In this document: one piece after another, positions 1 to 54,833 of the stretch | How positions within the stretch are numbered: the stretch's first letter is position 1 | Layout: each line of letters starts with the position of its first letter | IMG/VR virus record: IMGVR_UViG_3300020042_001691 | Span: 1 to 54,833 of that record | Length of the DNA: 54,833 nt | Source of the DNA: a virus | Lineage: Duplodnaviria; Caudoviricetes | Strand: one strand, 5' to 3' | Program-made: the position numbers and the translations under genes | Notes under the pieces: generated by a model | What the model was told of the DNA's origin: nothing | The model's input: the letters and a program-made list of their open reading frames with translations, nothing else | The model's database searches: none

Positions 1-180
1 CAGGCCACTTTCGCTGCTTATGTGCGGTGGGAGTTGATCCCATGTGAGTTCATGGAAGTGGACGAGACACTTGCCAACATGGAGGAGTGCATCAACATGG
101 AGGGAGACACTGAGCCATGTTCCTCTTGGGTTGCCAGAGTGGTTCGCAATAGCAATAAGGAGGAGTGTATCAACTCATAA
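1..180 (+). CDS. 3' end of a hypothetical protein (5'-truncated by window)
   Basis: Frame 1 is open from base 1 to TAA at 178-180 (QATFAAYVRWELIPCEF...KEECINS*) and ends just before a promoter. Confidence 0.5.
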   Translation, partial: QATFAAYVRWELIPCEFMEVDETLANMEECINMEGDTEPCSSWVARVVRNSNKEECINS

Positions 181-197
181 ATTCTGAAGTAAAACCC

Positions 198-226
198 TTG
201 ACATACATCACATTTCCCCCTATAAT
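198..226 (+). promoter_or_regulatory. Consensus sigma70 early promoter
   Basis: TTGACA (198-203), 17 bp spacer, TATAAT (221-226), in the intergenic region upstream of the early gene cluster. Confidence 0.9.
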
Positions 227-323
227 GGGGTCTCAAGCGCGGAGAGTGCTTGAGATGTGCAGTGTTCTACATTCAGTTGTTTAACCGATCAGGCTACCCT
301 GATCACTTAGTTAGGAGACAGTT

Positions 324-665
324 ATGGGCAAGATGAAAGAGTTGGCAATGGATATGGGTCTGCTAGACGATGACTACATCGAACCTATGGCGGACAAGAT
401 GGTATGTACGTTTCCCCCTGTGCGCGTTGGCAAGCGCATCAGCGTGCATACGTTGCGTTTGGTATCACGCAACCCTGAAGCGTTCCTCAAGTGGTGCGAG
501 GATCGCACTCCGTTCAGCAAGCGGTATCTCGCTGAGTGGCAAGACCCCATCGAGGGTTACACCGTGCATCACGCACGGTACAAGGTTGCTGACTGGATCG
601 TTACGTTCCTTCTGGAGCGTGGCGAGATTACCCAGTACAACTACACCCACATCACGGCAGACTGA
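324..665 (+). CDS. Hypothetical early protein (113 aa)
   Basis: AGGAG RBS upstream of ATG; first gene after the promoter. Confidence 0.75.
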   Translation: MGKMKELAMDMGLLDDDYIEPMADKMVCTFPPVRVGKRISVHTLRLVSRNPEAFLKWCEDRTPFSKRYLAEWQDPIEGYTVHHARYKVADWIVTFLLERGEITQYNYTHITAD

Positions 666-666
666 C

Positions 667-876
667 ATGCATATCAAACCCGTATGCAAAGAGTGTGGAG
701 ATACGTTCGCGTCCGCGCGGCGACAGGCAGGGTATCGCTTGTGTATGCCGTGCGGCGAGGACAAGGCGCTGACTGACCGCAAGGGATGGACAGTAGCGCC
801 AATGGCGAAGAGCAATTACATGCTCTTCACGGATCAGACCCTGCTGAAGGGTCTCAACAAGTACGCAAACAACTAG
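667..876 (+). CDS. Small C4 zinc-finger protein, DksA/TraR-finger-like (69 aa)
   Basis: MHIKPVCKECGDTFASARRQAGYRLCMPCGE = CxxC-x15-CxxC with the R-x-x-A pattern of DksA/TraR fingers; real start is ATG 667 inside ORF 370..876. Confidence 0.65.
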   Translation: MHIKPVCKECGDTFASARRQAGYRLCMPCGEDKALTDRKGWTVAPMAKSNYMLFTDQTLLKGLNKYANN

Positions 877-885
877 GAGTTCACT

Positions 886-1128
886 ATGGCTATGAATACT
901 AAACTGATCATGACGAGCATCGACAGGGACGACCTCTTGAGCGAGGCTCTCGATGAGTTCCACGGGTACAGGCTCTACCTGAAGCACTGCGCTGTCTTCG
1001 GCAAGGACGACGATGCCGTTGCCGATGCACGGGCGAAGTACGAGAACAATGACTTCAAGGCACGACTCAAGGACTTCCTTGACGCTGCTGCGAAGATCAA
1101 CGCAGCGATCACCATCGCATCTATCTAA
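886..1128 (+). CDS. Hypothetical protein (80 aa)
   Basis: AGGAG RBS; tight operon packing. Confidence 0.7.
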   Translation: MAMNTKLIMTSIDRDDLLSEALDEFHGYRLYLKHCAVFGKDDDAVADARAKYENNDFKARLKDFLDAAAKINAAITIASI

Positions 1129-1156
1129 CCATTCACCACAACCTGAGGAGTTAATT

Positions 1157-2101
1157 ATGCAACTGTCCCAACCGCAACACATCATCTCGCTGCATACATC
1201 AGCGAAGTTGGTCTCTATCGAAGTGACAACGTGGTCCGCTACCAAGCGCGACAAGACCATCTCCGATGAGGTTACCTCATCCAAACGCGCATCGGCTGGC
1301 TCTGGTGATTTCACCAAGAAGCTGATGGCTGGCAATCTCACGCACAAGGCGCTCTGCAACTATCGGCAGACCGTTGCTAACTGGCTTCATCGTCTCAGTT
1401 TCGATTGGCATGGCAAGCAGAAGATGCTCCCTGCCCCATGCGTGGCAAAGTTCAAGACCGAGTGGGTTGCTCACGAGGCGGCGTTCAACGGACTCAAGGC
1501 CAAGTTCCTCGGTGAGTACAAGCACATCATCAGCAACATGGCGTTTGAGTTGGGCGATATGTTTGATGCGTCTAACTATCCGACGCTGGCGCAAGTGGAC
1601 GCCAAGTTCAGCATGAGCTATATGCTGACCGATGTTCCGATGAATGACTTCCGGGTGAATATCTCTTCAGAGTTGGCTGATGACTTGCATAAGCATTACG
1701 AGATCCAAACCCAGAAGATCCTCGACGCTGCGATGGACAAAGCGGCGACGCGACTGCTGACGTTTGCTGAACGGATCTCGGCATCGTGCGAGGAAGTGCA
1801 TGATGAAGTGCTGGACGATGGCACTGTCAAGAAGGCGCGTAAGCGCAAGATCGTGGACGGCACGTTCGATCAGGCCAAGGAGTTGTGTGTGGTCCTCAAG
1901 GACTTCAACCTGACCAACAATTCGCAGTTGGAAGCAGCGCGAGCATCACTTGAGGCAACGCTGGGCGGATTCACAACGGATGATCTGCGTGAGCGTGCGA
2001 CTGCACGCAAGGCAGTCAAGGATGAAGTGGATGAGATCCTTAGCCAATTCGGATCTCTCCGCACGCGCCGTGATGACGACGATGAGGACGGCGATGAGTA
2101 A
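1157..2101 (+). CDS. Conserved helical phage protein, possibly DUF3150-like (314 aa)
   Basis: GAGGAG RBS before ATG 1157; largely helical composition with acidic tail; lies upstream of an AAA/VWA pair; family assignment is inference. Confidence 0.6.
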   Translation: MQLSQPQHIISLHTSAKLVSIEVTTWSATKRDKTISDEVTSSKRASAGSGDFTKKLMAGNLTHKALCNYRQTVANWLHRLSFDWHGKQKMLPAPCVAKFKTEWVAHEAAFNGLKAKFLGEYKHIISNMAFELGDMFDASNYPTLAQVDAKFSMSYMLTDVPMNDFRVNISSELADDLHKHYEIQTQKILDAAMDKAATRLLTFAERISASCEEVHDEVLDDGTVKKARKRKIVDGTFDQAKELCVVLKDFNLTNNSQLEAARASLEATLGGFTTDDLRERATARKAVKDEVDEILSQFGSLRTRRDDDDEDGDE

Positions 2102-2180
2102 AGAAGATTTTGTTCTGAGGTGCGTGATGGTCGTTGCGGCCATCGTTGTTTGTTTAGATGTTTTTTATTGGAGGCCATAA
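2094..2180 (+). CDS. Small membrane peptide (28 aa)
   Basis: MSKEDFVLRCVMVVAAIVVCLDVFYWRP; GAGGA RBS; overlaps both neighbours; single hydrophobic segment. Confidence 0.55.
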   Translation: MSKEDFVLRCVMVVAAIVVCLDVFYWRP

Positions 2181-2464
2181 TGAGACTTACCAAGCAACAG
2201 ATGATTGAAGCAATGGAGTTGGAAGAGAAGCAGTTGGCACTCGATGAGATTGTCGAGGGCAAGTGCCTTGAACTGCTGGAGGAAGTACGGCAGATAGAGG
2301 GCTATGGAACCAAGGAGTATGTCTACCTGCTGTGCTGCATGGTTGTGTGCGGAGCGCAAGCTGTCGGCTGGGAGAACGAGGACATCATCCGGGGAGTGGT
2401 ATCCCTGATGCCCAATTTGTACGAAGATCTTAAAATGAAGGAGGCTGACACCCTGAGAAATTGA
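2180..2464 (+). CDS. Hypothetical protein (94 aa)
   Basis: GGAGG RBS; TAATG stop/start coupling at 2178-2182. Confidence 0.7.
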   Translation: MRLTKQQMIEAMELEEKQLALDEIVEGKCLELLEEVRQIEGYGTKEYVYLLCCMVVCGAQAVGWENEDIIRGVVSLMPNLYEDLKMKEADTLRN

Positions 2465-2520
2465 CAAAGCAGTTAATCATTAGTTCACTCATTCAGTTAC
2501 ATATTAGTTAAGGAAACATT

Positions 2521-3603
2521 ATGAATACTACCGTTCAATTCTCCCCCAAGGCTTCCCTCGCTGAAGCCGCAACCATCATCGAAGTCGTCGGTGATACGTC
2601 CACCTGTATCTTGCTGGGCGAACCCGGTATCGGCAAGACCCAGATCCTCAAGACCCTTGAGGAACGTCTCGGTGATGCGTATGATTATGTGTATGTCGAT
2701 TGTCCTCTCAAGGAATTGATGGACATCGGCGCGAACATCCCTAACCATGAGGATCGTGCGCTGACGTACTACGTCGCGGGTCTCTTCAAGCTGTCGGGTC
2801 CGGGCGCGAATCGTCCCAAGGTCATCATGTTGGACGAGGTCTTCAAGACAGACAAAATGATGAGGAAGATCTTTACCCGTCTCATCCTTGAGCGTTACGT
2901 AGGGGATCTGCCCCTCCCTGAAGGCTCAATCGTATTCGGTACGTCTAACAACGTGACCGATGGTGTGGGTGACGTACTTGAGGGTCACGTTGGTTCGCGG
3001 GTTATGCTGGTCCCTATCCGCAAGCCAAACGCTACGGAGTACAACTCTTGGGCGGGCAAGCACGGCGTCTCACCTGTGACTCGTGCGTGGGTGGCGTCAA
3101 CCCCACGTTGTATGCATAGCTACACCGATGGTAATCAGGACGACAACCCGTTCATCTTCAACCCAAAGAAGAACACCAAGCAATACGTGTGTGGGCGCTC
3201 GCTTACGAAGGCTGACATCGCTGTCATCCAGCGTAGGGATAAGTTCAGCGAGAACGAGATGATGGTCGCACTGGTCGGTCTGGTCGGTGAGTCTGCTGCG
3301 CGTTCGATGATGGCGTTCGTTCAAGTTCAGCACAAGATGATCAAGTTCGAGAATGTGCTGGCTGATCCGAAGGGTGTGTCTATGCCTGATGACATCGCTG
3401 TGCAACTTATGATGATGATGGAGGCGACGGACAAACTGAACACGCAGGATGAGTTGTCTGCGTACATGGAGTTCGTCAACCGGATCAAGTCGTCCGAGAT
3501 CCAAGCCATCTTCTTTACCATGATGAGCAAGGATCGTATGAAGCTGGCGCGTTACAACCAGCAGATCAACGAGTGGTCGCACAAAAACTTCGAGCTTATC
3601 TAA
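2521..3603 (+). CDS. MoxR-like AAA+ ATPase
   Basis: Walker A GEPGIGKT, Walker B VIMLDE, sensor-1 GTSN; directly upstream of a VWA gene. Confidence 0.88.
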   Translation: MNTTVQFSPKASLAEAATIIEVVGDTSTCILLGEPGIGKTQILKTLEERLGDAYDYVYVDCPLKELMDIGANIPNHEDRALTYYVAGLFKLSGPGANRPKVIMLDEVFKTDKMMRKIFTRLILERYVGDLPLPEGSIVFGTSNNVTDGVGDVLEGHVGSRVMLVPIRKPNATEYNSWAGKHGVSPVTRAWVASTPRCMHSYTDGNQDDNPFIFNPKKNTKQYVCGRSLTKADIAVIQRRDKFSENEMMVALVGLVGESAARSMMAFVQVQHKMIKFENVLADPKGVSMPDDIAVQLMMMMEATDKLNTQDELSAYMEFVNRIKSSEIQAIFFTMMSKDRMKLARYNQQINEWSHKNFELI

Positions 3604-3642
3604 TAGATCAGCCGACCCTGAACCCTTAAACAACTAGGAGTT

Positions 3643-4890
3643 ATGACTATGGATATTGGAACCCGTATCAAGAAGGCGCACATCCGCCTGATGAAGCACC
3701 CAGAGACTGCGCTCTACTCGGGCGTGATGATGATGGGCAAGTCGGAGGTGACGGAGCGCGAGATCACTGCGTACACCGATGGTGTCAACAAAATCTACGG
3801 CAAGAAGTTCTCGGAGAATCTTACCGACGAGATGCTGCGTGGTCTCATCATGCACGAGAACTTGCACGTAGCGTTGCGCCACCTGATTCACAACAAGGAT
3901 CTGTTCACCAAGAACAAGAAGATCGCTAACTGTGCGGCTGACTACGTGGTCAACGGCATCATCAACGACATCAAGGACAAGGCGCTGTGCAAGCTGCCTA
4001 TGGGCGCACTGGTTGACGACAAGTATCGTGATATGTCGATGCGTGAAGTCTATCGGTTGTTGGAAGATAAGTACAAAGAAAAGGAACCACCGGATGACGA
4101 AGGTGACGACGAGGGTGGGGACGAGGGTGATGGCCCATCGGGTGATGGACCTACGGGTAAGTCCGAGGATGGCAAGCGCGGTAAGCCGAAGGATAATATC
4201 CCTGACCCGCTCGATGAACACGACTCAGATAGCACCCCAGAGTCGGCTGAAGAGTTGAAGAAGGTAAGCGATGCGGTGGACAACGCATTGCGTGAGGGTG
4301 GCATCCTCGCTGGTCGGTTGGGTATACAGATCCCACGGGCAATCGAGGAGTCGTTGGAGCCGCGAGTGGACTGGCGTACTGAACTCATGGAGTTCATTAC
4401 ATCTACCATGAAGGGCAGCGATGAATATACATGGAAGCGGTACAACCGCCGCACCATCGACTATGCATTGATGCCTACTACCGAGAACGAGAAGATCAGC
4501 GAGCTTGTGGTGGCGTTCGATACTTCAGGCTCTATCGGTGGTGCGGTGCTGTCTATGTTTGCGGGGGAACTAGCATCAATCTGTACGCTTGTCCAACCGG
4601 ACGTTGTGCGGGTGATCTGGTGGGATGCGATGGTTCACGGTGAGCAGATCTTCACTGACAACTACGAGAACATCGCAGCGTTGCTCAAGCCCTTGGGCGG
4701 TGGCGGCACTAACGTGTCGTCAGTGTCTAGGTATATTGTGGAGAAGAAGTATGAGCCAGACTGTGTCGTGGTCTTCACTGATGGTTATGTGGAGGATTCG
4801 ATCCAGTGGAATGTGACGGCCCCGACGATGTGGTTCGTTACGGACAACCGGAGTCGCTCGTTCCCCGGCAAGGTGGTGAAGGTCGATTGA
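3643..4890 (+). CDS. HEXXH metallopeptidase-like domain + acidic linker + VWA domain (DUF2201-like)
   Basis: AYTDG and HENLH in the N-terminal part; MIDAS DTSGS, GGGGT and VVFTDGY in the C-terminal part. Confidence 0.88.
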   Translation: MTMDIGTRIKKAHIRLMKHPETALYSGVMMMGKSEVTEREITAYTDGVNKIYGKKFSENLTDEMLRGLIMHENLHVALRHLIHNKDLFTKNKKIANCAADYVVNGIINDIKDKALCKLPMGALVDDKYRDMSMREVYRLLEDKYKEKEPPDDEGDDEGGDEGDGPSGDGPTGKSEDGKRGKPKDNIPDPLDEHDSDSTPESAEELKKVSDAVDNALREGGILAGRLGIQIPRAIEESLEPRVDWRTELMEFITSTMKGSDEYTWKRYNRRTIDYALMPTTENEKISELVVAFDTSGSIGGAVLSMFAGELASICTLVQPDVVRVIWWDAMVHGEQIFTDNYENIAALLKPLGGGGTNVSSVSRYIVEKKYEPDCVVVFTDGYVEDSIQWNVTAPTMWFVTDNRSRSFPGKVVKVD

Positions 4891-4908
4891 TTCGATAACA
4901 CCGAAAGC

Positions 4909-4937
4909 GCACGGTAACAGGACCAATGTTACCGTGC
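4909..4937. repeat. Perfect 11-bp inverted repeat (hairpin or operator)
   Basis: GCACGGTAACA-ggaccaa-TGTTACCGTGC in the intergenic region; no U-tract. Confidence 0.7.
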
Positions 4938-4964
4938 ATCAGTTCAATACAGTAGGAGATACAA

Positions 4965-5921
4965 GTGGATATTTTACGCAATCTTAATAAGTATTTGTTC
5001 AACCCTGACGCTGCCCTCGAATCCAACCTGAAGGTTCTGGAACGCCTAAATGACCATTCACGGTATGCTGAACCCTTATTCAATGCAACCGCTGAGTTCT
5101 GTGCAGAATTCAACCTGAGGATTGACGGCGCGGCAAACGGGCGATCAGGCCAGATGTTTCTGGTCACCCCGAACGGGTTCTATGCGGGTGAGATACAAAT
5201 AGAATCTGACCGCAACAGCGACACGGTCTACACCTACAGCAACCGATTTACTGTCAAGAAGGAGCGAGGGGGCGCTGGTCGATCTTCCAAGAAACTTCCC
5301 TCACTCATCCGCGCGGTGAAGAAGAACGACGAGATTGGCACGGACAAGTCCTGCATTGATCGGTATACAGCACAGGTCAGTAACGGACTCAACAACATCA
5401 AGCAAAACACTAGGGGGGTCAAGATGACCAACTATGGGTTTGGTGATGAGTTCGCGCTCGACATTGTGATGGCGGCTGCTGGTCTGAAGGAAGTTACGCA
5501 TGAGAACCAGCAGAGGGCCATGAATCTGTGTACGCAATACACCAATGATCTGGCACTCAACAAGAACGCTGGAGACATCAAGTCTCGGTTCAAGGACGGT
5601 GGGTTCTATGTGGTCGGGCTTGCGAGTGAGGATCACGACTTCAAGCGTAGCGAACTCCGCGCTTACATCGGTGAAGGCATACACGTCGATGGCAACCTAA
5701 AACTCAATGACATGAAAGCTAAGAATTCTCTAGGTGATAACTTCTTTATCACCACGGCGATAGCCCACGCCAAGACCAAGTATGAATCGCAGTCCGTTGG
5801 ATACGTCAAGAACATGTATAAGATTCCGTTCATTGACAAGTACGACGATGAGCTTGATATGGTGATTGCTTATCAAGACCACACGATTGTATGGGTTCTT
5901 ATTCCTAAGGTCGCCCCTTGA
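4965..5921 (+). CDS. Hypothetical protein (318 aa)
   Basis: AGGAG RBS, GTG start, long ORF. Confidence 0.8.
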   Translation: MDILRNLNKYLFNPDAALESNLKVLERLNDHSRYAEPLFNATAEFCAEFNLRIDGAANGRSGQMFLVTPNGFYAGEIQIESDRNSDTVYTYSNRFTVKKERGGAGRSSKKLPSLIRAVKKNDEIGTDKSCIDRYTAQVSNGLNNIKQNTRGVKMTNYGFGDEFALDIVMAAAGLKEVTHENQQRAMNLCTQYTNDLALNKNAGDIKSRFKDGGFYVVGLASEDHDFKRSELRAYIGEGIHVDGNLKLNDMKAKNSLGDNFFITTAIAHAKTKYESQSVGYVKNMYKIPFIDKYDDELDMVIAYQDHTIVWVLIPKVAP

Positions 5922-6331
5922 GTACGTTGGATGCTGACTACGATCTCAAATACAGCTTAGGGTTCAACCCCGGCAATCTTGTACCGCCCATAGCCCACAA
6001 GGTTATGGACGGTGTTCACTACAGGATGTATGTCGAGAACATCAATGATGTATATCACTTGCATGTGGGTACAAAGCATGTGCGTAGGTATACAGCCGAG
6101 CATCTACCGAACTGTGTCAAGGAGGCAATCGCGTTTGCGAACTCATTTCCAATCGTCAAGAACAACGCATGGGAGTGGGGCAACACGTATGAGAACAACC
6201 ACCATCCCGACCTAGAGATGATTGGGTGGAGGACGAAGTTCGTAACCCCCGCTCTAGTTGTCTATAGACGTATACGTGAAGCATACATCATTGTCGTAAC
6301 CCGAACCTTCTTAGAGGAACTCAGTGGCTAA
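5918..6331 (+). CDS. Hypothetical protein (137 aa)
   Basis: TTGA start/stop overlap with the upstream gene. Confidence 0.7.
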   Translation: MSTLDADYDLKYSLGFNPGNLVPPIAHKVMDGVHYRMYVENINDVYHLHVGTKHVRRYTAEHLPNCVKEAIAFANSFPIVKNNAWEWGNTYENNHHPDLEMIGWRTKFVTPALVVYRRIREAYIIVVTRTFLEELSG

Positions 6332-6620
6332 AACTCCCGAGGCAGCAGTCAAGGACAAGGTGGGCGCAATCTTGAAAGAGGTGGGCGCGTACTCATGCAA
6401 GCCCGTCACAGGTGGGTATGGGGCGTCTGGCGTTCCCGACATCCTTGCCTGCTACCGAGGGAGATTTTTCGGAATTGAATGTAAGGCCAAGGGAAATAAA
6501 ACCACGGCTCTACAGGATTTCAACTTGGCGCAAATCAAAGCGGCAGGGGGTGTGGCGTTGGTCATAGATGAGGTCAACGTCCACACCCTCAAAACAACCC
6601 TTCAGGAGAGTGTGAAGTGA
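6324..6620 (+). CDS. VRR-NUC domain nuclease (junction-resolving type)
   Basis: PE..VK, GVPD, FFGIECK and LQ motifs of the PD-(D/E)XK VRR-NUC family. Confidence 0.88.
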   Translation: MAKTPEAAVKDKVGAILKEVGAYSCKPVTGGYGASGVPDILACYRGRFFGIECKAKGNKTTALQDFNLAQIKAAGGVALVIDEVNVHTLKTTLQESVK

Positions 6621-6778
6621 AAATTGAACTGCTCAAAACATCCCGTAAACTCTGGCAACCGCTAGACTACATACCCCGTGAACTGACCCGCAAGAATCAA
6701 ATCAAGTGGGCACAGGCGGTCCAACGGCTTGGCGACAGGTGGTTGCTGGCTCAACAAATCGAACGCAAAGGAGACTGA
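6617..6778 (+). CDS. Small hypothetical protein (53 aa, not in ORF track)
   Basis: GTGA overlap with AGGAG RBS; MKIELLKTSRKLWQPLDYIPRELTRKNQIKWAQAVQRLGDRWLLAQQIERKGD fills the gap exactly. Confidence 0.65.
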   Translation: MKIELLKTSRKLWQPLDYIPRELTRKNQIKWAQAVQRLGDRWLLAQQIERKGD

Positions 6779-6780
6779 AC

Positions 6781-7152
6781 GTGGTATCCCTCAACCAGAA
6801 AATTTTTGACATCATCAAGTCCTGTCCTTACACGGATAGGTCCAACATCCACAGGACTATGCTTATCGCAGATGCAGATTACGTTGTGGTCTGCGGCAAT
6901 GCCGCCATCGCCCGTCTGCTTCGCGCGAAGTACATCAGGCGAGATTTGAATAGTCGTTTCGTAGCGCATGTAGATGCATACACGCCGTTGCCACCCTTCG
7001 CCAAAAATAAGAAGAAAAAGGTGAAGGCGAAGGTGAACCCCGCGATGAACGCATACCAGCACGTGTACACACCACCTCTACACACACCGCCGATCTCCGC
7101 TAAACCTAAGAAAAGTTTCTTCACAAAGCTGCGCGAATTGTTCAGTGATTGA
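6781..7152 (+). CDS. Hypothetical basic protein (123 aa)
   Basis: AAGGAG RBS before GTG 6781; Lys-rich C-terminal half. Confidence 0.6.
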   Translation: MVSLNQKIFDIIKSCPYTDRSNIHRTMLIADADYVVVCGNAAIARLLRAKYIRRDLNSRFVAHVDAYTPLPPFAKNKKKKVKAKVNPAMNAYQHVYTPPLHTPPISAKPKKSFFTKLRELFSD

Positions 7153-7436
7153 TGGCGGCAAAGATTACTCAAGGTTTTACTTGCCCGTGCGGAGCTTGGA
7201 CAAGAGTTCTGTCCACCCGGATGGGCAAGATAAGACGCCGCGAGTGTGCCAACTTGCACCGTTTCTACACAGAAGAGGTGATGGTTGGCCCTTCAAGTAC
7301 TCAATTCCAGCAGGAGAAAAAGAATGGCCCTGATATGGCGGTGTGCCTCACAAGCAGCGAAGGAATCTCTACGCAATCGGATACCGATTCAGGAGATCCT
7401 GAAGACTACGGGAACGGGATGGGAGATCCCGAATGA
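7152..7436 (+). CDS. NrdR-N-like zinc-ribbon protein
   Basis: CPCGAWTRVLSTR...IRRRECANLHRFYTEE resembles the NrdR N-terminal ribbon (CPxC...V..SR...RRRECxxCxxRFTTxE); no ATP-cone. Confidence 0.65.
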   Translation: MAAKITQGFTCPCGAWTRVLSTRMGKIRRRECANLHRFYTEEVMVGPSSTQFQQEKKNGPDMAVCLTSSEGISTQSDTDSGDPEDYGNGMGDPE

Positions 7437-7515
7437 TATGCAACCGCCAGACGACTTGTCGGCGCGAGAACTAGCATCATGGGTCCGCGAGGTCGCTAGG
7501 CCATGCGTGTCGTGA
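7324..7515 (+). CDS. Hypothetical protein (63 aa)
   Basis: AGGAG RBS before ATG 7324; overlaps the tail of the upstream ORF. Confidence 0.5.
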   Translation: MALIWRCASQAAKESLRNRIPIQEILKTTGTGWEIPNDMQPPDDLSARELASWVREVARPCVS

Positions 7516-7676
7516 TCTTTGGCATCACCATGCTGCTGTTTCTGTACGCCTGTACGCAGCCGCCTGAGATGCCTGAAGAAGATGAGAACGACATCTATCG
7601 TTGCTATCTCAACAAGGATGGCACGTTGCTCATCTGCCCCGAGAAGATAAAGCCGACGAGGGTGGCGCGTGATTAG
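7503..7676 (+). CDS. Small putative lipoprotein (57 aa, not in ORF track)
   Basis: MRVVIFGITMLLFLYA|CTQPP...: basic N-terminus, hydrophobic core, lipobox-like LYAC. Confidence 0.55.
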   Translation: MRVVIFGITMLLFLYACTQPPEMPEEDENDIYRCYLNKDGTLLICPEKIKPTRVARD

Positions 7677-7863
7677 TTGGGACAAAGCGCAGGAGATCGT
7701 TCGCTTGCTGGAGGTAGTCAAGGAAGACAGCCGCCGCGAGTCTCTGATGGTGCTGCTCAAGGTCGAAGGCTATCGACTGCCACGGGCCGTGCCGTCTGCT
7801 CAGTTGTTTGATTTGTATAAATTGACGGAGTTTATCCGGGTTTATGCTGTGGAGATAAAGTGA
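7669..7863 (+). CDS. Hypothetical protein (64 aa)
   Basis: Overlapping-gene packing; GAGGG upstream. Confidence 0.55.
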   Translation: MISWDKAQEIVRLLEVVKEDSRRESLMVLLKVEGYRLPRAVPSAQLFDLYKLTEFIRVYAVEIK

Positions 7864-8246
7864 TGGTAAAGGCAATAGGGTTCACCCGCTTGTGTTGGGA
7901 CTGCAAGGGCAAGAAGATTGCCTTGGGCGGTAAGTTGGACAAAATGAAACTGTGGCGGTGCGCCGCCTGTGTAGGAGTTAACGTGAAGTGGGATATGAAA
8001 GATTTGTATAAAGACAGATGGCACAAAGGCCCACCCCCGAGCATTGGCTGGTGGCCGACGAAGCATTACCACAGGAGGGACAGCGCAACTTACCGCTGGT
8101 GGGACGGTGAGTGCTGGTCATGGGTAGCATTTGCTCATGAGTCGGCTGAGAAAGCCGCTCGCTGGGCGGCGAAGAAAGAAACGATGCACGTTGATATCGA
8201 ATGGGCAGACCGTCCTAAAAATTGGCCCGAAAGGAGCAAAACATGA
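7860..8246 (+). CDS. Hypothetical protein: N-terminal CxxC..CxxC finger + Trp-rich domain
   Basis: CWDC...CAAC followed by WHKGPPPSIGWWP...RWWDGECWS; internal AGGAG-GTG at 7983. Confidence 0.65.
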   Translation: MMVKAIGFTRLCWDCKGKKIALGGKLDKMKLWRCAACVGVNVKWDMKDLYKDRWHKGPPPSIGWWPTKHYHRRDSATYRWWDGECWSWVAFAHESAEKAARWAAKKETMHVDIEWADRPKNWPERSKT

Positions 8247-8428
8247 ACACTGAAGAGGAAAAGGACAAAGAAATAGATAGGCTTCGTAAAGCTTTGTACT
8301 ACGAAGCAAACAGATTTCAGCGGATCGGGACTCATGCGCCCGACTGTTGGAAGTGGGGTCCGCAACACTACGAATGTGCGTTGCGGCATATTAAAGAGCA
8401 AACTGAAAATTGGAGTAATCATGACTAA
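8243..8428 (+). CDS. Hypothetical protein (61 aa)
   Basis: AAGGAG RBS, ATGA overlap. Confidence 0.65.
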   Translation: MNTEEEKDKEIDRLRKALYYEANRFQRIGTHAPDCWKWGPQHYECALRHIKEQTENWSNHD

Positions 8429-8672
8429 GGAATTTCCATTCAACGGGCTGATGGCTGGCGATGTTCAAGTCGGCGGCAATCACTATACAGAGATGCCTAT
8501 TCAGCCGTGGGAACTGATGGAGGAAGTTCTTAGCCATGAGGAGTTTGTTGGATTCCTCAAGGGTAACGTGATTAAGTACTCCCTTCGCGCGGGTCGCAAG
8601 GAGGGGTCTGATGACGTTGCTAAAGCGAAGCACTACCTTAAGAAACTGCAAGAGGTCCGGGGAGCCTACTGA
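8421..8672 (+). CDS. DUF3310 (SaV-like, T7 gp1.7-related) protein
   Basis: QVGGNHY...IQPW...GFLKGNVIKY..RAGRK...DVAKAKHYL signature. Confidence 0.85.
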   Translation: MTKEFPFNGLMAGDVQVGGNHYTEMPIQPWELMEEVLSHEEFVGFLKGNVIKYSLRAGRKEGSDDVAKAKHYLKKLQEVRGAY

Positions 8673-10540
8673 TGGATTTCATTACGCTGGACTTCGAGAC
8701 TTACTACGACAAGACGTTCTCTTTGAGTCGTCTCACCACAGAGGAATATATTAGGCACGAGCAGTTTCAAGTCATCGGGTTCAGCGTAAAGGTGAACAAT
8801 GGTCCCTCGATTTGGTACTCAGGGGACCATGAAGTCTTAAGTAGCCACCTCAAGCGGTACAACTGGCGCAATGCCACACTGCTTGCTCACAACACAATGT
8901 TCGACGGGGCGATCTTGGACTGGGTGTTCAAGATCAAACCTAAGTTCTTTGCGGATACGTTATGCATGGCACGGGCGATTCACGGCGTAGATGCTGGTGG
9001 GTCGCTCGCTGCCCTTGCCGAACGCTACAAGATTGGCGAGAAGGGAACTGAGGTTGTCGCTGCTCTTGGCAAACGTAGGGAAGATTTTTCCCACGAAGAA
9101 TTGGATAAGTACGGAGCGTACTGTTCCAATGACGTAGAGTTAACTTATACGTTGTACAACATATTGGGTAAGGGTTTTCCCCACATAGAGTTAGGTCTTA
9201 TTGATCAAACCATGCGTATGTTTATCCGTCCAGAACTGTATGTGGACGAGCAAGTTCTTTTAGAGCGTAAGTTAGACATCATCAAGGAGCGCAAGGAACT
9301 TCTGAGCGGACTGCGCGAGAAGTTGAACTGCGAGACCGACGAAGCTGTAGCCACCAAACTATCCAGCAACAAACAATTTGCAGAACTGTTAGTATCTTTT
9401 GGTATAAACGTACCCACTAAAATCAGCCCTACCACGGGCAAGTCTGCAACTGCCCTTGCCAAAAAGGACGAGGGGTTCCTCACCCTGTGCGAACACGAAG
9501 ATGTGTTCATCCAAAACCTGTGCGCTGCTAGGCTGGGCGTAAAGTCCACTCTAGAAGAAAAGCGTGTGCAGCGGTTCATCGACATTGGGCAGCGCAACAA
9601 AGAGCGCATACCTATCCCGCTCAAATACTATGGCGCACACACCGGAAGGTGGGCAGGTTCCGATAAGGTTAACTTTCAGAATCTTCCTAGCCGCGACGTA
9701 AAGAAGAAGGCTCTGAAGAACGCCATCATTGCGCCAGAGCATCATCTAGTCGTCAACTGTGACTCGGCGCAAATCGAGGCGCGGGTGCTTGCGTGGTTGG
9801 CAGGACAGGACGATGTGGTGAAGATGTTTGCTGATAAGCAAGACGTATACAGGGCCATGTCGTCAAAGATCTATTCATGCAAGCCTGAAGACGTAACTAA
9901 GGAGCAGCGGTTCGTGGGTAAGACCGTGGTTCTCGGATGCGGTTACGGCACGGGCGGCGTCAAGCTGCAATCTACATTGGCTACCTCAACGCCACCGATG
10001 GTGTTGGATGAGGAAGAGGCCAAGCGGATTGTCGATGTGTATAGGTCAACAAACCATAAGATTAAAGATCTATGGAGTCACGGTGACGATCTCTTAGATG
10101 CCCTGATTCAGAAGCAGTTTGGCGGTAGGGAACTTCAGTTTGGGGCACACGGGTGCGTGTGGTACGGAGACGAGGGTGTCTCTTTGCCAAATGGTCTGCA
10201 TATCCGATACCTAGATATCCACAAAGCTACTATAGACAAACGTGAAAAGACCGTATACAAATCACGTAAGGGTCCAGTGAGCATCTGGGGCGGTACGGTG
10301 GTTGAGAACGTGGTGCAAGCTCTCGCCCGATGCATCGTGGGTGAACAACTCATGGAAATCAGCAAGCACTACAAGGTCGCGCTCACCGTGCATGACTCGG
10401 TGGTGTGCGTGGTTCCAGAAGCAGAGATCAATGAGGCGCTAGATAGGATCACTGGTATCATGTCAGTCGCCCCGCGCTGGGCTCCGGGCCTTCCCATCTC
10501 ATGCGAGGCCACCTACGGTAAGAGTTATGGAGACTGCTAA
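8672..10540 (+). CDS. polA: DNA polymerase family A with 3'-5' exonuclease
   Basis: Exo I LDFET, Exo II AHNTMFD, Exo III YCSND; HTGRWAG..NFQNLP; motif A DSAQIEAR; motif B RFVGKTVVLGCGYG; motif C TVHDS. Confidence 0.96.
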   Translation: MDFITLDFETYYDKTFSLSRLTTEEYIRHEQFQVIGFSVKVNNGPSIWYSGDHEVLSSHLKRYNWRNATLLAHNTMFDGAILDWVFKIKPKFFADTLCMARAIHGVDAGGSLAALAERYKIGEKGTEVVAALGKRREDFSHEELDKYGAYCSNDVELTYTLYNILGKGFPHIELGLIDQTMRMFIRPELYVDEQVLLERKLDIIKERKELLSGLREKLNCETDEAVATKLSSNKQFAELLVSFGINVPTKISPTTGKSATALAKKDEGFLTLCEHEDVFIQNLCAARLGVKSTLEEKRVQRFIDIGQRNKERIPIPLKYYGAHTGRWAGSDKVNFQNLPSRDVKKKALKNAIIAPEHHLVVNCDSAQIEARVLAWLAGQDDVVKMFADKQDVYRAMSSKIYSCKPEDVTKEQRFVGKTVVLGCGYGTGGVKLQSTLATSTPPMVLDEEEAKRIVDVYRSTNHKIKDLWSHGDDLLDALIQKQFGGRELQFGAHGCVWYGDEGVSLPNGLHIRYLDIHKATIDKREKTVYKSRKGPVSIWGGTVVENVVQALARCIVGEQLMEISKHYKVALTVHDSVVCVVPEAEINEALDRITGIMSVAPRWAPGLPISCEATYGKSYGDC

Positions 10541-11205
10541 TGGAAGTATCCGAGATCAAGTGGTCTTACTCCGGGCTGAAAGACTATCAAAATTGCCCCA
10601 AACAATACCAAGAAGTCAAGGTATTGAAACGCTACGAGAAGCGTCCTACGAAACAGATGCTGTACGGAACAGAGGTTCATACCGCACTGGAGGATTACGT
10701 AAAGGACGGCACTCCACTTGCCAAGAACTACGAACGGTTCAAGGATCTGGTTGACCCCCTTGCGGAGATGGAAGGGATTAAGTATCCTGAACACCGCATG
10801 GCGATCACTTATGACCGAGCGCCCTGTACGTTTGGTGCGAAAGACTACTGGGTGCGTGGCATTGCCGACTTGCTGGTGGTGAACGGGGACTTCGCGTTCA
10901 TCGTTGACTACAAAACGGGAAGCAATAAATACCCAGATCCAAAGCAGTTGCAGTTGATGGCGCTCATGGTCTTTGAACACTTCCCTGAAGTGAACAACAT
11001 CAAAGCAGGGCTGCTGTTTGTCATGCACAACCACTTTGTCGCTTCGGACTATTGCCGCGAGGACAAAGAAAAGCTCTGGGATGACTTTCAACCGACGCTC
11101 GAAAGACTGAGTACATCGTTTAAGAACGATGTATGGCAAGCCAATCCCACCCCGCTATGCGGCTGGTGTCCCGTCCAAACCTGTGAGTTCTATAAAGTAA
11201 AATGA
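10540..11205 (+). CDS. Cas4/RecB-like PD-(D/E)XK exonuclease with Fe-S-type cysteines
   Basis: WSYS..CP, GTEVH, RGIAD, IVDYKTG, QLQL and C-terminal CGWCP...C. Confidence 0.88.
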   Translation: MEVSEIKWSYSGLKDYQNCPKQYQEVKVLKRYEKRPTKQMLYGTEVHTALEDYVKDGTPLAKNYERFKDLVDPLAEMEGIKYPEHRMAITYDRAPCTFGAKDYWVRGIADLLVVNGDFAFIVDYKTGSNKYPDPKQLQLMALMVFEHFPEVNNIKAGLLFVMHNHFVASDYCREDKEKLWDDFQPTLERLSTSFKNDVWQANPTPLCGWCPVQTCEFYKVK

Positions 11206-11390
11206 TTGAAGACACTGTCATAGATTACGCTTACCCGTGCATGATGGCTGAGAAAGCCGTCAAGAACATACACGACGCTGCCCTGCACAACAGGATGGAC
11301 GAAGCCATTGAATCAGCAACCATCGCAATCACAGAATTGCGTTTGGCGCTCGCTGCGCTTAAGATTATGAAAGAAGAACATCGGGGTTGA
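11202..11390 (+). CDS. Hypothetical protein (62 aa)
   Basis: ATGA overlap with the nuclease gene. Confidence 0.7.
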   Translation: MIEDTVIDYAYPCMMAEKAVKNIHDAALHNRMDEAIESATIAITELRLALAALKIMKEEHRG

Positions 11391-11530
11391 GGGTGCTTAA
11401 TCGAGATCGACTACAAGCCTAGTAGATGCGAATAGTCTTTCTTGAGGATTCAGTCCTCTAACCCCGACTGATCTAGTGCTGAATCCTCGCTCCACACCTT
11501 GAGGGCGGCAAGGAATCTACTTACCGCCCA
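11381..11530 (+). ncRNA. Candidate structured (pseudoknotted) non-coding RNA
   Basis: Five complementary segment pairs within 150 nt, including a perfect 10-bp helix (11444-53/11479-88), a ~13-bp helix (11381-93/11454-67) and a 7-bp loop-loop match (11421-27/11515-21). Confidence 0.6.
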
Positions 11531-11550
11531 CCCCCCATCTAGGAAATACC

Positions 11551-11811
11551 ATGCCATACAAAAATCCCAAAGACAGACCTTATAAAGAAGAATATAAAAA
11601 ACAGGTAGCCCGTGGTGAACTGCCTGACCGCATGGAGCGGCAACGCGCTAGACGCGCTGTGGACGCCAAGGGCATCGACAGGACGGGCATGGATGTGTCG
11701 CACAACAAGGCGCTTGCCAAGGGCGGCAGCAACAAAGACGGCTACAAGCTGGAGTCACCGAGTGCCAATCGCAGTCGGAACTTACACAAAAAAGGTGAGA
11801 AAAAGGGTTGA
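11551..11811 (+). CDS. Small HNH-like endonuclease (86 aa)
   Basis: Basic N-terminal helix, then DVSH..ALAKGGSN....L.SPSANRSRN, a beta-beta-alpha-Me-like pattern; AGGA RBS. Confidence 0.65.
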   Translation: MPYKNPKDRPYKEEYKKQVARGELPDRMERQRARRAVDAKGIDRTGMDVSHNKALAKGGSNKDGYKLESPSANRSRNLHKKGEKKG

Positions 11812-11836
11812 CACCCTTACGCCCCGTGCGTACACT
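11808..11836 (+). promoter_or_regulatory. sigma70-type promoter upstream of the helicase
   Basis: TTGACA (11808-13), 17 bp spacer, TACACT (11831-36). Confidence 0.7.
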
Positions 11837-11877
11837 TACGTCAAGATGGGCATATAGCCCAAGTTAAAAGGCAGTCA

Positions 11878-13455
11878 ATGACAGTAGAAGTAGTGCAAGA
11901 CCAAGCGGTCAGGCTTGTGTGTTCTCATGAGTTCGCTCAAGCCGTTAAACAATGCATCCCCAAGAGCGAAATACTTGGCGCTAGAGGCAGCGACTCCGAG
12001 TTGCTGATCTACTGGGGACTGCGCGAGATGCAGACACTGTCTAGCCTCGCCCCAAACATAAAGATTCCCTCCCCTATTGCCAGAGACTACAACTGGCCGG
12101 GAATGTTCACGCCGTTCGATCACCAACGAGACACCTCTAGGTTCTTGTCTCTGCATCAACGTGCGTTCTGCTTCAACGAGGCAGGGACAGGCAAGACTTC
12201 CGCCGCTATCTGGGCTGCGGACTATCTAATGAATCAGGGCTTGGTGAAGCGCTGTTTAGTCATCTGTCCGATGTCCATCATGCAAACAGCATGGCAAGCT
12301 GACCTTTTTAAGATAGCGATGCACCGAACGAGCGCAATCGCGCATGGCTCACTGGTCAAACGCCAGAAGGTCATTAACGGCAGCTACGACTTCGTGATCA
12401 TCAACTTCGATGGTGTCGGTGTTGTTGAGCAGGACATCCTGAAGAATGAGTTTGACCTCATCATCGTAGACGAGTGCAACGCCTACAAGAACCCTACGAC
12501 AAAGCGTTGGAAGATCCTATCGAAGATCATCCGTGCCGATACGTATGTGTGGATGATGACCGGGACTCCCGCAGCGCAGTCCCCGATGGATGCATACGGA
12601 TTGGCAAGGATCATTCGCCCGGAGGGTGTGCCCCGCAGGATGTCTTCATGGCAAGAGAAGGTCATGCAGCAGTATTCCAGATTTGTCTGGAAGCCGAAGC
12701 CCGATGCGCGTAAGACAGTCTTTGAAGCACTTCAGCCAGCGATCCGCTACGAGAAAGCCGACTGCCTAGATCTTCCTGAGGTCATGTACCAGACTAGGGT
12801 AATCCCTCTTACAGCTTCAGTCGATAGGTACTATAAAGAGCTTAAGAAAGAAATGCTGATCGAGGCGGCTGGTGAGACGATCACCACAGTCAACGCAGCG
12901 GCAGCGTTAAGCAAACTATTGCAGATATCTGGAGGGGCGGTCTACACGAGCAGCAAGAACGTCATCGAGTTCGATGTGTCGCCCCGCCTCAATGTTCTTA
13001 AAGAAGTAATTGAAGAAACAAGTCACAAAGTTCTTGTTTTTGTGCCCTATACGCACACGATTACGGTTATAGTTGAGTTTCTGAAGAAAGAGGGCATTGC
13101 CAACGCAGTGATCTCGGGGGATGTCTCCGCGAACAACCGCACAGCGATCTTCAACTCTTTCCAAAGAGACAACGATCTGAAAGTCCTAGTGATTCAGCCA
13201 CAAGCTGCATCACATGGTGTGACTCTGACAGCCGCTGATACGGTGGTGTTCTGGTCACCTGTGATGTCCGTAGAGACATACTTGCAATGTATCGCACGTA
13301 TAGATCGAGTCGGGCAAGTGAATAAAATGACAGTTATCCACCTCCAAGGGTCTGATGTAGAGCAACGGATGTACGCGATGCTGCAAGGCAAAGTAGATAC
13401 ACACGAAAAGCTAGTTGACCTTTATCGACAAGAAATGGAATTTCAAAATGAGTAA
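11878..13455 (+). CDS. SNF2-like superfamily II helicase
   Basis: Q motif PFDHQ, Walker A EAGTGKT, DECN, motif III MTGTP, HGVTL, motif VI QCIARIDRVGQ. Confidence 0.92.
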   Translation: MTVEVVQDQAVRLVCSHEFAQAVKQCIPKSEILGARGSDSELLIYWGLREMQTLSSLAPNIKIPSPIARDYNWPGMFTPFDHQRDTSRFLSLHQRAFCFNEAGTGKTSAAIWAADYLMNQGLVKRCLVICPMSIMQTAWQADLFKIAMHRTSAIAHGSLVKRQKVINGSYDFVIINFDGVGVVEQDILKNEFDLIIVDECNAYKNPTTKRWKILSKIIRADTYVWMMTGTPAAQSPMDAYGLARIIRPEGVPRRMSSWQEKVMQQYSRFVWKPKPDARKTVFEALQPAIRYEKADCLDLPEVMYQTRVIPLTASVDRYYKELKKEMLIEAAGETITTVNAAAALSKLLQISGGAVYTSSKNVIEFDVSPRLNVLKEVIEETSHKVLVFVPYTHTITVIVEFLKKEGIANAVISGDVSANNRTAIFNSFQRDNDLKVLVIQPQAASHGVTLTAADTVVFWSPVMSVETYLQCIARIDRVGQVNKMTVIHLQGSDVEQRMYAMLQGKVDTHEKLVDLYRQEMEFQNE

Positions 13456-13855
13456 CGCAGAAGATCTAGTTAAAACCTACCTGATGATCCGCAACGAGCG
13501 TGACGCACAGCGTAGTAAGTACGAGTCCACAGACGCAGAACTGAAAGCACAGCTTGAAGTCATTGAACAAGCCTTGCTCTCTTTGTGTAATGAGATCAAC
13601 ACCAACGGATTGAAGACCACTTTCGGCACAGTCACTCGCTCAGTGAAAGAGCGTTTCTTCTGCACCGACTGGGACAACTTCAAGAAGTTCCTAGCCGAAG
13701 TGGATGGATTCGATCTGTTGGAGCGCCGTATCCATCAGCGCAATTTCAAAGAATTCGTAGCCGAGCGCCAGAATGACGGTTTGCCGCCCGGAGTGAATGT
13801 ACTGCGAGAGTTTGACATCGTGGTACGTAAGTCTTCTACCCCCGTCGAAGTCTAA
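13448..13855 (+). CDS. Conserved phage replication-module protein (coiled-coil N-terminus, 135 aa)
   Basis: ATG at 13448 overlaps the helicase end; KTTFGTV...DWDNF...LLERRI...LPPGV pattern. Confidence 0.7.
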   Translation: MSNAEDLVKTYLMIRNERDAQRSKYESTDAELKAQLEVIEQALLSLCNEINTNGLKTTFGTVTRSVKERFFCTDWDNFKKFLAEVDGFDLLERRIHQRNFKEFVAERQNDGLPPGVNVLREFDIVVRKSSTPVEV

Positions 13856-13870
13856 TTAGTAAGGAAACAT

Positions 13871-14704
13871 ATGAGTAACGAACTCGCAAATATCATTCAA
13901 GGTCTTCCCTCCATCGTTGAGACGGGTCTGGACGCCGACACTCTTGCAGTTGCTGGTGGTGCTGGCGGTAGTAAGCGTATCAGCATCAAGGGTCGGGTCT
14001 TCCGTAAGATCGTCTCTGGCAAGGAGCAGTCCGTCAACACGGAAAACTCTATGAACGTGGTCTTTGTGAAGCTGGCACACGATGCTTCACGCACGTTCTA
14101 TGCATCTACTTGGAAAGAGGGGACGAAAACTTCTCCGGTTTGCTGGTCGGGTGATTCCAAGACGCCTAGCCCAGAGGTAGAATCGCCAGCCGCTTCAAAC
14201 TGCGCTGAGTGCCCGAACTCTGTGAAGGGTTCCGGTCAGGGCGGCATGGGTACTGCCTGTAAGCTGTCATGGCGCACGGCTGTGGTTCTCGCCAACGATC
14301 CTGAGGGAGATGTCTATCAGCTTGTTCTGCCAGCAACCAGCACGTTTGGCAAGGAAGAGAATGGGCGTTGGCCTTTCCGACCTTACGTGCAGATGCTTGC
14401 TGCAAACAACGTAAGCGCGGGTAGTATCGTGACTAAGATGCAGTTTGACATTAACTCGCCCGTGCCGCGTCTGCTGTTTTCGCCAGTAGAAGCGGTGCGT
14501 CCAGAACTGCGTGAGGCTGTAAAACGGCAAGGCAAAACCCCTGCTGCTGAAAACGCAATCAAACTCACAGTCTTCAAGGCTGATGAGGGAGAGGAGGGGG
14601 ATGCCCCACCTGTTCGCCGTGAAGCCGCACGACCAGCCGAAACACAGGCTGTGTCCGACACTTCTGAAGTTATCAAAAAATGGGCTAAACCCGGAAAGAA
14701 CTAA
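13871..14704 (+). CDS. Probable ssDNA-binding/annealing protein with Cys cluster
   Basis: AAGGAA RBS; located between helicase and primase; CWS..CAEC..AC cysteines; flexible acidic C-terminal region; function is inference. Confidence 0.55.
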   Translation: MSNELANIIQGLPSIVETGLDADTLAVAGGAGGSKRISIKGRVFRKIVSGKEQSVNTENSMNVVFVKLAHDASRTFYASTWKEGTKTSPVCWSGDSKTPSPEVESPAASNCAECPNSVKGSGQGGMGTACKLSWRTAVVLANDPEGDVYQLVLPATSTFGKEENGRWPFRPYVQMLAANNVSAGSIVTKMQFDINSPVPRLLFSPVEAVRPELREAVKRQGKTPAAENAIKLTVFKADEGEEGDAPPVRREAARPAETQAVSDTSEVIKKWAKPGKN

Positions 14705-14705
14705 A

Positions 14706-15077
14706 ATGACCCGACGCTTTAATAAAGATCGCGCTGCTGTATTGCTGGCGTACACGGGGGACGACATCGGTTTGCGCTTCGGCGCTGCCGTGATTAAGTG
14801 CAACCTGCCATTGGCCTACGTCGCTGAACTGTTCAGCCTCACCCGCAACACCCTTGATTCGTGGTTTGCTGGTAAGCCCGTGCGTGAGAAGTACCACGTT
14901 ACCATGCTTAAGTATATTGACCGATTCAATGCTGACTACGAGGCCGCAAAGCTTCCGTGCAGGACGCTGAAGAAGTCTCGGCATTACATCGAAGAGTTGA
15001 AGATGGAGATTTACGGACGCCCTCCTGAGATTGTAGAGCCTCAGGCGGTAGAAGAAGCAGTAACCGAAGAGCAGTAA
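14706..15077 (+). CDS. XRE-like helix-turn-helix protein (123 aa)
   Basis: LPLAYVAELFSLTRNTLDSWFAG HTH pattern. Confidence 0.65.
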   Translation: MTRRFNKDRAAVLLAYTGDDIGLRFGAAVIKCNLPLAYVAELFSLTRNTLDSWFAGKPVREKYHVTMLKYIDRFNADYEAAKLPCRTLKKSRHYIEELKMEIYGRPPEIVEPQAVEEAVTEEQ

Positions 15078-15096
15078 CCTGCTCATCTTGTGGTCT

Positions 15097-15124
15097 AAAA
15101 GGCGGGGGCGACCCCGCCTTTGTT
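15097..15124 (+). terminator. Intrinsic terminator, possibly bidirectional
   Basis: AAAAGGCGGGG-GCGA-CCCCGCCTTTGTT. Confidence 0.8.
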
Positions 15125-15136
15125 GTCTCTGCACCT

Positions 15137-17974
15137 ATGAATGAACTATTCTTTCAAAAAATCCTGCCTAGTCAGGGGGTTCTGTGTGTAGCCTCGATAA
15201 ACAAAGACGGAACCATAGTCCCGAAGTTCCCGGAAACTGTCGATGAGCTACTAGCTCACGTAGAGAGCTTTCTTAGCAAAGAAGTTAATATCTATTTCAC
15301 ACCGGGATCTTACGAGGGATCTCGGCGCAAGCAGTCCGACTGCGTTGCGATGAAGTGTTTCTTCCTCGACCTAGATTTCATGCATGGGAAGAACGCCTAC
15401 CCAAGCAAAGAGGCAGCGATTGAAGATGTCTACCGCTTTTGCGAAGACATCAGTTGGCCCCTTCCTACGCTTATAGATTCTGGCGGTGGGGTACATGCCT
15501 ATTGGATCTTTGAAGAAGACGTACCCAGCGATGTGTGGGATGTCTATGCAAAGCAGTTCAAGGACTTATGCCTTGACCGCCATCTGATCATTGATGAGTG
15601 CGTACCCGCAGACTCTGCGCGGCTCATGCGTGTTCCGGGATCTATCAATTACAGATACAACCCTCCTGCTCCAGCAGTCCTTCTCACAGAGGTCTTCACA
15701 TACGCTTTTGAAACGCTGATCGAAGTATTCGGCAGCACACCACTTGAGCCATCTATTGACCTCAAGAACATCTTTGACTCTGCTGAGAAGGGCATTGATG
15801 AGGCATCACAAAAGATATGGGACGAGCAGCGCAAGAACTTTGAGTTCGACTTCTACGACATCGTAGAGAAGAGCCTTGACGGTACAGGCTGCAAGCAGAT
15901 CGCTGAGGCTGTCACCGAAGCCGCTACCCTACCCGAGCCCCAGTGGTATGCAGCCATGTCTGTCGCCGTCCGGTGCAAGGATGGCATGGAGGCGGTACAT
16001 AAGCTGTCAGAGGATTACCCCAAGTACAACGCTGCCGACACTGAGCGCAAAGCAAACCAGTCCTTAGAGAACGCAGGATGGGCGCATAGCTGCGATGCGT
16101 TTGAATCTATTAACCCAGCGGGGTGCAGGGGATGCCCCCATAAAGGGAAATTAGGGAAGCTTGGCCCGATTAGTTTAGGAAAAACCCTAAGGATCGCAAG
16201 CGCGAGTGAGGCGGTAGTCGAGGTAGCAGACCCTAAAGATATTCTGTTTCCAGAGTATATGTGGCCCTACGCCCGTGGGCAGAACGGCGGTATCTACTTC
16301 ACTCCTCCTGCTAGGCATACGAAAGACGGTAAGAAAGTTCAGGACGATGCAGAGCAACTACTGCTCCACGATCTATTCCCAACGCAGCGTGTGTACAGCC
16401 CTATGGATGGTGAGTGCATGATGATGCGCCTGATTCTACCGAGGGACGGTCAGCGGAACTTCATCCTCCCGCTCAAAGAGATCACAGCACAGGACAAACT
16501 GAAGTCGGTGCTGGCGCACAACGGGGTAGTGTTTGAACCCATGAAGATCGCCCGAATAACTTCATATCTGATGAAGTGGTCTGGGTATTTTATCAATGTA
16601 GAAAGGGCCGAAACCATGCACATGCAGCAAGGGTGGACCGAGGATTTCAAAGGATTTATTCTTGGCTCAACCCTATACGAGAGGGGCGGCGAAAGGCCAT
16701 CGCCTCAGTCACCTTGGGCGCGGAACATCATCAAGAACATGAAGAGGGAAGGTTCGTATGATCGGTGGAAGAAGTCAGCACAAGACCTTAATCGTCCCCA
16801 CTTCGAGAAACACGCCATCGTACTCCTCAGCGGCTTTGCCTCTATCCTCATGCCCTTCACGGCAGTCAACGGGATAACCGTCTCTGCGCTTGGGCAGACT
16901 GGATCGGCAAAGACAGGATCAATGTACGGGGCATTGAGCATCTGGGGGGAGCCAAAGTCTTTGACATTGGGTACGTATACCCACAATGCGCTCATTCAGC
17001 GCATGATCGGCTCGAAGAACCTACCCTTCGGGATGGATGAGCAGACGAACTGCTCGAATAAAGACGCCTCCGATATCGTCTACTCTACCTCTGCTGGTAA
17101 ACCAAAACTACGGATGCAGTCCTCTACCAACTCTGAGCGCACTCAGGAGTACATGTCTAGCTTGATTAGCATTATCACGACCAACCAATCGTGGCGTGAA
17201 AAGATCGCAGCGTACAAGTCAGACTCCTCCGCTGAAGAGATGCGGCTGCTGGAGATGACCTTCCCTGTGCTGCCAGAACTCAATCAGAAGCTGGGCACGG
17301 AAATCTTTGACGCCTTTAATCACCACTACGGTCACGCTGGGCCAATCTTTGTACAGCATCTGCTAGGGCTAGGCGCAGACGACATCAAAGAACTCATCAG
17401 TGTCGAGATGCAAAGAGTCATGGATCGCTTCAATGCAAAAAGCGAATACCGTTTTCTTAACTCTTACGGTGCGCTAATCTATGTGGCAGCGGCGCTCTGC
17501 AAAGAACTTGACATTGTTGACTACGACATGGACCGCATCGGTGGGGTGCTCATTAAAGAACTTAATGCGGTTTCTAACCATAGGGATCAGAACAAGGTAG
17601 ATCCTGAGGCACTGCTAGGCGAGTTCATGGACAACCATCTGCGTGATCATCTGGTGATAAGTGATGGGCGCGTGACTCATGATCCGTATGGCTCACTGCT
17701 GATACGGACTGAAGTAGAGAACGGGCGATGCCTCACCTACGTGTCCACCTCTGCATTGAAAGCATTTTTGGCCGACAAGCAAGCCTCGATCAGCAACTTT
17801 GAGGATACGATGGTCAGGCTTGGAAAGTTGGGTAATCCGTCAAAGATCAAGAAGAAGATGGCAGCGGGATGGAAGGCGGGACTGAGTTCCACCAACATCA
17901 ATGCCTATGTCTTCACAATGGATCCAGACTTCATCAACGAGATCATAAATGAACAACCCCGAGCCGCTGCTTAA
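15137..17974 (+). CDS. Primase (AEP/RepB-like) fused to a Cys-rich domain and a DUF927/helicase-like domain
   Basis: FFLDLD, DSGGGVHAYW, DSARLMRVPGS.NY; C...CRGCPH cluster; degenerate P-loop GQTGSAKT and MDE. Confidence 0.85.
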   Translation: MNELFFQKILPSQGVLCVASINKDGTIVPKFPETVDELLAHVESFLSKEVNIYFTPGSYEGSRRKQSDCVAMKCFFLDLDFMHGKNAYPSKEAAIEDVYRFCEDISWPLPTLIDSGGGVHAYWIFEEDVPSDVWDVYAKQFKDLCLDRHLIIDECVPADSARLMRVPGSINYRYNPPAPAVLLTEVFTYAFETLIEVFGSTPLEPSIDLKNIFDSAEKGIDEASQKIWDEQRKNFEFDFYDIVEKSLDGTGCKQIAEAVTEAATLPEPQWYAAMSVAVRCKDGMEAVHKLSEDYPKYNAADTERKANQSLENAGWAHSCDAFESINPAGCRGCPHKGKLGKLGPISLGKTLRIASASEAVVEVADPKDILFPEYMWPYARGQNGGIYFTPPARHTKDGKKVQDDAEQLLLHDLFPTQRVYSPMDGECMMMRLILPRDGQRNFILPLKEITAQDKLKSVLAHNGVVFEPMKIARITSYLMKWSGYFINVERAETMHMQQGWTEDFKGFILGSTLYERGGERPSPQSPWARNIIKNMKREGSYDRWKKSAQDLNRPHFEKHAIVLLSGFASILMPFTAVNGITVSALGQTGSAKTGSMYGALSIWGEPKSLTLGTYTHNALIQRMIGSKNLPFGMDEQTNCSNKDASDIVYSTSAGKPKLRMQSSTNSERTQEYMSSLISIITTNQSWREKIAAYKSDSSAEEMRLLEMTFPVLPELNQKLGTEIFDAFNHHYGHAGPIFVQHLLGLGADDIKELISVEMQRVMDRFNAKSEYRFLNSYGALIYVAAALCKELDIVDYDMDRIGGVLIKELNAVSNHRDQNKVDPEALLGEFMDNHLRDHLVISDGRVTHDPYGSLLIRTEVENGRCLTYVSTSALKAFLADKQASISNFEDTMVRLGKLGNPSKIKKKMAAGWKAGLSSTNINAYVFTMDPDFINEIINEQPRAAA

Positions 17975-18161
17975 CGAACCGGAGTGGCTATTCCCGTTTG
18001 AGGTAATGGAGGTGGGTGAAAGCTTTTTCATCCCCACCATGAAGCCCGCCTACATGACCTATGCCGTAGAGAACGGAGCCAAACGAGCCCAAGTCAAAGT
18101 CAAGGTCTACATCAGGACTGAGAAAGGGCTGCTTGGCGTCCGTATCTGGAAGGTAGGTTAG
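17949..18161 (+). CDS. Small conserved protein, possibly DNA-binding (70 aa)
   Basis: FPFEVMEVGESFFIP...GVRIW pattern; last gene of the + arm. Confidence 0.7.
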   Translation: MNNPEPLLNEPEWLFPFEVMEVGESFFIPTMKPAYMTYAVENGAKRAQVKVKVYIRTEKGLLGVRIWKVG

Positions 18162-21100
18162 CGTTCTTCTAGTTCACCAAGTTGATTGAAGACAGATACG
18201 AGGCTACGCTTGATTGTGTTTTGCACGGGTTGCAACTGATCAAGCTGCTCTTTCTTCTCTTTTGGTGTCGTCTCTCTGTTTGTTCTGATGTCGTTCATAA
18301 TTCCGCGAACATCACGCAAGGCTTGATTTGTAGATGCGTTGTAGAACTCAACCAACGCCATATCCATAGGATGAGCATCGAGGTACTTATCTAGTGCTAC
18401 AGGATTCTTCTCAAGGTTTTTTAGCCTTGCCTTGATGGTCTCAATCTTCTTCTCAGCCTCAGAGAACTTCCTAGAGTCGTAGTTAGATGGTGCGCCAACG
18501 AAGCTGTCCAAGATAAGAGTGTCGCGGCGCATGTCGAAGTCTTTCTCACCTTGAAGAGTCAACTTCCAGTTGTAGGCAGTGGTGATAGCGCGGGCCAGAC
18601 CATCTACGTAGTTACTTGCCCCGAAGTACAAGACGTTTGGAGAGACCGAAACTCCAGTAGCCTCGAACAACTCTACTGCCGCATCTTTGTACGCTTGAGG
18701 AATGTTGTCGCCGCCAGTGTACGGAGATCCCGCTGCACCCTGACCCTGCCTATTGTTGTAGATATCCCTACCCAGACCATCCTTGTTCATTGCGAACTCA
18801 ACCAACGGACGGAACACCGATGGCACTGCGGTGTCAATCATGAAGTTGACTGGGGTGTCGAAGAACGACATCCGCGACACAGGCAGCGGCAAGAAGGTAT
18901 CAAGCGACGTACCGACGATGTTAGACAGCATCTCAGTCGGTTTTGAGTTGCCGTTCACCATAGTAGCAACCTGCGACCCTATGGATGCAAATGCGCCCAG
19001 ACCAAACCCCCAAGGAATCTGAATAGCGTTGTCGTTTCCGAAAACAAAGAACCGCGCATAGCGAGTCCACCGCACAGAGTCATCCGTAGCAATCTTATTG
19101 CGATCAGCCTCGTCGTTATCCGACATCAGCAGCGCCATCATGTACGTGGTGTACCCCAGACCAAACAGCCCTGCGGTCATTGCAGCGGTGCTACGTGCTT
19201 GCTTTTGGGTCTTGGCTATCGCCTTCTGTATATCTGCCTCTGTCGCCTTTGTGCCCGTAGCTTGAGCCTTAAAGCGTTCTTTGAGATCTTCTGAACTCTT
19301 AAAGAGGTCAAACGCAGGGCGCAAAGCATCAATCGCCCGAACCGCACCAGTAGCAGCAGGGCGGAAGAACATGAACAGCGCACCCGCTTGCTTGCCCCAC
19401 GTACCAACTTGCTCGAAGTTGGCAAAGTTCTTGGCAGTTTCGACTGCACGGGTCTTTGCGTATGCCCTAGCTTTTTCGCCTGAGAAGCCCTTTTCTTCGG
19501 CTTCTTTCATGTAGATCTTACTCAGTACACGGTAAGAAGCTGTGCGGCTCGCCAACTCAAACATGTCGGTGTAGATGTCAAAGAAGTTGGTAATAGCCTC
19601 CTTGGATTGGAGAATAGGGCCATTGACCTTGATCTCTTTCATCAACTCATTGAGCTTGCCCTTGGCTGCGATACCTTGCAGATAAGAGACTCGACCACCT
19701 TCTTTGAGGTACTCAAGCATGTCATGCACAAAGGAGTCGCCCTTTGCCAACTGCGCGGCGGCGTAGGCTTCAGCCTCGGCAGTCTTGTTCTGGGTAAGAA
19801 GCATTGAGATCTTGCCAGCTTTGTAGATGCCGTTTGATGCGACTTGAAGAGAAACCTCACCAATCAACTGTGCAGACTCCCTAGGACCAAACTCGGCCCC
19901 CAGCGTATAGGCATTGGTAAGTGCATCGCGCACGAAGTTCATTGGCGTAAAAGCCAAGTTAAACCGTGTGTGCATCTGCCCGACAAAGCCTGTAATTGCA
20001 TTGGCCTTCTCGATCAGGGGGTTGGACTCCCGCCATGTGCGACGGATTGCCTCAGCTTCCTTACCAGAGTTAATCTTGATTACCGTGATGTCGCCGTTCT
20101 TTTCGTAGTGCAGAACGATCTTTTCGCCAGTGGCTTCACGCTTGAATTCCTCTGGGTTTTTCATCCGCTGTTCAAAGGTAATTCGCTTGGTGGCATCCCC
20201 GTTCAAGATCTTATCATTTACGGCGTTCTTGATAGAAAGCGTGTAGTCACTACGCCCAAGGCGTAGAGCAGAGCGAGCGCCATCAGCCAAAGTTTGCAGG
20301 AGGACGTTCTCAGACTCAGACTTACGGCCACCGAAGCCATACTCCATTTCTTGAAGATCACCACCGACTTTGGTTGGTTCAAGGGTGAAAGTTTTATCTG
20401 CCTCATCTCCACGACCTTTGAGTGGGACGTAGTTTTGCCATCCGTTAAAGGCAACACGGTTCTCTACACCCGGAGACCAGTAGTTAGCATACTTGTTGAT
20501 CTCGTTGGTGGCTTCTTGATACTTCCGCAAAGACTTTGCCAGTGCTTCCAATTTGGGAATATCGAACTCCCCATTGTCAGGATCAAACCCAGTTTGAAGA
20601 TTTGCAAGTTCTCCCGGTGTCAGAGGAGCCACATCATACTTAGATGATTGCGAATCAAAATACAAAGCTTTCTGCTCTGGGGTATACAGCACGCCCTTAC
20701 TGTCAACTGTGGCGTAGTTGGTTTTATCAAGAACAATCTTATCGAGCATCTTCCGGTACAACTTAGCCGTAGCTGGAGTGGTCGCAGGGTTGTCCAGACT
20801 GGCAAAGATTTCTATCCGCGCCTGTGCCGCCGAGTACGACTTATTGCCGATCTTGATGGCCGTTTTCTTTGCGTCGTCCAGTGGAACGTCGCGCAAGAAC
20901 TTGACCGCTCTACGCTCTGGTTCGTGCAGCATCAGCAGATAGGCATGGATAAGCTGCAACGCTTTAGGTCCGTCTACCTTTTGCGTGGTCGCAAACTCTT
21001 TCACTTGCTGATGGATGTCGTTCTCCATCGCGGCGAGCCTGTACTTGAAGATGTTGTAAGACCTACCGCTAGACAGAGTTGCCTGAGTCCAGATGTTGTT

Positions 21101-23501
21101 GATCCCCTCACCAATATGCTCAATAAGGTTCAGTCGGTCAGCCCTGCGCTCGACATCCATGATTGGGCGCTGCGCGTTCTGGAAGACACGAATCAAGTCT
21201 GAGCCGATTTTGCCGCTCTTAGCCCACTCCCAGAACGAAGACTTCTCTTCTGTACCGACCTTCACCCTACTGATGATCTGCCCAAAGTCTCGGTCTGGAA
21301 TTGCAGTACCTGCGGGAGGCGCAGGGATTGTTGCCGCAAGAGGGCCAGTAGATGCTGCATCCGCCCTAGATGGAGAGAGGATAGCCTCGAAGACTGACAG
21401 GGTCTCAGCCATCAGGTTAGTACTGACGTTTTCGCCAGCCTTGTTGAAGAGTACCTGAGCCTCAGGCTGAAACATCCCCAAGAGGTTTGCTACACCACGC
21501 GCAAACTTCGACCACAAACTCAACTTTTCAGGGAGTGCCGTAGTGAATACGCCTCGCGGTTTACTTGGCTGTCCTTCCTGAATCCCCTTCGGAACCGTAG
21601 TCGCATTGGTGTCTGTATTAGCAAATTCTGTTTTGATGTTCTTCAACTCTTCTTGGAAGGCAGGATCAGTCATTGCATAAGAGACAAACTCATGCAAATC
21701 GCCGAAGGCCGCACCCCAAGATTTGTGAGAAAAGCCTGTCCTATGCTTTTTGGACAATGCTTTTAACGCCGAATCCATCACATCTTCAAGTTGCCCACAA
21801 GCATCTAGCTGGGCTTCAGTCAACTTACCCTTACCGTCAAGGTACTGGTCAATCACGCGAAGCGTGACTGCATGGATGATCTCATGCAGAACAAACTTTT
21901 CTTCTAACCCTTGAGCCGCAATACTGATGGTATCTGTCTTAGGATCGTATTCAGCAACACGACCATCTGATTCGTACTTCTCCGTTATAGGGTTATAAGT
22001 ACTGAACGTATCGACAAACTTGATCTTGCTGTTTACCCCAACAGACTGAGCAAGGCGAGCAATAACTCTGTAGCTTACATTGTCAGCTTTATCCGTCATG
22101 TACTTAAGTACGTTATAGATATTGCCTTCTTTGATGTCTTTAACAATAGCCTCAGGAAGCCGCTTAGGTTTCTTCGGCTCCTCTCTATACTTCAGAGAGT
22201 TGTTTTCAGGCTTTTCTCGCTTGCTCTCCCGTTCCTCGTAGAGCTTCTTACGCCTGTCATACTCGCGCTTCAAAAGCTCGGCGTCAGTTTCCCTATACCC
22301 TGTCTTAAGGGCGGGGTCTTTCTTTTCGAGGCGAGCCGCTACCTCTTGAAATGCAGCGGCGTGGTCTTCAGCGGTAGATTCCTTCAGAATAGTTTTTTCA
22401 GATTTCTCAAGTAGTGCCTTTGCCTTTGCATCAGTCTTTGCCCGTTGCTCGATGCTCTGAGTAATCGCTTCTTCAAAGATCTGTCTTTGGTCTTTAGAAA
22501 GCTGATCCCATGATGGGTAATCAACCTTATCAACCTTAGATTGAGCCACACGATTGCGCTCATAGATCCCGGCAACAGGATCGGCTTTAAGGTCAGCGGG
22601 GCGCCCCTGCGCCAAACGTATAGCTTGGGTATATGAATCAATCTTTGCAAGTGCGCTTAAAGTCTCCTCCTTTGTGGAGAAGTTTGCGGGCATTTGAGAT
22701 AGGAAAACGTCCTTCTGATCAATAGTAAGTTTTTGCCAAGGCTCTAGGGTAGTTCGTGACTTATCAAGTTGTCCACGCAGTTGTTCTCTAATGCGGTCAA
22801 GGATTTTTGATTCCTCAGCCGCATCTTTAGCAGGATCGTTTTGGTTTTGATACTCGTCACTGAAGAAGCCGTCTTTTGGTACGGCAACATCGTGGTCTTT
22901 CAAGAAATCATCAAGCGCGGCGGAATCCCAATCCATACCCGTAGGCAGCGTGCCCTTACTCGTATCCCTGAGAAAATTAACAATAGGCTGCTGCTTGGAT
23001 TTCCTATACTCCTCACGATGCTCGTTATAGAGTTTTGCGGCGCGTCGGTCTTCAGCTTCGATCTCTCTTAGACGATCTATGTGGGAAACTTCTGGTCGGT
23101 TTCCACTTGCTTCTTTCTCTTCGGTAGCCGCAACTAAAGGCTCATTAAACTTCTTCCATTTCTTTGCCGCTGCATCGGTGGCTTTTAAGCGGTTATGGAA
23201 CTCGGTTACTGACTCGTAGTCATCAATCTTGAGACCGTAATGCCCGGCGGCGGGCGCTATATTGGCAAGGAAAGTCTTTTGTGCTTCTGTACGCTTCTTT
23301 TTGGTAAACAGAGTCCTAAGCGCAGGATCTACTGGGATACGCGCAGCTTTAGGTCCGCTGGACCCTTCATCCTCTTCAGGTGGAGGGGCTAAAGAATCAA
23401 TAAGTCCCGAACGCTCTTCAGCCGCTTGTTCGCGTTCTGTAAGCTTTGGAGCCTTACCCTTCTTGGGCTTAGTTGGCGCAACAGGAGGTGCAGCGGGGGG
23501 G
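18158..23501 (-). CDS. Giant internal virion/ejection protein, C-terminal part (zincin HEIIH motif, LPD38-like C-terminus)
   Basis: The frame of ORF 18158..22936 stays open upstream to ~23503 with no start codon; joins the upstream ORF by a -1 shift at the C7 run. Confidence 0.8.
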
Positions 23502-25254
23502 CTTCAGGCGGTGGAGCGGGGGGAGTTGCTGCCTCAACGGGGGGAGTAGCGGCGGCTTGTGTATTTGCTTCGCCTGTCCCTAGGTCGTACCCTTGCGCCC
23601 TTAGATTTTCTTCCTCTGCTCTAGCGGCAGCTAATGTCGCGTTCCACTCAGCCTCCAGTGCAGCATCTTGCTCTGCTTGGGTTTGAGCCGCAGCATTTTT
23701 TGCAGCAGCAATCTGTTCTGAGGTGATCTCGGGAACATCTCCTAATGGATCGACTGCTGCTGCTTCTCCTCCAGCAACACCGCCAGCAGGAGGCTGATTT
23801 GCATCCAGTCCGCTTTCTCCAAGAACTCCAACTCCAGCGGCATCGGGTGGCTGTTGTCCTGCTCCAGCCAGTGCATCGCCTGTTCCAGTTGCGGTAGTGT
23901 CAACTCCAGCATTGTCTACTCCTGCTTCTACCAAAGCATTAGGGTCGATTGACGGAGGGGCGAGTTTCGCCGCTTCCTTAGCCGCCTCCTCAGCCGCCTT
24001 CTTCTCTTCCTTTGCTTTCTGCTTGCGCTCGGCTACCGCCGCATCAATAGCAGCTTTATCTTTCTTATACGCATCAAGCAATGGGTTGTACGTATTCTTT
24101 TTGAAGTCTGTTGACGCCGCCTGAGCAGCGGCGTGTGCGGCAAGTTGTTCAGGTGTCGCCGTCGCTGGGTCTGCTGGTTTTAGAGCCGCAGCCGCAGCCC
24201 TGAGTTCTTTGAGCTTACTGTTATATTCTGTGTATTGATCATGCGTGGCAAGGAGCCCGTCTCGATCAGCGAGTCGCTTCGCCTCTTCTTCTTCCTTCTT
24301 CTTCTCTGCTTCAAGTTGCTCTGCGGCTTTCTTGGTAGCAATGGCAGTTTCAGCCTTCGACATAGCCTGACGTTTCTCTATGGCATGGCCGGGGACAGCC
24401 ATGATGCCGCCCAGCACTGCGCCGCCAATGAAACTATCAAAGTATTCCTGACGGGCTTCTGGATCGTTGATAGCAAGGCCAGCTTGCACTCGTTCAAAGA
24501 CTTGCTGCATGGCTTCGGTAATACCTTCTCGGCCCGCAACCTTACCAGTAGCAAGAGCATACTCACCCAAAGTCTTCTTCAGACCTTGCTGGGCTATCGC
24601 TTGAAGTTGCGTCTCGGTCAGTTCTACCCCTGCCCTACCCAAGAGCCTACCCAGCCCCGGAATCATCCGCATGGAGAATGTATCGAGCAACGCTTGCGGA
24701 ATAGCCGCTGCACTCGCCGCCAAAAGATCAGTGTCTTTAAGAGCCTTGCCTTCTTGAACTTGGCGCGAAAGGTTTGATCCTGCGAATTGCGTTGCACTAG
24801 CAAGAGTACCCGCACCCGCTGCCGCGATACCAGTACCGACAGCACCAAGTCCAGCAAGCGGAGCACCCACCACAGTAGCCGCGCCAGCAGCAAGTGGTGC
24901 AACCATGTACGGCAAAGACTGCCCAGCGAGTTCTTTGATGTTAGCCCACGGAGATTCCCCGAAGCTTTCCTTAGTAGGCTTGAATACCCTAGCGGAAGCT
25001 GCTTCTTGCTCTTTGCGGTACTGTTCAGCCGCAGCCGTATCCATAAGACCCGCACGGCCAGCCAACGCTGCTATGTCACCCTTCAGTCCGTAGTAACCAG
25101 ACTTGACTGCTGGGATGAAGCCGCTTTCCGGTGGCGGTCCCGCTGGTGCGTAGAGGTCTGGGAACTTTTTTCGGGCTAATGCTTCAGCCTGATCATAGGA
25201 CATGTCATCAGGGACTTCGGCTGTACGCCCATCAGGTAGCGGGAAATACTTCAT
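23389..25254 (-). CDS. Giant internal virion/ejection protein, N-terminal part
   Basis: MKYFPLPDGRTAEVPDDM start, Gly/Ala hydrophobic helices, EGITEAMQQ motif; composition changes abruptly after EAPP at the C7 run. Confidence 0.8.
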   Translation of the reverse strand: MKYFPLPDGRTAEVPDDMSYDQAEALARKKFPDLYAPAGPPPESGFIPAVKSGYYGLKGDIAALAGRAGLMDTAAAEQYRKEQEAASARVFKPTKESFGESPWANIKELAGQSLPYMVAPLAAGAATVVGAPLAGLGAVGTGIAAAGAGTLASATQFAGSNLSRQVQEGKALKDTDLLAASAAAIPQALLDTFSMRMIPGLGRLLGRAGVELTETQLQAIAQQGLKKTLGEYALATGKVAGREGITEAMQQVFERVQAGLAINDPEARQEYFDSFIGGAVLGGIMAVPGHAIEKRQAMSKAETAIATKKAAEQLEAEKKKEEEEAKRLADRDGLLATHDQYTEYNSKLKELRAAAAALKPADPATATPEQLAAHAAAQAASTDFKKNTYNPLLDAYKKDKAAIDAAVAERKQKAKEEKKAAEEAAKEAAKLAPPSIDPNALVEAGVDNAGVDTTATGTGDALAGAGQQPPDAAGVGVLGESGLDANQPPAGGVAGGEAAAVDPLGDVPEITSEQIAAAKNAAAQTQAEQDAALEAEWNATLAAARAEEENLRAQGYDLGTGEANTQAAATPPVEAATPPAPPPEAPPLHLLLRQLSPRRVRLQSLQNANKRLKSVRDLLIL

Positions 25255-25256
25255 TT

Positions 25257-27866
25257 TTACGTCCCTTGTTGTACCAATGGTCCCGTACTACCCGCGCCCG
25301 CGCCACCAACAAAACCTAAATTTGCAATTAGATCAGGGCGCTTTATGGTCTGCAAATACTCTAGCTTCATCCTTCGTACCTCTGCGTTAAACGCTACTGG
25401 GTCTTTCAATAGCATCGCACCGCGAGAGGTCTTAGCAAAATTAGGTTCGATTTCACTTAGATCAGAGGCAATTCTGCTGTCATTTGCGGCTGAACGATCA
25501 GGCATTAGGTCTTTATACATCGCAGCAAACTTAGGATCACGCATTGCGGCATTGATAAGTTCAACCTGTGCTGGCGGTTTATTAGCTTGGTCCCTCGCCA
25601 CCTTAAGTTGTTCCGCGCTTATATTGAGCCCCTGCTGCTTAAGCGCCAACTCCATCTGGTCTATCTTAGCCTGACGCGCTTTCTCGGTTTCAGCCGCTGC
25701 CAGACCATACAACTTACCAGCTTTATCTTCCGAACCATCCTTCAGTGCTTGCTCATAGCGACGCATCTGCTTCTTGGATTCGCGGAGGGCTTTTTCCGAT
25801 TCAGTATTAAGCTTCCGCTGTTCAGCATCGGTCTTCAACCCTGCCGTCATGATCCCGCCCAAGTCCAAACCTTGTGCCTTGGAGCCAAATGCAGCCGCTG
25901 CCATACTAAAGAGAAGGCGCTTCTGATCCCCACCCTTAGCTTTCAACAGCGCATCGGATTCTTCCTTGACATCTGCTGCTTCCGCATCGAGGATGCCTTT
26001 ATTCTTTTCCATGCTCCTTCCAGACATAGCAGCAATCTGCGTCTCAATCTCCTCGGGGGTCTTTGCGGTGTAGCCCAGATCAGGCATATCCATCTTTGCG
26101 TACCCTAATCCCCTAGAGGAACTAGAAGCGGAGACAGAGCTTGGTCCACCGTCAGGCGCTGCTTGCCTATTGTCAGGTGCGGGTTGTGGAGCACCCTTAA
26201 GCTTCGACTGATCAACAGCAGCGGCAGCGGCAGGGAGTCCCGCTTTCGGTTCTGAAGTAGGAGCCGCAGGATCAACAACCCTAGTAGTTCTCCTAGGGTT
26301 CTTTACGGGATCAAACAGGTCTGCTATAGCCTGTCGCCGTTTCGTGGCGGCAGCTTGGCTTTCTTTAGAGAACTTATTGAATTTATTACCAATATCAGTG
26401 GGAATACCCGCGAGCGCAGGGAGTACTCTGTCGCCACCATAAGCAATTCCTTCAGACCTCTCAATCGGAGCCGGGAGAGGCGGCTCTTGTGCGCCTACTT
26501 GTTTCTGAAGGTCATTAACCATCTGCACATACTGGTTAATTGCTGCCATATCTCCCGACTGCGTTGCCGCAGCTAACTTTTTTTTCGCCTCTTCAAGGTC
26601 AACAAGACTTCCATTGGCAAACGCAACAATACCGCCCCCCGCCATCTGAGGCATAGGGCCAGCCGGGGCTGAACCGAGACCTTGCTCCATAGGAGGCATG
26701 GAAGCCGCACCGCGAATATCCTCTCGACGCGCCATCTCCATCTGGATTTCTTGCGCCATCTCAGGATGCGTTTGCATTGCCTGTTGAAGCTGCTCATCAG
26801 ACAGTTTCGAGAGGATCTCGCTGATATCCCCCGTCATACCACCGTCAGCGTAGCCAGCAATGCCACCACCAGCGTAACCCATAAGGCCACCATTCGCCGA
26901 ACCCGCACCCGCAGCGGTAAGGCCAAGTCCTGCTAAGGTATTCAAGGGACTCGTTGGGGCTTCATACATCTGCGTCTGGTTCCTTGAACCAATCGCAGGG
27001 TTCTTGATCAGGTCGCTCATGAAGCCCAGTTGCTTATAGGCGTAGTTCTGCTGATCCATGAAGTTCTGGTACGCAAGGTCATTCGCTCTTTGCGCCTGAG
27101 ATTGCTGCTGCGCCCCGTAGGTATTACGCAGCTTATTGATATCCATACCTTGCTGGAACTGCTGCCCACCAAGTTGTCCAAGCAACTGAGCAGCGTTTAG
27201 CCCCTGCCCTGCGCCGAACTGTCGAGACTGTTCCCGCGCCTGATCTGATGAGAGACCATACTGCGCCCGGAGTTGAGCGTCCTGCATCTGCCGCTGTTGA
27301 TCCAAGCCGAACATCCCCGCTGCTTGGTTAAAGGCATCGCTGTAGCCTTTGGCGTTGATGTCCGCCATGTTCTGAAGCGTGTTCTTCTCAGTCAGGGACT
27401 GCTGCAACGCGCCGCGAGTACCGCCAAAAGCTCCCTGCCCAACCGCTTTGGCAGCGTTCAGGTTCTGTGCTTGCATACCTGCACTAGCAGCTTCACGCAG
27501 TTGCGGAGCCAACGCACCTTCAAGGTACGGGTTCATGTACTGGTTGACATTCGCCCCCGTATACTGTTGAAGTCGGTTGTTGTACTGGTTCTGGAAATCT
27601 GCGGGGTTGTACTGCGCAGCCTGCGTAGCCATCTGCGTGGCCTGACCGATCTGCGGCGCAACGCTCATGTTTTGAGCGTCTGCATAAGACTGCTGCTGCA
27701 TCGGGTCAAAGCCCGCCAGCCTCTCGCCTCCGTATGCGACATACGGGTTCTGATTGATGTCAGTGAGCGCAGCCCCCTTGGCTAGGACATCCTTTGCATA
27801 GCCACGCGCCCATGCTGGGAGTTCTTGTGTCTGCGTTGTGTTTTTAGGTGAACCGCCGCCGCCCAT
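25257..27866 (-). CDS. Internal virion/DNA ejection (pilot-like) protein (869 aa)
   Basis: Gln/Ala/Gly-rich helical protein with YMNPY and GAFGGTR motifs and repeated xAxGG motifs; typical podovirus position. Confidence 0.7.
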   Translation of the reverse strand: MGGGGSPKNTTQTQELPAWARGYAKDVLAKGAALTDINQNPYVAYGGERLAGFDPMQQQSYADAQNMSVAPQIGQATQMATQAAQYNPADFQNQYNNRLQQYTGANVNQYMNPYLEGALAPQLREAASAGMQAQNLNAAKAVGQGAFGGTRGALQQSLTEKNTLQNMADINAKGYSDAFNQAAGMFGLDQQRQMQDAQLRAQYGLSSDQAREQSRQFGAGQGLNAAQLLGQLGGQQFQQGMDINKLRNTYGAQQQSQAQRANDLAYQNFMDQQNYAYKQLGFMSDLIKNPAIGSRNQTQMYEAPTSPLNTLAGLGLTAAGAGSANGGLMGYAGGGIAGYADGGMTGDISEILSKLSDEQLQQAMQTHPEMAQEIQMEMARREDIRGAASMPPMEQGLGSAPAGPMPQMAGGGIVAFANGSLVDLEEAKKKLAAATQSGDMAAINQYVQMVNDLQKQVGAQEPPLPAPIERSEGIAYGGDRVLPALAGIPTDIGNKFNKFSKESQAAATKRRQAIADLFDPVKNPRRTTRVVDPAAPTSEPKAGLPAAAAAVDQSKLKGAPQPAPDNRQAAPDGGPSSVSASSSSRGLGYAKMDMPDLGYTAKTPEEIETQIAAMSGRSMEKNKGILDAEAADVKEESDALLKAKGGDQKRLLFSMAAAAFGSKAQGLDLGGIMTAGLKTDAEQRKLNTESEKALRESKKQMRRYEQALKDGSEDKAGKLYGLAAAETEKARQAKIDQMELALKQQGLNISAEQLKVARDQANKPPAQVELINAAMRDPKFAAMYKDLMPDRSAANDSRIASDLSEIEPNFAKTSRGAMLLKDPVAFNAEVRRMKLEYLQTIKRPDLIANLGFVGGAGAGSTGPLVQQGT

Positions 27867-27869
27867 GAT

Positions 27870-28295
27870 TTATTCCTTAATACTTTTTTGATAGATAACA
27901 GAGTGCAGTTTGTAGTCTCTCGTGTTTGCTACTCTGCGCCATCCCGGACGACCAATAAACTCAATGCCGTCACAGCCTGCATCTTTTGCAAAGCGCTCTG
28001 TGTACTCTTGCATCTTGTCTTCAACGGACTCCATCGTTCCCGGCTCCATCGCGCAGTACTGAATTGTGAGGTACTTCGCCTGCGGGTACTCTTTTATTTC
28101 CGTAATGAAATGTCCATAGACTTTTTCTTGATCGAACACCACCCAAAGCTGCATTTGCCCTGTGATGATGAACCGGACAATGTCATCTACAGAAGACCGC
28201 CCCCCACTCCACTCTTCAGAGACCTTCAAATATGGCAGCACAGCCGCTACCGCATTCGTGATGTTCCCATTCAGGATGAGCGTGATGTCTTTCAT
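27870..28295 (-). CDS. GNAT-fold-like phage protein
   Basis: QLWVV...TEI..YP...FAKDAGCDGIEFIGRPGW pattern; sits among the ejection genes. Confidence 0.55.
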   Translation of the reverse strand: MKDITLILNGNITNAVAAVLPYLKVSEEWSGGRSSVDDIVRFIITGQMQLWVVFDQEKVYGHFITEIKEYPQAKYLTIQYCAMEPGTMESVEDKMQEYTERFAKDAGCDGIEFIGRPGWRRVANTRDYKLHSVIYQKSIKE

Positions 28296-29641
28296 GCGGG
28301 CATTAGTTTGTGAGCTTTGGTGTTCTTAGCGACTTGCTTCTTGCCCGTGGTCTTGCGCCGAGCCCTCTGGATGCGGTCCATCATGGCATAGAGTTGCTTT
28401 GCGCCAGCTTCGGTAGAACCATTACCCAGTTCCGACACGATACGCGCAGGGATCACAAACTCACCGTCAGCAAGCCGAGCGGGTTGCTTATTGCCAATCA
28501 CAGCAGGAATAGAGTCAGACACGCCATCACCGGGGCCACGAAGCAAACGCCCACGACCACCAGCAGAGTAACTACCGAGGTTTGACTGTGCGGAGGGCAG
28601 ACCATGCATTGCTCCACCAGCGGCGCGATTGACATACCGTGGTTTGAAGTACGTCTGCTCCCTGCCGTACGGATCTGGTTCAGGCGTTGGGTCAGTCGGG
28701 TTTGTTTCGTATTACTGCTGACCGGGATCAGCGTCCTCTGGCTCTTCCTTGTACTTGGGTGGCTTCATCGCGTCCATAATTACTGGAGCAAACGCGGACG
28801 CAGTGGTATATGGGTTAGCTTTAGCGTAGTTCATGAGATTTTCGGGGGTGGCTCCGCGCCCAACAGAAGCAAACCTTTCCATCGGGGTCATGGATTCGTA
28901 AACTGCGGGACTAGATGTTGACCCAGCAGAAAATGAAGCAGGAGACAGCGTTGAGGTTCCAGTCCCCAATGCACCTTGTGTTCCCGCAGTTGGTGTAATT
29001 CCTCCCAACGTCCCTGCGTTCAGTTGCCCTACACCAAGCGTTCCTGAACCTAAACCCGTGAGTGGGGTAGTTGCAGCGGGAGTAACCCCACTACCCAACA
29101 TCCCTGCATTTGTCACAGCCCCGTTTGTCACAGTAAATGCAGGAGTAGCTGCCTGTGAACTTGCGGTAGCCAATGACGGAGCCCCAACAGCCTCAAGTCC
29201 TTTATTAGCATACGTTGAACTCGCAGTTTGTTGAACGCCTGTAGCCCCCGATGTACCAAGCCCCTGAACGCCTGTAGCCCCCGACGCGCCCAGACTACCC
29301 GCGATACCAGCGCCGCCATAAGCGCCAAGCCCTGCCATCAAACCCTTATTGAGATTGCCAGTTGCAAGTCCCGTCCCGCCACCAATCAGCATGGCAGCAG
29401 TAAAGGGATCAATGGCTCCACCAGACCCAACTGATATAGCTGCGCCCCCCAGCATCGGCAGGATGGAGGACAGGAACCCCGCTTCCGGGAGTCCCGTTGT
29501 GGGGTTGGTAGTCAGTGTACCACCAGCGGCACGGGCAAGTCCTTGCAAGGCATTAACCTCGCCTTGACCCATGTGAACGAGCGTTGTGTCTGGACCTCGG
29601 CCTTGCGCGGCGAGATGGTTGGCAGCGAGTTGAAGGCTCAT
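28292..29641 (-). CDS. Internal virion protein interrupted by one in-frame TAA (28712-28714); 449 codons if read through
   Basis: ORFs 28712..29641 and 28292..28609 share a frame; the 34 codons between them are open (YETNPTDP...NRAAGGA); GRGPDTTLVHM and GPGDGVSDSIPA..ARLADGEFV motifs. Confidence 0.7.
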
Positions 29642-29674
29642 AGCTTCCTCACAAAAAGATTGCGGTTGATGTTA

Positions 29675-30328
29675 TCACGCAGGTAGCGTAGAGACAAACG
29701 ACATCGTAGCTACAACAGAAGCGGTGGAGGGCTTGGTTGGTGAGCCAGATGCTGCATAGTGTTGGATCGTGACTAGAACGTCTTCGATGGACCAGTAGAT
29801 TTCAATGTAGTCATTAGCGTTCATGGACACGAAGTAGTTCCAGCCCTTGATGTCATGCGCTGGGTCGATAGCATCTTTACGGGCTGGCAGACCAATAAGA
29901 CCTGTTGACCCCGGAATGTCGGTTCCGTTTTGCTTTAGCCAGATAAACATATCTTGGGGGCTGTTTTGCAGGTTTTGCGCCTGTACGCTGAACTGCAAGT
30001 TGTAGATACCTGCATTTGCAACTGTCAATCTAGAAGATGGCGCAGTCACCCCGTTCGAGAAATCCGTCACCTCCATCAACAGTTTGGTGGCTGTATTAGC
30101 TACGGCTGTTTGATCTACATAACTTGAGAACGCCCCGTAGGGAATGTTCAGAAACCTACCGCCTTGCCCACCCGCTAAGTTACCTGCCAGACTGTCAATC
30201 TGGTTAAAGTAGAGTCGAAGGACGTTGTTTAGTTGGTTTATGAAAAGCGCATCGGGCGGCTGTGGGCTAGACGGTAGCCTCGGGGCTACAGTTGGAATTA
30301 GCCGATTGATCAGTGGGCTAGTTGCCAT
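29675..30328 (-). CDS. Virion structural protein with beta-sandwich (C1q/BclA-like) C-terminus
   Basis: Helical LRLYFNQID N-terminal part; AGIYNLQFSVQ...IWLKQNG...DYIEIYW. Confidence 0.65.
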   Translation of the reverse strand: MATSPLINRLIPTVAPRLPSSPQPPDALFINQLNNVLRLYFNQIDSLAGNLAGGQGGRFLNIPYGAFSSYVDQTAVANTATKLLMEVTDFSNGVTAPSSRLTVANAGIYNLQFSVQAQNLQNSPQDMFIWLKQNGTDIPGSTGLIGLPARKDAIDPAHDIKGWNYFVSMNANDYIEIYWSIEDVLVTIQHYAASGSPTKPSTASVVATMSFVSTLPA

Positions 30329-32781
30329 TAGCTTCTACGCCCGTCAGGGCGGATGTCAATTCGAGACACCCCCAACTGCCACTGTACGCCAAGCGTATCG
30401 GAACTGACCTTGAAGGCCATCTGCCTGCCTCGGATTCGCACATAGACTTGCTCAGTGAACTGCTGAACTGTGTAGGTGCGTTGGTTTTGATAGTTCTGGG
30501 TACTTGTCACATCCGGGACAGCAGACGTTCCATAGTCAGCACCGGGGAAGGTCCGTGGGCGCACCGTGAATTCAGCGGTGGGGTTGTTGACGAACGAGCC
30601 ATCAAAGGTCAAGTCAGGGATCAAGCGCCAGACGAACCCATAGTTGTGCCCGTCCCCAATGTCAAAGTCGGAAGACTGTATGTACGCAGAGATGGGATTC
30701 GGCGGGTTGACTGTCGCATCGTCTACGCCTGTCTCTTGATACACAAGCTGGGCATTAGTAGTGCCGCCAGCAGCGCCATAGATCATGGACATAGGCACTT
30801 CCCGCAATGAGCTATCTAGCCAAGCGGTTCGCCCTTGATTGTCACCCTCAAAGTTAGCCCAGTCTCCGTACCACCAGACTTGATCCAAGTAGTCATAGAC
30901 AACATACCGATCTACGACTGTAGAATTCGCAGAGCAGTAGCTCCACCAGACTTCGCTGTAGCCCTCATTAGTACCTGCGTGGAACTGATACGCTTGGGAT
31001 AAGTTGATGTCCGTGAACACATACTCGCGCAACGTGCATGGCAAAGTTTGCACTCGCCCTGAGTACATGAAAAACTTGTCCATACCCATCCAGTAAGTGA
31101 TATTACTAGCGGTAGCAACGGTATTGGGACCATTGATAGAGATGTTGTCTTCAAGGATTTGAAAGCCCCACACATAGGGTGGGCCAAGGTACTGCATAGC
31201 GTACAAAGCAGAATCGGTAAATACCAGAATTTCTTGCCGAGTTTGGATAGCCGTGACGATAGATGAGCCGTGGCTCAAACGGTAGTCACCCGCTTGGTTA
31301 GTCGTTGCGGGATTCCATGTGTAGTAGCTTTCCTGATCCGACCAGCGAATCTGCATTGGATCAAGCGCAATGGTGGCGTATGTGCCCGTAGGGTCGTTAC
31401 ATCCAAGAGCAATCACGAAGCGTGAAGCGTCAGAGACAAGTACGAAGTTAACTACTGAGGGGCAGGTAGAGTCCACCGGAGCCCCGCCCACGGTTGTGCC
31501 CGCTGCAATAACCACACCACGATCAAAAATAGTGGGGGCTGGGTTGGTGTCCCAGTAGTACATCGGGCCACCGCGAGCACAGAAAACGAGGTTCTCACCG
31601 AAGTTAGACTGGCTCCACAAGCGCATCTGCAAGCCAATACCCACACCGGATGTCGATGCAAGCCCCCAGCCAGTGAATAAAGTAGACAACTGGATGACAG
31701 CGCCTGTAAGGTGTACAGCGGGGGAAGTCCCGCTAGCAGCGCGGGTACAGCCAGTGAACGTGGTTGGTGAAGTCCCCGTATAGGAGATCAACTCTGAGTC
31801 AATCAGGAAGGTTCCTGAAGCGCCAAAGCCTGTGGTACTAGCTACTGTAATCGTCGTAGTGACTAGTTGGGTGATAGCACCTGTGGTATGTGCTACGGCA
31901 AAAGTGCCGCCAGTCCCGCGAACACACCCAGTAAGGGTGTTTGTAGAAACGCCAGAAAAAGTGATCAGTTCGTTATCTACAACGATTGTGCCCGGAGCGG
32001 TGAACCCAGTCGCACTAGTAAGAACGATGGAAGTGGCAGTAGCAGTAATAGTTCCGTTAAGCGTAGTTTGTGTTACCGCGCCGAGCGTAGTCGTCGCAAC
32101 ACCAGTAACTGTTCCGCCCCAAGCCCCCGAACCCCAGCCAACGCCGAGGGTGTATATCTCATTACCTGTGGTGATCTGAAACGCAAAGGTTGCGTTTACC
32201 GCTGGAGTTCCCGTACTTGTAGCGGCTGTAGCTACAGTAATGTAGAAGGTGTTTGAGTCGTTGTAGGTGATTTGGTACTCACCATTCATCGTAGCCGCTG
32301 AAATGCCATTAACAGCGCCAGTAGTTCCAGAGATGGTTACAAAGTCACCTGTTTGAGCGCCGTGAGAAGGGTAATTAACTTGAACCTGCGTAGAGGTGTT
32401 TGTGGTCGTGAACGCATTGGTGGCGAGCGTAGGAAGTATGCGTAGTGGCGTAACGTCATAGAACGCGCCACCGGGACCGTTCTGGATGTAGTACTTGAGG
32501 TTAGTCCCGACGGCGAGTAAGTTGTAGGCTGATAACGTGACCCAGTTCCAGAGCGCCCGCGCTACCCCCCAAAGCGTACCAGTAGGCGGAACCGATACAT
32601 CAGTAGTGACCCCTGCGATCTCAGTAGATAGAACACCGCTGTCACTGACCCAGCCCCCCATCTTCTCTGGTTGACCAGAACGGAAGCGGATCTTGTTGCA
32701 CTCATACCAGCCACCTTCGTTGCCGTAAGAGGTGGTTTCCCTGTTTACGCCGGGATTGAACTGGAGTTTCTGTAGTGGCAT
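30328..32781 (-). CDS. Tail nozzle/head-closure (P22 gp10-like) protein with inserted beta-domains
   Basis: MPLQKLQFNPGVNRETT...KIRFRSGQPEKMGGW start; IRWSDQE; RGRQMAFKV...DIRPDGRR end. Confidence 0.7.
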   Translation of the reverse strand: MPLQKLQFNPGVNRETTSYGNEGGWYECNKIRFRSGQPEKMGGWVSDSGVLSTEIAGVTTDVSVPPTGTLWGVARALWNWVTLSAYNLLAVGTNLKYYIQNGPGGAFYDVTPLRILPTLATNAFTTTNTSTQVQVNYPSHGAQTGDFVTISGTTGAVNGISAATMNGEYQITYNDSNTFYITVATAATSTGTPAVNATFAFQITTGNEIYTLGVGWGSGAWGGTVTGVATTTLGAVTQTTLNGTITATATSIVLTSATGFTAPGTIVVDNELITFSGVSTNTLTGCVRGTGGTFAVAHTTGAITQLVTTTITVASTTGFGASGTFLIDSELISYTGTSPTTFTGCTRAASGTSPAVHLTGAVIQLSTLFTGWGLASTSGVGIGLQMRLWSQSNFGENLVFCARGGPMYYWDTNPAPTIFDRGVVIAAGTTVGGAPVDSTCPSVVNFVLVSDASRFVIALGCNDPTGTYATIALDPMQIRWSDQESYYTWNPATTNQAGDYRLSHGSSIVTAIQTRQEILVFTDSALYAMQYLGPPYVWGFQILEDNISINGPNTVATASNITYWMGMDKFFMYSGRVQTLPCTLREYVFTDINLSQAYQFHAGTNEGYSEVWWSYCSANSTVVDRYVVYDYLDQVWWYGDWANFEGDNQGRTAWLDSSLREVPMSMIYGAAGGTTNAQLVYQETGVDDATVNPPNPISAYIQSSDFDIGDGHNYGFVWRLIPDLTFDGSFVNNPTAEFTVRPRTFPGADYGTSAVPDVTSTQNYQNQRTYTVQQFTEQVYVRIRGRQMAFKVSSDTLGVQWQLGVSRIDIRPDGRRS

Positions 32782-32788
32782 AGATGCC

Positions 32789-33295
32789 TCACATTGAAAG
32801 CGCGGTGGCTTTTACTTCGGCAACCCTACGTTCCCAGCCCCTACCAAACGTCGCCCATGTGGACAGCCCTTGCAGGAACTTCAGACGCTGGGCACTGTAG
32901 TTGATAATGACGGTGTCTGGTGCTGCCAACAACACAATAGCAAGAGTTTGTGGGCCAATGGAGCCGTCTGCTGTAACACCCAGTGCGGTTTGAAGCCACT
33001 GCGAAGCTCTGCGTACCCCGCTATTTACCGCTGCATCAAACACACAGTAGTCAACCCCACGGGGCAGTTGATCCCCTTTGATCCGATCCCAGTACATTTC
33101 TTTGTAGAGTGGCGAAACCTTGGCTGGTGTAAGCTCCTTCATCTCTTCTTCGGTTACCTTACGGTCAGTCCAATCTTCCCACACTTCTTGGGTAACTCCA
33201 AGGTTTGTTCTCCCTCCCGGATCGCTGGGGTGGTTAACGTAGCCTCCTTCGTGTTTGATGAGGTGGCTGAAGCAAGCATCGAAGTTGGTATTCAT
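32789..33295 (-). CDS. Endolysin, glycoside hydrolase family 108 with peptidoglycan-binding domain
   Basis: HEGGYVNHPSDPGGRTNLGVT, FDAAVNSG, ADGSIGPQTL, FGRGWERR. Confidence 0.93.
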   Translation of the reverse strand: MNTNFDACFSHLIKHEGGYVNHPSDPGGRTNLGVTQEVWEDWTDRKVTEEEMKELTPAKVSPLYKEMYWDRIKGDQLPRGVDYCVFDAAVNSGVRRASQWLQTALGVTADGSIGPQTLAIVLLAAPDTVIINYSAQRLKFLQGLSTWATFGRGWERRVAEVKATALSM

Positions 33296-33519
33296 TTCTT
33301 GTCCTCGTTATCCTTGTTCTCTTTGCCCATCTTGATACCAGCGATGGTTCCAACAAATGCACCGACAATGGTATTGAACGATGGCTGGAGCATTTTGAAC
33401 AACTCGTTGTTGTCTACGCTGCTGTCAAACAAGCCAACCAAAGACGCCCCGCAGGTAGCTACAAGTACCAAGGCCAACGACAAGCAGCAGATGACGGTGA
33501 TGTAGTCTGCTATCTTCAT
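33292..33519 (-). CDS. Two-TM membrane protein, holin-like
   Basis: Two hydrophobic segments, charged C-terminal tail, adjacent to the endolysin. Confidence 0.6.
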   Translation of the reverse strand: MKIADYITVICCLSLALVLVATCGASLVGLFDSSVDNNELFKMLQPSFNTIVGAFVGTIAGIKMGKENKDNEDKK

Positions 33520-33992
33520 TTCTTGTCCTTTTCCTTGCTGCCAATGCTCGATCCAAACCAGAAGTTCAGCATGGTGGCAATGACCGTACCGAGGATGAAC
33601 CCGAGGATGGTGTCGGCGAACCGGACGTTATTATCTGGAATTACTCCAAACGTAATAAAGCCAATGTAGATCGCCGCACAGACTGACCAGAAGGCTGTCA
33701 GGTACATGGTGAACCGCTTGGCAAACACATCTGACTGATTAAGCGCAGCGACCTGCATGGCCCTAGCGTCGGCAGTGTTGGCGTACTCCGCTTTCAGTTT
33801 GTCTAAATCAATCTGAGCCAACTTCAAAGCAGCGTCGGGATCAGCAGAAATGGCTTTGGTGACCGCCTCGACGGTATCTGCTACACCCAGCTTAGAAGCA
33901 ATAGCCGATACAGCCATACCACCCAAGGGGCCAGCAACAGCAGTTGCAAGAGCAGGGGCAACGCTTCCAAGAAGTTTGAGCAGTTCATTCAT
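33516..33992 (-). CDS. Holin-like membrane protein (158 aa)
   Basis: APALATAVAGPLGG N-terminus, ADARAMQ, two C-terminal TM segments ending FWFGSSIGSK; TAATG coupling. Confidence 0.7.
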   Translation of the reverse strand: MNELLKLLGSVAPALATAVAGPLGGMAVSAIASKLGVADTVEAVTKAISADPDAALKLAQIDLDKLKAEYANTADARAMQVAALNQSDVFAKRFTMYLTAFWSVCAAIYIGFITFGVIPDNNVRFADTILGFILGTVIATMLNFWFGSSIGSKEKDKK

Positions 33993-35101
33993 TACGCCGT
34001 CCGTTTCCACATATACACAGTGATGTACGGCTGGTAGTTTAGGTTCGTACCTGCAACGCCCGCAGCGGTAACGGTAGTGGCAGCAGTCGGTGTTACGGAG
34101 TTGTTGCCTGTGGTGATTGTGTGGGTGTGGTTAGCGACGGTGTTGGTAAGCCCTACTGTTGCGGCAGTGGTATCACCTGCTAATCTATAGTTCGAGTCCC
34201 CGGAATCATCTTTTTGCCGAAATGCTGTTGTACCGGATGTGATATTGCTGCCGCCACTATTAACATCAGACGCAATCCAGTGATTGTGCGACCCTCCCCC
34301 CGCAGTGGTTCCCGAGTGCGTGTGGGTTGTATTTGAGAGAGGCGTTGACGCTGTGTGCGTGTGCGAGACAGTTACTGAATCCGCAGAGCCGCCTGTCTCT
34401 TCTGCGGCGTCAAACAGTGGGTTTGTACCATCAAAGCCTACAGGAACCCTACCCGCACCGAACGCTATCCAAGTACCAAAACCAAGCAGGGTTGCAGGGT
34501 TCGTGTTGTTCGTGGCGTTGAGGTAAACCGAACCAACAGGGTAGAGTACCAGCGCAGCAGCAGCAATCGCCGACTGAACAAACGCCGTAGATGCAAGTTG
34601 CAGTGTGTTCGTACCTGCGGTTGCGGTGGGAGCGAGTGGAGTACCGGACATTACCGGAGATGACATCGTGGGGGAGATGAAGTGCGTGTTTTGCTGACGG
34701 AAGTTCGTCGCGTCACTCCACACAGTCATCGTAGCCCCGGCAGGGATAGCAACCCCAGTACCCGCTGCCGTTGTATTTCCAATCACCGTGCTGTTGTAGA
34801 TCGTAGCAACGTAGGCGGTGTCGTTGAAGATCGTGTATTGTTTTGCTACGGGGGGCGCGTAGACCGCAAAAGCCGCAACCGTGGACGTAGTCAACCGAAT
34901 CATCGCATTGCGAGACTGGTCTGCCGCACCATAAAGCGCGGTAAACGCCTGCGATGAAGTGGTCACCGATACCGTGTTATACCCAGACACCGCAGCTTCA
35001 ACCAGCGTGCCGATGTTCGTGTTAGTGGAATTGCCCCATGCACCAGCCTGCGTACCAGTAGTAATGAGTTCAAAACGAAGATTTGGTGAGTACGTACTCA
35101 T
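33992..35101 (-). CDS. Tail fibre with collar-like C-terminal domain
   Basis: MSTYS.NL....G...GAWG anchor; PTATAGTNTLQLASTAFV; YPVGSVY...GFGTW...GRVPVG; HxH repeats; QPYITVYMWKRTA end. Confidence 0.82.
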   Translation of the reverse strand: MSTYSPNLRFELITTGTQAGAWGNSTNTNIGTLVEAAVSGYNTVSVTTSSQAFTALYGAADQSRNAMIRLTTSTVAAFAVYAPPVAKQYTIFNDTAYVATIYNSTVIGNTTAAGTGVAIPAGATMTVWSDATNFRQQNTHFISPTMSSPVMSGTPLAPTATAGTNTLQLASTAFVQSAIAAAALVLYPVGSVYLNATNNTNPATLLGFGTWIAFGAGRVPVGFDGTNPLFDAAEETGGSADSVTVSHTHTASTPLSNTTHTHSGTTAGGGSHNHWIASDVNSGGSNITSGTTAFRQKDDSGDSNYRLAGDTTAATVGLTNTVANHTHTITTGNNSVTPTAATTVTAAGVAGTNLNYQPYITVYMWKRTA

Positions 35102-35113
35102 GGAGTTCCTTAC

Positions 35114-35287
35114 TTATATGAAGCGTGGTTCTTGTGTAGCGGGTAGAGGTGGAGAGTCAGCGCCGATCCCGTGAAGAATTTCAATAGAACGCGCAAAGTT
35201 GTACAACTCCAACTCACTAGGGATGCCCGGAAGACTCTTGATGAGTAGAGAAAGCACTTCAGAATCTACTGGTTTTGCGTCAATCAT
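35114..35287 (-). CDS. Small hypothetical protein (57 aa, not in ORF track)
   Basis: MIDAKPVDSEVLSLLIKSLPGIPSELELYNFARSIEILHGIG...; starts right after the upstream stop and fills the gap. Confidence 0.55.
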   Translation of the reverse strand: MIDAKPVDSEVLSLLIKSLPGIPSELELYNFARSIEILHGIGADSPPLPATQEPRFI

Positions 35288-35288
35288 C

Positions 35289-35951
35289 TCAGCCCCCGTA
35301 ATTCAACACCTCACCCATATCACAACGAGTCCACCCAGAAGGGTTTTCTTCTGGGTCATTGATCTGCTGGACTTCTTCCATAAGCCAGTAAGACGCATAT
35401 ACCAGCGTGGACCTTTCAGTCCTCAATTCCTCGCATCTTAGTTTGGCGGGCTCAAAAGTGTCAAAGCACTCGTACTGTCCTGTCGCGGAGTTAAAGACTT
35501 GGTAGCAGTCAACTGGGTGGTCAAAGACACCATCCCCATCCAAATCGCAGTTCTCCAACGTATGCACATCCCCACCTTCCGGGCACATGGCTTGAACGTG
35601 GAACGTCCACTCCTCCGATGCCATTTGTTCTGCTTGCTTCTGCTGTATAGCGGATACGGCGTCTTGCAAGTTAGTGAATATGGGGAACTCTCCTTCTGAG
35701 ATGTTCATCCCCTGAAGTATGTACCGTTGTTTCCTAGTAAATTCACCTAGTCTTACAATCGCATCTCCGTTGTAGAGGTATACCCTGCCCCAAGTTGCCC
35801 ACCATTGTGGGTGCAGTTCCATGTCTGCGTCCTGTTGCAGTTTCTGCACAAATTGGAGGCGTGTCAGCCCGTCATACCCAGAATCAATCAGATGCTGAAC
35901 AATAGTGGGGCATCCTTGAACCGCAAGTAGTGAATCTTGTGTGATTATCAT
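35289..35951 (-). CDS. Hypothetical protein downstream of tail fibre (possible fibre chaperone)
   Basis: ATGA overlap with the fibre gene; function inferred from position only. Confidence 0.65.
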   Translation of the reverse strand: MIITQDSLLAVQGCPTIVQHLIDSGYDGLTRLQFVQKLQQDADMELHPQWWATWGRVYLYNGDAIVRLGEFTRKQRYILQGMNISEGEFPIFTNLQDAVSAIQQKQAEQMASEEWTFHVQAMCPEGGDVHTLENCDLDGDGVFDHPVDCYQVFNSATGQYECFDTFEPAKLRCEELRTERSTLVYASYWLMEEVQQINDPEENPSGWTRCDMGEVLNYGG

Positions 35952-37579
35952 GACGTTGCTCCGTAGGTAGTACCTGACCCGGAAATGCCTACACTAAAGC
36001 CGCTAAAGTCAATCGCCTTGCCACCAGCCGCACCAGCATTTGAGGCAACAACAGTTCCCCCAGTAGTTGTGGCACTTGTTCCAGCGGTATTCGTACCCCC
36101 GCCATTACCTGATGAAAAAGGATAAGTAATGGGAGCCCAAGCAACGCCTGTTCCGCCGCTAGCCCCCCAACCACCGCCACCACCTCCGCCAGCGCCACCA
36201 GTGTAGTTAGAAGCGCTTCCCCCACCGCCACCACTGCCGCCCAGCCCCCCTTTTGTTTGCCCAATGGCAGTGTTGGTAACTACCCCCGATGCGCTACTGG
36301 GGAATATCCTACCGCCCCCACCCCCACCTGATACGAGAGTAGTGCCACCAGAAGAATTAGTTCCGCCTACAGACCCATTACCCCCTAAGCCGCCGGGACT
36401 ACCGCCACCAGCAAAAATTGGTCCTGTTGTAGAGAAGCCACTACCCCCAATACCGCCCCCTGCCCCAGCCCCACCGCCAGTAGTGATATGCCCGCCACCG
36501 CCACCGCCGCCGCCACCAATATAAGAGCCCGCGCCTTTAACGACTGTAGTAGCGAAGCCTATTTTAAGCGCCGTACTACCTACTCCCGGCCCTGCGTAGA
36601 CTGCGTTTGACCCGTTACTCCCACCACCATTACCACCGCGTCCCATGATGAGACCGTTGTTTGTGAAGGTGAGCACATCTCCAGCAGTTCCGCCGCTAAG
36701 TGTGAGGGCGGGAGTCCCTATAATATCGGAGTAAATATAAACATTATTAACAATGACGTTAATGTTTGTAAGTCCCGCCGAATACGTACCAGATGTAGTT
36801 TTGGTTAGGTTGGTGGAAGCAAAAGTCGCTACGTTGAGCGTAGCCGGGCCAGTTGAGTTGGCCGTAATTGTTATAGTTACCGTCTGGCGTAAGACTGCCG
36901 TAATAGTGCCCACAGAGCCAGTTGCAGTATTACCTGTTATGGCTTTTGCTGTCTGTCTACCGAGCGTGCCAGCACTGCTTGTGGCACTGACAGGAAGAAG
37001 CTCGTCGGAGACTTCGTCTATCACTGACGTAATCGACGCCGTTGCGGATGTTCCGGTAAGTGCCTTTCTATTTTCTTCAGTGAACGTGGTTACGCTAGAG
37101 GTCGCATTAACCGCCGTGACATCTCTAGTCACTAGCCTAGTAGCAAGGCTCGAAATACTGGCGGTTGCGCTAACCCCCGAGAGCGCCTGCGTGTTGGTGT
37201 TTACAGATACGGCCCCAACCGATCCCGGAGTCCCTGTAGCAGAGCGCCCCGTCAACTGCTTTAGAGTTTGTCGAGCGAAGGTCGTCACGGACCCCGTAGC
37301 ACTGACGGCTGTAGGGGTTACCGTAACAAAGGGCGTAGCAAAAGCAGTGGGCGTACCTGCGCTGCCCGTGGCAGAGACGGCTGATGGGGCATCTTGCTGG
37401 ACGTTATCGAGATTACCAACGCTTCCCGATATGCTAACGCCAGACAGGGACTTTGGGATTCCGGGTTCTATGTCCCGTACAATCGTCGTACCGCTCACCC
37501 CACTGACGGCAATCGTCGTGGGGCGTGTAACTGGAGTCCATGAATCACTCGGCCCAGTATCAATAACCGACCAAGACAT
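35948..37579 (-). CDS. Tail fibre with Thr/Ser repeats and glycine-rich C-terminal domain
   Basis: Repeated L(S/T)G.SAT(G/A)S units; NNGLIMGRGGNGG; IGGGGGGGG; GGKAI. Confidence 0.8.
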   Translation of the reverse strand: MSWSVIDTGPSDSWTPVTRPTTIAVSGVSGTTIVRDIEPGIPKSLSGVSISGSVGNLDNVQQDAPSAVSATGSAGTPTAFATPFVTVTPTAVSATGSVTTFARQTLKQLTGRSATGTPGSVGAVSVNTNTQALSGVSATASISSLATRLVTRDVTAVNATSSVTTFTEENRKALTGTSATASITSVIDEVSDELLPVSATSSAGTLGRQTAKAITGNTATGSVGTITAVLRQTVTITITANSTGPATLNVATFASTNLTKTTSGTYSAGLTNINVIVNNVYIYSDIIGTPALTLSGGTAGDVLTFTNNGLIMGRGGNGGGSNGSNAVYAGPGVGSTALKIGFATTVVKGAGSYIGGGGGGGGGHITTGGGAGAGGGIGGSGFSTTGPIFAGGGSPGGLGGNGSVGGTNSSGGTTLVSGGGGGGRIFPSSASGVVTNTAIGQTKGGLGGSGGGGGSASNYTGGAGGGGGGGWGASGGTGVAWAPITYPFSSGNGGGTNTAGTSATTTGGTVVASNAGAAGGKAIDFSGFSVGISGSGTTYGATS

Positions 37580-37588
37580 CGTGGAACC

Positions 37589-38044
37589 TTAAGCGATATT
37601 GATAAGCGCAGTACCTGCACCGTTCACAGGCATGGTCAGCGTAAACGTGCCAGTGGTGACACTCTGCGAGCCAAAGTTGTGTACGCTGACAGCGCGGTTA
37701 CCTTGGGTAGAGTTGTACACAAGCAGTGCGTCTGCCGCAGCAAACGTAACAGAAGTCCACTGCAACTGTGCGGATGGGGTCCAGTACGCCGTGGTTCCAG
37801 TAACTGCTGGAGGGGTCGCATTGGTGATCGTAGCCCCGCCTGCTGCGTAAGTACCGCTGTTTGCGATCTCGTTGGTTGCGGAATACACCGTAGTGCCCGC
37901 ACCGAGAGTGCCAACAGCAAGGTAGACAGCGCCTTTGAATACATCAGCGGTGGTTCCTGCGCGGACCACCGTAGTGCCGAAGTTGTGGTAAGCCTGAAGA
38001 ATCTCAGACTTGAAAGAGGTACACATTGCTTGGGTATTAGCCAT
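37589..38044 (-). CDS. Virion structural protein (paralog A)
   Basis: MANTQAMCTSFKSEILQAYHNF...Y.AGG...ALLVYN...FG; similar to 38262..38675. Confidence 0.7.
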   Translation of the reverse strand: MANTQAMCTSFKSEILQAYHNFGTTVVRAGTTADVFKGAVYLAVGTLGAGTTVYSATNEIANSGTYAAGGATITNATPPAVTGTTAYWTPSAQLQWTSVTFAAADALLVYNSTQGNRAVSVHNFGSQSVTTGTFTLTMPVNGAGTALINIA

Positions 38045-38055
38045 TTTTTAGCTCC

Positions 38056-38265
38056 TTAGATTTCACCAGTAGCGGCTTCACCCGCTACGCCAGCCATACT
38101 ATAGACATGAGCGTTCTGACGAACGATCTCTCCACTACTCTTGTCCGTATACTTCTCAACAAACTTAATATACGTTGGGGTGATGTCCCATTCCGCTTCA
38201 TAGACTAGCGAGTCAACGGGGACATTTCCGAGCGACGTATGGATTAAAGGCGTGTCAGTGTTCAT
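38056..38265 (-). CDS. Hypothetical protein (69 aa)
   Basis: ATGA overlap; lies between the two paralogs. Confidence 0.7.
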   Translation of the reverse strand: MNTDTPLIHTSLGNVPVDSLVYEAEWDITPTYIKFVEKYTDKSSGEIVRQNAHVYSMAGVAGEAATGEI

Positions 38266-38675
38266 GCTATACGAAGTAGTGCAGAGGTTGAAGAGTTTGC
38301 GGGGAGTGTAACAGTAAACGTAGTCGTAGAGGTCTTGTCTGCGCCAAAATCAAGAACCGCAATAGACTTACCCGCTTGTGTTACGTTGTAGATCAATGCC
38401 CCACGCGCAGTCAATGCAGCGTTAAACACAGGGTTGTCGAAACTGATGTACGCCACATTGTTCGCTGCAAGGACAGTCGCGTTAGTCAGCAAAATGCCGC
38501 CCGCTGTATAGCCGACCCCTACAACTTCATTGTCTGTGGTGTATACAGTCGTGTCTGCGTTTAGCGTTGCTTCAGCGGTGTACAGCGCCATCTGAATTGT
38601 GTCCGACAAGAGGTTATGAACTGCTTGCGGCAGTTCAACCTTGAAACTTGTCGTCATCGTCTGAGTCAACGCCAT
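38262..38675 (-). CDS. Virion structural protein (paralog B)
   Basis: MALTQTMTTSFKVELPQAVHNL...YTAGG...ARGALIYN...LDFGADKT. Confidence 0.72.
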   Translation of the reverse strand: MALTQTMTTSFKVELPQAVHNLLSDTIQMALYTAEATLNADTTVYTTDNEVVGVGYTAGGILLTNATVLAANNVAYISFDNPVFNAALTARGALIYNVTQAGKSIAVLDFGADKTSTTTFTVTLPANSSTSALLRIA

Positions 38676-38676
38676 C

Positions 38677-39333
38677 TTAAGTTACCTGCTGACGATATTG
38701 ACCGGATCTGTACGCATCCTGACGCTCCAGACCATCTCCCAGACGCTTGGCAAGTGCGAGGGCTTCTTTGTATTTGCCTTCGTATGCCTGCATCATGTCC
38801 GTCTCACCCTTCATGAAGATGTAAGCCTCGACAAGTGCGCCATAAAGCAAGACGGTATCGAAGTTATCACCCAGCCAAGTCTGTCCACCTACTACTGTGG
38901 TGATCGACTCTGGGTAGTAGAAGTAGTGAAGTTCTACGTTGTAGATGATGTCAGGGGTGGGACCGAGGATGAAGACAAGTTCTTTGGCATCCGCAAACGC
39001 AGGGCCGAAAAGCGCGTAGCACTTTGGCATACCCGTAGTCTGTGGGAAAGGGTACGCCTCACGGATGAAGTTCACATCCTTGTTCAGCAAGTACGTGTAC
39101 GACCCTCCTACGGGGTACACCGCCATCGAGTATACCGACAAGAAGTCAAGCGGGCAATCCAAGTACTGATCTTGTGCCGTAGTCTGCCCCACGACATTCT
39201 TGCGAAGCGATGGGAACTGCACGCTGTTGTAAATGCGCTGCTCTGCCTGCGTAATGAACGTGTTCATATCCGCCGTAGCAAATTGGTTCTCCGTATAGGA
39301 GCTTATCGCATTCACAAGAGCCGTGTAATTCAT
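38677..39333 (-). CDS. Head-tail adaptor/tail tubular-like protein
   Basis: MNYTAL..AI..Y.E...FITQAEQRI...GPTPD..Y.VELHY...LLYGALVEA. Confidence 0.7.
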   Translation of the reverse strand: MNYTALVNAISSYTENQFATADMNTFITQAEQRIYNSVQFPSLRKNVVGQTTAQDQYLDCPLDFLSVYSMAVYPVGGSYTYLLNKDVNFIREAYPFPQTTGMPKCYALFGPAFADAKELVFILGPTPDIIYNVELHYFYYPESITTVVGGQTWLGDNFDTVLLYGALVEAYIFMKGETDMMQAYEGKYKEALALAKRLGDGLERQDAYRSGQYRQQVT

Positions 39334-39587
39334 GCCATCGGACCTCTAGACATCGTACCTTTGGTCGCGCAGCCCGTACCGCGCATCTTGACGCCATCAG
39401 TCTTTACACCACCGCAGTCACCCAACGAGACGCCGCTCATTGGTGTCCAATCTTCTTTGCGGGGCATGGTGGGCTTGATGCCGTAGTCGTTAATACCCAG
39501 CCGCTTACCAGACATGGTGTGGGGCTCTGCGTAAACACTAGCGGGGCCGACTTCTTTACCGTCTTCTTTTTGACTGTACTTAGCCAT
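39330..39587 (-). CDS. Small basic virion-module protein
   Basis: C-terminal KMRGTGCATKG..SRGPMA. Confidence 0.7.
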   Translation of the reverse strand: MAKYSQKEDGKEVGPASVYAEPHTMSGKRLGINDYGIKPTMPRKEDWTPMSGVSLGDCGGVKTDGVKMRGTGCATKGTMSRGPMA

Positions 39588-39590
39588 GAT

Positions 39591-39788
39591 TCAACCCGTC
39601 TTTTGACTAGCAGCGCGAGACAGCCCACGACCAAGACGCATACGGTCCTCGGAGGTGGGGCCACCCTTTTTGAGCTTCAGGGAAGTCTTCTTGCCCCCCG
39701 GATGCTTTGCCGCTTCGTGCTGTCCGATCCCTTTGCGGATCATAGCCTTATCTTGCGCCATGTCAGACTTACCGTTTTCCTTAGCCAT
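39591..39788 (-). CDS. Small basic protein with LKKGG motif
   Basis: GGAGG RBS; DMAQDKAMI...HE...H.G..LKKGG. Confidence 0.7.
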   Translation of the reverse strand: MAKENGKSDMAQDKAMIRKGIGQHEAAKHPGGKKTSLKLKKGGPTSEDRMRLGRGLSRAASQKTG

Positions 39789-39797
39789 GTGGCCTCC

Positions 39798-40187
39798 TTA
39801 TGTCGTCACTACCGTGACTGTACCAACAATCCCCTGTACAACCAAGTCATTTGGTGTTAGCAAGGTATCGAAACTGCTGGCTCCACCAACCGGATTCCAG
39901 CCCCATTGAAACACTCGACTACCTTCGCCCTGAGTCCCGAGGACCGTAAGACCTGATACGTAGTAGCTCTGATCCCGGCGAGGTTCACGTACTGCCTGTG
40001 GATCATCTACCGGATACATACCCAGTTGGAGTTGCGGATGATCTGGATCCCAGCACTGTATACACACCAGAATGTTGTAGATCTTGGTCTTTATAACTTC
40101 CTTCTTGAGTGCGGTCAGCTTGAACTTTTGTCCACAGCGATCACACATCGCAATCGAGTTCTTACCTGAAGCAAACCTATTGCCCAT
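39798..40187 (-). CDS. Zn-finger-like phage protein
   Basis: CDRCG...VCIQCWDPDHPQL...DPQAVREPR. Confidence 0.7.
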   Translation of the reverse strand: MGNRFASGKNSIAMCDRCGQKFKLTALKKEVIKTKIYNILVCIQCWDPDHPQLQLGMYPVDDPQAVREPRRDQSYYVSGLTVLGTQGEGSRVFQWGWNPVGGASSFDTLLTPNDLVVQGIVGTVTVVTT

Positions 40188-40188
40188 A

Positions 40189-40881
40189 TCAGTTTATGAA
40201 CATCTGCCTTGGGACGAGCCGAATCGCTGCCTTCTCGCGGTCCTCAGATGATGCCAGATCCCAAGCTTCGTCGTACTGTGCCTTGAGGGTTTCAAGACGT
40301 TGCAACCCATCAGGAAGCTTCAGCGCAAGGTAGTAAGCCAGCCCCGCAACCATGCAGGGGATAAACCGAAACGGTACATCCATCGTGTTGACACCACCGC
40401 CAGCATCTTGAATTCTACGAAGATACCAATACACAAAAGTGTAGGGTTGCGAAGCATCTGGGATGGGCCAGACCGTGACGTTGGGGACAGGTGCTTGCCT
40501 ATTGATGTAGACCTGAATCGGCCTAGCCTGACTCAACTTGTTAGGAATCGTGGCATAGGTGGAAACAGAAATGCGCGTGATCGACAGGTCAGCCTGAGTC
40601 GATGAATTCCCTGCCCCAGTACGAATAACGTGTTCAAGCAGATCTACCGTGTCATCCGGGAGATCATACGTCGCAGTACCCGGAACAAGGGTAATAGAAG
40701 ACTGAGCAACAGTCCACAGGTTAATCCCGCGATTAGCCCAATCAGCAAAAAGCAAATTGAGACTACGCCTTGCAGTCTTGAGATCGTAGCCCGAACGAAG
40801 CTCCGCACCACAACGCTCGAAAGCCTCTTCGACCAGATCGGTCAGATCAAGATTGAATGTGGTAGTGCCAGAGGTAGCCAT
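40189..40881 (-). CDS. Head-tail adaptor (P22 gp4/tail tubular A-like)
   Basis: EEAFERCG...ARRSLNLLFADWANRGINLW...VWPIPD...CMVAGLAYYLA. Confidence 0.72.
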   Translation of the reverse strand: MATSGTTTFNLDLTDLVEEAFERCGAELRSGYDLKTARRSLNLLFADWANRGINLWTVAQSSITLVPGTATYDLPDDTVDLLEHVIRTGAGNSSTQADLSITRISVSTYATIPNKLSQARPIQVYINRQAPVPNVTVWPIPDASQPYTFVYWYLRRIQDAGGGVNTMDVPFRFIPCMVAGLAYYLALKLPDGLQRLETLKAQYDEAWDLASSEDREKAAIRLVPRQMFIN

Positions 40882-41441
40882 TACTGCAACGAGTTAGTTG
40901 AAGACTGTTGAGGTTGCATCAGCCCTGCTAAACCTTGCTGCTGCGAGAACTGCTGCATAGCGTTCGGGGCTGGGCCAAGCATACCGCCTTGTTGCCCCAT
41001 AGGTGCTTGCTGTTGTTGTGCAAAGTTTTGCGCCCAAGGTGGCATACCACCGCCCTGCGGACCCATCATAGGATTACCTTGCGCTCCGGGCATACCGCCT
41101 TTACCACCTGCTGCGCCTTGTTGCATGGGGTTCTGCTGCATCGGACCACCTTGCTGTCCCATCATAGGGCCAAGATAGGGCGGGAAACCGCCTTGTTGCA
41201 TCGGGTCACCTTGCTTGCCCATCTGCTGCATAGGGTTCTGCTGCATTTGCTGCATAGGGTTTTGCTGCATCGGACCGCCCTGCTTGCCCATTTGCCGCGC
41301 CGCTATTGCTTGCTGAATACCGGGGGGTAGTTGGGAGAGCATGGACGGTGACATTGAGCCACCCTGCTTCTGCATTGGGTTCCCCGGTCTCTGCATAGCA
41401 GACATACCTGCTCCCGGTCTTTTCATTCCACCAGCACCCAT
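40881..41441 (-). CDS. Low-complexity Gln/Met/Gly/Pro-rich protein (186 aa)
   Basis: TAATG coupling at both ends; repeated MQQNPMQQ and QGGPMQQ units. Confidence 0.65.
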   Translation of the reverse strand: MGAGGMKRPGAGMSAMQRPGNPMQKQGGSMSPSMLSQLPPGIQQAIAARQMGKQGGPMQQNPMQQMQQNPMQQMGKQGDPMQQGGFPPYLGPMMGQQGGPMQQNPMQQGAAGGKGGMPGAQGNPMMGPQGGGMPPWAQNFAQQQQAPMGQQGGMLGPAPNAMQQFSQQQGLAGLMQPQQSSTNSLQ

Positions 41442-41614
41442 TATTTCATCCCCTTAAGCGTTTGCGCCAAACGCGCACGTTGTCCTAGTTTACCCGGAGC
41501 AGAAGCAGCTTTCGCCAACTTCTTAGCGGGGATCGGCTGACCTTCTTTAGCGCCAAGTTGCTTACGTAAAGCCCCCGGCTTCTTGATAGCGTCAGCAATC
41601 CAGTTCTTAGCCAT
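41441..41614 (-). CDS. Small basic protein (57 aa, not in ORF track)
   Basis: MAKNWIADAIKKPGALRKQLGAKEGQPIPAKKLAKAASAPGKLGQRARLAQTLKGMK; TAATG coupling at both ends. Confidence 0.75.
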   Translation of the reverse strand: MAKNWIADAIKKPGALRKQLGAKEGQPIPAKKLAKAASAPGKLGQRARLAQTLKGMK

Positions 41615-41847
41615 TACCTAAACCCCGCTGTTTTCTTAGCAATGTTTTTAGGTTGGGCAACGAACTGCTTGCCCGCCGCCTTACCCGCACGTTTGGCTTT
41701 GGTTGTCGCTGCGTACTCAGCAGGAGACAACGACTTGATTGCTGCTTCTGGCAAATAGCGTTCGCCTGTTTTAGACGAAGGCTTCCCCGACTTGGTTGTC
41801 CACTTCTGGTCAGTCCAATTCTTAAGGGATTGCTGTGGCGCTTTCAA
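41614..41847 (-). CDS. Small basic protein (DUF5872-like)
   Basis: QSLKNWTDQKW.TKSGK...GERYLP..AI. Confidence 0.7.
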   Translation of the reverse strand: MKAPQQSLKNWTDQKWTTKSGKPSSKTGERYLPEAAIKSLSPAEYAATTKAKRAGKAAGKQFVAQPKNIAKKTAGFR

Positions 41848-42119
41848 TCTGAGTAGCCCCCACCTTTGGCCTTGTACTTCTTAGCCAGCAACTGAGCTTT
41901 CCGCGCTGACCACTGGCCCGCTGCGGTTCCTTGCGTAGCCTGACCCTTGATAGAGTTGAACAGCGACTTCCGCATGGTTGGCTTGGTGTAGTTGCCAGCA
42001 GCGTTTACCTTACCACCTTCAGCATACTGCGTGAAGTCAGTATCGTCGCGGCGAGCTTTCTTCTTTGCCCCCGGCATCTTGGAGGGATTGATATCACCCA
42101 TACCGCGACTAGGTCTCAT
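41844..42119 (-). CDS. Small basic protein (91 aa) with YAEGG motif
   Basis: ATGA overlap at 42116-19; NYTKP..RK...GQWSARKAQLLAKKYK..GGGY. Confidence 0.72.
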   Translation of the reverse strand: MRPSRGMGDINPSKMPGAKKKARRDDTDFTQYAEGGKVNAAGNYTKPTMRKSLFNSIKGQATQGTAAGQWSARKAQLLAKKYKAKGGGYSD

Positions 42120-42394
42120 ACCATCCTGCCTTTGGTTTTGCCTCGCTTGGCACACCCGTCAGCACGAGTAACACCGCCCTTAGCCATCTTGGTGCAGCCA
42201 CCCTTGGCCTTAGTCATAACCTTAGGCTTTGCGGGCGATGACGCAGCAGAAGCAGGGGTAGGAGGTTTTGGAGCCTTTTCCTTGAACGTACCCATAGAAC
42301 GAGAGGCAGCTTCGTCGTAGGCTTTCCCCATAGCCTCGCGGTCTTTTTCTTCCTTCAACTCCGCAAGTGCGCGTTCTTTTGCTGTATCAGACAT
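42116..42394 (-). CDS. Small basic protein with KAKGG/MAKGG motifs
   Basis: AAGGAG RBS; C-terminal RADGCAKRGKTKGRMV. Confidence 0.72.
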   Translation of the reverse strand: MSDTAKERALAELKEEKDREAMGKAYDEAASRSMGTFKEKAPKPPTPASAASSPAKPKVMTKAKGGCTKMAKGGVTRADGCAKRGKTKGRMV

Positions 42395-42406
42395 GATGTC
42401 TCCTTA

Positions 42407-42598
42407 TTAGCAGCTTCCGCCGCTCTTCATTTTGATTTGCTTGGCCTTGGTGCCCCCGTGGGAGATGCAGCCATCAGCAGCCTTGACAAATCCACCGTTC
42501 TTGAAAGGCTTGCCGCCCTTCTTGGGATTGCTATTGACTTTGTCTTTGGCATCCATGATCTTTTGCATGAATGCCGGGAGAGGCTTCTTCGTCTTCAT
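42407..42598 (-). CDS. Small basic protein with FKNGG/MKSGG motifs
   Basis: ATGA overlap; ADGCISHGGTK. Confidence 0.7.
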   Translation of the reverse strand: MKTKKPLPAFMQKIMDAKDKVNSNPKKGGKPFKNGGFVKAADGCISHGGTKAKQIKMKSGGSC

Positions 42599-42783
42599 GA
42601 TTGGTCTTTCTTCCGGTTAGTCCACTGACGGACGGTGTCAGTCTCCCAGATTCGGAAGGCTGTCCAAATAATCGTAAACAATGCTGCGATTGACGGTAAA
42701 ACTTCCACAAGTGTCCCTACTACGGTTATCAAGGACACGGCATCCATCACGTGTTTGGTAGCCTCAAGAGCTTCATCTTTCAT
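42595..42783 (-). CDS. Small membrane protein, holin-like (62 aa)
   Basis: ATG 42783 follows the upstream stop; hydrophobic core ..LPSIAALFTIIWTAFRIWET. Confidence 0.6.
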   Translation of the reverse strand: MKDEALEATKHVMDAVSLITVVGTLVEVLPSIAALFTIIWTAFRIWETDTVRQWTNRKKDQS

Positions 42784-42784
42784 C

Positions 42785-43039
42785 TTAGCACTTCCACGCT
42801 CTAAGGCTTTTGTTGATGCGGCTATCGGGGTCATTGGCGGTTTTGGCACTTGTTAGTTTCTTCTTCATACCCGACATCCGGGCACAAAATGAATCTTTGC
42901 GTGAACCACCTTCAGGCTGTGGAGCCTTGAGTCCCGGTTTACCGGGGTTTGCCTTGTTGTAAGAAGCGCGGCCTTTGGCGTTTAAGCCACCAGCCTCGCT
43001 CTTACCCTCCTTGCGTTGCCATGCAGGAGACTTAGCCAT
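42785..43039 (-). CDS. Small basic protein (DUF6321-like, 84 aa)
   Basis: MAKSPAWQRKEGK..GGLNAKGRASY...RKDSFCARM...SRINKSLRAWKC. Confidence 0.75.
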   Translation of the reverse strand: MAKSPAWQRKEGKSEAGGLNAKGRASYNKANPGKPGLKAPQPEGGSRKDSFCARMSGMKKKLTSAKTANDPDSRINKSLRAWKC

Positions 43040-43040
43040 A

Positions 43041-46000
43041 TTACGCCTGTGCCTCTTTCCAGCCCAGTCGCGCCAAAATTGTGGAGCTTGTGGCGGACAA
43101 TGGAATAGCCACGACGTACAAAATATCCGGGCCATCAGGATAGAAGTTCGATTGCGTAGTCGGTACCGTGCTGGCTGTACCCCCGCCCAAAATTGAGTTA
43201 CCCAAATCACGTATCCCACTCAAGTCCAGACGGGTAACTCCAGTTGGGTCTGTATAACCAGCGTACACCGACTCACCACCAGTGACAGTCACCGCGTTGG
43301 TATTCAGCGCAATTTGCGCCAAAGATGATGTGATGCCGCCCACTTGCTGAACAGGAGCCACAAAACCACTAGAGAACGCGCCGCTGGCAAATCCGTTCAA
43401 CACAAGGTTTATCAGGAAGCCAGTTCCGGTGGTGAACAGACCCAAAGACTCCAACTCCAACTGCATACGATTGATAATCTCTCGCGCACCTAGAAGCCCT
43501 GTTGTGTTGTTGTCCACGGAGGGAGCCACACGAATCGCCATCAACACGCGAGGCGTTGTTGCCGTGGTTGTGATGGCCGTAGTCATGCCGTAGTTGAACA
43601 CCAGCGACTTGTCGTTGTCGAAGCCACCGTCCATGATTACCGACGAGCCCCAGTGGGACAGCGAAGCTAGTGTGTCAGGTGACGAAAACTCCACCATAGT
43701 GGGGGCGGTTGCCGAAAACGTAAACGCTTGAGCTGTGATCTGCCCGCCCAACTGCGCACGGGCAGAAACTACGAACGATGTCGCCGTTTTGGATGAGTAT
43801 GCAATATGCTCGACAGTACCAGTAGCGCCGGGGTTGCTAATGCGTATCACACCACTCGGGGCAAAACCAGCGGTGGACTGTACGTTAATGATTGTCCCAA
43901 AGGTACCAACGCCAAGAGTAGCAGTCAAATACGTTACTGCGCTGATGCCGTTTGATTCGTAGTGCGCGGCCATGTTGCCAGAACGCATGTACGCTTCATA
44001 CTGCACGTTGTTGTTCGTGAACTGATGGACGTATGTAACCTGACCCTTTGTGGTACGCAGGCCGAAGCGGGAAAAGCCAGCACCGTACCAAGAGTAGTCA
44101 ATGTAAAACATCTGCATCCGCGTCAGGTCAATCGTGTAACCGGACGGGCCTGTACCATCAAGCGGGTCTGCCCATTGAGACTGTGGTACGCGAGTATCTA
44201 TTGTCTTGGACATGATAGTCCCGACAATCGTGGAACCCCTATATTCAGGGGTAACTTCCATAGCCGTATCCGACGTAATAGTCACAATTCGGTAGGATTG
44301 CCCACGAATCACAACAAAGTCGCCGGGTTTCAGTTGAGAGCTAAACTGGGTTCCTGTGCCCGAGATTACCGTTGAGTTGTTTGTTGCATCAACAACGCCG
44401 CTCAGTTGCAACACGCTATTACGCCAAACGGCGTACAGGGTACGGCCATCGTACTCAAAGAAAAGACCGTTTTGTTGGTCGAAGAAACCAATTCGGTTGG
44501 ACGATCCGTACCACGTACTCGGTGATACGCGAATAGGAAAGCCTGTTGCTGTAGGGACAGATGGAGCCGCCGACATTGTGTACGTCAGGGTGGTCGGCGT
44601 GGGGGTGCTGACCACAACAAATGTGCCGTTGTACGGCCCCTGATCACACCCAGTAACGATGATGGTAGCACTCGGTGCTATGTTGTGGATGTACCGAGTT
44701 GTCACCGTGGCAGTCGTGCCAACCGCTGTAATGCTGGTCGTAAGCAACGGTGGGTTCAAAGAAGAGCCCGTGGAAAACTGGATGCCCTTGCCAGACTGAT
44801 ACCGGAAGTATCGGCGGGTTTGGCGAATCAGTTGCGAGTTTGGAACAGCAGCCCCGGCTGAAAAAGCCACGCCCCCGTCAAACGGACGAGACTCAACCAA
44901 CCCTGCTGGACGCGCAAATAACGTCAGGTTGTTGGCCGTGTTACTTAGTGTACCAAACGGGGTGTTGGCCGTGACAAAGGTAGCGGTATTGGACGTTGGA
45001 GTGGTGACTACCACCCACGCGCCGTTGGGTGTGTTTGCGACAGTTGTGGACGCCACAGTAATTGCCACGGGAGCGCCGATAGCACCAACGGTCTGCGAAG
45101 CGCTCACCGTATAGTTATACCCAATGATCGAAATTGAAGTGACTGTCGATGCCGCGCTCACTGTAAAGGTGGGGGACGTTCCAGACACGATGTATGTACC
45201 AGCGGTAACACCTGCACCTGACAGTTGCATACCGATCACAGGGATGGTGCCGCTTACGTATGTCAACGTGGTACCAGCAATCGAACCAACGAATGTCGAT
45301 GCGTTGACGACGGTAATCGTGGTTCCCGCAGTCACCCCAGCGCCCAGTACTGCGTACCCAGTACGCAGTACCAACCCGGCTGAAGGCACAGCGTTGAAAC
45401 TAAGCGTAGTGCCCGAAATCCACCCCAATGTAGCGTTAGCGGCAATAGAGGTTACGCCAGTCACATAGATCAACGAACCAGCGCTCAAGCCATGCGAGTT
45501 AGCAGAGGTAACCGTGATAGTGGATCCGACGTAAGTGAACGCCGCCACAGACGCGAGGTTGATACCACAGTTAGAGTACAGGTACCCGAGGTACACAAAA
45601 GTACGCTCGGTGTTGAATTGGTTACCTACGGGTACGATGCCTTGAGCCGTATAGGTCACAGACACGTTGGTGCTCACAGCCTCAACGTAGTACCAGCCGT
45701 TAGCGTTATCAGCGTTGGAGTTCTGTACGTAAATCGGCGTACCAACTACAAAGCCCGACGTATCGGCCATGCTGACAACCACCGTGCGGGTTCCAGCACC
45801 AGTCACAGCCGTCACTACACGGGCGGCTTGAGGGATGTAATATAGGCTCTGGCGGTTGTTGGACAGGCCAATAGATTCCCATTTGGTAGGCTGCTGACCA
45901 TACTCAAAGTCGGTGTCGATCAACGCCGTCGGCTGCGAAATACGCATTTTGCCGACGGGGTCTTGCGCGTTAGGCGCAGGATTTACATACGGAGACACAG

Positions 46001-46073
46001 CCCCCGAAGAGTTAGTGCCTGTGATAGGCAAAGATTTGTTCGAGTTCGCGTCTACTACGGTCCATCCAGACAT
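43041..46073 (-). CDS. Large beta-rich virion structural protein (1010 aa)
   Basis: Thr/Ser/Gly/Val-rich tandem beta modules; RQTRRYFRYQSGKG and YSWYGAG motifs. Confidence 0.75.
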   Translation of the reverse strand: MSGWTVVDANSNKSLPITGTNSSGAVSPYVNPAPNAQDPVGKMRISQPTALIDTDFEYGQQPTKWESIGLSNNRQSLYYIPQAARVVTAVTGAGTRTVVVSMADTSGFVVGTPIYVQNSNADNANGWYYVEAVSTNVSVTYTAQGIVPVGNQFNTERTFVYLGYLYSNCGINLASVAAFTYVGSTITVTSANSHGLSAGSLIYVTGVTSIAANATLGWISGTTLSFNAVPSAGLVLRTGYAVLGAGVTAGTTITVVNASTFVGSIAGTTLTYVSGTIPVIGMQLSGAGVTAGTYIVSGTSPTFTVSAASTVTSISIIGYNYTVSASQTVGAIGAPVAITVASTTVANTPNGAWVVVTTPTSNTATFVTANTPFGTLSNTANNLTLFARPAGLVESRPFDGGVAFSAGAAVPNSQLIRQTRRYFRYQSGKGIQFSTGSSLNPPLLTTSITAVGTTATVTTRYIHNIAPSATIIVTGCDQGPYNGTFVVVSTPTPTTLTYTMSAAPSVPTATGFPIRVSPSTWYGSSNRIGFFDQQNGLFFEYDGRTLYAVWRNSVLQLSGVVDATNNSTVISGTGTQFSSQLKPGDFVVIRGQSYRIVTITSDTAMEVTPEYRGSTIVGTIMSKTIDTRVPQSQWADPLDGTGPSGYTIDLTRMQMFYIDYSWYGAGFSRFGLRTTKGQVTYVHQFTNNNVQYEAYMRSGNMAAHYESNGISAVTYLTATLGVGTFGTIINVQSTAGFAPSGVIRISNPGATGTVEHIAYSSKTATSFVVSARAQLGGQITAQAFTFSATAPTMVEFSSPDTLASLSHWGSSVIMDGGFDNDKSLVFNYGMTTAITTTATTPRVLMAIRVAPSVDNNTTGLLGAREIINRMQLELESLGLFTTGTGFLINLVLNGFASGAFSSGFVAPVQQVGGITSSLAQIALNTNAVTVTGGESVYAGYTDPTGVTRLDLSGIRDLGNSILGGGTASTVPTTQSNFYPDGPDILYVVAIPLSATSSTILARLGWKEAQA

Positions 46074-46090
46074 GACAGCCCCTTAAATTA

Positions 46091-46112
46091 CAAGAAGGGG
46101 GCCGAAGCCCCC
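46091..46112 (-). terminator. Probable intrinsic terminator
   Basis: Minus strand GGGGGC-UUCG-GCCCCC-UUCUU. Confidence 0.7.
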
Positions 46113-46121
46113 GTAACCAAA

Positions 46122-46616
46122 TTAGGCGGATGCTGGGTTAGCAGAACCGTCAGAGCCACGCACGATGTACGCAATGGAGAACACACCAGCGCCAGTACCG
46201 GGCGTGACGCTGGTTTGCGTGAACGATACCACCGCATCAACAGCACCCACGTTAGCAACCAAGCCGGGGTTAGACGTTGCCAATGGGATGGCAGTCAGGC
46301 CAGTCGTAGTGAACGCACTAACTGCCGTTGCAGCAGAGATGGCGTTGCCGTTGACATAGATTTGCATCGACGGCGTAGTCGTTGCATACGCGGTGGTAAC
46401 GATGTACTGCACGTTCTGAATAGAAGCGCCAGCAGGGAGCACGGCCAGAACGGTGTTGGCAGTAATGTCTGCATTAGAGACGGTCTTAAACTGTGCAGCA
46501 GGGCAAGCGCCCACGTTACGAACCTGACCAGCCGCAGCGCCTGCAACGGTAGTTGGGCCAACGGTATCTTTAACCGTGCCGAGCAGCCAAGGGCCAAGGT
46601 GAGTTGCGAATCCCAT
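46122..46616 (-). CDS. Probable capsid decoration protein
   Basis: Immediately downstream of the capsid gene; small beta-rich protein with LPAGASI; GAGGA RBS. Confidence 0.6.
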   Translation of the reverse strand: MGFATHLGPWLLGTVKDTVGPTTVAGAAAGQVRNVGACPAAQFKTVSNADITANTVLAVLPAGASIQNVQYIVTTAYATTTPSMQIYVNGNAISAATAVSAFTTTGLTAIPLATSNPGLVANVGAVDAVVSFTQTSVTPGTGAGVFSIAYIVRGSDGSANPASA

Positions 46617-46690
46617 GATATTTCCTCATTTGCGGCTTGCTGTCTTGAGGGGAGTCTGCCAAGTCAGTCAACAAGCCAAGTAGTCTTGGT
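46617..46690 (-). promoter_or_regulatory. Structured 5' leader (candidate double pseudoknot covering the RBS)
   Basis: GGCUUGUUG/CAGCAAGCC helix; CCAAG/CUUGG; CCUCA pairs with Shine-Dalgarno UGAGG. Confidence 0.55.
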
Positions 46691-46696
46691 ATTAGG

Positions 46697-46725
46697 GTTG
46701 TACCACAAGTCTTTCTCTTGTGCAA
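46697..46725 (-). promoter_or_regulatory. sigma70-type promoter with extended -10
   Basis: Minus strand TTGCAC, 17 bp spacer, TGg-TACAAC, directly after the capsid terminator. Confidence 0.55.
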
Positions 46726-46726
46726 A

Positions 46727-46758
46727 TAAAAAGGGGGTAGGCTTGTGACCTACCCCCT
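46727..46758 (-). terminator. Intrinsic terminator after major capsid gene
   Basis: Minus strand AGGGGGUAGG-UCACAAG-CCUACCCCCU-UUUUAUUU. Confidence 0.88.
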
Positions 46759-46789
46759 CCAGCCGGGAACCCCCAACCCTAACTAGCTA

Positions 46790-47701
46790 TCAGGTCGATC
46801 CGGGCGAACCGAACATACCCAACGGATCAGACCAGCCGAAGCTGTAACGCTCGCGGGCCTTGTAACGGACGTTGCCCGTATCGAAGTCACCGTCCATCGA
46901 GTTCGTCAAAGGCATACGCTCGAAGTGCTTCATGCCGTTAGGAACGTCAGTGGTCAAATACCAGCCGTTCGAGTCGGTCAAGAAGTTGTTAACAGCGTAA
47001 CCTTCTGGGATCGAACCGTTGTTCTTGATGGCGTTGACATCGTTGTCAGTCGTACCAACACGGAGGCTGGTTTCCAACAGACGGGTAGCAACGAACATCA
47101 GAGCAGGCGGAATGATCAGCTTGCGGGGCTTGGCGGCAATCAGCAGACCACGCTCATCGGTCCATGCAGCGATTTGAATCACAGCATTTTCCAGCGAGGT
47201 CTCGTTCAGGTCAGCGTTGGTCGAAGGACGGTTGCTGTTGGTAGCGCCGTTCACCAGTGGGTGAGCAGTACTGAACAGAGCAACACCGTCACCACCCAAG
47301 TATGCGTTGCTGAAACCGTTGTTCAGAACAGAAGCAGCCTTGACTTGCTTGGTGTATGCCATAGCGCGAGCAAGAGCCTTGGTATAACGAGCCGAGAGGC
47401 TGTCATACAGGTTATCTTCCACAGCTTCTTCCGTGATGGAGAAGCCCAGAGCGATGGTTTCGTGGTTGTAACGAGCGGTGAAAGCTTCCTGTCCATTGTC
47501 ATAAGCAATGGCAGAGCCTTCATTTTTCACCGGAGCGGCAGAGAAACCGGACAGCTTGGTTTCTTCTTCAAAGGAACGCTCGGATTTTTCAACCGTATAC
47601 AGTTCCTTGTGTTGTTCGCCGTAGCGGGCATACTCCAAACCAAACAGCGCGTTCAGGCCGGGGAGGAGTTCTTTGAGTAGCTGGGCACGAGAAATAGCCA
47701 T
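46790..47701 (-). CDS. Major capsid protein
   Basis: MAISRAQLLKELLPGLNALFG; KNEG..I.YD; PRKLIIPPAL; RERYSFGWSD; strong codon bias, AAGGAG RBS, followed by a terminator. Confidence 0.88.
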   Translation of the reverse strand: MAISRAQLLKELLPGLNALFGLEYARYGEQHKELYTVEKSERSFEEETKLSGFSAAPVKNEGSAIAYDNGQEAFTARYNHETIALGFSITEEAVEDNLYDSLSARYTKALARAMAYTKQVKAASVLNNGFSNAYLGGDGVALFSTAHPLVNGATNSNRPSTNADLNETSLENAVIQIAAWTDERGLLIAAKPRKLIIPPALMFVATRLLETSLRVGTTDNDVNAIKNNGSIPEGYAVNNFLTDSNGWYLTTDVPNGMKHFERMPLTNSMDGDFDTGNVRYKARERYSFGWSDPLGMFGSPGST

Positions 47702-47714
47702 TTTAGATTACTCC

Positions 47715-48578
47715 TTAGACGGCGGTGGAACTGTAATAACCATGCACAAGCAGGTTCACCTTGACCAGAATTTCTGGATACACGGTGTACACAATGGTTG
47801 CGCCACTTGGGATATTGGCGTTAGCGCCAAGGATCACAGGCTGCTGGTTGAGGGTTTGCGTTGCTGCGCCCGCTGCGGCGGCGGAGGTCAGGAACATGCC
47901 CGTCTCGATGATTTGGCCGTTGGCTGCGACGTATGACACGTTGGTACCAATCGGCAGAGCGGCGGGTGCAACTGCGTTAACCGTAGTGGTGCTGGAAGCC
48001 GCAGTAGCGACAGCGCTGTACGAGTAAGCAGTATCAGAGACAAGACCAACACAACGCAATGGCAGGATGGTCGTCACTGGGGTAGCCACAGGAGCCAACA
48101 CAGCGTTCGCTGAATTGCCCGAGGTAGCGTTGCCCGTGTTGTCGATCATCGACAGGTTTGCGCCGACCATGCCCCTAGCGCCCGAAGCGAGAACCGTAGT
48201 AGCAGAGCAAACAGCAGCCTTGAAGACCGTGTCTGGATCGTCGCAAACGATAGCAACAGCGTCACCAGCCAGCGTCGATGCAGGCCAGAATTGGCTAAAC
48301 GTCTTCTGCTTGGTGACTGGGTTGGTGAACGAGCAACCAAGGAACACGCCAGTAACTTGGTTACTAGCCGTACCAGTGGTAATAGCTACTCGCTGGATAA
48401 ACCCGCCCGGAGCTGATGCGGAAGCATATGCGGTCAGTTTAACGAAGTCACCGTAGAAGATGTTCGTGTTGTAGCCGTATTGAATAGGCAATTCGCGGGT
48501 GGAGCCCGCGAATACCTGCCCACCGATCAAATTTTGCGGAAGTAGCCCGTAGGGGGCCGCAATAACTGGATAAGCCAT
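47715..48578 (-). CDS. Capsid-associated (decoration-like) protein
   Basis: APYGL.P...NIFYGD.V...GVFLGCSFT...DDPD; between scaffold and capsid genes. Confidence 0.65.
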   Translation of the reverse strand: MAYPVIAAPYGLLPQNLIGGQVFAGSTRELPIQYGYNTNIFYGDFVKLTAYASASAPGGFIQRVAITTGTASNQVTGVFLGCSFTNPVTKQKTFSQFWPASTLAGDAVAIVCDDPDTVFKAAVCSATTVLASGARGMVGANLSMIDNTGNATSGNSANAVLAPVATPVTTILPLRCVGLVSDTAYSYSAVATAASSTTTVNAVAPAALPIGTNVSYVAANGQIIETGMFLTSAAAAGAATQTLNQQPVILGANANIPSGATIVYTVYPEILVKVNLLVHGYYSSTAV

Positions 48579-48588
48579 TTAAGACTCC

Positions 48589-49038
48589 TTATTTAGTACC
48601 TGAACCAAACCCCGCGCCGCGAGTCACTGCTGACTTGCGCTCCGCAAACAGCGGCATACGGGGGTCATTTTGTCGAAGGAAATTGTTATCTACAGATTCA
48701 GCCTGCTGCTTATTGACATTGTCGTAATACTCTGTCATTGCAGCGAGCTTCTCTTCGGGCATCCTGCACAGCAATAGCCCACCAATCTCGACGTTGCCAG
48801 AAACATTACCTTGGATCATCAACTCAGGATGGTCCACAGCTTTGACTGGCTCCCAGCCATCACGCATCTTGCGCGAGACGTTGGTCGGATCGGATTGACC
48901 CAAAATATGAGTCGCAATATAGCGAAACGCAACGCCCGCTTGCGGGGTTGGATCGGGGAGAGCACTCGAAGGCTTATAGACGTAACGAGTGGTTTTTTCA
49001 CGGGTTTCAAGTTCACGGGGGGTGCGGGTTTCAGCCAT
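48589..49038 (-). CDS. Conserved head-module protein
   Basis: LPDP...FRYI...GWEPVKA...IGGLLLC. Confidence 0.7.
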   Translation of the reverse strand: MAETRTPRELETREKTTRYVYKPSSALPDPTPQAGVAFRYIATHILGQSDPTNVSRKMRDGWEPVKAVDHPELMIQGNVSGNVEIGGLLLCRMPEEKLAAMTEYYDNVNKQQAESVDNNFLRQNDPRMPLFAERKSAVTRGAGFGSGTK

Positions 49039-49951
49039 TTTGATTCTCCAATTTAGCGACTTCGATAGCGTACTGTTGAGGGGTCAGACCGTATTTCTTT
49101 GCTAACGCAAGTTGCGTAGTAGTAAGAGTCACTTTCTTTGGACCCGACGAACGTGTTGCAGATGCGACTACCGATGCTGGCTTGGAAGACTTTACCTTTC
49201 CGAACACCTCAGGGAAAGTCGAGTGCAACCTCGAATCAATCTTGCTGAAATACTCATCACTGGTTGGGTCCACGCCCGTGTTCACTAGTTTTTGATGCAG
49301 CCCTAGTGAGAAGCTGGTTAGTTCTTCGTACCCCGGACTTCCAAACCACTGGTTTTTGTGCAGCCAGCGCTGAGTCTTTTGGTCTGGTTGAGTCGGTTGG
49401 GGTACAGACTGACGAGGTTGTACCTCAGTTTCGTCTATCTGTAAAGCGGCTGGATTGAATTTCTTCGCTTCTTCCAGTTTCCACTTAGCGTCAGTGAGGG
49501 CTTCTTGGGCTGCGATGATGCCGTCAGTGTCGAAAGCTTCTTGTGCTTCCTTGTACTGTTTGCGGGCCATTACCAACTCAGCTTCTGCCGCCGACTTGAT
49601 AGTCGAGACATAGTGCTGCGTGCCGTCATTCACATACCGCTTGAGATTCTTGTTCTCGTCGATGAGATGCTGTGCGAGTTTCTCAAGCTCTTCACGCTCA
49701 CGTTGAACAGACTCTTTGGCCCGACGCTCATCGTGGCGGGCATGGGTCAACTCCTTGATACGGCTCTTGACCTTATCAGAGTAGTTTTCAATTTCTTCAT
49801 CCGTAGGATCTTCAACATCCCGATCAAGTGGCTTGCGGCCACGATCTTGTTCAGGCGTGTCGTCAACGATCTCAATTTCTACCTCTGACGAGTCGCTGTT
49901 GATAACAACTTCGTTGTCGTCCTGCTCATCAGGAAACTTGTATGGCTCCAT
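49031..49951 (-). CDS. Probable scaffolding protein
   Basis: Acidic N-terminus, long coiled coil, W...NQWFG, C-terminal ALAKKYGLTPQQYA. Confidence 0.7.
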   Translation of the reverse strand: MEPYKFPDEQDDNEVVINSDSSEVEIEIVDDTPEQDRGRKPLDRDVEDPTDEEIENYSDKVKSRIKELTHARHDERRAKESVQREREELEKLAQHLIDENKNLKRYVNDGTQHYVSTIKSAAEAELVMARKQYKEAQEAFDTDGIIAAQEALTDAKWKLEEAKKFNPAALQIDETEVQPRQSVPQPTQPDQKTQRWLHKNQWFGSPGYEELTSFSLGLHQKLVNTGVDPTSDEYFSKIDSRLHSTFPEVFGKVKSSKPASVVASATRSSGPKKVTLTTTQLALAKKYGLTPQQYAIEVAKLENQNG

Positions 49952-49960
49952 ACTTACTCC

Positions 49961-50395
49961 TTAAGCGCGGCTGATGCCACGGGGGTCTTCCACGATACCT
50001 TCCACCTGATCGTCATTGATCATGCGGAATTCCTTGCCGAATACCTTGAATCGCGTACCTGAATAGGCGCGGACAAGCACGAAGTCACCTTGCTTACACC
50101 AAGGCGTCTCACCGAACTTATCTTTGTCTTGGTAGGCTTGCGGACCCATCTTTGCGACAAACAGTACTGTGGTGGCGTGTTCCTCTTGCCGCAGCGATGC
50201 GGTAGCCTTGATCAAGTCGAGGTCAGTGCCCTCAAGTTTGTCAGAGACATCGGGGACCATGCACAGGATGCGCCAACCAGTAGGTTCTGGGAGCGACTTA
50301 CCCCTCTCTTCGATAGGAATGTGCTCTTCTGGAGTTTCAAGCGGTCTGATTTTAGGCGGCAAGACGAGGCCGGGAGGCAGAATGAGATCACTCAT
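49961..50395 (-). CDS. groES: GroES/Cpn10-like co-chaperonin
   Basis: PTGWRIL...V.KMGP.AY...GDFVL...YSGT.F...EFRMINDDQV.GIV. Confidence 0.8.
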   Translation of the reverse strand: MSDLILPPGLVLPPKIRPLETPEEHIPIEERGKSLPEPTGWRILCMVPDVSDKLEGTDLDLIKATASLRQEEHATTVLFVAKMGPQAYQDKDKFGETPWCKQGDFVLVRAYSGTRFKVFGKEFRMINDDQVEGIVEDPRGISRA

Positions 50396-50582
50396 CGGAT
50401 TCTTCAACTTTCTTAGCAAGGGCTAGTAGGTAAGACTCTGCAAGGGCTAGCCCTTGAATCACCCCGCAGAGTTTTTGGTACTCATCAAACGACTTGCAAA
50501 TACCCGTTGCGATGTCGTCCGTATAGTTGTTCATGTCCGTGCGTATTTGGTCGCGCAATACACGTGCGAAGTCGTGGATCAT
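50388..50582 (-). CDS. Small conserved head-module protein
   Basis: EYQKLCGVIQGL; overlaps both neighbours. Confidence 0.72.
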   Translation of the reverse strand: MIHDFARVLRDQIRTDMNNYTDDIATGICKSFDEYQKLCGVIQGLALAESYLLALAKKVEESDE

Positions 50583-53146
50583 GATTTACCTTGTGGTTTG
50601 TTTTGCTGTGCCCGAGCCTGCGCAGCGGCCTGCGCCTTACTCTTAGCAATGTCGATACCCATGCGTACACCGTCACGCTCTTGGTCTGCCGCCAGACGCG
50701 ACTGGTCTTGGCTGCTCTTCATCTGGGCTTGCATAGCGCCAAGCTGGATGGTCCCCTCGGCTTGCATCTTCTTGATCTCGATCTCATCGGCTCTGGCCGA
50801 AGCATCAACTTGCATCTTCTTCTCAGCCAGTTGAGCCTGCATCATCTTGATCTGCATTTCTTGCTGCGAGATCTGCATCTTCATTTGAGCTTCTTGCTGC
50901 TTGATCTGCACTTCTTGCTGGCGGATCTGAAGTTCTTGCTGCTGCATCTGCACAATCGGATCTTGTTGTGCCTGTTGAGCTTGCTCCTGTGCTTGCTCTT
51001 GCTTGTGCTGCTGGAGCACTTGCTGTGCAGCTTGTGCCATCGCACCCGACAACATATTCTGCATTTCTGCTGGAATCTTCGGTCCGTTCTCGTCGCCTGA
51101 TTCTTCCGGTGGCAGCGGCATACCCATTTGCTGCTCGATCTGCATCCGATACGCATATGCAGCGTGTTCAGCGATGTGGGCCATACCTGCGGCCATCATC
51201 TCCTGCGCCTTGGGGTTCTGCCCCACGACAGCCATGATCTTTGGATCTTGGGTCATCGACATATGCACCTGAATGTGCGACTCATGGTCTTGGAAGATGA
51301 ACGCCTTGAGCGGCTTGCTCTTCAGGATGTCCATGTTCTCGGTGACTGGATCCTTTGGCTTCATGTCGTCAGGCAGGGGGACGAGCTTTTCAGCGTTCTT
51401 GATCCCCAAGACATCCAACATGGCACGGTGCAGTTGTGGGAGGTCGTAAATCTCCGGGGCCATCTGCGCCATCTGGATGACGGCTTGGTACTGCACCACA
51501 CGCTGACTCATGGTTGCAGCGTTAGGATCACTGACCGGGATGATATCTACGTGGGAATAGTCATCCTTCTTGGCGTTTACCTTGTCGTTCCCCGGCTCAT
51601 AGTCGTAATCATCGTCGGTATAATCCCGAATGATTGCGGCCAAAAGTTGTAACTCTTGTTTGAACGCATAGTGAACCCGCGCCTGAACTGCCGTCATTAC
51701 CTTGAGTTGGCGCTCAAGAATAGCCAGCGTGGAGCCAACTGGAGAGTTAGCCGACATATCACTGACCTGCATATCAGCAGTTGCAGCGAAGCGGCGTCCC
51801 TCTTCAACAATCTTGTCCAGCAGCCCTGCGAGAACTTGGCTTGGTTCCTTATACGGCAACGGCAGGATGTTATCGCGCAAAGCACCAGAGCCGATGTCTA
51901 CGTCGCGGAACTCTCCGGGTGCGATGGGGGTGTCGTCTCCCTTGATTCGCAGACCTCGGGATTTGAGTCCTCCGGGGAGGTTGGACAGTGTGCCTGCGTC
52001 AACCAACTGTCGCATAAGGCTAGTAGCTGACTTCGCATATCCTCCGATGAGATGGAATAGGCCAAAGCCATACGCGCCAAAACCGGGGATGTACTGATAA
52101 TGTACGAAGTGCTGACGCTTGAGCTTGAGGTCGTCGTCCTCTTTCCAGTTCCGCCTAATAGCAAGGACTTCATTGGACCCCTTGATTAAAGTGACTACAT
52201 AAGGAAGGTGGATGCCAGTCTCCTTACCCTTCTCATCCTTATCCTCGAAACCTTTCAGATCAAGATCTACATGGCACTCATAGATAGTCAGGCGGTCATC
52301 ATTGATGTCACTAAAGCCTGTTTCCTTGTCCTTTGCTTTCTGAATGTCGTCAGACGCCTTCAGCGGATCAGGGAGATCAATATCGCGGTAGAAGCCCGCT
52401 TGTTGCAGCTTCACGACCTCATTCTCCGTCTTACGCATCACGTGCGTCAGCCGATAGCAAGTGTCAAGGTTAGACGTTCCGTACGGCAGGAGGATGTCTT
52501 CTGCTGGAATAAAGATCGAAACCTGCCTACCGAGCGATGGGTCGTAGTACACTTTCTTGAATGCAGAACCCGTGGCCGGGAGGCTCCATAGCATCCGCTC
52601 GTGTTCTGGCCTGAACTCCCGCATGACTTCGGTGAGTTCATAGTTCATGTCGTCTTCGACGCGAACAGCGGCTTCTTTCTTCTCTGGCGTCTCTCGACCC
52701 AGAATCTTTGTACGCACTGGCCCCGCAGCGGGGAACGTCTCGGTGATGGTCTCTGACTGGAACCGGATCACCGCCTCAGTAATCATGGGGTGGAACACGC
52801 CACAAGCACCGTTCCAAGGCTCAGTACGTTCCTCGTATTGCAAACCTAGCAGTTTTAGACCCTCGGTGTAGGCTTTTTCCCAGTCCTTGCGTGATGCCTT
52901 GTCGTTATCTATGTCTCCCGCAAGGTCTCCAGCCATCGACTGAAGGTACTTTTCATCAACTTCATCGGCCAGATTGACGTTGAAATCGTCCTCTTCCTCA
53001 CCTTTTTCGATGGAAAGCTCCATGTCCCCGGTGCGGATGTTCACCGCTTCAGGGTCGATGATCTCAATTTCGATGGGCTCCTCGCTCATGCCCATAGCTT
53101 CCAGCCCCATTGGAGCCTGATACAGCCCCTTGTCAATGTTTGCCAT
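50579..53146 (-). CDS. Portal protein (P22-like, long Gln-rich C-terminal barrel)
   Basis: SRKDWE, GSAFKKVYYD, FGAYGFGL, LVDAGTLSNLPGG, PGEFRDV; Gln-rich coiled coil; follows terminase. Confidence 0.88.
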   Translation of the reverse strand: MANIDKGLYQAPMGLEAMGMSEEPIEIEIIDPEAVNIRTGDMELSIEKGEEEDDFNVNLADEVDEKYLQSMAGDLAGDIDNDKASRKDWEKAYTEGLKLLGLQYEERTEPWNGACGVFHPMITEAVIRFQSETITETFPAAGPVRTKILGRETPEKKEAAVRVEDDMNYELTEVMREFRPEHERMLWSLPATGSAFKKVYYDPSLGRQVSIFIPAEDILLPYGTSNLDTCYRLTHVMRKTENEVVKLQQAGFYRDIDLPDPLKASDDIQKAKDKETGFSDINDDRLTIYECHVDLDLKGFEDKDEKGKETGIHLPYVVTLIKGSNEVLAIRRNWKEDDDLKLKRQHFVHYQYIPGFGAYGFGLFHLIGGYAKSATSLMRQLVDAGTLSNLPGGLKSRGLRIKGDDTPIAPGEFRDVDIGSGALRDNILPLPYKEPSQVLAGLLDKIVEEGRRFAATADMQVSDMSANSPVGSTLAILERQLKVMTAVQARVHYAFKQELQLLAAIIRDYTDDDYDYEPGNDKVNAKKDDYSHVDIIPVSDPNAATMSQRVVQYQAVIQMAQMAPEIYDLPQLHRAMLDVLGIKNAEKLVPLPDDMKPKDPVTENMDILKSKPLKAFIFQDHESHIQVHMSMTQDPKIMAVVGQNPKAQEMMAAGMAHIAEHAAYAYRMQIEQQMGMPLPPEESGDENGPKIPAEMQNMLSGAMAQAAQQVLQQHKQEQAQEQAQQAQQDPIVQMQQQELQIRQQEVQIKQQEAQMKMQISQQEMQIKMMQAQLAEKKMQVDASARADEIEIKKMQAEGTIQLGAMQAQMKSSQDQSRLAADQERDGVRMGIDIAKSKAQAAAQARAQQNKPQGKS

Positions 53147-53147
53147 A

Positions 53148-53414
53148 TCAGTATTTCTTTCTCAATGTTGCGGTGTTTGTGCTGGGGTTGTACTTGAACG
53201 CAGTGGGCTTCTTGCCTGTGCGCGTACTCGCTCTATCCAGAGCGCGTTCTTCAGCAGTCATTGAATCGCGCTTCTTGCCAGCGACTGTCAAGTTACCCTT
53301 GTCATCTACGTGTCCACGTTTTTTCAGAACTTCAAGGGCGGTTTCCCGTGAGCCGATCTGCGCCGACAGGCGGTCAATCAACTGGTTCTTGCCCATAAAC
53401 TTCTGTGTAGTCAT
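53148..53414 (-). CDS. Small basic hypothetical protein
   Basis: Fills the terminase-portal gap. Confidence 0.7.
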   Translation of the reverse strand: MTTQKFMGKNQLIDRLSAQIGSRETALEVLKKRGHVDDKGNLTVAGKKRDSMTAEERALDRASTRTGKKPTAFKYNPSTNTATLRKKY

Positions 53415-53422
53415 GTTTATGC

Positions 53423-54816
53423 TCAGTAGTATGCAGCGTGACGGCGACTCTTGAATAACTGTATTTCTTCAGGCTCGTCTGTGGGCAGTCGCAAGAACCC
53501 CCCTTGCCTAAACCTCAGCAAGGCTTGGGTGGTGGAGTCCACCAAGTCATCGTTCTCTCCGCTTGGAAAGTCATTGCACTCTTCAATGAGTTCTCTGGCC
53601 CACCGCCTGTCAGGAGCCCAGACTATACCTGAGGAAAGTAAATCAGAGACAGCGTTAACGCGAGAAATTTTGTCTTGCCCTTTGCCCGGAGTGAACTCCC
53701 CCACAGGCACACCCATGCGTCGAAGCTCCTGATAGAGCGCCGCACCGTTGGACTTCTTCTCCACGATGAACGCATCAGGCTCCCACTCTTTGTACTCTTC
53801 TAGTACTAACTTCTTAAGTTCAGGAAACTCTAGGCGTTTCTTGATGACGTTCAGCAATATAATGTTATGGTTCTTGGCCTCTTCGTTGTAGAAGATACCC
53901 CATGTGGTGAGGGCATTATAGTCAGCACGAGTATTAGCCTCCTGCGCTGCGTCAAGAGACATAATAATAAACTCACACTGGGGTGGGTCGTCCTTGTCCC
54001 ATATCTGCCACCACTCCCTTTTTAGGAGCGCCCCCTCCTCAGATACTGGGTTTTGCATGTATTGGGCTTGCCAATACCGTGGGTCCATCGCCGCTTTTTT
54101 GGATAAAAGCTCTTCCAAAGGCCAGAAATCAGGCCAAAGTGGTTTGTCGTTCAAGATGGCAGGGAATTCAACGACTTCCCAAGGCTCTACACCGTCCTCG
54201 TTGACCATCTGCTTGACGAGTTGGCCTGTTAAGTCCAACTTACTCCACCTTGTCATCACGACAATGATGGCTCCTCCCGGCATCAGACGCTGCAATGGGC
54301 CTGACTGAAACCACTCCCACGCAGGGAGAAACACATCTGCTCTGCCCTGTTTGGCATCTTGCTCAGAGTGCGGGTCATCAATAATGAACAGATCTGCGCC
54401 TCGACCAGCCAGTGCGCCACCCACACCAATGGCAAAGTACTCGCCATTGAAGTTTGTACCCCACCGGGAGGCTGATTTCGAGTCAGCTTGAAGCGTAACT
54501 TGCGGAAAAATAGCCTTATACGGGTCAGAACCGACCAAATTTCGCACTCTACGACCAAAATTGACAGCCAAATCCGCAGTGTGGGAGGCCATGATGACCT
54601 TTTTGTGCGGATATTTGCCCAAAAACCATGCGGGAGCAAGGTAAGAGATCAATTCTGACTTACCGTGTCGTGGGGCGATGTTGACAATCACCCTTTTCTT
54701 CTTGCCAGCAGCAATATCTTCAAAGATTCTGGCAAGTTTGCGGTGGTGAGGGCCAACTTTGTAGTCAGGGTACACATTGGCAATAAAATCCAAGAAGGAT
54801 TCCTTGCTCCGCGCAC
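53423..54816 (-). CDS. terL: Terminase large subunit (5' end missing)
   Basis: Walker A APRHGKS, GRGADLFIIDDP Walker B, MTRW coupling motif, nuclease SLD...EKKSNG...DDLVDS. Confidence 0.95.
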
Positions 54817-54833
54817 ACATTGAGAAAGAAATA

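Follow-up and report, generated by a model that had tools for sequence, protein, structure and literature searches.

What occupies the 160-nt gap (11391-11550) that separates a 62-aa ORF from an 86-aa ORF in this phage genome? In the window, i.e. the whole 54,833-nt stretch of viral DNA analysed here, a first-pass annotation had marked five complementary segments, A to E, at this locus, and all five were found in place when the sequence was re-derived. The structured RNA element extends over 11377-11539 on the + strand, as delimited by the covariance-model match, which corresponds to an RNA of ~150 nt in the window phage and to a length class of ~150-165 nt across the family. Sequence comparison identifies the element as one member of an unnamed RNA family from lake and freshwater phages, and this family is almost certainly a genuine structured RNA. 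Regarding its role, the main reading is a portable RNA between cistrons that is co-transcribed and would act on translation in cis; we assign this reading a probability of about 0.5 and infer the effect.

Two covariance models, R1 and R2, were built from 31 other phage sequences. R1 matched the window with 72.7 bits (E = 8e-21) at 11377-11538/9, the sole match with filters off, and R2 scored 91.5 bits against the element. At least 129 IMG/VR phage contigs carry homologs, which collapse to 92 distinct sequences, and the collection of homologs and test of covariation proposed in the first pass was run on these, with compensatory changes appearing in all helices. A single loop-based pattern retrieved 102 stretches from IMG/VR. 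When loci were chosen solely by their neighbouring protein, the element was present in 33 of 80 and lay on the gene strand in 33 of 33, and 27 full-length copies among those 33 were loop variants outside the reach of the loop-based pattern. Its presence is sporadic among close relatives.

The copy number is one both in the window (filters off) and in record G002, with no second copy detected by blastn within the window; a MITE or repetitive extragenic element was rejected, as the element is single-copy instead of occurring in many copies with terminal inverted repeats. No match was found among GenBank phages by blastn, either with window 11100-11900 or with the consensus-like member L181. The pattern scan over one genome per prokaryote species returned two stretches, both judged to be chance: L201 was matched by neither model, and L200 was matched weakly by R2 (21.8 bits, E = 0.0017) and not by R1.

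Scanning of the whole window against Rfam 15 (4227 models) gave no match at gathering score, in agreement with the earlier statement that no named family could be assigned. At E up to 10 over 11150-11950 only three noise matches emerged, the best being mir-4429 (19.1 bits; gathering score 97), and nine loci from other subfamilies gave no match at E up to 1. PMC10690425 catalogues 8,495 unnamed candidate RNAs from IMG/VR, and part of the element family may already be inside that catalogue, by which the claim of novelty is limited. Apart from such possible overlap, the family may be new as an RNA class.

The fold begins with the 5' arm of helix A (11381-11393), pairing with a 3' arm (11454-11467) that sits in the loop of helix C; 9 of 9 core pairs are compensatory in the R1-fitted alignment. 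Hairpin B (11403-11443) consists of an outer stem (11403-06/11440-43), an inner stem GACTA/TAGTC (11409-13/11433-37) and closing pairs G-C/C-G (11417-18/11428-29) around the 9-nt loop CUAGUAGAU (11419-27), and it is 89.5-95.6% paired with all 11 of its pairs changed on both sides. The 5' arm of helix C (11444-11453) abuts the 3' arm of A and pairs with 11479-11488, with 95% pairing and compensatory changes in 11 of 11 pairs. The crossing of helices A and C makes a first H-type pseudoknot, whose first loop accommodates hairpin B, and the covariation of both helices bears out this crossing, which had been proposed in the first pass. The conserved single-stranded linker GCUCCACA (11489-11496), with a family consensus of about aCUCCnCA in alignments A4 and A9, follows, and no covarying partner was found for it.

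The second half of the element is built on helix F (CCUUG 11497-11501/CAAGG 11509-13; 96.6-99.4% paired, 5 of 5 pairs compensatory), which is new relative to the first-pass annotation. Helix F encloses the 5' arm of helix D (GGGCGG 11503-08/CCGCCC 11524-29), and the two cross, which makes D part of a second H-type pseudoknot. Contact E joins the halves: its 5' strand AGUAGAU (11421-11427), located in B's 9-nt loop, forms 6-7 bp with AUCUACU (11515-21) in the long loop of the second pseudoknot, the segment 11514-11529 comprising this loop and then the 3' arm of D. This contact, already read as a kissing interaction of the B and D loops, covaries, and it clasps both pseudoknot halves together. 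The resulting helix order is A-B-C-A'-C'-F-D-F'-D', plus the contact from the B loop to the D loop; loop and linker nucleotides are near-invariant across the family and junction nucleotides are invariant.

Folding energy alone is insufficient evidence for this structure, because the single-sequence fold only modestly beats chance (z = -2.37 on the + strand, with 1 of 200 shuffles as good, and z = -2.16 on the - strand). Applied to 69 sequences in their raw MAFFT alignment, RNAalifold returned 9 pairs only, because the variable arms were misaligned, and its result was replaced by anchor-based helix finding, a test of cognate against non-cognate arms and the two covariance models. The structure is established by comparison among homologs. 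Across the 92 distinct sequences, 89.1% of cells pair, versus 38-50% with the partners slid, and 46 of 51 pairs show compensatory changes on both sides; the observed covariation score was reached by none of 500 shuffles. Cognate arms scored 24.4 versus 14.9 for non-cognate arms in helix A, and 25.7 versus 14.1 in helix C. The unsupervised mutual-information scan ranked annotated pairs in all of its top 28 positions and revealed no extra covarying pairs beyond the annotated ones.

Pairing percentages of the fitted helices, for instance 97.8% for helix D with 7 of 7 pairs compensatory in the R1-fitted alignment, are biased upward, as the models served to fit alignments A5, A6 and A9. Helix D in A9 and contact E lie outside this fitting: the former is 95.9% paired with 6 of 7 pairs compensatory, and the latter, part of neither R1 nor R2, is 96.5% paired with 4 of 7 pairs compensatory. 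One pair of contact E is A-U in 49, U-A in 14, G-C in 3 and C-G in 1 of the sequences, another is G-C (89) or A-U (2), a further one U-A (84) or C-G (7), and yet another G-C (88) or U-A (2). In helices B, C and F, G-U plus U-G combinations number 216 versus 23 for A-C plus C-A when read on the gene strand. The folding strand is the gene strand, + in the window.

The element stands in a fixed register with the codons around it. The upstream 62-aa ORF (11202-11390, + strand, no Pfam family) has its last codons within helix A, with the stop TGA (11388-11390) inside the 5' arm. A stop triplet occupies the same helix-A position in 54 of 92 sequences, and in 48 of these 54 a long upstream frame reaches it, in frame in 48 of 48 cases versus one third by chance. 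Those 48 frames end in 36 different C-terminal hexapeptides, and the upstream gene families are diverse, including DUF3310 (28 of 84), zinc ribbons, HTH proteins and unknowns. At the other end, the SD-like UAGGAAA and the AUG (11551) of the 86-aa ORF occupy 11540-11553, 21 nt past helix D. The next start codon is 8-34 nt past helix D in 75 of 92 sequences and 44-106 nt past it in 12, with none within 120 nt in the other 5. In the type represented by L083 and L086, the same action on initiation of the next gene is impossible, because the element is separated from that gene by a T-rich run and a promoter-like sequence of the TTGACA type.

Between stop and start lie 144-248 nt, in most cases 165-180 nt, and the frame classes of upstream and downstream ORFs (23/21/29) indicate no frame relation. 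Given these distances, the missing frame relation and the downstream gene's own SD, read-through, frameshift and in-frame-bypass fusion are unsupported. Stops occur in all three + frames between stop and start in 58 of 73 sequences; a protein-coding small ORF through the element was rejected on these stops and on the RNA-like compensatory substitutions, and recoding was rejected for want of frame bias and for the stops in all frames. Slippery sites of the A-AAG-GGC type were seen by eye in a few members only.

Comparison with element-less loci reveals a cassette-like presence and absence. In the relatives L005 and L007, which lack the element, homologs of the 62-aa ORF overlap the next gene, the flanking genes sharing 23 nt. 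Element-less loci of another phage group have overlapping or abutting genes at the same boundary in 28 of the 44 measured, and a terminator plus promoter in 11 of 44. The 3-nt CAT is found at both element junctions relative to L005, which is too short for a target-site duplication.

The element sits in the replication module, near polA, endonuclease, helicase or DUF3310 genes, and the downstream genes (99 in all) include 51 for endonuclease, 5 for polA, 3 for PD-(D/E)XK exonuclease and 4 HNH-like. In the window, the gap had been described as lying between a Cas4-like region and the 86-aa gene; the latter is indeed downstream, but the PD-(D/E)XK gene is one gene further upstream. The gene content of the window and G002, both with the element, differs from that of G001, without it, in too many respects to single out one partner. 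DUF3310 is among these differences, present in the window and G002 and absent from G001, as one of about 25 such ORFs.

Promoter-like and terminator-like sites were found neither within nor beside the element. An intrinsic (Rho-independent) terminator was rejected, as 11381-11550 holds no terminator-like site and helix D is followed by ACCCCCCAUC with no U-run, which accords with the first-pass judgement that the element is far more ordered than a terminator. One contig from a lake-water RNA library spans 11170-11491, covering the upstream ORF and two thirds of the element, which is weak evidence of transcription given possible DNA carry-over. Contigs of runs X2, X3 and X6 do not cover 11376-11777, and this uncovered stretch carries no evidential weight.

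The element fills the entire inter-cistron space, with the stop in helix A and the RBS and start about 20 nt past D, and in the cis-translational reading it would be transcribed on the gene strand within the mRNA of the replication module. A ribosome terminating on the upstream gene would have to melt helix A and hence the first pseudoknot, and the folded RNA would directly border the site where initiation occurs next. By this melting and this placement, the RNA may gate downstream translation or couple it to upstream translation; the gated gene would be a replication or nuclease gene, and a bound ligand or protein may also be involved. Against this reading stand the start codons that are distant or not found in 12 + 5 of 92 sequences, the L083/L086 type, and the lack of a covarying alternative pairing able to mask the SD. 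With the linker, A3', D3' and D5' as candidate sequestering partners of the SD region, cognate and non-cognate scores were equal (rank fraction 0.48-0.51), in a test that is blind to generic contact since the linker CUCC is complementary to any SD. The fold and its near-invariant loops also exceed what simple coupling needs, which favours a ligand, a protein, ribosome contact or catalysis.

A further-reaching candidate function is put forward only tentatively, namely that the family is a new portable class of translation-control RNA, a ~165-nt cassette with a stop in its first helix and its own RBS. The double-pseudoknot and kissing fold would then decide whether ribosomes are handed on to the gene 165-180 nt away, via long-range termination-reinitiation or via gating by a ligand or protein, and the cassette would pass horizontally from one replication module to another among unrelated lake phages. 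In a variant of this idea, it would be a new self-cleaving ribozyme class, the activity of which is set by the terminating ribosome. To date, complex folds in which several pseudoknots covary have almost always proved to be riboswitches, ribozymes or ribosome-interacting devices, and new RNA classes of such complexity are, to our knowledge, scarce. We are aware of no published element from bacteria or phages with a stop codon built into its first helix, and full-text literature searches turned up none with an upstream stop so placed.

With many unrelated upstream genes ending in the first helix, the element would link translation termination to RNA folding. The family is abundant, short enough to synthesise and provided with a detailed pairing model including a tertiary contact, which makes it suitable for experiment. 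For annotation, the element is a landmark of the border preceding replication genes across a large set of uncultured freshwater phages, and, being compact and natural, it might be used as a part with which gene order effects in operons are controlled.

Precedents for structures at such positions are found in the calicivirus TURBS and T4 gene 60, in which RNA structure around a stop codon influences the ribosome's next step. The element likewise holds a stop codon within a defined RNA structure, whereas its 144-248 nt between stop and start, its absence of frame relation and its own downstream SD are different from both. The autoregulatory pseudoknot of T4 gene 32 and the gp43 and RegA sites are phage translational operators acting in cis. 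Similar to that of gene 32, the element provides an H-type pseudoknot in phage replication-gene mRNA just upstream of a start. The T4 structure is one small pseudoknot at the leader's 5' end and is bound by the protein that the gene encodes, whereas the element spreads two pseudoknots, one hairpin and the kissing contact across ~150 nt, has its beginning within the upstream ORF and precedes varying genes. PMC10690425 mentions the T4 gene 32 autoregulatory pseudoknot and reports that Rfam has no model for it.

Among the other explanations, a new self-cleaving ribozyme class, or a dedicated RNase-processing or stability element, is rather unlikely; the putative cut would fall between the cistrons and leave a protected end. 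The double-pseudoknot fold, which is compact and has near-invariant nucleotides in its loops and linker, fits such a role, and the RNA-library contig stops at 11491, within the conserved linker, with adapter directly after, which is a single observation (one contig, one run) for which random fragmentation may account. Self-cleaving ribozymes in phages are intercistronic, single-copy and flanked by varied neighbour genes. The element shares the intergenic, single-copy placement and the lack of a fixed neighbour, and it resembles the twister, twister-sister, pistol, hatchet and HDV-like ribozymes as a compact pseudoknot with conserved loop and junction nucleotides. Nevertheless, its helix order differs from theirs and their Rfam models do not match it, no ribozyme family of Rfam 15 matching even at E up to 10. 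Moreover, cleavage alone leaves the exact placement of the stop in helix A unexplained.

A ligand-sensing riboswitch aptamer, e.g. for a nucleotide or signal molecule, controlling the downstream replication or nuclease genes is unlikely. Its aptamer-like hallmark, a complex, conserved and covarying fold with invariant junction and loop nucleotides, is present, with a start codon about 20 nt downstream in 75 of 92 sequences and with mostly DNA-metabolism genes following. Cobalamin, guanidine-II and preQ1-II/III riboswitches use kissing-loop or pseudoknot contacts, and the element similarly has a covarying long-range loop-loop helix that ties its 5' domain to a 3' domain beside the RBS. Unlike these, it has no Rfam match, ligand clue, sequestered SD or 5' UTR of its own, as it begins inside the upstream ORF. 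Neither SD-sequestering covariation nor a terminator was found that could serve as an expression platform, and no metabolic theme points to a ligand; the downstream gene families vary, which is unusual for a metabolite riboswitch.

It is quite improbable that a trans-acting or replication-related RNA is released from the mRNA, such as a primer or origin transcript or a decoy against host defence. The constant location in the replication module, with polA, endonuclease, helicase or DUF3310 as neighbours, agrees with such an RNA, and the sporadic presence among close relatives suggests an accessory role, but the element has no promoter or terminator of its own, occurs once per genome and would have no need of a fixed register with stop and start codons.

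An element acting as DNA, through single-stranded hairpins at, for instance, a replication origin or priming site, is very improbable. It would suit the replication module, and stem covariation would be expected for ssDNA hairpins as well; the excess of G-U wobbles over A-C on the gene strand, the covariation of both pseudoknots together with the kissing loop, the gene orientation in all protein-selected loci and the fixed codon register speak against it.

The first-pass proposal of an RNA partner for the small HNH-like protein, as HEARO/omegaRNA is for IscB, can practically be dismissed: although the RNA adjoins the gene in the window and in L002-L004, the linkage test suggested with that proposal found 51 of 54 loci with the protein to be without RNA, the RNA does not match the HEARO model of Rfam, and the 86-aa protein has no RuvC or bridge-helix domains. 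The likeness is confined to a structured RNA beside an HNH-motif gene, RNA and gene being unlinked. The 86-aa family gene is present in 54 of 80 related loci; among the 104 loci found by the pattern, it follows the RNA in just 4, which all belong to the clade of the window, and the records of two relatives, 86% and 92% complete, hold no copy of the RNA anywhere. The basic protein (11551-11811, + strand) is thus a neighbour and not a partner of the element. Its description as HNH-like was sound, with 5 of 15 homologs matching Pfam HNH (best E = 2.5e-5), although its own sole Pfam match is GH-E (E = 0.078), and the family profile found no solved structure at E up to 1. Beyond this gene, RNA-library contigs start at 11825/11835 near a promoter-like site, a weak hint.

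Relatives of the structured RNA at window 11377-11539 (+ strand) were collected from both conserved loops and neighbouring genes. With the SNF2 helicase (11878-13455, +) as query, 80 related phage loci were obtained, and a homologous gap was seen only in the closest ones; L002 has 99% nucleotide identity to the window, and L003 and L004 have ~80% protein identity. The stem sequences of the window and L004 differ yet the pairing is kept, and two loop sequences are identical. Used as search patterns, these loops returned 6 and 32 stretches, about half of the 32 being true relatives on inspection. The combined two-loop pattern found 102 stretches in IMG/VR and only 2 among prokaryotes represented by one genome per species, the latter judged chance matches after covariance-model searches. 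Removal of duplicates left 69 distinct sequences. Because the loop-based searches fixed the sequence of the kissing contact E, they were unable to test it; 80 further loci were fetched via the small endonuclease gene located after the element in most phages. The element is present in 33 of these, always on the gene strand (33/33), with altered loops in 27 full-length copies, and the combined set comprises 92 sequences.

The complementary segments listed by the first-pass annotation were all found in place, and helix F (11497-501/11509-13), which it had overlooked, was added here. Anchor-based helix finding in every sequence gave an identical arm order, A5'-hairpin B-C5'-A3'-C3'-linker-F5'-D5'-F3'-conserved loop-D3', in which helix A (11381-93/11454-67) crosses helix C (11444-53/11479-88) with abutting arms and F crosses helix D (11503-08/11524-29), amounting to two H-type pseudoknots. 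The earlier proposal that A and C cross is thus borne out by the shared arm order and by compensatory changes in both helices, whose arms score far better with their own partners than with those of other sequences (A, 24.4 vs 14.9; C, 25.7 vs 14.1). The single-sequence folding energy does not stand out (+ strand, z = -2.37; - strand, z = -2.16), and a tRNA search found none.

Two covariance models, R1 (A, B, D) and R2 (B, C, F), were built from a 31-sequence MAFFT alignment with the window outside the seed; the window gave a single match, at 72.7 bits with R1 (filters off) and 91.5 bits with R2. Fitted to R1, 67 sequences show pairing in 85.2% of cells vs 42-47% with slid partners; compensatory changes occur in 44 of 53 pairs, among them A 9/9 and D 7/7. 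The R2-fitted alignment has 69 rows, including the weak chance match L200; here helix C reaches 94.9% pairing, 11/11 pairs being compensatory, and F has 5/5. Fitted alignments are biased toward their model. The unfitted MAFFT alignment follows the same trend (83.2% paired vs 39-49%; F 100% paired). In an unsupervised mutual-information scan, the top 28 signals are annotated pairs only, two E pairs among them, and no alternative helix emerged. We regard a genuine structured RNA family as nearly certain.

Contact E, a kissing interaction already proposed between the loops of hairpin B (11403-43; E strand 11421-27) and D (E strand 11515-21), is part of neither model and holds up in the 92 combined sequences, with 96.5% paired and both-side changes in 4 of 7 pairs. 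GUAGAU/AUCUAC is replaced by GCAGAU/AUCUGC, GUAUAU/AUAUAC or AAUAGAU/AUCUAUU, and at the edge pair A-U, U-A, G-C, C-G and G-U are all seen. The exceptions are a single uncompensated change in one sequence and an edge-pair mismatch in 21, U-U in 20 of them.

Helices B, C and F contain 216 G-U wobbles vs 23 A-C (217 vs 109 in the less well fitted alignment A5), the element always has the orientation of its flanking genes, and a lake-water RNA-library contig spans window 11170-11491. Together these point to an RNA transcribed from the gene strand, the library being the weak part of this basis, as it consists of contigs only and DNA carry-over is possible. The same contig (run X1, a lake metatranscriptome) stops at 11491, in the conserved linker (11489-11496), with the Illumina adapter directly after, which could mean either random fragmentation or processing at this site.

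What is new, and most telling, is how the element is set in register with the genes on either side. The end of a long upstream ORF lies -83 to +18 nt from the first helix-A column in 86 of 92 sequences, 75 of these ends falling between -9 and +7 and 46 exactly at +6. A stop triplet occupies the same helix-A position in 54/92; a long open frame reaches it in 48 of the 54, and there it is in frame in 48/48, where chance would give one third (nominal binomial p ~1e-23, relatedness ignored), with 36 different C-terminal hexapeptides. On the other side, an ORF of at least 45 codons starts 8-34 nt past helix D in 75/92 (mode 20-22 nt; 21 nt in the window). In the window itself, DUF3310 (8334-8672, +; E 2.4e-16), a family A DNA polymerase (8672-10540, +) and a PD-(D/E)XK nuclease (10540-11205, +; PF12705, E 8e-19) are followed by a 62-aa ORF without family (11202-11390, +; stop TGA at 11388-11390), a 160-nt gap (11391-11550, +) and an 86-aa basic ORF (11551-11811, +).

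The flanking proteins vary. Upstream are DUF3310 (28/84), NrdR-like zinc ribbons (4), Ogr/Delta (2), HTH types and many unknown proteins. Of the 104 loci found by pattern, 99 contain an ORF no more than 130 nt downstream, which encodes a ~98-aa endonuclease (51), a 148-aa unknown protein (11), polA (5), an HNH-like protein (4), a PD-(D/E)XK exonuclease (3) and others. The ~98-aa protein matches the 'endonuclease' PHROG 93 (E 1e-14) and, weakly, Hjc; we take its motif to be of the VRR-NUC type. The partnership of the RNA with the HNH-like protein, as first suggested, did not stand: of the 80 helicase-related loci, 54 have the gene, and the element is absent from 51 of these, so that the two are not linked. 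Pfam HNH is matched by 5 of 15 homologs of this family, and the window copy reaches only GH-E (E 0.078).

A compact fold on the mRNA strand thus runs exactly from the stop codon to the next initiation region. A terminating ribosome would have to open helix A and so undo the first pseudoknot, with hairpin B at the ribosome's mRNA entrance; B would be tethered via E to the second pseudoknot, which itself leads into the next ribosome-binding site. Translation of the downstream replication or nuclease gene could be coupled, insulated or gated by an RNA so placed, and we give such action in cis on the flanking cistrons a probability of about 0.5. Among the family sequences, no covarying helix sequestering the Shine-Dalgarno sequence was found, nor any sign of read-through, frameshift or in-frame bypass, which leaves the simple textbook platforms unsupported. 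The complexity of the fold is compatible with a ligand, a protein, a ribosome contact or catalysis. The remaining weight is divided among a ribozyme or processing element, a riboswitch, a trans-acting RNA and a DNA-level role, the G-U excess speaking against the last.

In the element-less relatives L005 and L007, the last 23 nt of the 62-aa homolog (3493-3696 and 3291-3494) overlap, in a different frame, the start of the HNH-like gene (3674-3928 and 3472-3783). The element accordingly behaves like a cassette of ~167 nt, providing a stop codon for the preceding gene and a ribosome-binding site for the next. In the other phage group, the upstream ORF overlaps or abuts the endonuclease gene in 28 of 44 measurable element-less loci, and 11 have a classic terminator and, after it, a TTGACA-type promoter at the same boundary. 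The element is confined to the window's clade among the 80 helicase relatives and to 33/80 endonuclease loci, and two related records (86% and 92% complete) contain no copy anywhere. This scattered distribution suggests gain by horizontal transfer, repeated loss being a possible alternative.

In agreement with the first pass, which could assign no named family, Rfam 15 has no match to the window or to 9 loci from other subfamilies. A full-text literature search found no description of such an element, and none of an RNA associated with DUF3310 or VRR-NUC-type genes. PMC10690425 reports 8,495 candidate RNAs predicted from IMG/VR, 29-151 nt long and unnamed, among which part of the element may be catalogued without description; the accessible text of the Minerva preprint does not mention it.

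No promoter-like or terminator-like site was found in or adjoining the element in the window. A promoter-like site lies at 11808-11836 (+), after the 86-aa gene and upstream of the helicase (TTGACA, 17 nt, TACACT; 10/12 matches), and RNA-library contigs from two runs start nearby, at 11825 and 11835. In the subfamily of L083, L141, L144, L169 and L086, the endonuclease gene is separated from the element by a C-rich and then T-rich stretch and a promoter-like TTGACA sequence; here the RNA forms the 3' end of the DUF3310 transcript and is not part of a leader. DUF3310 is encoded in both element-bearing genomes, the window and G002, and no such gene was found in G001, a relative lacking the element; a functional link with the element is possible. 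A palindrome of type CTAACATTTGTTAG recurs beside a terminator and a TTGACAAAGT-type promoter in L240, L263, L271, L274 and L282 (upstream of the endonuclease gene) and past the element in L094, L102 and L107, and may be an operator of these phages.

The window record (54,833 bases, IMG/VR, estimated 87% complete) carries early and replication genes on the + arm and structural genes on the - arm. An AAA_5 (MoxR-like) ATPase followed by a DUF2201 metallopeptidase/VWA protein (2521-4890, +) is a pairing that recurs in L092 and L112, there upstream of the element. A 146-aa ORF in the replication arm (13415-13855, +) matches a PHROG labelled 'minor head protein' (E 1e-21), an odd location for a head protein, and this annotation may be wrong. 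The replication module's primase-helicase is probably the 945-aa protein with a DUF927 domain (15137-17974, +).
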